Source: the human T2T-CHM13v2.0 reference genome, Homo sapiens. Taken from it: a DNA stretch of 64,000 nucleotides. Position numbers and translations under genes: made by a program. How positions within the stretch are numbered: the first letter of the stretch is position 1; each line of letters opens with the position of its first letter. The stretch lies in NCBI RefSeq assembly GCF_009914755.1, contig NC_060926.1; one strand, 5' to 3'. Positions 1 through 64,000 of the stretch are shown one piece after another. The notes beneath the pieces are model-generated. The model was not told where the DNA came from and made no database searches. It saw nothing but the letters and a program-made list of their open reading frames with translations.

Positions 1-956
1 TGGGTGCCTGAGGTCACTTGAGCCATTTTCTGCCTTCAAGTACAACAATGCTGAATATATCTTAGATAGAAGACAATGTACTCTAGAAAACATTTTTATA
101 GCCATTCTCAAGAATACATTGCCATAAGAAATAATTTTCAGTACATGTCACACCACTTTATCACCTCTCCTCTTCTTCCATCACCAATGGAAATGAAAAC
201 CCAGCAACCTTTGTAAATATAACTAGAAATTATCATTGATTACCTTTGTTTTGTATGGGCTAGATGGTCCGTGGCCTTTTTATCTTTTGAGGGAAGCAAC
301 TAAAGATTGTAGAAAAATCACTTAACTAGGGATAAAAAAATATACAAAGTCTGGTCTTAGCTTTGCTTCCAAGCCTTTGATTCAGTGATATCACAAGCAC
401 TGTTGATAATACTTTCATTCAGTGATATAACACTGTGGATCAGAGTTTAGATGCACCTGAAAAAAATATAGGCAAAGTCTGTGGATATAGGGTTGGAAAC
501 ATAACCACCAATTCATTATTATAGAGACAAGGATCTGAATTACTAGGTTAATCTAGGGAAGGCAGGGAAGATCTAGGTAACATTCTTCCATATAGAGTTT
601 AAGATCTGAGATGTCCACGCAAACAAAGTTGGGCATATGTTCTAGCAAATGAACACACATGTGGTTGGGAAAATCCCATCTTCTTAAGGTGGTCCAGTAG
701 CAGGAGAAATGCAGTCTAGGGCTCCAGCTAGGTGGCTGGAACTCAAGGGAGAAGACAGAGGTAAAACAACAAAAGACATGGACTGTAGAGTACAGAGACA
801 AGGTCCAATGCAGCCTCCAGAGACAGAATGATGCCAGAGGGTGGAGACTTAGTAATGGGGAGATTGAGAAACACCCACTTTTGTGAGACTCCAGGAGCAA
901 AATTGGCTTAGGAACCAGGACTGGTCTCACACTGGGAAGGGATGAGGGAATGAGGG

Positions 957-1520
957 TATATATTCATTACCTATTGTTGTGTAACAAATTACCATAAAAC
1001 TTAGCAGCTTAAAACAATATAAATTTATTATTTCGTAGTTTCAGTGGGCCAGAAATATAGGCAACAGGGTCCTTTGGCTTAAAGCCTCTCATGGAACTGC
1101 AATCAAAATATTGCTTAGGGCTGAGGTCTCATCTGAGTGCTCACATGGAGAAGGACCAAGCTCTTCCAGTTGTAGGAAGAATTCAGTTTCTTGAAGGCTA
1201 TTGGATCATGGCTCTCAGTTCCTTGCTAGCTGTTAACCAGGGGCCACCCTCAATTTCTTGTCATATGGCCCTCTCCATAGAGCAGTTAAGAATATGGCAG
1301 CTTTCTTCCTGAAAGCCAACAAGGAAGGCTGTCTGCTAGGAAGATGCAAATCAGAATCTTACACCATTTATTAATGAAAATGAATCTATTATTTTTACTG
1401 AATTCTGTTTGTTAAAAGCAATCACAGGTTCAGCCCACACTCAAAGCTAGAAGGAATTACACAGGTTATCAGTACCAGAAAATGGAGATAATTAAGGGTC
1501 ACCTTAGAGTCTGTCCAATA
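957..1520 (-). mobile_element. MaLR solo LTR, MLT1E/F-like
   Basis: Starts with the antisense MLT1 3' end (ctattgttgtgtaacaaattaccataaaacttagcagcttaaaacaa). Collinear with the copy at 38221-38808. Confidence 0.8.
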
Positions 1521-4499
1521 TGGGGAGCTAACATCTTATCAAGTAACCACTGTAACAAGGTAGAGTCCTCTTAAGTGTGTGAACTTTAGAGGCATGGAGC
1601 CAGGAAGGATAATGTAGTAGCTGGAATTAAAATATCCTCTTTTTCACATCAATTTCTTCAGCTGTAAGTAGACAGGGTATGGATTAAGGTCTCATCTAGT
1701 TCTCTGGTTTCATCCCTTCAGGATTTTCTATAAGCTTATTGTTGAAACCTTTCCCAGTTTTCCAGATTATTTCTAAAATTATAGAGCCTGACATTGTACT
1801 CGTTCTTTTATAAAGGGTCTGCTTGAGTATAATGGGGTTGTAAAGGATGACTATATTCTTAAAAATGTACCTTAGCACACACAGCCATGACACTTCTGAA
1901 AAATAGGGTACAATCTGCATTTTTGTATACTAATACATTTTTAATTAATTATAAAAATTTACCATAAAAGTAAGCCTATCTAAAAAATTATTAAGTAAAA
2001 AAATAAAGAATGAGTGAGAAGGGAGTGCTAAGAGGTGAGGTGGAAGCCAACTGACATTTATGAAGCACAGTTGTGTGCCAGGCAGGATGCTAACAGACAT
2101 TTGACCTTATAACTTTATTTTGAAATGTGAGCAATTACTTTTTCAAAGACTCTCTCATATATTTCATATGTATTTCTTGTTTTTTACAAACTCAACCCCA
2201 GTGTGTTTCTTGCATTTTCTCCAAATTTTCAATTATTTTACATCATCCAACTCCCCTCCTCAATCCCTTGAGATGAATGTTGTAGAAAACGTATCACATA
2301 TGCTTTTGATAGCAAATTGAACTTGTTCAGATTTTTGTTCCCCTAAGCAGGAGGAAATATTTTCTCCTAGGATCCCCATGAGGACTGTCATTCAAATATA
2401 ATCATGAAAACCAGCAAGAAATTGACTGGTTTGCTGTGCCTATGCTACTGTTGGTTGGAGTTAGAACTGAACCTCAGGTGACAGAGATGGTGGTTCTTAT
2501 CTTTCATGAATCAGTGAAGGTTCCAGTTTGTATTGGAGCAGCCCTTTTCTATTGGGTCAGCCTTCTGGCTGGATTCAATCATAGTTTCCAGCCTGGGCTT
2601 GATTCGGTAGCTCAGTATAGACACAGCTTCAGTCCGTGGCCTTTTATTGCTCTAAGACCAGTTTTCAAATAAATAACTGGCTAAATGGTTTCCAGATGCT
2701 AAAAGAAAAACTATACGGATGCAAATATATTACATTGAATTTCAAGGCTGTTTTAAGGTTTTTACTGTACCTAGAGAAGACAGCTATAAAAAATACACAT
2801 CACTTTAGCAGAACATACTTCATCAATTACTCTATTAACAACAACAATGTGAAAAATAAAGGGTGAAATTGAGTATGATAAAGCAATGGAGAAAATGAGT
2901 GTAAACAAGAAATGGAATAAGCAAGGAATTAATATTGAACCATAGCTACCCAGAGTACTATTCAAGTCTTTCTTGAGAATATGATGTTTCTGACCACCGA
3001 TCAATAGGGCCCAGGATTTTGAATCGCTTTTCTCATAATGATGAGGTTTTGGGACATTTGCGATCACGCTCCTCTGCCCTGTCCTTTCTATGACCCACAA
3101 TACACACTCCCAAGATGGCTCTGTGTGGGACGGTAGTCACAGAATAAGGAACCCTCCTGCTAGCAAGCCCTAAAATACTGGGTTCATTAGCACCAGTCTG
3201 TCTGTATTTTGGCACTCCCAGGATGCAAGGTGAGAATAGATTAGTCATCCCTAAGGTTACATGGCTGAGTGCACAAGAGGAGAAGTTAGGATGACACAGA
3301 ACTATTCTCATTATAACAGGAAATTGACATCCAATCAGAAAATGCTCACCTACTGCATTTAAAAATACATAAAGCAACGATCAAATTAGGTGGCAATAGA
3401 AGAAACCGTCTTTGAAAAAGAACAGCTCAGGAGAGAAATTAAAAGATAAAGTTCACAAAATTTAGATTGACATTTGTTTTATGGAAGTCATAACCTTAAA
3501 ATAACAGGATCTCAATTATATGTAACATTTTAAACTACTAATTCATGGCATTTCTCAGGAAGGTAGAAAGAAAAACTATGCTATTGGATTGGACTATAAA
3601 GAACAAAGAAAAAAGGACATTAAGAACTACTTCAATTTACTTTTATAGGAGAAAAGCAGATCATAAAGAAGAGAAAAATAATCTAGCTTCATGTGAACTA
3701 GGAATGCTGAGTCAACTGTCCTTTTACAGAAATCCCTGTAAAGTCATGAATTATGATGGAAACCCTTTGGTTCCTACCAGGTTACATGGTGAATGGGCTA
3801 AAATAATCATGAAGAGAAAAGCCCACAAGCCTTCACGTGAGGAGGGGGAGATGACAGGGATCTGATTCCCTCTGAGCTGGAGCACAGAGACTCTCTCAAT
3901 GATTTTGTCAGTCTGACAGTGTGGAGCAGGTGCTTCTCTGCACGTGTCTGCGGCTGGAGGAGCTAGGTAAAACGGTGCTGCCACGATCCTTTCATCCCTG
4001 TAGGTTTTAAACTCCATGAACAATTTTAACTCTCTCTCATTGGGTTTCTATCTCATTGCCTCTGTATCTGGATGCTCTTGCTTAGTCTGGCTTAAAACTG
4101 CAATTTATGATCTGACTTTTTAAATTTGGGAACTTCTGTTTAGCCCACAGATTCACCTACCTTCTTCAACTCTTCTCATTAAAGTCCAGAGATGAATGAA
4201 CCTTGCCCCAGTGTCTAATACAGGTTCCTGGTGTCCCTGGCCCTAATGTCAACTCCACAGTCTTTAATTTGTCTAAAAGCATAGACTGTGTATATTCTAG
4301 CAGACCCAATTTATAAGAAGACCGAATCACATTCTTATGGATATGATGTGATTCCTAATTATTCCACAGGTACATGTCTCTTAGTGTTGTGCATACATAC
4401 TTTCTAGCCAGCATCTTGCCTCTCCAACTTTGTCCTGCATCTCACCAGACTCCAGGAAAGAAGTCAACTGACAAGTTCAAGGGGAGGCCATAAAACATG

Positions 4500-4675
4500 A
4501 TGCAAAAAAGTACTGGGCAAAGCGTTAGGTGACCTGGGCTGAAAACCTACAGATGCCACCAACTAGCTGTGTGACCTTGGGAAAGATCCTTTCTCCTCTA
4601 GGTGAGGTGCCTCATTTGCAAACTCAGCATGTTAGACTCAGTCACCAAGACCCCTTAAATCTCTGACATCCGATG
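4500..4675 (+). mobile_element. MIR SINE fragment
   Basis: MIR core: actagctgtgtgaccttgggaaag...cctcatttgcaaa. Confidence 0.7.
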
Positions 4676-5406
4676 GCTTTAAGCAGAAAAGACACAGTAT
4701 TTTGCTGTGTTTGAAGAATCTGTATTCTGCAGCTTCTAGGGGAATGGATAGAAAGTGTTAAGAATTTAGTCAGCGTTCCAGTGAAAGAATTTTTGCATCT
4801 TTGCCCATTGTTTTCTTCCTCTGACCTTGCTCGTACCACAAAGTTATAAGAAAAAAGACATATCAATGGCTGCATTTTACATCCATGAAAGAGAACCCAC
4901 CAAGAGGCTTTCCATTCATGCGTTCAGCATCACTACACTGCAAACCAGTGGGATTCTACTGCATTTATTTAAACTTCTGTCATCATCATTGTGAATACAA
5001 CCAGAAGTCTCCTGTGGGCTCCTAGATGAAATCCTGAATGTAAAAAGTAAACAAAGTAAGCCTCTCACTCTCTATTCTCCTGGCGGCACCACTGGTATTT
5101 AATGACATAAGAAATACCTAGAAGCTACAGCTAAGAATGAGCATAAAAGTGACAATCCATGAAGCAAGAATGCACATATCCTAAATTCCGAAATCAGATT
5201 CCATTTTCTCAGGGCATCAGTCAAGCTGAAGTTATATTTTCCTCTATCCTTACAAAATTTACTGTAACAGAATACTTTTTAAAAATAGAAACTGTAGCTT
5301 AGTAAATAGAGTTTACTTCAGGTGAAGTTCGTCTTATGCCCCCATGTTTGCCTCTTCTGTGCCCTTTAGTCCTGAAATCGGCTTTTCTTTCTTCCTTCCT
5401 CCTCAG

Positions 5407-5441
5407 GAACAAAGTATCCCCATGGTCTGTTATGCTCCAGG
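5407..5441 (+). other. Candidate 35-nt exon (unverified)
   Basis: Long pyrimidine tract and acceptor (cttttctttcttccttcctcctcag), then donor AGG|gtaaga. No recognisable peptide. Confidence 0.25.
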
Positions 5442-5784
5442 GTAAGAGAAATAACAAAGGAATACAACAATCCTAATATTTGAAATACTTTTCATGGCCA
5501 ATCTCATTTTGGTATATAGAGCTTGTCAGTTTAGTGGGCAGAGAACTGATCAGTTTTAACCATTCTAATTGCTAGTTTGTTACATTTAGAGCCAGGGGTG
5601 TCCAAGGTGTGGGTTGGGTGGACTGTGTCTCTTAGTTGCAAAGGCAACACGCATGCAGTGTGTCAGGTACGACAGGAGCTGGGGCAGGTGCCTTAGGTAC
5701 AGGACAACAATGCCTATGAAGAAATGGATCAAAGTGGCATCACTCAGAGTTTGAATGAGGATGCCACTGGCATATGAAGAAGGG

Positions 5785-5893
5785 GATCAGGATCACAAAA
5801 CCAGGCTTCTAATCACTTCTCTAGCACCAATTAACTCCTTGGCTTTAGGAGAAAGACTGCATCTTTCTGCATCTATTTCCTCATCTGAAAATT
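5785..5893 (+). mobile_element. MIR fragment
   Basis: Degenerate MIR core ending tttcctcatctgaaaat. Confidence 0.5.
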
Positions 5894-6909
5894 CATTCAT
5901 TGCCTTTTCTAAAAGAAATATTCCACTTAATTCTTATTTTAAAGAATGAATAGTTGGAATGTTCAGGTAAAGAGAAGAGCAAGAGAAAAGGAGCGTGGAA
6001 ATTGGAAAACACTCAGCAATTTAAAAACCAGTAAATCCTCCAATATAACCAGATTTCATGAGCTTGAGAATGAGGCAGATGAGAAGGAAACTCTTTGTAG
6101 ACACCAGCTATGGAGAATTTTTTTTCTGTTATATTGGGGCATCAGAACTATTCAGAGAAGACAGGAGACAGACTATTTTTTTTAAGCAGAAAAATGGCAT
6201 TATCAGGGGGCACGGCTTCTTTTATCACTTGGAGCGTGAATAATACCATATTAATATTGAAATTAATTAGATAAGCCTTCATTGTTCAGATTAGCAGGGC
6301 CTCCTACCCCTTTCTCTAGACCTGTGCCCTACTTGTCTTGATAGTCTAAGAATTGTAGGGTATAGATGAGTCCAAAGAGAATAATCATGCCTCGGAACAA
6401 AAGACTATGCACGAAGTGAAAGAATGAAATCATATGTTTTCTGCTGTCTCTGCTTCTGTCATTGATGTTGAAAAGTGGCATTGTCTTTTAGAAAATTGAC
6501 TTCTCTAAATCCAACGTTTTCCCTGCTCACTTCTGCAAGGACCACACTGTTTGATCTACAATGATTTTTTAAAGTAAAGAGGATGAAGAAAATGGAGGTT
6601 TCTCCCAAAGTTATGACTACTTTATCTAGCATTATACTTGGATAGAAAACTCTACACCACCATCAGCTTGAGCTTTCACATTTTATTTTTTTAAATTCAT
6701 TAATACAGTCATTGCTCCAGGAAAGTTGTATCAGAACAATTGTGGTTATCGACACAAATTCTCTTGACCTCTGTATTCTGTCTTCTCAGGCTAAAAGTTT
6801 CTCCTTGTCCTCATTCCAAGTGCATACTCATTTCCTGCTACAGAAAAAATGACACCTCTTCATAAGGAAAAACCATGTTGTGTTACCACTGTATTTTAGA
6901 TAACAGCCT

Positions 6910-7095
6910 GGAGCAAATTCTCAAAGCACTCGAGCCACCTGCACAAAGGTGAATGACTGTTAAAATACACATGGTTCAGATGGCTGGCTTCCACCCTGAA
7001 CCTAATGAACGGAACTGCGGATGGGATTGGGAATCTGCATTTTCAACACATTCCTCAAATGATTTGTATGCATACCAGACTGTGAGAACCACTAA
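6910..7095. mobile_element. MER5-type hAT-Charlie MITE
   Basis: ttctcaaa start, gggaatctgcattttcaaca internal motif, tgagaaccact end. Confidence 0.7.
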
Positions 7096-7104
7096 TCCAG
7101 CTGT

Positions 7105-7330
7105 TGAGAATAAATAGATGGAGAAGGCATCAGAAATGAGGAGAACAATTAGGAAGTTTTGTAATCACGTAGGCAAGCAATGATGAGAGTTGTTACTTTA
7201 AGTGATTGTGGTAAAGGAGGAGAGGGCGTGCTTGAGAATCATTTCAGATGTGGATTTCACCCACTTGGAGCATTGAGATTGGAGTCCGGTTGAGCTGGCT
7301 TCTGTGTGTATGGTGTCACCATTTTTAGGA
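7105..7330 (-). mobile_element. L2 fragment
   Basis: Purine-rich antisense L2 motifs (gtaatcacgtaggcaagcaatgatgagag). Confidence 0.5.
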
Positions 7331-8014
7331 ATGGTTCTCAGTGCGAATTTCTCCATCTCCTTTGCTTGCAGACCAAGCAGACTACATCTGCATCCAACTA
7401 AGTCAGCCAAACTAATCTGCTGAAAGCAGACAAATCTGCATCAAACTAATTACAGAATTGGGGATGGGGTCAGTAGTTTTAATCACACTTTCAGTCACGT
7501 TTTAGCTATTTATTTTGTTCTCTGCATGAATAAAAGCAACTGGAATATACAAAGAAGGCATCAAGATGGTGCAAATGTGAGGCTGTGAGCTGGGATAGCC
7601 ACCAGGAGCAAGCAGGCCACAGTCTGTTGGCGATCAGAGCAGGGAATGTGAAACTCATTCTGTACCATAGGGAGAGAAGGGCCTGACTGCAGCTTTCCAA
7701 AAACTCAGAAACATGAGTCTGCCACGTTTTTGAATCTTCAGCCTAAAGACACCATAGTACATACAAGGTATCACCAAGGATGGGGACATGGAAATACAAA
7801 GAAACAACAGCCATGCTTTAGGGCAGGAATCCTCAAAATATTCCCTTTTAAGGAACACCGCCTTTCAGGAGGTTAACAGGTTTGTCTCAGTGGCAAACAC
7901 AATAAAATAAATTGCTTGCATATCTTTAGGAAATAGGGGCTTGAATAATGTTAACCAACTTTCTTTACTGCATTACTTTCTGGAGCCTCAAATAGGATAA
8001 TGTGCATAAAGGCT

Positions 8015-8245
8015 GCAGTGTAATGCTTATGAACAAACACCCTGGACTAGGAAAGCTGAAGTTCAGATGTTAGTTTGGCCACACACAGGGAGTGTTGATC
8101 CTCTGTGTTCTTCAGTTTCTTTGTCTATAAAAGGTACGTAATTATCATTCCCAGCATCATTAAGTCATGAGAAATATGTAAAATAATGAGTGCAAGAGCT
8201 TAGCGCAATGCTTGGCACCTGGTAAGTGCTTAGTAAAGCCAGCTT
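8015..8245 (+). mobile_element. MIR
   Basis: cttcagtttctttgtctataaaa core and 3' motif gcttagcgcaatgcttggcacctggtaagtgcttagtaaa. Confidence 0.75.
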
Positions 8246-8604
8246 AAAAAACAAAAACCAAAACAGAAACAATCAAGAGGGAAAATAGCATTTTGTAAAT
8301 TTACTTGACCTAGGATGGTTTGGAAGGTAAGAGGAGGAAATACATATGTATTCATGGAAGAGTATTCTTCAAGACAAAATTTAGAAAATTCTGCACTAGG
8401 AGATACTTATCTTTAGGGGGTAGGTGTCTACAGGATCTTGATATAAAAATATATGATGCTTGTCAAACATCAGCATTCTCTCCAAAGGCCACTGTAGGAA
8501 AATATACTGTGACAAAGCAATCTTTGAATGAATGTGTGAACATTCAAGTCTTGGAAATCTCTGGATGTCTGTAATGTAGGTAGAAGCATGCTGGTATATA
8601 TGAA

Positions 8605-8808
8605 GCAGTAGTTTTAAACTCTGCCTATATTTTAGAATCACAGGGGTAAAGGAATGTGAGAAAGGCTTTAAAAAGGAATTTCAGGATCCCAGCCTCGGAG
8701 ATTATGATTTCACTGGTCTAATTAGAGCCTAAGATTTAGGATTTTTATTTGGTTTTGTCTTAATTTATCAAAGTATTTCTAATATGCAGCAAGGTTTGAG
8801 ATCACTGG
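8605..8808. mobile_element. MER5-type MITE
   Basis: cagtagttttaaact...tagaatcac start and tctaatatgcagcaaggtttgagatcactg end. Confidence 0.65.
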
Positions 8809-9147
8809 TTAAAGGTATAGAGTATGTTATAAATATATTAAATGACTTATTTATTTGATATTTCACAGAATAGCTAAAGGGAAGTAGCCATTTCCCCTAA
8901 AGAAAAGATCGGCATGTACAGATTAGAGGCTACCTGAAGAATTTTCATAGAAAAGTTGGTAGAAAGAACATGAGAATACTTGAGAACACTCAGGGGGTGG
9001 GGTTAGAAATGATGCTTCAGAGGTGAGGTCAAGGATGAGGAATGGGAGATGGAGGCACGAAAACCTTACTCTGCCTGTACCTCTTTTTTGCAGAAGGCAG
9101 CTGAGGGCATGGTAATGAGCCCCGATAGAAGAGAAATGATTACAAAA

Positions 9148-9186
<39 letters not shown>
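9148..9186. repeat. (ATG)13 trinucleotide microsatellite, followed by short (GGT)n
   Basis: Perfect repeat read directly. Confidence 0.97.
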
Positions 9187-9188
<2 letters not shown>

Positions 9189-9481
9189 GGTGGTGGTGGT
9201 GAATATGAGGAAAGTTAACAATTAGTGAGCCTTCAATATATAGTGGGAACTGGATATTTTTCGTATTTACTTCTCAAAAAAAAGGTCTATGAAATAGATG
9301 TCAAATGAGAATATCTAGTTTCTAGTATGTAGTGGTCATTATAACCCTTATCTCCCTTCTATAGACAAATTGGAATACTTTGATCTTTAATAAATTTCAA
9401 AAGCAGGAGTAATTAGGATAAAAAAATTAATTGACTTTCTTGAGGAATTAAAAGCTGGTCAAGTTATAAAAATTCTTTTCT

Positions 9482-9802
<321 letters not shown>

Positions 9803-9827
9803 TTACTGAAAGACAGATAGACAAATA

Positions 9828-9828
<1 letters not shown>

Positions 9829-9861
<33 letters not shown>
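9829..9861. repeat. (AC)16 microsatellite
   Basis: Perfect repeat read directly. Confidence 0.97.
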
Positions 9862-9862
<1 letters not shown>

Positions 9863-12675
9863 CCCTCTCTTATGAACTATTGGCATTAATATCATATGTT
9901 TATTAACGTCCTTAGGAAGAATTCAAGAGCATGTTTTCAGAAGTCAAGGTATTTTTTTTCTAGTTGTCTGTATTGCAGATGTTCTCACAATAAGAACGTC
10001 CAGTTACAAGTATGCAAGGCGTTGACCTGATATCATGTGGAACCTGGTGGTCAACCAGAACACTTGAAATGGAATTCAAATCCAGATGTCAAGGACTATA
10101 GACAGAATAATTCAGCCCTGAAACTCTATTCCTGAGACAAAGGTTATAGACAACTTCTGTCCTTCAACCTTATCCTTGTAATAGTTTGAGAAATTTAGAA
10201 AGAGTCATTTCAATCTATGTTTAATTGTTAATCTCTTAATATAACTGCTGCAGTTGGTTAAAAAGTCTCAATTATTTTCTTAGAAACTCGCTTATGAAAA
10301 GGGAGAAATGCTTGAAAGTCCATTCATTTTGCCTCTGAATAATACAGACCTTCCAGACAAACTATTTAAGAAATGTTTCTTAATTTTCTCACTTACCACT
10401 TTTGAATAATATAAAACAAATCTGTGTTTAGCTTCTGCCAAGACAATGCATTGAGGACTTCCATCGTTCCCTGGGAATCATTACATTGTTTTGGTTTGCT
10501 TGGGTTCAGAGCCCTTGAGATGGCCCTTGACTTTCAGATTCATTTAAACTGCTGAGTTGGGACTGGTTTCCATCTGCGACCATAAAATTGCTTTGAGTTT
10601 CTCCAAACTCAGCCCAGGTTTGCTGAAAGCGCATCTAAGAATTGGCTAGGGTTCACCGCAAGGTTTGCAGATCTATTTGATTATTTAGCTGTTCAGATCC
10701 CAGTTTCTAAATTGCCAGGTGAGAACTTCACCTGGTTGGAGATTAGCTCATCTGGAGGCACTTGCTTGATACCCATGCCTAAGTCTAAAGGCTGCATTCT
10801 TTAAGAGTTAAGGTATCTGAAAGGAGAATACATGTCTCCATATCTCAAAATGCCTCTTGAATTTTTCCCCAGATGAATAGTAAAAGTCTTCTCTTTTCAA
10901 GCCTTTCTGGTATTTAACATGTGCCTCTGTTCCCTGTTAGGTCTTCTATTTCGCTGGAAGTTGCTGGGATTATGTTTTCCAGTTGATTCTGATGTGAATT
11001 AAGGTTTTCCAAATGTGAATGAACTGAAAGATGGTCAGGTTTCAAAATCAATTAGAGACTAAGCAGTGTGTGGAGGCAGTGGGGCATGCATTTAATAGAA
11101 GTGTATGTGTGTAAGCACGAGTAGAAGAATGAATTTTTATGATTGAAGGTCAAAGAATGGAAAATGGAAGACTTTTGAATTATGGAGGGATATATGGGGC
11201 AGTTTCTGGTAAAAATGGTGTGTCATAGATGTAAAAAAATTGAGCTTTATAATTTTAGATTTAATACAATTTAAAAATTTGTCTCTTTAAATAGATTTTA
11301 GAAACAGTGGTTAATTTCATTTTGCCCCCACTTCCCTACTGCATGAGCCCTTGCTAAATCAAGGTTAAATTCAGATACTTCAGAATGATTTATATCTAAT
11401 TTGGAGATATTGTCATCATTATTTTAAAACATATTCTTCACTTGTAATAACTTTTGGTCCTAATGCTACTGATCAGCTACTGCTTATCTATATTCAGAGC
11501 TATTCATATGGCTAAAATGAAAACTAAAATTAGGACTTAAAATTACTTTGAAATGATTATGGCCAACATTTTAAAAGATCATTTTGATGGATCTCTAATA
11601 AAAGTTAGTTTTGATTGTACCAACAACTAGTTTTATTTCGTCTCTGAAAACGTCAATCGAGGTGTTGTTGCTATAAATTTCGCAGTCTAACGGTATAATT
11701 GCATTGAAAAATAAGGAACTAAGACAAAAATAAAATTTTTCCATGTATAATTATGTGGAAAAAATGAAGAAATGTGATAAAAATATAAGTAGAAAGCAAT
11801 TTAATGAGCTGGAGGAATAACAGATTATTTATTTAATTTTCCTGGTGCACAGAAAATGTTCACTTGATAAATGTGCTTATAAGACAGGACTGGTTTACAT
11901 ACACATTGCTAAAATTTTACATAGTCCAATCTGGAGAATAATCACATACGGTTAGTGACACCTTTTAGAAATTTCGTGATTTTGTTCATTTCTAGCTCCT
12001 CCATGAAACCTAGAAAAGTTTTCTACTTACAGTGTGTATGCTAGCCACAGTGATTCAGATGTAATGTCACTAATATCAAAATATGCTACACTATCTGTGC
12101 TGTCTTCTATAATAGGTACAATTCTAGAGAAAAAGTATTTTTCGTGGCTTATTTTCATGTCTTTGACCTCATCATCCGCAGCTGGCGAGATCAGAGATGG
12201 CCAGATTCCATATTTTTGCTAATACATTATAACAATCTACTGAGTTCTCACGCACTTTGAAAATTAATAGGGTTGGTGGAGAATTGTCCTTCTTGATCTT
12301 CCTAGAAGACATTGCTATTTTGGCTTGCATGATATTCTCCCTTGGATGTAAATTTAAGGTCATTTAACCTGTTCTCAGCCACTTCTGGATACCAGCTACC
12401 CACAGTCTAGTACCCAAAAAGAATTCCTATAGAGGCTACTGTGCTCCTCTTGGGATTCATTTTTCCCCCCAAAAAAACCTAATTTAATGTGAAATCACCT
12501 GTAGCAAAAGTGATTAGGCAGGAGATGTCTGAGATTAAACATTTCAAAAGGCATTATCCTTGTCCTCAAATATGTGTATCATTGCTAAGGGACCCAGCTG
12601 AAAATTATTTGAGAAAAGAGGAAAACAATCCACAACATTTGTTTTTGGTTCTCCAATTGTGTTTTCACTACAGGT

Positions 12676-12779
12676 AAATATATATATATATATAAAAAAT
12701 ACAATTTAAATATATATATATATAAAAAATACAATTTAAAAATATATATATAATAAATACAATTTAAATATATATATAT
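12676..12779. repeat. AT-rich ~30-bp minisatellite, ~3.5 units
   Basis: Repeated unit aaa(ta)n-aaaaatacaattt. Confidence 0.85.
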
Positions 12780-12867
12780 CTTTGTATAAAACAGTGTTCC
12801 TGAATATGCTGGCTTCATAGAGAAACTTCTGGAAGTTCTAAAAACAAAAGTTAATAAACAGGTTTCT

Positions 12868-13166
12868 GGCCAGGCACGGTGGCTCACACCTGCAATTCCA
12901 ACACTTTGGGAGGCTGAGGTGGGAGGATTGCTTGAGACCGGGAGTTGGAGACCAGCTTGGGCAATATGGTGAGACCCTGTATCTGCAAAAAGTAAAAATA
13001 TTAGCCAGGTGTGGTGGCGTATGCCTGCCATTCCAGCTACTCAGGAGGCTGAGGTGGGAGGATCACTTGAGCTCAGGAGTTCAAGACTCCAGTGAACTAT
13101 GATCACACCACTGCACTCCAGACTGGGCAATGTAGCAAGACCCTGTCTTGTGGTAAATAAATAAAT
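12868..13166 (+). mobile_element. AluJ
   Basis: J-type motifs gggaggattgcttgag, ctatgatcacacc, gaccctgtct. Imperfect TSD aataaa(c/t)aggtttct. Confidence 0.92.
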
Positions 13167-13369
13167 AGGTTTCTTCTGAAACAGAAGTTTTATTTTACAA
13201 GTCTTGGTTGTAGTGGTTGTTCTTTGCTTTTGTTTTTGTTTAGGAGATTTTGTTTGCATGTAAATATTTTTAAAGCCTCTATTTTTGCTGACTGTACAAA
13301 AATGGTTTGTACACATTAATTTATTCTTTCTCTATTGAACATATATTTACTCATCCATCATTTAGCCAA

Positions 13370-13765
13370 TGTTATGGGCCAAATTGTGTTCACCCCACCA
13401 AATTCATATGTTGAAGTCCTAACCCCCATTATCTCAGAATGTGACCATCTTTAAACATAAGTCTTTATAGGGGTAACTAAATTAAAATGAGATCACTATG
13501 GAGAGCCAGTATTCAGTATGACTGGTATCCTTGCGATAAGAAGAAGACATTTGGACACAGGCACAGACAGGAGATGACCATCTACTAGCCAAGGACAGAG
13601 GAATGGAACAGATCTTTCTCTCAAAGCTCTCAGAAGGAACCAACCCTGTTGACACTTTCACCTGAGACTTCTAGCCTCCAGTACTGTGAGAAAATAATCT
13701 TTTATTATTTAAGCCACTCCATCTAAGGTACTTTTTTTTTTTAACACAGCCTTAGCAAACTAAAA
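13370..13765 (+). mobile_element. MaLR solo LTR, MLT1A/B-like
   Basis: tgttatgg...aaattcatatgttgaagtcctaacccc start, gaaggaaccaaccctg...cttctagcctccag internal, gccttagcaaactaa end. Confidence 0.85.
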
Positions 13766-14288
13766 GCCAATCAATGGAAATGTATTCAGCAATCAACTAC
13801 ATGGAAGTTCTAGACTGTAAAGAAAATACAAAGAAGGCTTCAAGAGATGAGGATAGCTGATACTGATATAAAAATGAGATAATAAAAGGGAAGACTAGAT
13901 AGTGGGGAATAGAAGAGAACCAACATTTCTGGAATATCTAGAGATGGCACCCATCCACCAGGTGTTTAACATGAGTAACTCAATGCAGAACACACCAGCT
14001 GGAGTGTACCAGAGGGTCCCAATAATAGCTGTGAGTACCTGATTTCTCTTAGTCTTCTCTCCCACAAAAGTACAGCAATCTTTGTTAAAAATCTCTCTCT
14101 TCTATTTCCTCGACAAAGAAAGAAGATCTGGGGTGGGGAGTGAGGTGACTGCCTGTATTTACCCTTGCAGACCTCATGATTTCCATATGGAAGCATCTTC
14201 CAAGTCATGGGGATTTCAGTCATCATAACCTGGATGACTCTCTTTTTTGATGTACAAAGTGTCTCAGAGGCTCTCTCATTTTCCAATA

Positions 14289-14585
14289 CACTTATGTGTT
14301 GCTTAATGATGGGGATATATTCTGAGAAATGCATACTTAGGTGATTTTGTCATTGTGCAAATATCACAAAATGTACTTACACAAACCTAGATAGTAGAGC
14401 TTCTTGCTCCTACGCTACAAACCTGTACAGCATGTTACTGTGCTGAATATTGCAGGCAATCGTAAGTATTTGTGTATCTAAACATAGAAAAGATACAGTA
14501 AAAAAGTGGTATTATAATCTTCTAGAATCACTGTTGTATGTGCAGTCTGTTGTTGGCCAAAATGTTGTTATGCAGCACAAGAGTG
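14289..14585. mobile_element. Tigger3a/MER7A-like TcMar MITE
   Basis: ggggatatattctgagaaatgc, cttacacaaacctagat and ctacaaacctgtacagcatgttactgt motifs. Decayed TIRs flanked by TA TSDs. Confidence 0.85.
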
Positions 14586-15054
14586 TAATTGAAAATGTTT
14601 CCCTTTGGTCACGGAGCTGTTCCTCCATTCACTTCTGAGTTTACCCCACAAAGACCATTTCAACAGAAAACGTAGGTATCACCCTTCACTACCATGGTGG
14701 TTTAGATTCCCTCCTGACAAATCCATTTACACTACAGTAGAGATGCACTCTGGATTCAACTGTAGGACTCCACACATTGTTAAATTATCTTAATCTTCCC
14801 CACAGCCCTCTAAGAAAGTTATTATTAAGTCTCTTTTATAGGAAAGATCAATATCATATTTTAGAAAAATAGCCAAGTCTGGATTTGAACCCAGGATTCT
14901 GAATTTCCATCCCCGATCATGCCCCCACTCCCTTTAAGGATCAAAAGTGGTGGAATCCTGGGCATTTAAATGAGTGTAAACTTTTGGGACCCATGGTAAT
15001 ATTTGAGTCGAAGAGAATTCTGATCTAATCTCATAAAGAAATGGGAGTGAACCT

Positions 15055-15220
15055 CTTTCTAATTGAGAATCACCTGAGGAACTTTGAAAACACAGATGCC
15101 CAGGGTTGCCTTTCCAGACATTGGTTTCAGCTGCTCTGAAGTGAGAACAAGTATCAGTATTTTTAGAAGCTCCCTGGACAATTGTATTATACTATACAGC
15201 CAGGTTGAAAAGTACTGCTA
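15055..15220. mobile_element. MER5-type MITE
   Basis: gaatcacctgaggaacttt...aaacacagatgccc and cagccaggttgaaaagtactg. Confidence 0.65.
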
Positions 15221-17320
15221 TGAATAGTAGCTGTATATTGTTGAGAAAATAAAAGGTAAAAATGGGGAATATATGCTATTAGGATTTCAAAGCAAATTAA
15301 TAGAACCATTAATACTTAGCTAAAGAGTTTCTATTAATTTAATAGAAATATGCAAAGAAGCAAAAGAGAAATCAACATAAAACCGATCATTTTTTCCCTT
15401 CAAGAATGTATAGACATTATTATTATTAATCTTTTTAAAGTTGTTTGGTGGGATACCAATTGGTTAAAATGGGAAAAAAAATACTTAGAGAATCAAAACC
15501 CAGATATGTATGTTCCATGAATTGCCAAAGTGTATATCTTTCTTTATATAAATTTAACTTCTGTAGAAATAATTAAAAACCTCTTGCTGAGAATCTTTTC
15601 CGAGCTTATTTTAAGGTCCTTTATCGGGCAACAGTTCATCCTGCTGTCCAGCACTTTCTCATTGTCCCTTAACCAGACTGTTACTATAATGCTTTTCTGA
15701 GTACTAAATGCTTTCTTTTTTCCTTGGGCTTAAAAATTGAAGTCATGGTTTTACTATTTGAAAAATCCAAAATTCAAGCTGAACACGGATGTTAGTTACA
15801 CTGCCATGTTTAAACACTTTTTGATAGAAAATGCTTTATTGTCACTGATTCAAAGCCACAAACATGCTTTGAGTCCAATTCAATATATTTCTTATTTGTT
15901 TCTGATTTTCGTTTTTTCCTTTTAATTATTATTAGAAGGTATAAATTTCCAAAAAAGCTTGGCCTTGACAAGGCTCCATTATTTGCACATGACAAGGTTT
16001 ATCAAAAACAGTTGGATTTTTCTAAGGAGTCTTTTATGTTTCCTCCATAAAATATAAATAAATGAAAAGGATTAGACTGAGGAAACGGAGTATAATTCAT
16101 CACCAATGTGAAACACAGTCAACAGGTTGCAGATGGATGAACTGTAGAACTTGGGATACTGCTCCAGGCAAGAAAATGCTCTTGCCCATGCCAACATCAC
16201 CGGCATCTTTAACTACAGTAAAGGAGCAGGGCCGATTTTGTGGTTTGTGATGTCATCTTAATTTATTAGCCTTCTTTTGTTTTTTAGTGTTTGGTATATA
16301 ACTCTAAAGTTGGGTTTGACTCCTGAAAATCTATCATATTCTCAACTATATTTGATTCTAAGCTATACTTAAGGCTCCTCTCCCCATTCCTCCTCTTCTC
16401 TTTCTCTCTCTCTCTCTCCAAACAGAAAAATAAAACAATACAAAAACACACAAAGGCATTTACCACTGCAAAGACAGTGGTTTATTAACAGACTTTGCAT
16501 TTCCAAACAAATAGTTAGCAATTTAAAAAAAATCATTTTTATGCGTATAAATGCAACATTGCTCTACTCTTACAAAATCAAATATTTTAGCTAGTTTGAC
16601 CTAAAACGTAAAATTACTTTGGCTTCTATATCTGGCTCTAATTTTGTCTGCACTGTGCCTATGCAGTCTCATTCGTGGTGAAATAGAAATTCATGGCACA
16701 ATTTCTCCCTAAAATCTGTCTGAACTTGCAGAAATAAGAGACTTTTCAAGTTCCATATTCTTTCCCTGAACTTCCATTCCTATCTAATAATAATAGAGTG
16801 CTTTATAGCATATAAATCACACTTCTGTTTAAAAGTCACCTTCCCTGTGACCTTTTTGTCTCTGCCTGTCAGCACGCATTCTTCTAGTAATAATAAGCCC
16901 TAGCCAGGAATAAGTGCCCAAAATTAGACTGATTCCAGGAACCGCCCATATGAAGGCTGGAATATAGCTCATTTTGAAGTTAAATAACTTAACAGCTTTC
17001 CCCAAAAGTAGACAGGAACTGGATGTGTCATTTTAAACAGAGAAAAGTTTACCAATTTTTGAAAAGGAGAAAAAGAAAATATGCCAATAAGTTTGCAGTT
17101 TGAGAAATCCCTCTAAAAATGATAATCTAAACACATTCACACCATCATCTGTTAAAGCAGAATTAGGAGTTTCTTTTTAATTCTAGGCCAGTTCTTAGAA
17201 GCCACAAGAAATTGGAAACTTTGTCTGTTATCCTTTTAACCTAGCATTCTTTGGATCTCATAATTCTTCAAAATTTAAAATAATATACCATTATGATTCA
17301 TTTTAGCAGAACAAATTTAC

Positions 17321-17433
17321 TTTATGTTTTAGAAAGGGTGGGGGTTGCTGTGTTGTCCAGGCTGGAATCCAGTGGCTATTCACAGGCACCATCCCACTAC
17401 TGACCAGAACGGGAGTTCTGACCTGCTCTATTT
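17321..17433 (-). pseudogene. 5'-truncated 7SL (SRP RNA) retrocopy
   Basis: cagtggctattcacaggcaccatcccactactgaccagaacgggagttctgacctgctc matches the antisense of the 7SL 3' ~100 nt, including S-domain sequence absent from Alu. T-rich tail at 17321-17330. Confidence 0.85.
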
Positions 17434-18230
17434 GTGTGTATGTGTATTAACCTTCATTTACAAAGCTTCAGTACAAACACCATAAGCACACAATTTTCTG
17501 GTTTTAATATTTTCCCAATAAAATAATCCCACTTAATGGCTATAACAACGTATCATTTGCTTAGGGAAAAAAGAAGGATATAAGATTGAGTCTTGAGAGG
17601 GGAAGCCCCAGAAAGATTTTAAACCGACTAACTGGTAATAGAGGGGCATTTTGTTCTCTTTTCAAGCAAATAATTTCATTTTAAATCTCTGGTGTAAATT
17701 TATACAAACCTTACTTTGGAGTGAATCATAATGAAAAAGCAGCTTTCTTCCATTAGATCAATAATTATCCAACCTATTTTGCATTCAAAGTTGACTTTTA
17801 ACTGTGAGAAAATTGCTTTTACCTAAATACACAGTTAGCGAGGCAAAGGAGACCAGCTGTGCAGTGGCCCAAAATATTAATTACTTCCTTACTATTTAAG
17901 CTGTTTGGACAGTCCTGTCCAGAAAGAAATAAAGGAGGAACATGGGCTGTCCCCAAGATCACAGAATCATAAAACATCAGCCCTATCACATGTCTTGGAG
18001 ATTATCCACAATAGCATTTCCCAGCATGCATCAGGGGATATAAATAGTACCCTAGGAAGAGGGTGTCTCAGTCAAGGATTTGGGGATGCTGAGCACGCTG
18101 TATCTCCTCTAGATATTCACTTTCTGCACTAACACATAATGGACACTGAGAACAGCGAGTTGTTTCCAGGGAAAGCAGCCCAAGTACCTGTGTGAAATCT
18201 AGCGTTTCCTGCATTTAATTGTTCATTGTG

Positions 18231-18552
<322 letters not shown>

Positions 18553-19887
18553 TCATTGTGCACACTCCTGTCTCTTCTATACTTAATTTCCTGGGAACAA
18601 TGTTCTTAGGACACTAATTTGAAACTCATTGTTTAAGAATAATAGAACAAAGTCCAGAGAAGCAAAATACCAGCCCCGAGATCTCATAGAGATCAATGCT
18701 AGAACCCCAGCCTCTAACGCTCACACATTTTTGCTGGACACCTTCAAAGAAGAGACGAATTTACATACTATCTGTACACAGATGAGTTCTTTGCTTGTGA
18801 CCAGCCCATATGCTTGTTTTTATTCAGTGAGATGTTTTCATGAGAGACAACTTTCTAGGTCCGCAGGAGCCACAGGCCACATGAATGATCATGGCAGTTA
18901 TGGAAACATAACCTTTCAATAACATCCTATCCAATCACACACAAAGACACATGGCTATATACACGGGTAAGATGAGTGCAATAGAACATAAAAGAGTCAT
19001 ACTCATATGTGAAGGACCTGCCTTTAATAAATATCACCCTAACATCTGGTTCACTGGCTAAGTCCCCCTGAGTATCTTCAAGTGGACCCGGAATCTCACG
19101 CTCTTCCCCCGGAGTTTATGAAGGTTCAGGAAGCACACAGCGAGAGAAGGTTTCTTTCTTCTTCTCTTACTCACATCTGTGTACAACTTTGATTTCTCTC
19201 AAATAAAAGTGGATGAGTTCACAAGTCAACCCTATTGCTCAAAGCATAGTAGAGTATGGAGATCTGGAGATACTGACTGCTCTGGCTTGGGATGGGTCTG
19301 TGAGCCAAAGTTCAAAAGGGACTGTTAATGGATTAGAAGAACCCTTAATGGTAAGCAGAGGGAAACTGCCAACAATTGCAGGGCTCTGCTCCTCCCCACT
19401 GTCCTGTCTGCTCCAATCAGCCCCATCAGTCCTATCAGCAACTTTCATCACAGCTGAGTCCTTTGAATGGCCACAGTGGGCCAGGTGGGAGATGGGCCAG
19501 GCTCTGGAGATTCTTCAGAATTGAGTTTAAAAGGAGGATGAATTGGCAGGTGGCAGTTGAATTATAGAGTCCTACTCTCTTGTTCATGTCAGCAGCAAGC
19601 TATTCTTCTTTGTCTCAGAGACAAACTGCAGGCCCCAGGCCTATCAAAAACAGTGACATAGAACCATAAAGATCTCGGTGGAGGAAAAAGAAACAATGCT
19701 TCTTTTCCTTATGGAAGTGATTGCTGATCAAATCACCCTGTTTAAATACCAAGGCAAAACAACACAGAGGCAAAAACTTCTCTGCATCCTTAATCATTTG
19801 TGGGACTGTTTCTCTTCAACACTAGCCCTACATTTCTGCAGGATGTGGTACTTTTCTTTATTATTTTCCCTTTAAGTCAAACTCTGG

Positions 19888-20055
19888 TGCAGGGCCTCTC
19901 AGAGTTTAGTGTGCATACAAATCACCTTGAGATCTTGTTAATATACAGATTCTGAGTCAAGAAGCCTGGACTGGGGCCTGAGATGCTGCATTTCTGTCAA
20001 GCTCCCAGGTGATACTGTTGCTACTGGTCCACCACCATATTTTGATAGTCAAGGC
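19888..20055. mobile_element. MER5A
   Basis: aatcaccttgagatcttgttaa...cagattctga...ggggcctgagatgctgcatttct...aagctcccaggtgat. Confidence 0.8.
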
Positions 20056-20336
20056 TCCAGTATATTTCAAGCATGGCTGAGTCACTGCAATTGTTAGCAT
20101 TACATGTTCACAAGCCAGTCACTCAGCAGTAGATTGAATTCCCAAATAGCTGTTTTGAGTCGGTATTAAAAGTAGAGATGGTGACTCTTTTTTCTAAAGT
20201 AAAAAGAATGTTACTGAGGATAATTGAATAAAATGAGGACATTTTCAATCAGTCATTTCCTTCGATTTATCATTATAGCTCATGAGCTTCAAAACGGAAA
20301 ATGAATGATAATGAATATGAATCGAGTGTCACTTAC

Positions 20337-20352
20337 CTGAACTTTTACTCTC
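20337..20352 (-). other. Candidate 16-nt microexon GAGAGTAAAAGTTCAG of an unidentified minus-strand host gene
   Basis: Minus strand reads ctgcatttgtttttacag|GAGAGTAAAAGTTCAG|gtaagt. UGC lies 15-17 nt upstream and four TCAT motifs lie just downstream. Confidence 0.55.
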
Positions 20353-20884
20353 CTGTAAAAACAAATGCAGATATTATACCCCAAGGGCACCTCAGAACTC
20401 TTCTCTGTAAACCTCACCTTTGCCAGACAGGGCCAAATATCAGAAGGGAAATTAGGTCAACATTTGAATGAGTTTTGTATATTTTTGAAATTTGATCCAT
20501 TTTTATTCACTTTGGGCAATATAAAGGTCAAACTCTGCACTTGAAAAAATGCATTTTAATCATGATGACTTATCCCAGCCAGTCATCCTGGAAATGTATT
20601 CCAAGGTGCTCAGTCAATTTTTTCCTTTTGAACAACTAACCACGATTTTCAGAAAACAAAATGCATCTGGCTGATTAAGTCACTGAATCAGCCAGAAGCT
20701 TCTAACTTGTGTAACAGAGAATAGGAATGGTGATGAAAAGCCTCGGAACTGCTAAAGATCTGTGATGAATATGGCCTTTGTCATCTACAAGAAATAGCAT
20801 AAGACCCAAGGTATCCCCCATGTGTGCAAGAATGAACTTAATGATTCAAATCCAAGATAACTTTCATGACCCACTTTCATGCTG

Positions 20885-21194
20885 TTTTTTCTTTTTCTTT
20901 TTTTTTTTCCCTTGAGATAGGGTCTCACTCTGTCACCCAGGCTGGAGTGCAGTGGCAAGATCACAGCTCACTGTAGCCTGGCCCTCTTGGGCTCAGGCAA
21001 TCTTCTCACCTCAGCCTTCTGAGTAGCTGGGGTCACAGGTGTGCGTTATTACACCCAGATAATTTTTTAAAATTATTTTTTGCAGAGACAGGGTCTCACT
21101 ATGTTGTTCAGGTTGGTCTCAAACTCCTGGGCTCAAGCAATCCTCCCATCGTAGCTTCCCGAAGTGCTGCAATTACAAGCATAAGCCACTGTGT
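20885..21194 (-). mobile_element. AluJ
   Basis: Poly-T, then gagatagggtctcactctg, gatcacagctcactgtagcc and ctcctgggctcaagcaatcctccc. Confidence 0.92.
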
Positions 21195-21515
21195 TTTGAT
21201 CATCGTCATCGTATGTGGGATCAATTGTTCCTTTCTACTATTCTACATTTATAAGTTGAGTTGGTATACGCTTTCTGCCTTTGTCTGTAGATTGAAAGCT
21301 GCTTGCTTTCAATCTCATTTTGAGATTGCTCAGAGAGTCTGTCATAGAATCTTACATAAAGGCCCAGTCACTGTTTATTGAATAGAAAAGCTTATCCCAA
21401 AGATGATATTAAGAACAATATTTCCTGGTTTGGTTATAGAGGAAAATGACATTTGAGGTTAACTAAATATAAAACAAGATAAATCATAAACAATATTCTT
21501 TACATAAATTTCTGA

Positions 21516-21899
<384 letters not shown>

Positions 21900-24800
21900 T
21901 GAGAAACCATTCAAAAGGAGGAGAGGGAGTTGTAGGATGAGGTTCTTCCTATGAAAGAAGAATAGCAGAGAGAAAACTTACAGTTTGTTTGGGGGCCTTG
22001 CGTACTTTAAAACTAGGCTGGTGGACTTGGAGAAAGCTGTACTGACGATGATTTCTGCGTATACAATTAGAAGAGATGGTGGCTTTACTTTTGATTTTCA
22101 TTATCATGTTTATTCAAATGATAGAGACAATTATATAGTGAGAAAGGTAAAAACACCTATGACTTTGTTCCCTTGTTTTCCTTCAATACTGATCCAAATA
22201 CAAGAGTCTCATTGTTAGCAATGTGAGCTCTGTTTAAAAGTCAAAATTAGTTCAATTATAAAAATTGCATGATGAGCATTGGATTTCAACATAGTACAGT
22301 AGGCTTTGTTTTAATCGAGAAGTAACATTAATCACGTGAGAGTATTTTAAACAAAAATGTTTGTGTAAGTTCTTACCTCCTTTTCTCTCATCTACTCTGC
22401 TATGTCAACCAATTCCCCACCTGCCCTCCTAACTTTGATTATGCCCTTTAGTCCTTTTACTCTTCCCTTCTCCTCTCCTCTCCCACTCCTTCCTTCTCCC
22501 TTGTTGTCAAATCATCTTTTTATTTCAGGAAGGACCTCAAGTCATGAAGTCAAGTTGGGATTACTTTACTGTAGAACTTTCCTTGGAGTCCCAATGTAGA
22601 GACATAAATTTTAATGACATTTAAGAGAGATTTAGATAAAGGTGATAATTAATGGAAGGAGCAGTACCAAATGCTATCAATTAAGTTTATTATCTTGAGC
22701 ACTTAAAACTACTTCTTGTGTTTGCATTTGCAGAACATTGCAGAGAAGTGAAGCCAATATCCCTTCTCTTCTGTCGGTAGATTTGTTGCAGTTTATCAAC
22801 ACACACACACACACAGATAGAATCCAACAGTTCCAATAATGTGTTCCTCATTTGTTTATGTTGGATACACTCTTTGTTTTTCCTGTATCTGGGGACTAGC
22901 GTTTATATTTGTTCATTCTCAGGCTTTATTCCATTCCTAATGCCACTGACAATTTAATGAAGGATTAATCTGCTATATGCATAAAATTTATTTAATTCAC
23001 TACTAAAAGAAAGCACTTAGCTTAATATAATTTTAAGTTAGTCTTTTGAATTAGAACACAGTTTAAAATTCTTTACTTTTCCTAATATTTTTCATAACTT
23101 TGGAGGTGTTTGACATGGATAGAGAAGACAAGTGTCATGAATAATTCAAAACTCCTAAAATATTCAAAACAAACAAACAAACATTCAAATGATCCACAGG
23201 CTAGATATCCTTAAAGAAAGTTACTTCTTAGTAAAGTAATACTTCAGTGCTATAAAATCCTTCCTTCTAGGGACATAAAAAGTTATTAAAAAACTAGGTC
23301 TACATTTTTAAGGTGTGAAGTTGGCATCCTAAGAATTGATTTTATTTTACACTGGATTATTAATGTAGCCTACTTTTATCTGAGACAGTGTTTCAGTATA
23401 AATTGACTAATGACATCATCATTAACTTGGTTTTTATTTAATCTTCTCAATATGTTAGTTTTTGTAGGGTAAAGGCTATAGGACAGAAACTTGTTAGTGT
23501 CAGAATCCACTGATGTTCTTTTGCTGACAAAACATCATAAATTTCTCTTGATATTGGGATAAACTGTGTTCCTCTTTATACTTTGTCTTTTCCCTCTCAG
23601 TCTGGAGAGGATAAACAGCTGTCATTACTACAGATTTATGATATTAGGCTTTATAAAACATGCCTTGGGAAAAAGCTCATTGAAAAGTCTCTGTGAAGCA
23701 GTAAAGTTTTGCTGTGATTCTTGAGTGTAAACCAAAAAACAAGATAGTTTACTACCAAGCTCAGTTGAAAGCCACTGCAGTTTTGTTGGTTCTCCCTTTC
23801 AATAATTCTGTAAAGCTCATATTCATATCAAAATTGAAAAACAAAGCTCATTAAGATCCTTACACGTATATTACCGTAGAGGTTGTGCTGAATAACTTAT
23901 TTAGGTCACTGCCATATTTATTGCACCACTGAAAACCTGGCATTTGTAAATATTTCTTATTTTTATGGGGTGATTATAGGGTGCTATGCCTTACACAAAA
24001 TTCTCTTACAAGATTTTTTCTATTCATTGGCTAATACGTAAAGTGTTTGGCATCCTTACTTTTGTTTCAAAAATCAAAAGATCAAAATAAAGTAAAAAGG
24101 GAACACAAGGACATTTCCAAGCTAATAATATACTCAAAATGTAGGTTGCTGTGCTCTTTTAATACCAAAGTTGACTAAATTCTCTTAAAACTGATGGGAT
24201 CCCCAGTCTCTGAAGTGAAAGAACAAGCCCATCAAACAGTCTGAATTCACTCAAGTTAAAATTTGGTTAAAATATGAAGGATTACATACCATCTACTGCA
24301 AAACGCAGCCTGGGATTTCAATAACTACAAATTCAATCTAAGTCTTGACCTCATTTCAAAGACAAAATTTCTACGGTCATAGTCTTGAAACCTGAGTGGA
24401 GAGTTCAGAATAGCCAGCATAATAATAACGTTTTAGCAACTGAATATATTCTATGATATGGGCCAAGCATAGATCAGGCCAAAATTTATCTATCACATGT
24501 TCTATTTCTTTTAAAGAACTATATTTATGGGCATTGCTTATTTAAAATATCTTTCTTTTGCTGAGCTTGTAGTCATGGAATGTACTTTCCTTGTTGTTTC
24601 TATACCTCCTGATTATGTATTCATTTTTCATTTGTTCACCACATTTACTGTGAGGATGCCATGTGCTCGGCCCTTCTCAGCCTCAGTGTGAAGAGGAAGT
24701 GCCCAATCAGGATTTGAAGTGAAATCCAAAAGGGCCAAAACAAAAACAAAAAACACCTAACAGAAAGAGAATGCCTTGCACTAAAAACTGCATTCACATT

Positions 24801-24961
24801 TAAATTTTCACTGAATTGACACCACAGCTCCTCATATTTACCTTCTTCTCACCCTCCACATCCCCTTGGAGAAATGGTCCATTTTTCAAGTGCTTGCATT
24901 TTTAATAAGGCTGCTCAAAGATGAATAATAATAATTTTTAAAAATGCTGATGAAGAATCAA

Positions 24962-25783
24962 GTATCAATCAGTATTCCACAGGGAAACAGCCACTCAAAT
25001 GGAGTAATTGAAGAGAGCTTAGTGAAGGAACTGTTTATGAAGGGGCTGGGCTCCAAGACATGAAAAGGAAAGGTGCAACTAACACTGGGAAGCAACACCA
25101 GGAAGCACATGGTAGAGGCCTGAAGAGGGAAGTGAGGGATAGAGGGTTACTGAGGTCTGGAGAGGCTAGAGCTATGTTTGAGAAGAGATGCCTGACAGAA
25201 AGTTTTGGCCTTGGCTAAAGGAACACAGCCATTGTCAATTGAACCCACAGCAAGGCAGAGAAGAAGCTCAAGAAATAAATACTTCCGTTCCTTGATATTC
25301 CTGCAGGCTTTCTTTCTTTTCTTTTCTTATTTATTTATTTATTTATTGAGATAGGGTCTCACTCTGTTGCCCAGGTTGTGGGTGCACTGGCTTGATCTTG
25401 GCTCACTGCATCCTCCACCTCCCAGGCTGAAGCAATCCTCCTACCTCAGCCTCCCAAGTAGCTGGGACTACAAGCATGCACCACTGTGCCCAGCTAATTT
25501 TTGTATATTTTTGTAAAGGTGGGGTTTTGCCATGTTGTCCAGGCTAGTCTCGAACTCCTGGACTCAAACAATCAGCCCACTTTGGCCTCCCCAAACTGTT
25601 GGGATTAGAGGCGTGAGCCACTGCACCCAGTCACCTACAGGCTTTCAACTAACCAATGCCAACCAGAAGCCAGAGGGCAAGGGCACCCCATTAGTGCAGT
25701 CCATGGACATTAGTCTCCCAAGGTCCAGAGCAGAGTGGAGAAGAGGAAAGAATTGATCTGGAAGGGTAAAGGCTATCCAACAC
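24962..25783 (-). mobile_element. ERVL solo LTR, LTR33-like, interrupted by an AluJ
   Basis: gtatcaatcag...gggaaacagccactcaaatggagtaattgaagagag at one end and ccaaccagaagccagagggcaaggg...gatctggaaggg...atccaacaca at the other. Confidence 0.7.
25309..25632 (-). mobile_element. AluJ
   Basis: J-type antisense Alu with (tttc)/(ttta) tail. Imperfect TSD cct(g/a)caggcttt. Confidence 0.92.
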
Positions 25784-25802
25784 ATATAAAAATAAAAATT
25801 CT

Positions 25803-26055
25803 TATCCACAATAGGCAAATCCATTGAGAAGGAAAGCAGATTAGTAGTTGCCATGGGATGGGGCAGGGGACAATGATCAGTGACTGCTAAATGGGTAGAG
25901 GGTTTCCTTTTGGGGTAATAAAAAAGTTCTGGAACTAGATAGCAGTGGTGGCTACACAACATTGTGAGTGTACTTAATGCCAGTGAATTGTACATGTTAA
26001 AATAATGGAAACAGTAAATTTTATGTTACCTGCATTTTACCACAATAAAAAATAA
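25803..26055 (+). mobile_element. L1MB-type 3' end
   Basis: ggcaaatccat...gaaagcagattagtagttgcc...gttctggaactagatag...ttttaccacaataaaaa. Confidence 0.8.
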
Positions 26056-26959
26056 TGATTCCTATACAACAATTTAGGGAAAAAAATGGTGAATCCTTCT
26101 GTCTCAGATGTAAGGGGCAATTATATTTAATGTTTGTCTCAAAAGTTGAAAATGAAAATCATTTACGTAGACAATTAAATCCAATGAATAAAATGCTGAT
26201 TAAACTGACATAAACCTAACAACAATCCTGTTGACTTGATTAAAAACATTTGCAAATTTGTGCAAGCTTTATGCAAAGTTTATGTACACATTTTAAACAC
26301 AGACATTTAGCTTAAGAAAATAGCTGTATTTTATAATATGTACCTTCTCTGCTTTTTCTTTGGTGGCAAACAAGTTTATATCACTGAAGTTTCTCTTAAG
26401 TCTTAGAATTCAGTAGCTGGTTCCAATGTGGGAATAGAGAAATTAAAAGTATTGGAGAACTGAGCTCCAATTTACATGAACTCAATTGCGGTTTAAAACA
26501 ACTAAATAGAAGTACCGAAGGATAAGACTTTTTATGGCTCACATGAGGAAACGATTCCAAACCACTGTTTTCTCTAACAAGGAATTCCTTCAGTGTATTT
26601 TGGAAACAATTCTATAAATGTCAGTATGTTTTATGCTAATTCTTCATATACAATGCATTAATTTTATAGGGACTTAAATCACTAGGGTTTATTATTCCTT
26701 TTACATTGTATGCTTCTTTGAGAAGAAACATGACTCCTTGATTTATCTTTATACAGTGCTTTAATTGTCTAATGGTATTGGGTTTTTAATAATGGGTCAG
26801 ATTCCCTTTGAATCAAGTTTGATGATAATTTTTGAATGGCACCAAAACTCAGACCTCCCGTTTGGGTATGTATACCTTCCTAAGATTAGCGGTGTCCTCT
26901 TGATTGGGGGATGGTTATAAATAGCTTTTAAGGTGATTTCCAGGCCTAACATTCTATTA

Positions 26960-27120
26960 TTGACTTATAACTGCACTTTAAAGGCTTAAACACACACAAT
27001 CCCATTGAATCCTCAAGATACTTCCATTGGCAGGCAAGTATTTTCCTTGTTTTGTAGATGAGGAAACTAAGGCTTAGAGAGATTATGTTACTTTCTCAAG
27101 AGTAACTCAAGATTCACAGT
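26960..27120 (-). mobile_element. MIR
   Basis: ttttgtagatgaggaaactaaggcttagagaga. Confidence 0.75.
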
Positions 27121-27569
27121 TAGTTTTCATTCTAAATAGTTTCATTCTAAAACTATTCTAATAGTTTTCATTCTAAAACTATTACACCATCAAATCTGGA
27201 GTTATATCCTGAGCAGATGAATATGCTTTCTCTACTTGTATTTCAATGGAGATAAGCCTAATATATCTTAAAGTTTTCTTATAAATAAGCTTTATACTCT
27301 GGATCAAAGGATTAGTTTCATCTAATTTATTGCATTCATTTAAAGGAGACTAGTAAGTATGAGTTCAGTTTTGCCAGCCTATGTAAAGAAAAACAAACAT
27401 TGACTTCAATGAATTATAAAAGCTACAATCCTCTAACAGTGTTTATATTAAAATGATTCATTGTTTGTTAATAAAGGCAAAAATAAGAATTAACCACTGC
27501 TTAGATTTTAAATATGTCCTTTAAATGTTATCTCATTTTCTCTTTTACAAAACATTCCTATTGTTTTCA

Positions 27570-28790
27570 CTTGGAAAGATATTGTGAACACTTTCCTTTG
27601 ACCATACATATTCTACTCACTTATATTTTATGATCATATAAACTTTATATTATCTCATTAAAAAATGTACTGTAATTTCCTTAGTCAGTTTTCTTTCGTC
27701 TTCTTTTTTTTCACAAAAATAAATTATCAAAATCTTTATGTGGTTTAGATAACTCCCTTATACTATAATCCTATTAAAACATTACTGGTGAGTTTTCATA
27801 TTTTTAATATTTTTGAAAAAATTTGCCAAGCTTGTTTCCCAGAAATGCTATGAAAATTTATACATAAAAACAGTGCCTGAGATTTACCAATTGCCAATCC
27901 TCTTGCAGATATTTTCAAAACTGTATATTTTCTAATTTGATAGTAGAAATTGGTACCTTTTTTTTGGCCTGATTTGAGTGGCTGTGATAATGTACATTTT
28001 CCTTGTGTTTATATCTTTCCTAGTTTTGTATATATTATTAGTTTTATTTGTCTTTTGGACATACATTTATTTATCATTCTCTATGTCAATACATTTGGAT
28101 TTATGTTTAGAAAAGTCTTTCCTACCTCAATAGTATATAAATATTTATCCAAATTTTCCTTTAGTTTTATGATTTTACTTTGATGTAAATGTAATTTTAA
28201 TACAGCTGGAATATATCTGGGTGTATGTCATAAATATTTTTCATTTTTGTTTCTCTTTTTAAATACATTTAATAGATTGAAATGCAAGAATCCTTTATTT
28301 AAAAAGCTATATGCCCATGAACTTGAAAGGTCATATTTATTATATATTAAGCTCTTATATGTAAATGATTTAGTTTTCTTTAAAATATATTTTGTTATCT
28401 AATTGCAAAAGTTTTCTCACACTTTGCTTTTTAAGTTATTTTCTTGGAAACTTTGGCTATTATTTCCAGTGAGATTAAAGATTACTTTGACGAGTTTATT
28501 AAGTTTCAAGAAAGATCTTTTGGGATATTAATTGGAATGATCTTAAATACTGATTTGAGAAAAAGATTTTTAAGTTTAATTTTATTATGTTTAATTTTTA
28601 ACATCATTAAAAATGGGATGGGGCATTTTTCTATTGTATTTTCAAAATGGTTATTGTTAACACAAAAGAAAGCTCTTTATTTGTGTGTATATATGTTATA
28701 ACAGGTTGCCTAACTGAACTCATTCTCAATGTAACTAACAGACATGGTTGAAACTGGCTCTTCTCTGTGTGGTTACTTTGAATTATTCCA
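27570..28790 (-). mobile_element. Old L1M (L1ME-like) fragments
   Basis: T-rich antisense L1 motifs (tgccaagcttgtttcccagaaatg, tttagaaaagtctttcctacc, ttgggatattaattggaatg). Highly diverged. Confidence 0.55.
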
Positions 28791-29004
28791 GATCTAGCAA
28801 TGGTAAGCTCCAACAGGGCTTTAGTTTGATAATCATCTGTACTAATTTAGTTATGTATTTGTTCACTCATTTATTCCTTACACAAATATTTATTTGCTTC
28901 TTTCTATACTCCCAGGACTGTATCTGACAGCAACAGAGGGCAACAGCCTAGGAAAACAATGTAATAACTAGCTAAAAATTTTACAATAGTTTTGATAGAT
29001 TTTT

Positions 29005-29161
29005 AGTGGTTCCCAAGCTTTTGTGGGCATCAAAATCACTTAAGGAAATTGGTAAAAATGTCAACGTTCAGGCCCAGTTCTACTTCAACAAGCCTGGGCT
29101 CAGTGGTCTTTGTTAACTCTTCTGATAATTCTGAAACACAGCCAGTTTGAGAATGATTGCC
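29005..29161. mobile_element. MER5-type MITE
   Basis: agtggttcccaagctt...aaaatcacttaagg start and attctgaaacacagccagtttgagaa end. Confidence 0.65.
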
Positions 29162-29229
29162 TTAATCTCAGAAATAAACTACAGATGGATTAAAATAGGT
29201 TTCACTTATCCTAATAGGGATGATGTTTA

Positions 29230-29450
29230 ATAATATTATTTATTGAGTACTTTTAGAAATGCTTTACGGAAAATAATTTAATTCTGTCAACCAAATTATA
29301 TGATAGCTACATGATTGTTCCCATTTTACAGGTGACGGCCTGGAGTCTCAGCCAGATGAAGTAACACACCCGGGGCATTTGCCAAAAATATATCACAACA
29401 AGGATGGAAATCCAGGCCACTTGGTTGCATTTAGTCACTCTGCTATTTTA
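29230..29450 (-). mobile_element. MIR
   Basis: atttattgagtactt and cccattttacaggtga. Confidence 0.6.
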
Positions 29451-29469
29451 TATTACTGCTATGCCTCTT

Positions 29470-29898
29470 CACTTATTTTTTTATATTAATGGGTTTTTAA
29501 AATTTAAATACATTCATTTTCACAAGAAGCTTTATATCGTTAGCCAAAATGGAAAACGTATAGGATTTACCAAAAATAGAGAGTGCTTGTAAACATAAAT
29601 TCAACACACATGAAGCAATATTTCTTAATGCGAGCTTGATACTGTCACCTGGCTTTGAGCCCAGAGCCTCCTTTTGTTTGTTTGTTGTTTAAAGGAGATT
29701 AACAAGTGTTTTTAAAAGTTTCAGAGACACACTAAACTTAATCTTAGACATTTTTCTTGATTTAACTGCAAGATTTAAAAGAAAACTAGAAAAGGAGAAA
29801 TGTAGCTCTATATCATTCAGGGAAATTTAACCATGAGCCTGTGCTGTCTGAAATTATATTTATCCTTTATACATGGACCATATATTGGGGAACAATGT
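29470..29898. mobile_element. hAT-Charlie DNA transposon remnant (MER113-like)
   Basis: gatactgtcacctggctttgagcccagagcc...ggagattaacaagtgtt and a TIR-like end ttggggaacaatg. Recalled similarity only. Confidence 0.45.
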
Positions 29899-31175
29899 AT
29901 CAGTGAACCAACTAAAAAAACCACAAGCAAAATAAAAAATATAGTAAGTATGTGTCTAACATTGGGTCAAGGAACCACTATACAGGCATGAAAGCAATAA
30001 AATAAATCAGCACCATTGTCAATTTCTTTGATTACAAAAAATTTTAAATAGCATATACCTAAATAAAGAGATGGAGATAAGCAGACAACAAAATCAGAAG
30101 ACAATTGCAAAATATGTAACAGACTAAATGTTAGCATCTTCTAATAGAATGTATGCATACAAATGTTAAAAATACAAAATAAATGGAGAAATTGAGCAAA
30201 TCAAGAGTCAACAGTGATTTTTCTTTGGATCATGGCTGATTTATTTTTCTTTTGCTATATTTCTATATTTTCTAGCTTATTATCTGTTAGCACATACTGT
30301 TTTTTATATTCTGAAATGATTCTCTAATAAACATATTTAAGAGAGAGTAGAAATGTGAATGAATTTGTAAATAGAGACACAAAAAACAAAATTTATCACA
30401 GCAGGTGCTTATATAGAGATAAAATTAGTTCACCTATACTAACCAGAGAAACATGAATCTTATATATAAAGCCTGGTTTTAAAAAACCCATTAATACAAT
30501 TTTGGCCTACATGAAAAATACGACAAATGCACCAGAAAGAAATGATATCCAAATTGATAAATCTCTCTTTCTCTCATGCTTTGTCTCCACCCCTACTCCC
30601 CGCATCCATCCCCATACACACTACAAACTCTTGCAGAATACCATTTCATTCACTAACAGAAATTTAACAGAGCTAAAGGTCTGGCACTGAAAGCTGAAAA
30701 AACACATGTATAAATCTCATTTGAGTGTCTTACACATCCTAAAAGATTGGTTAGGCAATAATCAATGTAACCTCACTTTTTAGGTGAGGATGTAGACTCA
30801 GCAACTTGACCTCTTTTTAGTGTTCTGTTTCTCAAACTAGCTGTGAACCTGGAATCACCTCCTAGAAGTACTTTGACAAAGCAGTCCAAGCCCTACCAAT
30901 TAATTCAGCATCTTGGGCTGAGGCACTGGTAATTGATGTGTCTAAAAAATGTCTCACATAATTTGAATATAGAGCCAGATTTAAAGGTAGAAGAGCAAAA
31001 TTTCAAAACATAGTTTTCTGACTTAAATTTCTGTGAGAATTTTAGTGGTCCTGCCCCCAGGAGGTATATTATTCAAATATGCCAGTCTTAAAGCATATTA
31101 TTTTGTTATGGGCAGCTGAGATTTGGCATCTTTAAGATATTTCACTATGTCTGTAGTGATACAGATTTAAGAGCC

Positions 31176-32071
31176 TAATATGGTTTTGATTTGTGTCCCC
31201 ACCCAAATCTCATGTCAAATCGTAATCCCCAGTGTTGGATGTGGAGCCTGGCGGAAGGCAATTGGATCATGGGGCCGGATTTCCCCCTTTGGTGCTTGCG
31301 ATGATTAACACTGAGTGCCCACTTGTTCGGATTGAAGGATGCTGGGTGTGTCTGTGAGGATGTTGCCAAAGGAGATTAACATTTAAATCAGTGGCCTCGG
31401 AAAGACAGACCCACCTTCAATCTGGGTGGGCACAATCTAATCAGCTGCAGTGCTGCTAGAATAAAAGCAGGCAGAAGAATGTGGAAGGACTAGACTAGGT
31501 AAGTCTTCTTGCCTCCATCTTTCTCCCGTGCTGGATGCTTCCTGCCCTCCAACATCAGACTCCATGTTCTTCAGCTTTTGGACTGGACTTACGCCAGTGG
31601 TTTGCCAGGGGCTCTCGGGCCTTTGGCCACAGACTGAAGGCTGAACTATCAGCTTCCATACTTTTGAGGTTTTGAGACTCGGACTGGGTTCCTGGCTCCT
31701 CAGCTTTCAGACAGCCTATTGTGGGACTTCACCTGGTGATCGTGTGAGTCAATTCTAATAAACTCCCCTTCATATATTCTTTTATCCTATTCTGTCCCTT
31801 TAGAGAACCCTAATACAGTACCGTTTTTACAAATCTGGATGTTTTAAGATGCGTGGCACCTCCCCTCTCCTCTCTCTCTTCCTCCTGCTCCCGCCATGTA
31901 AGACATGCCTGCTTACCTTTCTCCTTCAGGCATGATTGTAAGTTTCTTGAGGCCTCCCCAGCCATGCTTCCTGTACAGCTTGCTGAACTTTGAGCCAATT
32001 AAAAGTATTTTTTAAATAAATTACCCAGTCTTATGTATTTATTTGTAGCAGTATGAGAATGGAGTATTATA
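31176..32071 (+). mobile_element. MSTA MaLR solo LTR, split by a nested MLT2A
   Basis: tgtgtccccacccaaatctcatgtc start and gccatgcttcctgtacagc...aaattacccagtct end. Perfect 5-bp TSD gagcc at 31171-31175 and 32072-32076. Confidence 0.9.
31297..31817 (+). mobile_element. MLT2A (HERV-L) solo LTR
   Basis: ggattgaaggatgc...gggtgtgtctgtgagg...gcaggcagaagaa...cacagactgaaggctg...tagagaaccctaataca. Degenerate TSD gtgct/gtacc. Confidence 0.88.
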
Positions 32072-33762
32072 GAGCCTATTTTTTTTATATAAATGTCTTA
32101 AGAAAAATATATTTATCTATAAAGCTAATAAAGGGGAAGTCTAGCATCTATACTTTATCTATGCATCAGGTCTAAAAAGCCAGCAAGGATATTCATTGTA
32201 ATTTTTCTGTCCAGATTTGGAAAATCATAAATTTTGACAAATTTAAAAGTTTGGAAGCTGAACTACTTGCTAAAGTGTATTAAAACATGTTGGTTTAAAA
32301 TACATTATGTATTTGACACTTGATTTGAAAACATTTATTATTTTAGAGCAAAAGTATCTAATATGATTGTTTACTATTTTGCCTTAGGATTAAATGTTCA
32401 AAAGTTTCAACAGATATCATATGTTAATTTTTAATAACTATATTAATAATGAGTTAATGACCACGTTTAATAATTAATATACTAAATTATACATTTAAGC
32501 AAGTTTCTTCTTTATACATTTACTGGACAAGTAATATTCACATTATTTAAACATATGTCTTGCCTGATTAAATTCATGATGCCTATTTCTAAGTCATTTG
32601 GAAGCTTTTTGTGAAAGAGTTCATGTTTGCCAATGGTGCTTCATTTCCTTAAATGTTTACGTTGTACCGATTAATTGGTCTCACAGGGTAGAGACCATAG
32701 AATTTATTATAGATGCTTGGAAGACTTTCATTTCATCAGCAAAATATTAAAGATGTAACAGATACCCCGTTTATGCTACTAAAAATGTTGAATATGTACT
32801 GGCAATTGAAATAGAATTCTATGTAATGAAATAAAAAGATTAGTTTAAAGTATTTCACATAGTCAGAACTGGGTGAAAATCTTATTTCCATTTAAAAATT
32901 TAACAATATAAAATCGATGTATTATGAAATAGCTTTTTTTCTTTTCTTTCTATTAAAAAGCTAATCTCATATCAAAATTTCATAATGAATCACTATAATG
33001 ATGTTAAACAATGGGGAAAGGATTCCTAGCATAAAGAGGCAGTTAAGTTTAATAAAAAAATACCTGGGTTCTGAGTTTAGCAAGATTCAGTTTCAAATCT
33101 CAGCTTAGGTCTTCAGTAAATAAGTAAATTTTAAGAAAGTTTCATAAAGAGTGTAGGCCCCAGTTCCTTAGTTATCAAATAGGTATAAAAAGACATACTT
33201 TATATATTTGTTGATATGCAAGAGACAGAAAATATAGAGCAACTGACACAGGATGAAAAACATTTTATTTCTTTCTTTAGTCTAACAAAATCCTGTAGAA
33301 TTTAGATTGAATCTGATTATAGTCACATATCACCTTGCATTATATGTGACGTGTTTCTCATTTTTTTCTAGACATATTGAGAGCAGAGGTCATGTTTTAA
33401 TATTTTTAGTGCATGCACAATAAAGATGATAGATGGAAAATACTGAGCAAATAGGTGAATATGCTTATTTATTTATGAAAAGGGTTCTCTTTGTATGCTT
33501 TATTAAGGACAATACAGTATAAATATTTCTTCAACTATAGAAAAAGCCTGAGCTTATAAGGGAACTGTAATATGAATTCTGATTTCAAATGGAGAGACTG
33601 GTTTGCATCTCTACATTCTTAGATTCTTAACTTTGGATACTGATTGCCCTGACCTGATTAGTCAAGAGTAGACTGTAGGAGAAACATGGTTGACTTGTGG
33701 CTTCCGGGACTCACTATTGTGTACGGGAGCCATTCTGTCATAGTAGACAGCAGGAGTCATTC

Positions 33763-34231
33763 TGTCATGGTAGACAGCAATGTGAGCCCAATTTCTCTCC
33801 CCTGTACCCACACCTTCTGCCATGCAACTTTGCAGTATCTTCTCACTGTGGATGGGATGCCACCTTTTTTCACTGGGTTTAACCACATGACTTGCTCTGG
33901 CTAATGGAACATTCATAGATAGGATGCAAGCAGAGGCTGGAAATGGGATTAAATTCAAGCTTTCTCCCTTGTGCCTCTGATACTGCCATGAAAATATGCT
34001 AGGGCTAGCTTGCTGAAGGATAAGAGGCATATAGAGCAGAGCAACCCCAGCTGCCCCAGGTGACAGCCGGGTGACATCCAGACATGTAAGTAAGCTCACC
34101 AGATCAGCACAGCCACCTAGTAAAAATTCCACTGTCCCCAGACATGTGAGCACAAATTAATGGCTGTTTGCCACTAATGTTTTGTGGCTCTTTGTTCTGT
34201 GACATTATTACAGCAATAGATAACTATTACA
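33763..34231 (+). mobile_element. MaLR solo LTR, MLT1H-like
   Basis: cacatgacttgctctggctaatgg internal and cagcaatagataactattaca end. Confidence 0.75.
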
Positions 34232-34659
34232 GATGTCCTTAAAAATTATTTTTAAAAGGTGCTGTTGTGAGCTAAGCAAATGCTTTAAAGCAATGTATTT
34301 TATGCCTGCTGTGTATTTTTTTTAAAAAAAGCTTATAAATAAATAGAATAATTCCAGATTTTAACTTATAGTTGTTTCAGTAGAAGTATAGAATCGTGAC
34401 TATTGGGATGAACATGTATTCAATGTAAAGGGTTAATTATCTACACCTGGAAACTGAGTAAGCTTCTCCCTGGTGGCTAAATAATCTCATGGTAGTAAGA
34501 TGACACTTTTTGTAAGAGCCAAATAAATATTTTTAAAGGATTAAGTCACATACAGTTGAGCTTATGGACACGAAACTCTTTAACAGATATTGATACCAAA
34601 AGCATTTTTTTCATATGGCTTTTGTAGCTTTAAGTGTCCTTTTCTAAAAATAGCAACAA

Positions 34660-34900
34660 ATCAATCTATAAACATTTACATTCTCATTACTTCAAATCCC
34701 TCCATTTCCTACAAACTCCAAATCCTGACCATTTGCCTGAACTCCAGACAAATATATTTAACTGCCAGCTAGACATTTCCAACCAGAGGTCTGTCAGGCA
34801 CCTCCAATTCAACACATCCACAGAGAAACCCACTATTTTTCACTGAAAACTGACATGTGGATTTCCTGTCTCTGTGAATGGCTCCACCCATCACATGCCA
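34660..34900 (+). mobile_element. L2 fragment, interrupted by LTR8 and resuming briefly at ~35622
   Basis: ctgaactccagac...aactgccagctagacatttcc...ggcacctccaattcaacacatcca. Confidence 0.7.
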
Positions 34901-34904
34901 ACAC

Positions 34905-35617
34905 TGAAACCTCCATTGCAAAATTGTAACTGAGACACTGAAAAAGATCTGACCTAACCAACTCCATCTTACTTTTAACCTCCAAGCTGTCCTTGTTCAT
35001 TCTTGGGTGTGGGCTGAACTGACTTCGGGAGGAACTTAGTGTATAGTTAAAAACAGAGATGATAACAGCCCTTCCCAACACAAACGCGCTTCTTGCCTGG
35101 GGACTAGACTGCCTTTGTAAGACTAACAAATTAGCCACAAGATTAGAAATTATGGTTTAGAAGTCATATAGCTGGAGACTACAAGATTCTGACCCTTCTT
35201 AAATTACTCCTGGGGATAACATGGCTATTGTAAAGCCTAAGATCAGGGCTTGAGATATTTTACAGACCCTGCACTTGATGGATCAGCTGGCACCACCCAG
35301 ATGGATAAACTGGCTCATCTGATCTTGTGGACCCCACCTAGGAACTAACTCAGTGTAAGATAGCTTCACCTCCCTATGATTTCATCTCCGACACAACCAT
35401 CAGCACTCCTGACTCACTGGCTGCCTCGCATCCACCAAGTTATCCCTAAAACTCCTATCCGTGAATGCTCAGAGAGACTGATTTGAGGAATAAAAAAACT
35501 CCATTCTCCCACACAGCCAGCTCTGCATGAATTACTCTTTCTCCATTACAATTCCGCTGTCTTGATAAATCGGCCCTGTCTAGGCAGAGAGCAAGGTGAA
35601 CCCATTGGGTGGTTACA
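34905..35617 (+). mobile_element. LTR8-family (ERV1) solo LTR
   Basis: TG...CA termini (tgaaacc...ggttaca), motif ctaacaaattagccacaagattagaaattatggtttag, AATAAA near 35489, 4-bp TSD acac. Confidence 0.88.
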
Positions 35618-36337
35618 ACACTTGAGTCTTCCTTCATTCTTCCTCTTCCCTCATACCCCTTTCCCCAAACCTTGAGGAAACTAAAGTGGTTCACACATTC
35701 CCAAAGAGTGGTCATTTTACAATTTGCTTGCCATGCAAGAACCATGTATTTTGTATGTATATGTATGTATGTACTTTTTTTTAGTAATCCAAACTGATTG
35801 CTAGAAAATCAAGCCATTCATTTTGTGTAACAATCTGGTTGGGGTTTCAACATAGCCCCAGAGTGCAAAAATGCAAGGCTCTCTTTTTCAATGATAATGC
35901 CAAAGCCATTGTTTCTTCATCCACAGGTGGTTTTGAGAACAGCCTTTCAGAGAACCCCAAGAAAGAGGAATTCTCATCTTCAATCAATCCCTTCAGAAAT
36001 CAAGTTTTTCATTGCAAGGGTTAAGGGGAAGAAAGAGAGTTTAATGTTAAAACACACAAATAGTTATCTGGCATGCATGCCTTAAAGAAATTGTTAATGC
36101 CTAAATGCTCTATGCTTTTCAGTGGCCTGGTGCCTGAACTTAAACAGAACTTCAATAAAACTCATACAGAAAAAATAAATGGAATGGAATCTAAGGAGCT
36201 CAGCAATTATGTTAGAAATGTTTATCTAAGGAGAAAAAAACTAAACACCAATTTTTAAATCCTTTTTTATTATACAATGTAAAGGGACTGAAAGTTTATC
36301 TCTAGACTGCACTGGGCAAATGAAATGCATATGTGTT

Positions 36338-36834
36338 TGTGTTAGGGTTCTACAGAGAAACAGAACCGATAATATATACAAAGAGATTTGTTAAAGAAAT
36401 TGGCTCAGTAGTAATGGTGGTCAAGAAGTCTCATGATCTGCCTTCTGCAGGCTGGAGAACCAAGAAAACCAATGGTGTAATTCAGTTTGAGTCTAAAGGC
36501 CTTTGAATTGGAAGGCTGGTGGTATAAGTCCCTGTCTGAGTCTGGATGTCCCAAAACTAGGAATACTGATGTCCAAGGGCAGGAGAAAATGAACATCTCA
36601 GCTCAAGGAGAGAGAATGAATTCACTTTTCTGCCTTTTTATTCTATTTAGACCCTCCATGGATTGAATGGTATACATCCACATTGGGGAGGGCTGTCTGC
36701 TTTACTCAGTTTGCCAATTCAAATGCTAATATCTTCCGGAAATAGCCTCAGAGACACACCAAGAAATATTGTTTTACCAGCATTCTGGGCATCCCTTAGC
36801 CTATTCAAGTTGACTCTTAAAATTAACCATCACA
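36338..36834 (-). mobile_element. MLT2B-like ERVL solo LTR
   Basis: agggttctacagagaaacagaacc at one end and caagttgactcttaaaattaaccatcaca at the other. 5-bp TSD gtgtt. Confidence 0.85.
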
Positions 36835-37745
36835 GTGTTGAATATATACTGTTTTTCCCAAATAATAGAAATGCCATGTAGCTTATTCAGTTCTGCTCTT
36901 GGTGTGAAAATCCTGAGTGCACAGTCTGTACTGCCTTGAAGAACCTAGGAGACTGAGCATATGAGGATCTTGATGGTGGCACACCTTCTCCAACACAGGT
37001 ACCTTTCTGCACCTATTAGAGACTTTAACAAGCAATGAATGAAACTGCCATACTCAGTGTGACTGATTCACTTTGGGTTTATAGTGAGCAGCAAGTACTT
37101 AAGCAGGAACAACGCGATCTGATGCAACCAGGTGGGGTTTGTGTGTTAATGATAAGATGCTATGCCCACTACTGCGATGTGGGGTAGGGGGTCCAATTTT
37201 ATTCTAATTTTTATTCTAAAGAAGAAAAAGTTTGCACCCACTCATCCTTGTTGCTCCATTATTCAGAAGCATAGAAGATTCAGAATTGAAGTAGTAAAAA
37301 CCTGAAAGGGTCATAAAACCAGTAAAAGGAAGCTCAGTCCCCAATAATAAATGACCTGAAGCAGCAATCATTTGGGCAGCTGATATCACAAAAAGTAAGC
37401 TGTAGATTCTGTATCTAAAGCACTATGTGCACTCATCAAAGCAGAGACTGACCATTTCCTTAATGTGATGTTGCTCCTGTTCTAAATATAAGAAATCTCA
37501 AAGCATAAGATCAGAACAGTGAGTGTACACCAAAAATACCTTTAGCAAGCTTGGATAACACAGGGAGACCGAGAACCCAGGCAAGATCTAAATAAAAATA
37601 GAGATAGGAAGAGCTTAAACAATTGATTAATCAGACAACTGGAAATGGACATTAAAAATCATTATTAAATACTTATAATTTGATGAATATAATCATTTCT
37701 AATTAAAAATTGACTTCACAGAGGCATGAAGATTAAATGTCAATA

Positions 37746-38025
37746 CAGTTGACCCTTAAACAACTGGGTTTTGAACTGCATGGGTCTACTTATACAGGGA
37801 ATTTTTTCAATAAATACAATTGGCCCGCCATATAGGCAGGTTTCACATCTGCAACCAAACACAGGTCAAAAATACAGTACTCACAGGATATGAAACCCAT
37901 GTATATGAAGAACAAACTTTTCATTTCAGTGGGTTCTGCAAAGCTGACTGCTGGTCTTGAATATCCCGGATTTTGGTATCTGTAGGTGCTAGAACCAATT
38001 CCCCAAGGATACTGAAGGATGACTG
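37746..38025. mobile_element. TcMar-Tigger MITE (MER2B-like)
   Basis: cagttgaccctt...gaaggatgactg TIRs with TA TSDs. Internal agaaccaattcccca motif. Confidence 0.75.
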
Positions 38026-38220
38026 TATTTGTAATTATTTAAATTAGTAATAATTTAACAATGTGTTTGGCATACAGTAAGTATCCAGGTAATACTAAAT
38101 ATTAGATACATAGTTTTTATTTCAAAGTAGGAATTTAGTGATTCTCAATGGATTCTTTGGCTGCTTAATAAAATCTTGAGTTTAATATGAGTTATTTTTC
38201 TAGGTAAACCAAAGAGGCAC

Positions 38221-38808
38221 ACATCAGTTATCTTTCGCTGAATAACAAATTACCCTAAAATTTAGTGGCTTAAAACAACAATATTTATTATCTCATAATT
38301 TCAGGTCAGGAATCTGGACACAGGTTAACTGGGGCCTCTGGCTCAGGGTCTCTTACAAGGCTGTAATCAAGATGTTGATGGGGCTGCTGTCATCTCCAGA
38401 CCTGACTGAAGTCTGAAGAATCCACTTCCATGCTCACTCATACAATTGCTGACAGGATTCAATTCCCTGCTGGGTTGTGGGGCCAAGCACCTCCGTTCCT
38501 CACTGGCTGCTGGCTGCACACTGCCCTCCGTTCTTTGCCATGTGGGCCTCTCCATAGGGTGTTCATGGCATGACAGTTGGTTACATCAAAGCAGGCAAGA
38601 AGAGCCAGGCAGAACAAGTGCAACAAGATGGCAGTCAGAGTCTTTTGCGATCTAATCTTGGAAGTGACATCCCATCACTCTTGCTACATTCCATTCATTA
38701 GAAGGGAATCCCTAGTCTGGTCTATGCTCAGAGGAGGGAAATTACACAAGAATGTGAACATTAGGAGTCACGGATCATTGGGAGCCATCTTAGAAGTGGC
38801 CGACCACA
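38221..38808 (-). mobile_element. MaLR solo LTR, MLT1F-like
   Basis: aacaaattaccctaaaatttagtggcttaaaacaac at one end and gccatcttagaag...gaccaca at the other. Confidence 0.82.
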
Positions 38809-38911
38809 GGGCAAGTTGAGAAAACACTCCACTGACAGATTGAAGTCCTCAGTTTCACCTCAAGGCCTATGACTATCTAGCTGTTCCATTTAAGCATGCC
38901 ACTTGACAGAG

Positions 38912-39195
38912 CTATAGTGTTGTGGTCCACAGTGTGAGCTCCAGAATAGACTGCTTGGGTTTGCATTGGATTTCATGTAGTCAGCACGAATTGTCTGCAT
39001 GGGAAAGTTACTAAATTTTCCTTATCTGTAGTTTCTCTACCTGTAAAGCTGTGGATAATTATGACATATAGTTCATATTTTGTTCATATGACTACCTGAC
39101 TACCTGGGGATAGTAGTAATAGTACTACCTCTTTGTGTGCTTGTTGAGAGGATTAAACGAGATCATGGATGACAGTTCTTAGCACAGGCCTGGCC
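38912..39195 (+). mobile_element. MIR
   Basis: gtttctctacctgtaaa core and gaggattaaacgagat...cttagcacaggcctggc. Confidence 0.7.
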
Positions 39196-40309
39196 AGGAA
39201 TCTTTCAACCCATGGTGTGTACCTACACTTTTTAATGTTTTCATTCTCCTCACTAGGGAGGGGGAGCCTCCAATTCCACTCCTGCTATGGGTACATTCCC
39301 CTTCATCTGCTCTTCCCCTGATTTCTATAAGGGGGGTTAATTGATCTATGGACGATCAGCAGCACAGCCTAAGGAGTCCCCAGTGTTCATGGCAGACAGC
39401 CTGTCTCAGTCTGGCTATCTGACCACCAGTGTTTCTGTGCCACCTGGCCAAGTGCTAATGAGAAAGTTGTATAGACGTTTGTTGCTTCACACAATAGGTA
39501 GAATAAAGGAGTTCACAGTTCCTCAAGAAGATTGAAAGGGACTCTGATATCTGGTGTGGACCAAATGCCAGCCAGGGAGCTCTGGCACCCTAGGGGTTAT
39601 GCAAGGGAAGGCAGCTCTCAGAGCACAGAGGGGTGAGAGCTGTCTCTAAAGGCCTGGGCTGAATGGGAACATTTTGCAAAACTTGCTTAGAAACCCTGGT
39701 TCCTAAGCAATTGATTCCTGTTGGGGTCCCACTGGGAAAGATTGTTTCTGAACAGTCTGGATGGAAAGGAAATGGTGGCATTTTTAGAGAGAGAAAATAA
39801 ACTTGCTCTGTTATTTAAACCCAAATACTAGGATAAATACTAGAATCTAGGGTCCTTTTAAAGTTGTTTCAAAGCTGCAGAAAGAAACACAATAAAAGTT
39901 GAATAAGGATTTATGTTATATAGTCATCCATGCAAGCAAGTAGACTGACTGGTAAATAAAGTATAGTGTGATTATTATAATTTAGGTCACAGACAGTATA
40001 AGCGTAGTGAATTTCCTGCATTAGAAAACTAAGCCTCTTGTATTAAGTGAAGCACACTGGACATTTAATATGGTTTTTACAACAAAAACTGAGCTCTATA
40101 AATGGAGGGTCCTGAAATGATGGTGTGCAGGGAGGGAGGGGGAGTATTCTAAGTTGAATTTCAGGGGAACATATTTTATGATTCCTTTTAAGTAACAACA
40201 CCACCTTTCTCTCACATCTCCACCAACTCAAACTACCCCCATGAAGTCACCGACAAACTTTGGATTTAGAGACCTGGCATCATAGGTAGCAAAGACAGAT
40301 GAGAACTGA

Positions 40310-40634
<325 letters not shown>

Positions 40635-40730
40635 CATAAAGAAAACTTTTACCTGTGACCAGTTAAACAAACAAACTTGGATAAAGCAAAATAAATAAAT
40701 AAATAAATGGAAGTCTTTTGAGAAAAAAGA

Positions 40731-40878
40731 GATATACTTTATATATTATATATTTCATATATATACACTTATATATACATATAAACATACAAAAATGCAC
40801 ATACATGCCAACATATACACATACACATATATGTTATATGTGTACACATACATACACACATACCACATATAGATATGA
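40731..40878. repeat. Degenerate (TA)n/(CA)n low-complexity tract
   Basis: Alternating purine-pyrimidine runs read directly. Confidence 0.8.
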
Positions 40879-41444
40879 TAACGCTCTGAAAGAATAATAA
40901 AAATGTGTATAGTGTTTTGATCTTAAGATTGAAAGACAGCAGGGCTTAGTATCATAACAGAGTAAGTAATAAACTGTGTTTATGGTGGTAGCAGACAATT
41001 ACATCCTTTGACTACCTGAGCTTTTAAAATTCAGAGATTTACAATCTTCCAACAATTAAGTGGAAAACGTTACTGGGTAATTAAAATGGGTGTCTTTCAA
41101 CAAGAATTCTTTCTCAGAAGGAAGGACTAAAATCCTGGGCGTTTTCAGAGAATCACGATTGTTCCAATTCCATGGACAAACATGTGACTTAAAAAGACAT
41201 CCATGGAAGCAACCCTCTGAGGTGTTTTAAAGGTGGCAAATATGTCTGGCCCTGTATGACTACATGCTATGATTTACTCTGCTCTGCAGTGCTCCTGAGA
41301 ATACCAATGAGTCCTGGAGCCCGATCTGGAGTCAGAGGGAATGACGGCTGGCTGGGGTCAGCAGGACAATTGTGGGAATGGGTGCGGTGGATGGTAGGAG
41401 TGCGGGCAGAGGGAGCGTGTTTTAGACCAGTTGGGAGTTTGACC

Positions 41445-41678
41445 CTTGAAACAGGGAATCAGAAGTACACGGCTTCCACTTTGAGTTTATGCCTTTAAAT
41501 AACATGGGACTTCAGATGATTTAACTAACTTTGACAAACCTTTTCTCACATCCTTAATGGGGAATAATGAGGCCTAGCAGATTTCTTTTATGAGGATTAA
41601 ACGAGATAATACATGTGAAACACTCCAGACGGTACACAGGACCGTTGAAGCCCTCTACAGAGAGTAGCCACTATTATC
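41445..41678 (+). mobile_element. MIR
   Basis: aatggggaataat...tgaggattaaacgagataatacatgtgaaa. Confidence 0.7.
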
Positions 41679-41816
41679 CTCACCCTTGCATTTTATATTT
41701 GTAAGTATTTTACGTTCTTTATGTATGGGCCCTAACAATGCCCAGGGATATTTTTAAAGGAAAATATTGGAGAGATTAACTTCATAATAAGCTGTAGATA
41801 TTAAGTTGCACTTTAA

Positions 41817-42070
41817 GTGTAGCAGAGTGGTTAAAAACTTGGGCTAAAGTTTGAGAAGACTGAGATCAAGGGCCTGTTCTGAAAAACAGATACATCACCT
41901 TTAAAAACTTTTGAACTTCCCTAAGTCCTCTTTTGTTCATCTGTAAAATGAGAATAATAGTAAAAGTTCCTTACTTCTGGGATGACTGGGAAGCATAAAT
42001 GCCTATGAAGTGCTTGGCATGGTGACTGATATATATATTTAGTCCTCAATAAATATTAGCTGCTAATAAT
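41817..42070 (+). mobile_element. MIR
   Basis: gtggttaaaa start, catctgtaaaatgagaataatag core, ctcaataaatattagctg end. Confidence 0.75.
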
Positions 42071-42274
42071 ATTAATACAAATAATTGCATATACTAAAAA
42101 CCTAAAGAGTGTTTTCTAATTTTTTAAATAAAAACATTTCTCATTTTTGGTGGTGATCCTATACCAAATATATGAAGCAATAAAATAAAAATGAGCAAAT
42201 AAATTAAAAAAAAACACAGAAAGGAAAACAATCTCATGTATTATCTGAAAATGATGAACATAAAGGTATAAAAG

Positions 42275-42661
<387 letters not shown>

Positions 42662-42754
42662 TTAGATAAAAAATACTCTAATTTAAATTGGTTTAATTTG
42701 CCCATGCTCACAACTGCTGCCTTATATATGTCTAGTGAAAATATTTGTTTATAT

Positions 42755-43445
42755 AATCAGTCATTTATGTATTAAATATTTTTGAGCATCAGCTAGTTCC
42801 TGTTCCCGAGGAGCCTGCTCCCTGATGGGTATGATAAACAATAAACAAACTGACAAATTACGCAAATTATTCTATATTAAAAATCCCAAGGAGTGCTGTG
42901 AAGGAGTATAGAGTGCAGTTAGCAGTAAAATCTAATTCAGACGGGGGGATTAGGGAGGGGTTCCCTAAGAAACTAACATCTAAGCTAGGACCTATAGGGT
43001 GGGCAAAAATTAGCTGGAGAATGAACATTCAAGGCAGAAGCAACTGGAAGCATGAAGCCTCCAATGTGGGAAGGATGAGGAGAAACCTCCAGGAAACAGA
43101 CCAGCCTGCAGAGTTGTGAGCACCAGGAAAAAGTGCTAATGAAGCTACTAGAGTAGGGAGAATCCAGAACACATGGAGTCTGGCTGCCACGTCATGGGTC
43201 CTAGTCCTGAGCCTACAAGGAAAGAAAAGCCACCAGATGGGTTCCTAACAGGGGAAAATGAGAAGGGTTTTGCAGTTTAATAAAGTCATTTTGACTATTA
43301 TGTGAAAAAAACGATCGGAGGAGAGCCGAAGTAGATATAAGGAAATTGATTCAAAAGCTACTGCAGAAGCCCATTTAAGAGACAATGGTGTTTGGGATGC
43401 TGGTGGCAGATGAGGAAAAAAGTTGATAGATCAAGAAATATTTGG
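42755..43445 (-). mobile_element. L2, split by the L1PB insertion and resuming at 45034-~45190
   Basis: Antisense L2 3' end and body. gatagatcaagaaatatttgg continues as gggagacagaatccacaggacc after the insertion. Confidence 0.75.
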
Positions 43446-44763
43446 TTTCCATTTGTTTGTGTCATCTATGATTTCTTTCAGCAGTGTTTTGTAGTTTTCT
43501 TTGTAGAGGTCTTTCACCTCCTTGGTTAGGTATATTCCTAAGTGGTTTTTTTTTTTTTTTTTTGCAGCTATTGTAAAAGGGGTTGAGTTCTTGATTCCAT
43601 TCTCAGCTTGGTCGCTGTTAGTGTAGAGAAAAGCTACTGATTTGTGTACATTAATTTTATATCTGGAAACTTTGCTGAATTCTTTTATCTAAGTTCTAGG
43701 GGCTTTCTGGGGGAATCCTTAGGGTTTTCTAGGTAAACAATCATATCATCAGCAAACAGTGACAGTTTGACTTTCTCTTTACCAATTTGGATGCCCTTTA
43801 TTTTTTTATCTCGTCTGATTGCTCTGGCTAGGACTTCCAGTACTGTGTTGAAGAGGAGTGATGAGAGTGGACATCCTGTCTTGTTCCAATCCCCGGGGGA
43901 AATGCTTTGAGTTTTTCCTCATTCAGTATTATGCTGTGGGTTTGTCATAAATAGCTTTTATTCTATTGAGGTATGTCCCTTGTATACTGATTTTGCTGAG
44001 GGTTTTAATCATAAGGGATGCTGGATTTTGTTGAATGTTTTTTTCTGCATCTATAGAGATGATCATGTGATTGTTATTTTTAATTCTGTTTATGTGTGTA
44101 TCACATTTATTGACTTGCATCTATTAAACCATCCCTGCATCCTTGGTATGAAACCCACTTGATCATGATGGATTATCTTTTTGATATGTTGTTGGATTCG
44201 GTTAGCTAGTATTGTGTTAAGGATTTTAGCATCTAGGTTCATCAGGGATATTGGTCTGTAGTTTTCTTTTTTGGTTATGTCCCTTCCTGGTTTTGGTATT
44301 AGGGTGATACTGGCTTCATATAATCATTCAGGGAGGGTCTCTCTTTCTCTGTCTTGTGGAATAGTGTCAGTAGGATTGGTACCAATTCTCCTTCGGATGT
44401 CTGGGAGAATTCTGCTGTGAATCTCTTTCGTCCTGGACTTTTTTTGTTGGTAAAATTTTAATTACCATTTCAAACTCACTGCTTGTTATTGGTCTGTTCA
44501 GGGTATCTTGTTCTTCCTAATTTAAACTAGGAGGATTGTATCTTTCCAGGAATTTATCTATCTCTTCTAGGTTTTCTAGTTTATTTGCATAAAGGTGTTC
44601 ATAGTAGCCTTGAATGATCTTTTGTATTTCTGTGGTGTCAGTTATGATATCTCCTGTTTCATTTCTGATTGAGCTTATTTGGATTTTCTCTCTTATTTTC
44701 TTGGTTAACGTTGCAATGGTCTGTTGATTTTATTTATCCTTCCAAAAAGCCAGCTTTGTGTTT
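43446..44763 (-). mobile_element. Inverted ORF2 segment of a 5'-inverted L1 (L1PB-like)
   Basis: The minus-strand ORF 43929-44120 encodes the ORF2p RT-like peptide [19 protein letters not shown]. Antisense L1 throughout. Confidence 0.92.
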
Positions 44764-44812
44764 GTAACCAAACAACACCTGTTCCCCAATAACCTATGGA
44801 AATTAAAAAAAA
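44764..44812 (+). mobile_element. L1PB-type extreme 3' end and A tail (non-inverted part of the same insertion)
   Basis: gtaaccaaacaacacctgttccccaataacctatggaaattaaaaaaaa matches the recalled L1PB terminus. Confidence 0.8.
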
Positions 44813-45489
44813 GAAATTAGAGGTAATATTAAATATACAGTTAAATTTTATGTATATAAAATTTCTGTATTCCTAAAGAACAAATGGATATAAAAATATT
44901 GTCAACTAGCTTTACTTTGATTTTTGGGGTCTGTTGTTGTTAAAAGTTATTACTTTGTTTTGAAAAGATGACATGTCTTGTGGAAATTTTTAATACATAC
45001 TGAAATTAGTTTTTTTAAAAAAGAAATATTTGGGAGACAGAATCCACAGGACCTGGCTATTGATAGACTCCATGCAAGATAGTGAGGAAAATATGTCAGG
45101 ATAAGTAGGATAACCACAAGTCCTAGTAAGCAATTGGATAGATGAGGGTGCTCTTTGCTGATGTGGATACACAGAGGAAGTGCAGGGACATGGCAGGGAA
45201 AGTGGGAGGTGTAGCAGTGGTATTGGCGAAATAGGTTAAAATATTTTTAAAAATGCACAGCAAAGGTGAAATAAAACAATAAAATGAAAGATACAATAAT
45301 TAAATAGAAGAGTTAGGAAAAGATCAAGAAAATATTAATTACTGAAGGCACCAAGGACTTTAAATGGGGATGACATCTATTAAGTGGTTCAGGCTTTCCA
45401 AAGAGACAATATTTGCCTAAAAGCAACCACAAGCTCCAGTGTTATGTTTAGAATTGCTGGGGAAGAATGCCACTGACCAAAGTAAGTAA

Positions 45490-45700
45490 AACTACTAGTA
45501 TTTAGAATGCCCACTGTATGTCAGATACTGAACAAAGTATTTCTTATGTATTATCTAATACAATCCCCACAATCACCTCATGTGGTAGGTCTATGTTACC
45601 CGTGAGAAAAATGGAGGCTCAGAAAGGACTGGCCACTCAGCTGCTAAGTGGTAAATCAGGTGGTTCTGCCTCCACTGCTCAAGCACTTTCTCCTTTATTA
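45490..45700 (-). mobile_element. MIR
   Basis: atgcccactgtatgtcaga...aatccccacaa...gagaaaaatggaggctcagaaagg. Confidence 0.65.
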
Positions 45701-45849
45701 TGTTGCCTGTTATTGCAACATGTATCCTAAGGGACTTCTAGAGGTACCTATGCTACTATCTCCAATAAAATGTATGGGGATGATTAGCTGATATTTTTGC
45801 TTACCTGAAACAGTCCTTCATCTTTTGTCCGTAGCATCCTCATTTTGAT

Positions 45850-46312
45850 GTGAGTAAATCCCTCTCCACCATGAGGGTGCAGCCCAGGGGGATTGCTGAT
45901 AGATTGCCCTGTGTTTCCTATGACAAGGAGGTAGAGGGGCCAGTAGTTCAGCAAGGACCAGTGGAAATTCTTCCTGATTTAAGCTAGGAGGATTGCATCT
46001 TTCCAGGAATTTATCTATCTCTTCTAGGTTTTCTAGTTTACATGCATAAAGGTGTTCATAGTAGTCTTCAATGATCTTTTGTATTTCTGTGGGTTCTTCT
46101 TGGAAATGGAATGAGGAGCAGAGTGAAGCAAAGGCTGCCGAGGGAGAGTCTAACAAGACTCTCAGGCAGTTCTTGCTGCCTTGATTTTTGTGCTTCCAAA
46201 TTTCTTCTTTGGGTTTCCCAGTTAAGCCCTTCAATTTTTTTTCAGTAATTTCCCTTTTGGCTTAGATTAGACAAACTTAGTCTTTCCTACTTTCAACCAA
46301 GTAATCCCCACT
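45850..46312 (+). mobile_element. Ancient ERVL LTR remnant (LTR16-like) carrying a 125-bp L1 insert
   Basis: The 3' end ttcccttttggcttagattag...ctactttcaaccaag resembles LTR16-group termini. The 5' boundary is uncertain. Confidence 0.4.
45968..46092 (-). mobile_element. 125-bp internal L1 ORF2 fragment without poly-A
   Basis: Ungapped match to 44511-44635 (7 mismatches by manual count). Encodes TEIQKIIEDYYEHLYA-like ORF2p sequence on the minus strand. Confidence 0.9.
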
Positions 46313-46593
46313 AAAACGTTAGACCCATTTCATTCTAAAGAATCAGGAGCTGTGTATAGGGGACACATTGCTCTTGAAGCTCCATCTGCAGCTATTTTGC
46401 TCTGGTGTGCTTTGTGAAGGAGGCGAGGGACAAGTTTGCAAACTCCTATGAGTGAGTGCATGAGCAAGGGTGTTGTCTGATAAATTTCTATAGGAGTGGT
46501 TAAGGGGCAGTGGCTAGCCTCCTTCTAACCTGCTTAATAAAGGGAGGGTTTCACAGAGAAAGTTGATTTTGAGCAGAGTTTGGAATAAAGTGG

Positions 46594-46962
46594 TGTATTT
46601 TTTTCACACTACTATAAAGAACTACCTGAGACTGGGTAATTTATGAGGAAAAGAAGTTTAAGTGACTCACAGTTCTGCAGGCTAAACAGGAAACATGGCT
46701 GAGAGGCCTCAGGAAATTTACAATCATGATAGAAAGTGAAAGGGAAGCAAGCATGTCTTACCATGGCAAAGCAGGTGGAGTGGGGGGAACTGCCACACAC
46801 TTTCAAACCATCAGACCTCATGAGAACTCACTCACTATCATGGGAACAACATGGAGGAAGCCACCCCCATGATCCAATCACCTCCCACTATGTCCCTCCT
46901 CTGACGTGTGGGGATTACAATTCGAGATGATATTTGGGTGGGGATAGAGCCAAACCATATCA
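46594..46962 (-). mobile_element. MSTA-like MaLR solo LTR
   Basis: ataaagaactacctgagactgggtaatttat at one end and agccaaaccatatca at the other. TSD agtgg/agtga. Confidence 0.88.
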
Positions 46963-47104
46963 AGTGATTAAAACAAAAATTGCTGGTCAACAGGTAGGAA
47001 GTTGCTTTGTTAGCATAGAGTTACGAAATTTCTATGTCAGAGAGAAACTTTTACTGGATACACACAAAAGAAAATAGTTATTTGAATGTAATTATGTCTA
47101 ATGA

Positions 47105-47454
<350 letters not shown>

Positions 47455-48182
47455 AAAATGTTTTATATGTTTGAATTTTTATCATAACCCATTGGCTTTT
47501 TGAGAAACATTTTCTTCTTGAAAAAAAGTTTGATTCTTCAAATACTTCAAACTCTTCTTTAATGAATTATGTCAACTTTAATCCGTGGAGCAATGCATTC
47601 TTCTGAGTGAAGACACAATCTTATTAGAAGGATCATTCCTGCAATTCCTAGGTTTTGAGATGACAAGTGATCATGTGGAATAGGCAACCATTGGAGAATT
47701 ATCTGGGGAAGCAGAATGGGTGTTTCTAGGGTGACCAGAGAAGGGTAACAAACATAGACATGTGAGACTTGTACATGTTCAGAACCAGAAGTTTCCCTAA
47801 AAAATGTAAATTTAAGGGTGCACTTTGGGGACACTGTCTGAACTGCAGAAGGAGGCATAATGACCCAGGGAGACAGACACTGTGGGAATAGCTGACTTCC
47901 AACATCGGTGATAAAAAGGACTGAGATTCCTACTGAGAAATGGGCTCACACTGTTTTTAAGTTTAAAGGTGGGCACTGCCCTTTCTCCTTTCTACTCGTA
48001 TCCTTCACTGCAATGGTCTGTTTGTGACATCTTTTTCCTTCAAGAGTGTCATTAAGGTAGACTTTTACCTATTTTCATTTTACAAAAGTATTTCAGAAAG
48101 TGAAAAGTGCAGTGTCCTTCCCCTATGTTAGGTCTTCTCTGAAGAGCCTGAAAAGTACATGTGAACTAGACATAAAACATCT

Positions 48183-49270
48183 GAAAACCTAGGCAATACC
48201 ATTCAGGACATAGGCATGGGCAAGGACTTCATGTCTAAAACACCAAAAACAGTGGCAACAAAAGCCAAAATTGACAAATGGGATCTAATGAAACTAAAGA
48301 GCTTCTGCACAGCAAAAGAAACTACCATCAGAGTGAACAGGCAATCTACAGAATGGGAGAAAATTTTTGCAGTCTACTCATCTGACAAAGGGCTAATACC
48401 CAGAATCTACAAACAAACTTACAAGAAAAAAACAAACCACCCCATCAAAAAGTGGGCAAAGGATATGAACAGACACTTCTCAAAAGAAGACATTTACGCA
48501 GCCAAGAGACACATGAAAAAATGCTCATCATCACTGGCCATCAGAGAAATGCATATAAAAACCACAATGAGATATCATCTCACACCAGTTAGAATGGTGA
48601 TCATTAAAAGGTCAGGAAACAACAGGTGCTGGAGAGGATGTGGAGAAATAGGAACACTTTTACACTGCTGGTGGGACTGTAAACTAGTTCAACCATTGTG
48701 GAAGACAGTGTGGCAATTCCTCAGGGATCTAGGACTAGAAATACCATTTGACCCAGCCATCCCATTACTGGGTATATACCCAAAGGAATATAAATCATGC
48801 TTCTATAAAGACACATACACATGTATGTTCATTGCGGCACTACTCACAATAGCAAAGACTTGGAGCCAACCCAAATGTCCAACAATGATAGACTGGATTA
48901 AGAAAATGTGGCACATATACACCATGGAATACTGTGCAGCCATAAAAAAGGATGAGTTCATGTCCTTTGTAGGGACATGGATGAAGCTGGAAACCATCAT
49001 TCTCACCAAACTATCGCAAGGACAAAAAAACCAAACACCACGTGTTCTCACTCATAGGTGGGAATTGAACAATGAGAACACAGGAAGGGGAACATCACAC
49101 ACTGGGGCCTGTTGTGGGGTGGGGTAGGGAGGAGGGATAGCATTAGGAGATATACCTAATGTAAACGACAAGTTAATGGGTGCAGCTCACCAACATGGCA
49201 CATGTATACATATGTAACAAACCTGCATGTTGTGCACATGTACCCTAGAACTTAAAGTATAAATATATAT

Positions 49271-49333
<63 letters not shown>

Positions 49334-49339
49334 AAAAAA
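48183..49339 (+). mobile_element. 5'-truncated L1PA (L1PA3-5-like): ORF2 C-terminus and 3' UTR
   Basis: ORF 48216-49127 is the ORF2p C-terminus with the Cys-rich motif [18 protein letters not shown], frameshifted near its end. G-rich 3' UTR tract. Ends ccctagaacttaaagtataa. Confidence 0.95.
49263..49330. repeat. (AT)n microsatellite in the L1 tail: (AT)10, a short interruption, then (AT)23
   Basis: Read directly. Confidence 0.95.
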
Positions 49340-49413
49340 ACGTTAAATTTGCCCTTTTGCCTGGTTCTGAGCACACTGTTGTAGGCATGATGGCAAACGT
49401 CTACTCTTTGGTA

Positions 49414-50100
49414 TGGGTGGGCTAGTACCATGTATTGATTTTTGTGGTTTCAAGCAAAACATTCTACAAACAAGAATCCCAGGCTGGCACAAAACTGAGT
49501 AGCATAGTAGTCCATTTCACCACTCTCTGAGACCAGCTGCTTGTGGACCCCACAAGGACAAAGGCAAGACCAGTCCCACATATGTCAGGCCATTGGCAGA
49601 AGGCCTGGCAAGAACAGAAGTTTCGCATGGCTTCTATGGACATCCCTTACAATCCTGGGACCTGCACCATTGCTGAGAAACTAATATCAGCCAATTCCAA
49701 TGACTCACCCTCTAATTCCTAATATGGCACCTTAACTTAGATAGACTAGCCACTATCTAACAGAAGGTAGAGTACCTTGCTGAGCCCTTTTGTCCAGGCT
49801 GAAGACAGCAGTGGGTCCTTTCTAAAGGAGCATCAGATCTCTGCATGTGCCAACCTCTGAGGAAACTCTGGCTCTATTTTGTCACAGATAAGGTCTGCAT
49901 TCTGTAGAGCCAGACCTTCTGGCAATGGTCTGACATGTGTGGGTCTGGTCTTATCTTTACCTGTGTGGGGCCCACAAGAAGCTGGTCTCAGAGAGTGGTG
50001 GAATGCTCTACTGTGCTCCTCAGTTTTGTGCCTGTTTGAGACGGCTTGTAGAATGTTTTGCTTGGAACCACTAAGTCAATATATGGTGCTAGCTTGCCTA
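49414..50100. repeat. Long imperfect inverted repeat: arms 49414-49609 and 49909-50100, ~300-bp spacer
   Basis: For example caagcaaaacattctacaa pairs with ttgtagaatgttttgcttg, and caccactctctgagaccagct pairs with agctggtctcagagagtggtg. About 80% arm identity by manual alignment. Confidence 0.93.
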
Positions 50101-50215
50101 GAGCAAATGCATGGAACTGGAAACCAAGAGATAGAATTTCCATATGGCTTTTTAGGAAAGTGAGCAGAAAGACCTATGAGAGTCATGGGTCAGGCTAGTC
50201 TGACTGATCCCTGAG

Positions 50216-50353
50216 TAGGGATGTCAGATTTTGCAAATGCAAATAGAGGATATATAAGTATGTATGTAATACTTGGGAAATATACTAAAATTTTTCATTG
50301 TTTTTCTGAAATTCAAATTTAACTGGGTGCCTGTATCTTAGCTGGCAACTCTA
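50216..50353. mobile_element. MER53 hAT MITE, internally deleted
   Basis: tagggatgtcaga / ctggcaactcta TIRs, ctgaaattcaaatttaactggg motif. Perfect 8-bp TSD tccctgag at 50208-50215 and 50354-50361. Confidence 0.85.
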
Positions 50354-51158
50354 TCCCTGAGACAGGGGCTATAATGAAAGAGAAAGTGATTCCATAAAAG
50401 CCAGACTGAAGACAAACAGTTCAAACAGGAGCAAGACTTACTGTGGCAAAAAGTCCTCTTTATCAAGTACAGCGAGTGGCTGAAGCACATCTGACTCCAA
50501 TAAATTTGTCCCATTAAGACCACATTCATTATGACCACCCTAGTTTCTTTGTCAGTAACCTTATCCTATTTTCCTTTTTCTTTTTCACCATCATCTTGCA
50601 CCTTGCAGACAGAGTTGGCCAGGTTTATCCTGACAGGTGCTGTTGAGTTGAAAAGGCTCACACATGAGGCATTCTTTCCTGTCTCCTCTTACCCCGGATA
50701 TTAACATTCTATGTTTCCTAAACTTACTGTTAGTTCAATGCTGCCCCTCCAGGAAAAAGAATCTAAGAGTAAGTCACAGTTGCAGCACTCTGGGGGGAAA
50801 GAAAAGAAGATTGGAATAGTTGCCATGATTCCATCAAAACCCTGCCCAGAGATGGAAGGTGGGAAGGAGCAAAGAGAAAGTTTCCACTTCTGCCCTGCCC
50901 TGACTGTGTCAGGCAAAGGTAGTGAGCCTCTGCTCTGTGGCAGGCATGGTGTTTGGAGGGATAGCAAATCTTTGACAGAACAACAGGTTTTCTGCATTAC
51001 TCACATGGAGTAACACAGTCCCTGTAGTTTACAGTTAGTCCCTCCTAAGAAACTTTACCCTCACCTCCAAAATGAAGGAGACAAAGGGTGAAAGGGACAA
51101 GACTGAGGATAAATATTAAAGTATGTTCAAGGCTAGAATTTATTCACTCAAGAAATGT

Positions 51159-51452
<294 letters not shown>

Positions 51453-51494
51453 GAAGTGAGGAAATTTTACAGGGTCATTTTTTTTTTCCACTTA

Positions 51495-51830
51495 GGCAGT
51501 ATATACACCCACCGCCCAGTACCTAGTACCTAGAAGATATTGAAGAGCCATGAAAAAGATTGAGGCAAGAAAAAATACATTTCTGGGCTCCAAGACATAA
51601 AGAAAAGCTTCAAAAAATTTTATTCAATGTTTTATAAAATATCTAAAAATGTACTTTATTTCAGTTATGTAACTTAACTCATAATTACATAAAAAGTTGA
51701 AATCAGAAGAATGAAATAATTTTTTTAAATGCTGAAAATGGTAATAGTTGAAATCCTTCCAAAAATGTTTCAGTAGAAGTTATGTTTAATATGGAATGCA
51801 AGTGTGTTAAGAAGAAAGGTATTTTTTTTA
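51495..51830. mobile_element. hAT-Tip100 remnant (MER115/Zaphod-like)
   Basis: ggctccaagacataaagaaaa...aactcataatt motifs. Recalled similarity only. Confidence 0.35.
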
Positions 51831-52044
51831 AGTTGTAGCACTTTATATATTTCATATTGATGTCCCAGGGTTTTAGTCATGCCTGCTCTTTAATTTTCTC
51901 AAATATGGGAATTAAGGCATATTTTTCCTTTTGCATTTTTATTATATATGGACTCTATGCCATCTGTAGTCCTTTGTTATTGTGAAGTTATTCACTGATA
52001 ATTTCCATTTTATTTTTTAGAAGCATTTATATTCATCATAAATA

Positions 52045-52220
52045 CATTAGGTCTGAAAGGTCTTTAATTAATGCTCTGGTTCAATCTCCTCATTGTACAG
52101 ATGTGAAAATTGAGCTCCCAGTGATTAATTTGACTAAAACCACACACTTAATAAATGACAGAGATTAGTGTCAAAATTGGGTTTTCTTGTTGCACCTCCA
52201 GGGTTCATTTCTACCACAGA
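52045..52220 (-). mobile_element. MIR/MIR3
   Basis: cctcattgtacagatgtgaaaattgag. Confidence 0.6.
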
Positions 52221-54231
52221 ATACTAACTTTAAACTAAAACATTTCCCAAACATTTTCTCCTCTTTTGCAGAAGAAAAACATGTTCTTACATGTAAAAAT
52301 GCCATTGGCTCATCTTATTAAAATACAGTAGCAATATTATTTGTATACTTTATTCTTCTACCCAGGTACACAATTAGCTGTCCCAACCAACCTAATGGAA
52401 AATTATCCATGATACAGTGAAGATAATCACACTGTTTACTTGCAAATCCTTCTCATTTTCATTTTAAGTGTTAAGTCATGCCAAATGAATTTGGACATGA
52501 ACGCATTTATTACTTTGCAATTATTGGAAATTATAAAAGCAGATATTAAAATAAAAGTTCTTTTGGGGGTGACTTCGATACAGCGTATTAATTTTAATTA
52601 CATCATTCATGATCATAATATGGTTTTATCGTTAGCTTTTGAATTTTCTTACACAAAAATCTACTTGTCCAAGAATTTCTGTAGAGTCTATAACCAGAAT
52701 GCTTCAGTGCTCTGAAAGGAGAGTGAAATTAGCACAATAATAGCTTTCTTCTCTTCATAAGAATATTTTAATGTAGATAAAATAAGAGCATATTAGAATC
52801 AGATTTATAATTATATAGCAGGTTTTTTTTTTTTTTAGTCTGAGCTTCAGGTAGGCCATTTCTGCTTAGAGTCCTTAAAATTTTTAAATATTCACTATGA
52901 ATGTCTTATTAAAATATGTTCTACATCTTTTTAAAAGTCTTACAATAGAGCCATTTCCTTCCAGATTTTAATTTAAACTATTTTCATTGCTTTTTACTTG
53001 GGCTTATTTTACCTTTTCAGTTTCTTAAAAAATATTTCTTAGGCTTTGCATTTGTGTTCTTCTTTTACATTAATTCAATCAAATATCACATTACTATTTA
53101 TAAAACATATATATTTATTTTAAGGATTCAAACTCTTTTTAGTTTTAAAATGCCATGATTTAGACTTGCGGTTGTTTTTTGTATACAAGAACAAATATGA
53201 AAACTGAATTTTAGAGAAATCTCTAATTCCTATGCTAGTGACATTTCAAATTCAAAGTAGTTTAAGAACACTATTAGATGAGGCCTTTGGTATAATTTTT
53301 GACAGATGGAGATGAGTAAGGAGAAGCCAGTTTTGGAGTCCTTCCATTAACTAGTCATGAAAGAAATGTCATCCTCTTATTCTTCATTTCAACTCCATTC
53401 CTTCAAACTTGCCTTTCATTTGGATTTTATTGTAAAATTCCCTCAAGTTCATCCTTAACCTAGCCCTTATCACCCCAGTTTGTGTTCTTTCGTTATTCAA
53501 AATGTCCAGGAAATTCCTTGTTAGCTTTGCTGGCATGCCTTCATGAGAACAAATGTGAATGCAAGAAGAAATTTTAGTTCCCCTGCTACGCAAAGATGTT
53601 TGGGGGATTAGCAAGCACCTTGGGAATGAGTAAAATGATTTGTGTCTGACCTGTATGTTGGAGAGTAATGACAACCAGTTTTCTCCTCCAATCATCGATT
53701 GATTAGGGATGGATCCTCAGTCAAAAGAACCAAGCCCATATACTTCTGCCTCTTCAGAAGATGTTTAAGAATTTCAGATTGTTTAAAAATAAACAATGAT
53801 TTTTAAGAAGTCACCTGGGCCAAATCTCAGATTAGTTTTTATCTCCTCTTACTTTCATTTTTCTCTGTGTTCTAAAGCTGTTTTGTAGAAATATGTAAGT
53901 TATAGTATAACCTTTTAGAACAAATGCATTTTCTCTGACACATTCTCCTGCTAAATCCTGCATTCTCCCAGACCATGCGTTGTAAAGATAGGGAATGTCT
54001 TGACATGGGCAGCTTGCAGGGGCTTCCAAACTCTGCTCCACAAAGACCTAGGTATTCTGAATATTTCTTAGCATCTCCCCGGCGGCCCCAAGATGTAACA
54101 TAGGGATAAGTGCATAAGACTCTGTGTGTGTGTGTGTGTTAGTGAGAGAAAGCGTGTCAAACACGGTTTTACTCAAGAGATTATTGGTATTACCAATTAG
54201 AGTTCCTTGTGTCAATTTATTTAAACCATAG

Positions 54232-55001
<770 letters not shown>

Positions 55002-56677
55002 CAGACTGCTATTATCTAAATGTGTAATCTTTATTAAGGTGTTTCTCAAATCTAGGACCAAGGTTCCTCATTTGTAGAATTGTTGTCTAGATGTAATGAT
55101 TTGAAAAGTCTTTTTCAGCTCTCACAATTCTAAGATTACATGTTCTTTTTATACTATCATAAGTATATAGGGACACAAATTATAAAAGTAGGCTATTTGC
55201 AGCCTTTAATTGCCCTCTGTAAGCTAATAGGAAAATTTTAACTTTCCCATTCTTTCTTCTTCACCCTTCTAGAAAGTGATTAAATGTGTAACTAAGAAAG
55301 AGTGAGGGAGACCTCAGAAGGCTGTTAGGAGAAGATAAAGGGGTTTTTCTGGAAGCAGAACATTGGAGCAAGGTGCATCAGAAGACCTGTGGTGTATAGG
55401 ACAGTAGATCAGAGAAGAACAATCAAGATACTGAAAACATATTTCTGAGATTTATATATAAATGTCATGAGTTATTTTGAAAGTGTTTCCTTGCACGAAT
55501 ATGTTCTTTGCATTGAGATATGTCTCCAGAACTTAAACTATAGTGTTCATAGCTTTGTGAGTGTTCTAGAAAGCAGTATTGTTTAATGAAGTGAAAATTA
55601 CCTCAGAATCTGAAGTGTAAAACTAGTAAAACCATTAGGGGGTTTCCAAAGCTCACAACAATACCCCTTCTGCTATTCTGTGAACTGCTCCTACCCCCTG
55701 CCCACATAGATGACCGTGCCAGGCAGAATTTGCCTCCATGTCCATGAGGAGCTAAGCCATTACTCACTGAGTCTCAGCCTTCCTGTCACCTGTCTTTCTT
55801 GCTCTTGCCTTCCTGCCCTCTTTTTCTCTCCCTTTCCATAATCCATCTCTGCCACACTCTGCATATCTAATTCACTCGTCTTTCTGCCAAACAGCTTTTA
55901 CTGGGTCCATTTGGATACAACTTTCTCACAGCTCCTGGGTTCATATACCCTTAGTAGCAGACATCAGCAAAGATCAACCAATTGTTTTCAATCCCAATTC
56001 CAAATTTATAGCAGAAAAAAATTTGGCCAGCCCAGCTCTGTCCAGGCGTCTACACCTGGTACTGGCCTCGGCCCGGCAATGTTATAGAAAAGCCTCCTCA
56101 ACTGTGAAGCACCGAACAAACATAGGGCACTACTAGTATTCCTTAATTCTCTAAATCTATTGTTTCTAAAATGTTATCATCCTATGAACTTTCCATACAC
56201 AGGTCGCAAAGATCTGGTGCTTCCACAACCCACCAATTTGCCACATCATTAAGAATTACACATAGCCCATTACCCCGCAAGCAAACAAATGCACACTCTG
56301 TAATGGGGAAAATCTGGGCACTGAACCATGGATTCTCTCACTGTGCCAGCCCCACTCCACTGACATGGATTATAAGACATTATTTACTCTGGGCTTCTGT
56401 CTCTGAAAGTCAGAATTCTCTAGTGGCCATAACACTTGTCATTGCCCATCCTCCCCATTGGGTGTCCTGAGTGTTCCCTGTCTCCAGGCATTTTGTCGGT
56501 AACAGTGTCAATAAAGCAGAGGCGGTTTCTGAACAATTTATGAATGCTAACTAATAATCCCTCCTCAAGACAGGTGACTGAAATGGGTCTCACTGCCACA
56601 GAGATAATTAAGGAATATTGCCTAAAAACAATGGAGTGTCACCTCACTTGTACAAGAAACTTGTCGTAGTCAGGGAC

Positions 56678-57068
56678 TCTTATGATCTGAATTATGTCAC
56701 CTTAAAATTCACATGTTGAAGCCCTAATCCACAATGTGACTAAATGTGGAGATAGGAGCTTTAGGGAGGCAACTAAGGTTAAATGAAGCCATGATGGTGG
56801 AGTCCTAATACAACAGGACTGGTGGTGTTGATAAGAAAAGGGAAGAGATCCCAGGGATTGGTGTGCACAGAGAAAAGGCCATTTGAGGACAAAGTAAGAA
56901 GGCAGCCTTTTGCAACCCAAGGTGAGAGGCATCTATTGAAACCAACCCTGACACCACTTTGATCTTGTGCTTCTAGCCTCCAAAACTGTAATTAAATAAA
57001 TTTCTGTTGTTTAAGCACCACCCCTCCCCAGCAGTATTTTGTTATGGCGGCCTGAGTAGACTACTACA
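56678..57068 (+). mobile_element. MaLR solo LTR, MLT1A-like
   Basis: aaattcacatgttgaagccctaa start, aaccaaccctgacacc...aataaatttctgttgtttaagc, gactactaca end. Confidence 0.85.
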
Positions 57069-58909
57069 GTAACCCTGTTGACACACACTTGAAAACAAAA
57101 AATGAATATCTGTCTGTGGCCCAGGCCACCTCCAGAGAAGATGATCAGTTTTTCTCCCCAGGTCAATTTCTCCAATGACATTAACATCTGATTTCCACTC
57201 AAGTGATGTGATCAGCTCTGCGCTGATCTGAACTGGTCACCAAGACAAGCAAAAATCCCGAATCGAACCCGCCACCGCTTGCTGTTTTTCAGTTGTCTAG
57301 ACATGGTCATAAATAGTTGGATGACTGCTCACTATAAATTTTTAATGAGAGATTTTGAAATTAGAAAAGTAGAGAAGCAATTGGAATTTATGGCCTGGAG
57401 TTATAAAATAAGCAGGGACCCACCTGCAAAGCCAGCGCTGGGTTTCCATCAGCTTCCTCACACCAGTAGCTCTCTCGACTATGCAAGTCCAGAATGCCAG
57501 CCTCGTTTTTACTCCCCCGACTCCTCCTAGAAAAAATCCCACAGTATCTTTTTCCGATTCTTAGGTTATGGAATGAGAATTTTAAAATCACTCAGAAAGC
57601 ATCACATATAAGTCAAATTAAATGATTTGGGGGTTTTCTGCTAGTCTAGCTAGGTAGTTCCTAAGCAGATTGGGTTAATGACCCCTTTGAAAATAAAAGG
57701 CAGAGACAGACATTCTCTCCAGATAATATCTATATATTGCAAAAAATTGGGGGAATATACAGGAATCTTGAAGTTTATTCAAGCACTTGTGGATGCCTGG
57801 TTGATATTCTTATAAGATTAACTGTGCCTCAGCTTCCTTCTCTCATTTGGATCTAGGTTTTCTAAGTTCTGTTCCTGTATAAATTTGGATTTTCAGAAAG
57901 CAATATACCTGGACAATGTTCTATTAAAATACACTCACTGAATTAGGCTATATTACTGTGCCCTCAGAAAGGATAAAAACATATTTACATCTATATGCAA
58001 AATGTGTACATGCATAAGTATGTGCTGTTGTCTTTCTTTTTTTCCCCAAAATTTTAGCAGAAGACATTGTACTTAATATGACCCAATGTGTCTTTTACAT
58101 AAAGATCCTGGTGATGAAATGTTTTTTTCCCCTTGTTTCTTTTCACTGAGCTTCCTTCCACAGGCAATAAAAGCAATACAATTCAACATGTTTACCTTTT
58201 TTTCTTTGCTCCCAGAAATCTTACAGCTTAGTTTTATTGCTAACAGCAATAACCAACTTACTAAGAGTTTCTGGAAATCATCCTTTAATTTTAAGTTTAT
58301 TTAATTATTTTTAACTAGTTTGACCCAAGGAAAATCTTTTTTGAGATAGGCAGGACACGAAGGATAAAAGGGAAAAAGTTAGCAGCCAGCAGATAACAAT
58401 TGCCTTCAGCAGCAGGATAAGTGACAGATTTTAGTGGGAAAAAATATATATATAATTTCCAATCTTGACTCAGTAGAGTGAATGATACTCTCCTCTCAGT
58501 ACAAAGATGATACTAAATGTTTCACCATCAATGGGATATTATTTTATTCTTTTAGCTAACAGGTACTGACAATAAAACTAGATGCCAAAAACTCTATGAG
58601 ATGGAAATTGAGGTGGGGGAGTGTAAATGAAACAAGATAAAGCCCCTACCCTTAGGAGATGAGCCATTCATAACTTCAGGGAGAAGTGGTGATTACAGAG
58701 CAGAGTGAAAAGTACTGTGTGGAGTGTACACACAGAATATAACTTTTGTATGAGTTTTTTTTTTCAGTAGCTGAGTAGATATGCAACCCCTGTCTCCAAC
58801 TCTTAACTGTACAATCAATCTTTCATTTTGTCACAAAGTCAATTTTCCTAAAATTTTCACTTTCCCATTTAGTTTTCTTGATCAAAAAGTATAGTTTCAA
58901 CTTTTCAAT

Positions 58910-59540
58910 CTATAGGAAGAAATATAAATGGGCAAGAAAACATGAAAAGGGTTCAACTTCACAAAAATAGAAGAACCTCAGTTAAAAACTAGCTATCTTT
59001 TATTTTGCTAACAATTTTACAAAAAAAACCATGATGGAACATTGTCAAAATGTAGAGGAAAAAACACCATTATATATTGTCAATAGGGGACAAATTGTCA
59101 ATATATTTCCAAATCCTTATGGAATCAAGGAACATATGGAATCCATATGTTGAATCAAATGACTTTTGATTCAACATTTTTACTTCTATAAATTTACTCT
59201 AAAGAAATAATTAGTTATATATGACATATATATATATACACACATTATTACATATATGTATATACATAAAAACAGCATTATTTATAACAAAAATTATCTA
59301 ACAAACTATGGTACATAAAATTCCATAGCTCTTGAAAATGTTCAATATCATACAAAAACTTTAATAAAATTACTGACTATAAACAAAGCAGGTTATAAAA
59401 CAGAATGTCTAGTAAAATTGTACATGTGTAAATATGTATGTGTGGGTGGGTGGGTAGGTAGTTCATGGATAGATAGAAATACATAAAGACCTATGGATTC
59501 AAAAGTCTGAAGAATATAGATGGAAACACTGTCTCTAAAA
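58910..59540 (+). mobile_element. Old L1M (L1ME-like) 3' fragments
   Basis: aaacatgaaaagggttcaacttcac, cagcattatttataac and aaactatggtacat. Confidence 0.55.
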
Positions 59541-59715
59541 CAGTGTTTCTCAGCATGTGTCTTTAGGCCCAGTGGCATAATATATCTAAGATTTTGTTAA
59601 AATGCAGATTACAGTGTCCAAACCCAGCTTCTCAATCAGAGCATTGGGGATGGGGACAAAGGTTATATTTTAACAAGTCTCTCAGGTGATGATTATTATG
59701 TGGTAGAGAAGTGTA
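59541..59715. mobile_element. MER5-type MITE
   Basis: cagtgtttctca start, ttgttaaaatgcagatt, ttttaacaagtctctcaggtgat. Confidence 0.75.
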
Positions 59716-59729
59716 CTCTACAATTAAAA

Positions 59730-60545
59730 GGGAATAATATTAATGCCTAGTTCCAGTAAAAATTGCTTTCTGATACAGGAGTCAGCCCAAAGGTGCTCCT
59801 TATGGCCAAAGTACAATTAGTGTAACAATATAAATAACAATAGCATTGAGTCTTAAAGCACATAATAAAACACCAATTGTCCATAAGACCATATTGATAA
59901 AGAATTGAATAATTTTTTCCTTACAAAATAATTCCAAACAATATATGTAGAGACAAAGAGAGGAATAGAAAAATTACTATTAAGCAAATACCACAGTAAT
60001 TGTTGTAAATATGATCAACAATAGATGCTAACATTGATGGATAAAAGCTTGAGGGCAAAAAAAAAACAAAAAAGATATTTGCATTGTCTCAAAGTATCTA
60101 TCTTCCTCAAGATATTTATTAATTACAAAGGAAAGATTTTAACTTTATGAAGAAATGTGGCAGATACTACCTTAGCCAAATAATCAAGGGTAATAGCACC
60201 AGGAAAAAGAAGTATTGATATTATGAAGTCCTTGATAAGATGCACCAGGAAGGAGACAACATTATTTCTGTGGCATTCTTGCCAAAAAACTTTAACCTCA
60301 TTATAACATGAGAACATAACATAAAGAACAATGGAACCCACAATATAATCCTAGAAGAGAAAAAGAACAGTAGTGGGAAAACAGTTCCAATAAGGTACAA
60401 TTTAATTAACATTACTGACCACGGTTCATTTCCTGTTTTTGATCATTGTACAATGGTTACATACATTATTAATATTAGTGGTAGCTGGGTGAGGAATATA
60501 AGCACAGCCCATACTCTTCTTTGAAGCTTTTCTGTAAAATTCATT
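59730..60545 (+). mobile_element. L1MC/L1MD-type 3' UTR
   Basis: ggcagatactaccttagccaaataatcaagg, atttctgtggcattcttgccaaaa and agctgggtgagg...gcttttctgtaaa. Confidence 0.65.
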
Positions 60546-61974
60546 TGAATTTTTTTTCATTGTTAAGCAGTCCCTTGACTCGGCATTTTTCAATTCTCAC
60601 CAATATATTTGTAAATCACAGACATGGACAATCAAGAAGACACCAAAAACAAACTCTCCCCCTAATGACAGATTCTGAAGGGAATTCCCTCTAAATTGGG
60701 CTGCTGATGTTAAATCGAGAAACTCAGTTGATAGCCAACAAATAGCTTAGCGACTTAAAAGAGAGTAAACTAGTAGGACTGAAAGAACGACCTTTGACCA
60801 TGATTCCCCATCATCAGCACCTGGCTCTGAAACTCAAAGTCTGTTTGAATCTGAAAGCTGGACAGCAGTATCTCCATGTAGAGGAGGCAGGGGCTGTTTA
60901 GTCTGGGCAGGCGTCTCCCTGGTCCTCCACTATCTGCCTGAAACACAGTCAGGCTTTGGCATGTGGAATGCTCCAGAGACCATAAGGTGCTTGGCTCCTG
61001 CCGCTCCAGAGCTGTGACTACACCTGCAGTTGTGCAATGCCCAACTCATCAGACTTTCAGGGCAGACCCCTCAGGACCCCGGGAACCAGCCTTTGTCAGG
61101 AGGCACCTCCCTGTTTTGTACCCGGCTGAGCCTAAGTAGAGGATTTCAGCAGTGAATATTGAAGCAGGAGAGAGAAGGAAAACTTGGCAAAGCCACCAAC
61201 TCATGTGTGACCACGTGTGAGAGATCTCTGAGGATTTTTAGAAGTTATTGGAAATGTCTGGAAGGTATAATGGTACTGAATGAATGGCAAGTGCTGGTGT
61301 CTGTCTGTAGAATATGGTTTATTTCTGAGCTCCTGGCATATGGCAAAGGGCCAATACATGTTAGCTATTGTTTTTATTGTTATCTCTTTTGTACCCTCTG
61401 GCTGGGGAAATCTGATCACACACTAGTTAAGCCAGGTCTAAGTTAATAAGAACTTCTTTCCTGATGGTGCTTGAGTTGGAGGCAGCAGTAAGGCAAACAC
61501 AAACAGGGGAGTCCAAATCAGGGTGTTGGTTCTGGATCTGAATTAAGTTGGACCAACCTCTGCTCTTCCTGGAGTCTCCTTTTCTTCTATAAATGTCAAG
61601 GTGGGGTGGAATTGCCAAGGCTCCCTTTGTTAGCCAGAAGGTTCTTTAACTCCACATTTTTCAAATTCTTTCATTTCACTAATTCTTGGACATGATTATG
61701 CAAGCTCTCGATGCTCTGTTCAGTATCAATAGAATGTAGAAAGAACTCCTGTTAGAAACTCAACTCCTCAAACCTCTCTCCAGACCTGCTGAGTCAGAAG
61801 CTCCAGTTGGTTGTGATGCTGGCTCAGGTTTGAGAAGCACAACTCTAGGCTCTCCTCTCATTCTTCAGGGAAGACAAATGATGTCCTAAAAAGAGCTGTG
61901 ACTTGCCTGAAAGTCTAGAAAATGGGTTCCTAATGGGGCAAGACCTGAATCCAGCTCTGCTCACTACTCGAAAT

Positions 61975-62200
61975 GGTAACAATAACAGCTAACAGGGAAA
62001 AGGCCCTTCTTACATGGCAGGTGCTGGGCTAAATACTGAATCTGGATACTACGTTTAATACTAACAAAACCATATCTGGTAAATATTGCTTGAATTTTCC
62101 TATTTAGATTAGGAAACTGAGGTTTACACAGAGCTGACAGATATGGAGCCTGAATTTGAGCTCGTTTAGTCATTCTGGAGCCCATGCTGAACCATTTCAC
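61975..62200 (-). mobile_element. MIR
   Basis: atggcaggtgctgggctaa, aggaaactgagg and ggagcctgaatttgag. Confidence 0.65.
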
Positions 62201-62418
62201 AGCAATAGCTTCTTCGTGTCTTCTCCTTCTTCTCCTTTCCCTCCTCCAGTGCTGATTCTTACAGTGACTATACATATTCCAAGAGAAACACAAAACCAGG
62301 AGGAAAGAACAGACCCTCTTTGAAACACGAATTTTCCTTGCAGATGGAAGTAAAGATATGTTTTTCTATTAGAACAGACATTAATGAATTAGCAGGTAAA
62401 ATGTACACAGAATTTTCA

Positions 62419-62739
<321 letters not shown>

Positions 62740-63109
62740 TTACAACTTTAAATAACATGTAGCATGAGGGTGGCTACTTCAGCTCACACAACATACATGG
62801 AGGGATAGGTCTTCAAACTTGTCCAAGTATGGAAATGCTACTCAGAAAAAAGTTTGAGAACATAGTACCATGTCACTTGAGGTTGCCTTCCATAATACCA
62901 ACTGGTTGTTTGTGTAATCAAGTGGGGGACACTTAATGAAACCTGCTACATATTTGGTAAGTACCTGCCCTTTCATATTTAATTTGCTAGCAGAAAGTGC
63001 CACAATGCATGACATAAAGTGGAGGCTGAATAAATATCTGGTATTTCTTTTATTGAAAGCGCTCACATTTAGTTCACCTATTATCTTATCCTTTATCCGT
63101 AGCTACTCA

Positions 63110-63705
63110 AAGTACTGTCTTCAAACCAACAATCTCAGTATTATGAGATCTTATAATAAGTGCAGAATCTGAGACACCCACCCCCTTCCTATTGGATCAA
63201 AATCTGCTTTTCAACAAATTTCAGGTGATTCATATGTGGATATTGCTTATCTCATCTACCTACTCCCAAAGTAAATACTCCAGTCTAGATCATTGGTTCT
63301 AAAAGTGTGGTCCCTGGACCAAAAGTATCCACATCACCTGGGAACCTGTTACAGGTGCAAATGCTTAGCCTTCATCTCAGATTAGTGAATCAGAAACTCC
63401 AGAGGTAGGGCCAGAAACCTGTGTGTAACAGCTCTTCCAGGCTGGTTTCAAACTTTGGTTTATGTTAAGAATCATTTGCAAGAGATTTTTAAAATCCTAA
63501 TGCCCAAGCTTTGATTCATACTAAGAAAAAAATAATCCATAGACCAGTAGCTCTTACCTCTGGATCGTCTGAGAAGCCTTTAGAACACACCAATGTTTGA
63601 GCCCCACCATTCTGAGGTTTCAGTTATCAGAGCTGATCCCCAAGTATGGTATCTTCAAAAATCTCCCCAGCAGGATTATGTTATTACCTGTGGTTGCACC
63701 ACTTC
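63110..63705. mobile_element. Cluster of ~4 MER5-type MITE fragments
   Basis: Clearest copy at 63291-63441 (gtgtggtccctggacc...catcacctgggaacctgtt...gaatcagaaactc). Others at ~63113-63240, ~63442-63510 and ~63544-63705. Confidence 0.65.
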
Positions 63706-63759
63706 TAAAATCTCAATTAATGTATTCTACTGTCTGACAAGTTCCTCCTATAGTCCTGG

Positions 63760-64000
63760 CTCACTCTTTCTAGTACCCTCAACTCCAGCGATTTGGCCCC
63801 ACTGGGACCTTAGATCCATTGATATCTGCCATTGGTGTTGACTATTCAGTAACCCCCTTCCCCTCTCCCCTGTGAGTCCTCACTTTCCTCCCTGCCTCGT
63901 TTAGATTCCACACACCATTATTATAAACACTGCCTTGATGGGCTCTTCCTCCTTCTGTACCTAGAAAAATCCTAACCCTGGTTAAATCCAGCTCCTCTCA
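63760..64000 (+). mobile_element. L2 internal fragment
   Basis: Pyrimidine-rich sense L2 motifs (gggaccttagatccattgat, aaaatcctaaccctggttaaatcc). Confidence 0.5.

What the first reader, a model, noticed from the sequence alone, without database searches (positions are those of the whole stretch)
49414..50100. Unique-sequence ~195-bp inverted repeat with G-U-biased mismatches: candidate long dsRNA hairpin
Seen: arms 49414-49609 and 49909-50100 are reverse complements at roughly 80% identity, with perfect blocks of 19 and 21 bp and a ~300-nt spacer. I recognise neither arm as a known repeat and see no flanking TSD. By manual alignment about 15 transition differences give G-U wobbles on a + strand RNA, versus about 6 giving A-C mismatches, so pairing is much better on +. 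A competing short helix exists (ctggctcta 49868-49876 with tagagccag 49905-49913). Known: non-Alu duplexes of this length are substrates for ADAR, Dicer/Drosha, STAU1 and the MDA5/PKR sensors. Inference: an old inverted duplication maintained as RNA structure, such as an editing substrate, endo-siRNA/miRNA precursor or structured lncRNA, possibly antisense to the microexon host. Alternatives are an unrecognised long-TIR DNA transposon, or neutral decay with strand-biased mutation.
Basis: partly seen in the sequence, partly recalled or inferred. Interest (0 to 1): 0.85.

Follow-up and report, generated by a model that had tools for sequence, protein, structure and literature searches.

The report
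Inverted duplicate of a retroviral relic
The inverted repeat is real, but its two arms are decayed copies of an ancient endogenous-retrovirus integrase fragment, duplicated head-to-head in a gene desert, and nothing here shows that the hairpin has a function.

Summary
The inverted repeat exists. The arms are 49421-49609 and 49909-50093, with 158 of 184 aligned bases identical, 5 small gaps and a 299-nt spacer. Either strand would fold into a long hairpin.

The arms are not anonymous unique DNA. The left arm (- strand) and the right arm (+ strand) both translate to the stretch of an ERV-L-type retroviral integrase just after the catalytic core, "P[QE].AGLREWWN.LL ... IHGT.PPI". They match many integrase-plus-dUTPase copies elsewhere in the genome.

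At DNA level each arm's only close relative in the whole T2T genome is the other arm. Both arms share the same 9-residue gap against the copies aligned across that stretch. My reading is therefore one local inverted duplication of an already divergent retroviral relic. It is now about 16% diverged (K2P) and decaying neutrally.

The claimed G-U bias is 11 versus 6 in the supported arms (p = 0.33). It reaches 15 versus 6 only if 7 outer bases that pair solely through G-U are added. No Rfam family, annotated gene or multicopy TIR was found. Transcription and cross-species conservation could not be tested here.

The parts
49421..49609 (-). Left arm. It is the inverted copy of the right arm. Read on the - strand (49597 down to 49406) it translates to an ERV-L-type integrase relic, ANGLTYVGLVLPLSLWGPQAAGLREW*NGLLCYSVLCQPGILVCRMFCLKPQKSIHGTSPPIPK, with one in-frame TGA.
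   Evidence: Arm alignment. tblastn to ERV integrase copies: (L065 29 of 67, L067 24 of 56). BLASTP against the L052 ORF: 22 of 56, E 2e-7. Whole-genome protein search: 46 matches at E<=10. Best score 41.2 bits against a shuffle maximum of 26.9 in 200 shuffles.
49610..49908 (.). Spacer of 299 nt, which would be the loop of the hairpin. It is single copy, has no detectable integrase or other protein-family signal, and contains the short competing helix 49868-49876 / 49905-49913.
   Evidence: Genome BLAST finds only itself. Six-frame read-through against Pfam gives 0 families at E<=10. tblastn with ERV ORFs gives no hit better than E 0.44 in the spacer. The helix is seen.
49909..50093 (+). Right arm. 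On the + strand it carries the same integrase relic, ...PVWGPQEAGLREWWNALLCSSVLC...RMFCLEP..., inside a 100-aa stop-free frame at 49861-50160.
   Evidence: Arm alignment. Genome protein search: 22 matches at E<=10, and 10 of the 18 non-self loci fetched are ERV integrase. BLASTP against the L043 ORF: 21 of 65, E 5e-10. 39.7 bits against a shuffle maximum of 30.8.
50094..50136 (+). Continuation of the retroviral homology beyond the right arm. MHGTGNQEIE aligns with IHGSRNQ(G/E)VE of the ERV copies. It has no counterpart beside the left arm, so the right copy looks like the original one.
   Evidence: tblastn and BLASTP alignments reach 50136. The left copy's homology stops at 49406. The outward extension of the repeat is not significant.
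49518..49538 (-). The 21-bp perfect block, with its partner at 49980-50000. It encodes AGLREWW, the conserved motif around the position of the integrase catalytic glutamate. That assignment of the glutamate is recalled, not tested.
   Evidence: Translations. The 21-mer search picked up ERV pol copies L014 and L019.

Best explanation
This is a locus-specific inverted duplication of about 190 bp of a decayed ERV-L-type (class III endogenous retrovirus) integrase-coding relic, lying in a gene desert.

Proposed history:
1. An isolated retroviral pol fragment sat on the + strand at about 49909-50136.
2. A single event copied about 190 bp of it in reverse orientation 300 bp upstream. The most likely event is a replication template switch or fold-back. 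An inversion with staggered breaks is a variant I cannot separate from it.
3. Since then the two copies have drifted apart by about 14% through ordinary substitutions and small indels.

The long hairpin that either strand could form is a by-product of that history, not a selected RNA structure.

Shown: the repeat, its uniqueness at DNA level, the retroviral origin of both arms, and their shared gap. Inferred: the mechanism, the direction (right copy original) and neutrality.
For: (1) The repeat is real and far beyond chance.

(2) Both arms translate to the integrase stretch that follows the Pfam rve core.
- Genome-wide protein searches return 22 and 46 matches at E<=10.
- Of the 18 and 8 non-self loci fetched, 10 and 5 carry PEA[AS]GL.E[WR]WN..LK in long open frames.
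- Those frames are rve (L043 2.5e-12, L052 2.2e-12), followed in one frame by dUTPase (L050 2.2e-12).
- A dUTPase C-terminal of integrase is the layout described for MuERV-L (passage read in PMC1224870).
- Pairwise BLASTP gives 5e-10 and 2e-7.
- Real scores of 41.2 and 39.7 bits compare with shuffle means of 20-21, sd 2, maxima 26.9 and 30.8.

(3) At DNA level the whole element, the left arm and the spacer hit only this locus. Two consensus patterns of 34 and 35 places with up to 3 mismatches hit only the two arms, with 0 control hits. ERV copies are only 67-70% identical over 66-67 bp. The arms are therefore reciprocal nearest relatives lying 300 bp apart.

(4) Both arms lack the same 9 residues (DNTLQGWGK) relative to the copies that align across that stretch. 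The copy was therefore made from an already divergent relic.

(5) Retroviral homology runs past the outer end of the right arm to 50136, but stops at 49406 on the left.

(6) The mismatch spectrum looks neutral: 17 transition-type against 9 transversion-type, G-U 11 against A-C 6 (p 0.33), CpG o/e 0.05.

(7) Template switching is a documented source of new inverted repeats in primate genomes (passages read in PMC10710096).
Against: - No outgroup genome could be examined, so neither the ancestral single-copy state nor the time of duplication has been observed.
- Each individual genome-wide E-value for the retroviral match is weak (best non-self 0.28 and 0.036). The case rests on many hits to one family, pairwise scores and shuffles.
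- One expected supporting piece, the frame-shifted SIYGASLPRA segment, is not significant on its own (E 1.5).
- The spacer shows no integrase-core signal on either strand. The relic therefore ends almost exactly where the arms end on the inner side, a coincidence the simple model does not explain.
- Published template-switch events that I read about were screened from 15 nt upward. An arm of about 190 bp with a 300-bp spacer may be larger than typical.
- The + strand does fold 26.5 kcal/mol better than the - strand.
- Neutrality is inferred from 26 mismatches only.
Confidence: 0.7

Rival explanations
1. Two independent insertions or fragments of one ERV-L lineage happen to lie head-to-head. 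Their similarity was kept or raised by gene conversion between the arms.
For: Both arms are retroviral pol sequence, and ERV-L copies are numerous. Inverted repeats 300 bp apart can exchange sequence (general knowledge, not tested).
Against: No other genomic copy comes near the arms' 86% mutual identity. The best ERV copies are 67-70% over 66-67 bp, and the pattern searches find only the two arms. The two copies cover the same about 190 bp and share the same 9-residue gap. No other ERV pol pieces occur at window 40001-60000.
Confidence: 0.12
2. The element is a functional long hairpin RNA, such as an endo-siRNA or miRNA precursor, an ADAR/MDA5 substrate or a structured lncRNA. It would be transcribed from the + strand, with pairing preserved by selection.
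For: A very stable fold: -373 kcal/mol on +, against -346.5 on - and about -214 for shuffles. G-U outnumbers A-C on + by 11 to 6, or 15 to 6 with the outer 7 bp. Hairpin loci made from duplicated selfish-gene sequence are known in flies and mouse oocytes (abstracts listed).
Against: The stability follows from any inverted repeat, and both strands fold far better than shuffles. The G-U bias is not significant (p 0.33 and 0.078). 15 of 26 mismatches and 5 indels disrupt the stem. There is no Rfam match and no annotated gene within 100 kb (hub table). The only CpG-island-like stretches in the window lie at 9501-9750 and 47201-47450, inside stretches the hub lists as masked repeats. CpG is fully decayed in the element.
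Confidence: 0.04
3. The element is a relic of a long-TIR DNA transposon or MITE of about 690 bp, and the arms are its terminal inverted repeats.
For: The overall shape fits: two arms of about 190 bp around a 300-bp core.
Against: No other copy of the arms or the core exists in the genome at the sensitivity reached. No target-site duplication is visible. The arms carry a retroviral integrase reading frame that continues past the right arm, which is not expected of TIRs. No transposase signal appears in the core.
Confidence: 0.03

Closest known systems
Template-switch (fold-back) mutations that create inverted repeats during replication (PMC10710096, passages read; PMC7954356 and bioRxiv 10.1101/2021.04.15.439925, listings and abstract starts only)
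   Same: A one-step local event makes a reverse-complement copy of nearby sequence. The result can fold as a hairpin and then picks up mismatches.
   Different: The events described there were screened from 15 nt upward and mostly concern miRNA-sized stems.
ERV-L / HERV-L internal (pol, integrase) fragments. The name is recalled. The layout with dUTPase C-terminal of integrase is from PMC1224870 (passage).
   Same: The translated arms match the integrase stretch PEAAGLIEWWNGLLKSQLQC...IYGTVSPIAR of genomic copies whose frames are Pfam rve followed by dUTPase.
   Different: Only about 65 residues survive, at about 32-43% identity. There is a 9-residue gap shared by both arms, a stop in the left copy and a 1-nt deletion in the right. 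No adjoining rve core, dUTPase or other pol parts were found nearby. The subfamily could not be named without Dfam.
Long inverted repeats (LIRs) of the human genome regarded as recombinogenic. The criteria of stem >30 bp, identity >85% and spacer <2 kb are attributed to Wang and Leung in PMC4319165 (passages).
   Same: Stem 189 bp, spacer 299 nt, identity 86% over aligned bases.
   Different: Identity is 82-83% once gaps are counted, so it sits at the edge of those criteria. The LIR examples I recall are mostly Alu pairs (recalled), whereas this one is a single-locus duplication.
Hairpin-RNA (hpRNA) and endo-siRNA loci built from inverted duplications of selfish or retroelement sequence (abstracts of PMC10317233 and PMC11239679 in the listing; the mouse-oocyte examples are recalled)
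   Same: An inverted duplication of a mobile-element gene fragment that could give a long dsRNA.
   Different: No evidence of transcription or small RNAs. The stem is only 67-70% identical to ERV copies over 66-67 bp. The best 21-mer matches have 2 mismatches, so targeting is implausible today.

Membership tests
ERV-L-type endogenous retrovirus, pol (integrase) derived sequence | Translated similarity to the integrase of genomic ERV copies, above chance | tested here: met
   E 5e-10; E 2e-7. Shuffles: 41.2 and 39.7 bits against maxima of 26.9 and 30.8 in 200 shuffles each.
ERV-L-type endogenous retrovirus, pol (integrase) derived sequence | The matched copies are retroviral integrase with dUTPase C-terminal of it (the ERV-L layout) | tested here: met
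   Pfam rve for L043 and L052 (2.5e-12, 2.2e-12) and dUTPase for L050 in the same frame (2.2e-12). L048 rve is below the cutoff (21.8 against 32.6 bits). Layout from PMC1224870.
ERV-L-type endogenous retrovirus, pol (integrase) derived sequence | Adjoining parts of the provirus (rve core, dUTPase, RT, LTRs) around the fragment | tested here: not met
   No further ERV ORF hits at window 40001-60000 beyond 49406-49597 and 49966-50136. The spacer has no Pfam signal. LTRs cannot be tested without a repeat library. It is an isolated relic, not a provirus.
ERV-L-type endogenous retrovirus, pol (integrase) derived sequence | Assignment to a named Dfam/Repbase subfamily | not testable with these tools
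Long-TIR DNA transposon / MITE | Multiple dispersed copies sharing the terminal repeats | tested here: not met
   Only this locus. The 21-mer hits do not extend: 2 of 28 loci reach 38-51 bp, and both are ERV pol.
Long-TIR DNA transposon / MITE | Target-site duplication flanking the termini | tested here: not met
   No direct repeat at 49414/49421 and 50093/50100 by reading. This is a weak test for an old element.
Local inverted duplication by template switch or fold-back | The two arms are each other's nearest relatives in the genome and share derived differences from the source family | tested here: met
   for uniqueness.
Local inverted duplication by template switch or fold-back | An ancestral or outgroup state with a single copy at the orthologous site | not testable with these tools
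   No mammalian genomes other than the window's own are held.
Local inverted duplication by template switch or fold-back | Microhomology at the junctions | tested here: inconclusive
   CTGGC and ACAGAA recur at the inner junctions, but the junctions are blurred by 14% divergence.
Functional long hairpin RNA (hpRNA, miRNA precursor or editing substrate) | A stable fold well below shuffled sequence | tested here: met
   z -15.9 on + and -18.3 on -. This is true of any inverted repeat and on both strands, so it does not discriminate.
Functional long hairpin RNA (hpRNA, miRNA precursor or editing substrate) | Strand-specific preservation of pairing (G-U over A-C, few disruptive changes) | tested here: inconclusive
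   11 v 6, p 0.33; 15 v 6 with the 7 outer bp, p 0.078. 15 of 26 mismatches plus 5 gaps are disruptive.
Functional long hairpin RNA (hpRNA, miRNA precursor or editing substrate) | Transcription, processing or editing, and covariation across species | not testable with these tools
   No expression, editing or comparative data are held. There is no Rfam family and no annotated gene (hub table).

The most novel reading that the evidence does not exclude
The hairpin is transcribed, for example in germline or early embryo where ERV-L-type elements are active. Its integrase-derived stem would then be processed into small RNAs or sensed and edited as dsRNA. That would make it a primate hairpin-RNA locus born from an inverted duplication of a retroviral gene, a mammalian counterpart of fly and mouse-oocyte hpRNA loci.
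Probability: 0.04. Interest if true: 0.55.

Novelty: new member of a known kind. Interest (0 to 1): 0.12.

Why it matters
It matters little biologically. The locus is one more decayed long inverted repeat in a gene desert, and its arms are old retroviral debris.

It has some use as a worked example. A repeat that looks like unique sequence at DNA level, and that WindowMasker-style masking leaves untouched, was identified as transposable-element-derived only by translated search. An apparent G-U strand bias also disappeared once the arm ends were set by statistics.

If it were transcribed, it would be an unusually long non-Alu dsRNA. At 86% identity with a 299-nt spacer it also sits at the edge of the published criteria for recombinogenic long inverted repeats.

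Tried and rejected
- Copy-number search by profile. A DNA alignment and a sequence-only covariance model R1 (built, tried) were not accepted for this genome. Sensitivity to relatives below about 80% DNA identity therefore rests on pattern and translated searches.
- 21-mer search. It gave 190 hits against 25 for the backward-read control. The control string contains a CpG, so it is biased low. 14 of the 28 non-self loci fetched are one unrelated high-copy family carrying CACCACTTGCTGAGACCAGCT, and their flanks do not match the arm. This excess is therefore no evidence of a TIR family.
- Arm extension. Outward to 49365 / 50169 and inward into the spacer looked plausible under lenient gap costs, but failed shuffles. 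The same applies to a match across the neighbouring L1-like insertion, where 3 of 100 shuffles score as high and the aligned stretch is AT-rich.
- Pfam on six stop-free frames of the element. Nothing was found except a JAMP hit at E 0.28, taken as noise. Pfam rve ends just where the relic begins, which explains the miss.
- Spacer as integrase core. No Pfam family at E<=10 in any of the six frames and no tblastn hit better than E 0.44.
- Frame-shifted SIYGASLPRA piece as independent support: E 1.5, dropped.
- The bacterial-type promoter and terminator scan is irrelevant to a human locus and was ignored.
- Rfam: only enod40 at E 0.88 and nothing at gathering score in the whole window.

Full report
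**The observation**

The region was read directly. The repeat finder reports an inverted pair at 49477-49609 / 49909-50041 (133 nt, 83%, 299 nt apart) and a second in-register pair at 49441-49469 / 50046-50074 (29 nt, 93%). A gapped local alignment joins these into arms 49421-49609 and 49909-50093, with 158 matches, 26 mismatches and 5 gaps totalling 6 nt. BLAST within the window gives 82.0% over 189 columns, E 6e-48, and no third copy in the 64 kb.

The 19-bp and 21-bp perfect blocks (49451-49469 and 49518-49538) follow from the mismatch positions. The short competing helix 49868-49876 / 49905-49913 is present and forms in the predicted fold.

Folded as RNA, the + strand gives -373 kcal/mol and the - strand -346.5. 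Shuffles give about -214 and -216. Both strands fold far better than chance, as any inverted repeat must.

**Arm ends and the G-U bias**

Those 7 positions pair only through G-U. Neither an outward extension (60 of 500 shuffles score as high) nor an inward one (480 of 500) is supported.

Within the supported arms, the + strand RNA would have 11 G-U, 6 A-C and 9 transversion-type mismatches.
- 11 against 6 gives a two-sided binomial p of 0.33.
- G-U pairs are 11 of 26 mismatches, against about one third expected if two thirds of changes are transitions split evenly between strands (p 0.22).
- Fifteen mismatches and five indels break the stem.
- The window as a whole shows no G+T skew (0.500).

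The strand bias is therefore not established.

**Is it a multicopy element?**

The window's own genome (T2T, 3.1 Gb) was searched with the whole element, the left arm and the spacer. Only this locus came back, and the left arm found the right arm at 82%. The search can therefore see copies at that distance.

Two consensus patterns, with N where the arms differ (34 and 35 places, up to 3 mismatches), hit only the two arms, and the controls gave 0.

The 21-mer with up to 3 mismatches gave 190 hits against 25 for the backward-read control. This excess means little:
- The control string contains a CpG, so it is biased low.
- 14 of the 28 non-self loci fetched are one unrelated repeat family with a fixed variant of the word.
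- The flanks do not match the arm, except for 38-51 bp in L014 and L019.

Profile searches of the genome were not accepted. Very old relatives below about 70-80% DNA identity could therefore be seen only by translation.

**What the arms are**

L014 and L019 turned out to be homologous to each other over about 440 bp (score 46 against 12-19 for unrelated pairs). L014 carries a dUTPase-like open frame. That led to translated searches.

The 100-aa stop-free frame over the right arm (49861-50160, +) found 22 places at E<=10. Of the 18 non-self loci fetched, 10 carry PEA[AS]GL.E[WR]WN..LK inside long open frames and 8 do not.

The left arm was read on the - strand with its one TGA as X. It found 46 places at E<=10. 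Of the 8 non-self loci fetched, 5 carry the motif and 3 do not.

Those frames are Pfam rve integrase core (L043 2.5e-12, L052 2.2e-12; L048 only 21.8 bits, below the cutoff). In L050 the frame continues into dUTPase (2.2e-12). A dUTPase C-terminal of integrase is described for MuERV-L (PMC1224870, passage read). The name ERV-L/HERV-L for the human copies is my recollection.

The alignments are:
- left WGPQAAGLREW*NGLLCYSVLCQPG---------ILVCRMFCLKPQKSIHGTSPPIPK, against HHPEAAGLIEWWNGLLKSQLQCQLGDNTLQGWGKVLQKAMYALNQHPIYGTVSPIAR;
- right PQEAGLREWWNALLCSSVLC...RMFCLEP...MHGTGNQEIE, against ...IHGSRNQEVE.

Pairwise BLASTP gives 5e-10 (21 of 65) and 2e-7 (22 of 56). Against 15 ERV loci the real peptides score 41.2 and 39.7 bits. 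The 200 shuffles of each have means of 20-21, sd 2, and maxima of 26.9 and 30.8.

Individually, the genome-wide E-values are weak: the best non-self values are 0.28 and 0.036. One extra piece in a shifted frame is not significant (E 1.5). Pfam did not flag the element's own frames, because the rve model ends at the residue where the relic begins.

I put the retroviral origin of the arms at about 85-90%. The 21-bp perfect block encodes AGLREWW, the motif around what I recall to be the catalytic glutamate.

**How the repeat arose**

At DNA level the ERV copies are only 67-70% identical to the arm over 66-67 bp, whereas the arms are 86% identical to each other over 184 aligned bases. They are therefore reciprocal nearest relatives lying 300 bp apart.

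Both arms lack the same 9 residues that the ERV copies aligned across that stretch possess. The DNA alignment of the arms has no large gap there. The copy was thus made from an already divergent relic, not from two fresh insertions.

Retroviral homology continues past the outer end of the right arm to 50136, but stops at 49406 on the left. This suggests that the right copy is the original. No other ERV pol pieces occur at window 40001-60000.

The spacer is single copy. It shows no integrase-core signal in any frame. This means the relic ends about where the arms end on the inner side, which I cannot explain.

The most economical mechanism is a replication template switch or fold-back that wrote a reverse-complement copy nearby. 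Such events are documented as a source of new inverted repeats in primates, though screened from 15 nt upward (PMC10710096, passages read). An inversion with staggered breaks would give the same picture.

K2P distance between the arms is 0.159. With recalled neutral rates this means some tens of millions of years.

**Function**

No Rfam family matches the element or the window. The hub table lists no gene in the window or within 100 kb. CpG observed/expected in the element is 0.05. The only CpG-island-like stretches lie inside stretches the hub lists as masked repeats, at 9501-9750 and 47201-47450.

I could not examine transcription, editing, small RNAs or cross-species conservation. A functional hairpin is therefore unlikely (about 4%) but not excluded.

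**Comparison and verdict**

The locus works like a template-switch inverted duplication, and its material is an ERV-L-type integrase relic. It is not a TIR transposon and not a member of any RNA family tested.

By the criteria quoted in PMC4319165 (stem >30 bp, identity >85%, spacer <2 kb; passages read), it is a borderline 'recombinogenic' long inverted repeat.

This is an ordinary, probably neutral feature: a new member of a known kind, of low interest.

Noticed in passing
window 48181-49343: The masked stretch just left of the element ends in what I recall as an L1 3' end (acatgtatacatatgtaacaaacctgcatgttgtgcacatgtaccctagaacttaaagtataa). It is followed by a (TA)36 microsatellite at 49258-49330 (TRF score 132) and an A-run ending near 49341. 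The TA tract is itself a perfect palindrome and dominates the inverted-repeat list. The insertion lies about 75 bp from the left arm.
   Followed up: partly
L008, L009, L011-L013, L015, L017, L018, L020-L022, L029, L032, L034 (own genome): 14 of the 28 loci fetched with the 21-mer are one high-copy repeat family carrying CACCACTTGCTGAGACCAGCT. They are mutually alignable over more than 100 bp and unrelated to the arms outside the word. The family was not identified.
   Followed up: partly
L050:964-1749 (-), L043:1420-1935 (-), L014 (- strand frame of 204 aa); open_frame column: Many ERV-L-type pol copies in this genome keep long open frames across integrase and dUTPase: 262 aa in L050 and up to 402 aa among the places listed. 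They are described only and were not studied further.
   Followed up: no
window 49414-50100 versus the whole window: The element is richer in G+C (47%) than the window (38%), and its CpG observed/expected is 0.05 against 0.18 for the window.
   Followed up: no
window 49604-49620, 49866-49880, 49900-49913: Short words recur at the inner junctions of the arms. CTGGC ends both arms and recurs at 49868. ACAGAA follows 3-4 unmatched bases on both sides. This may be microhomology from the duplication event, or chance.
   Followed up: partly
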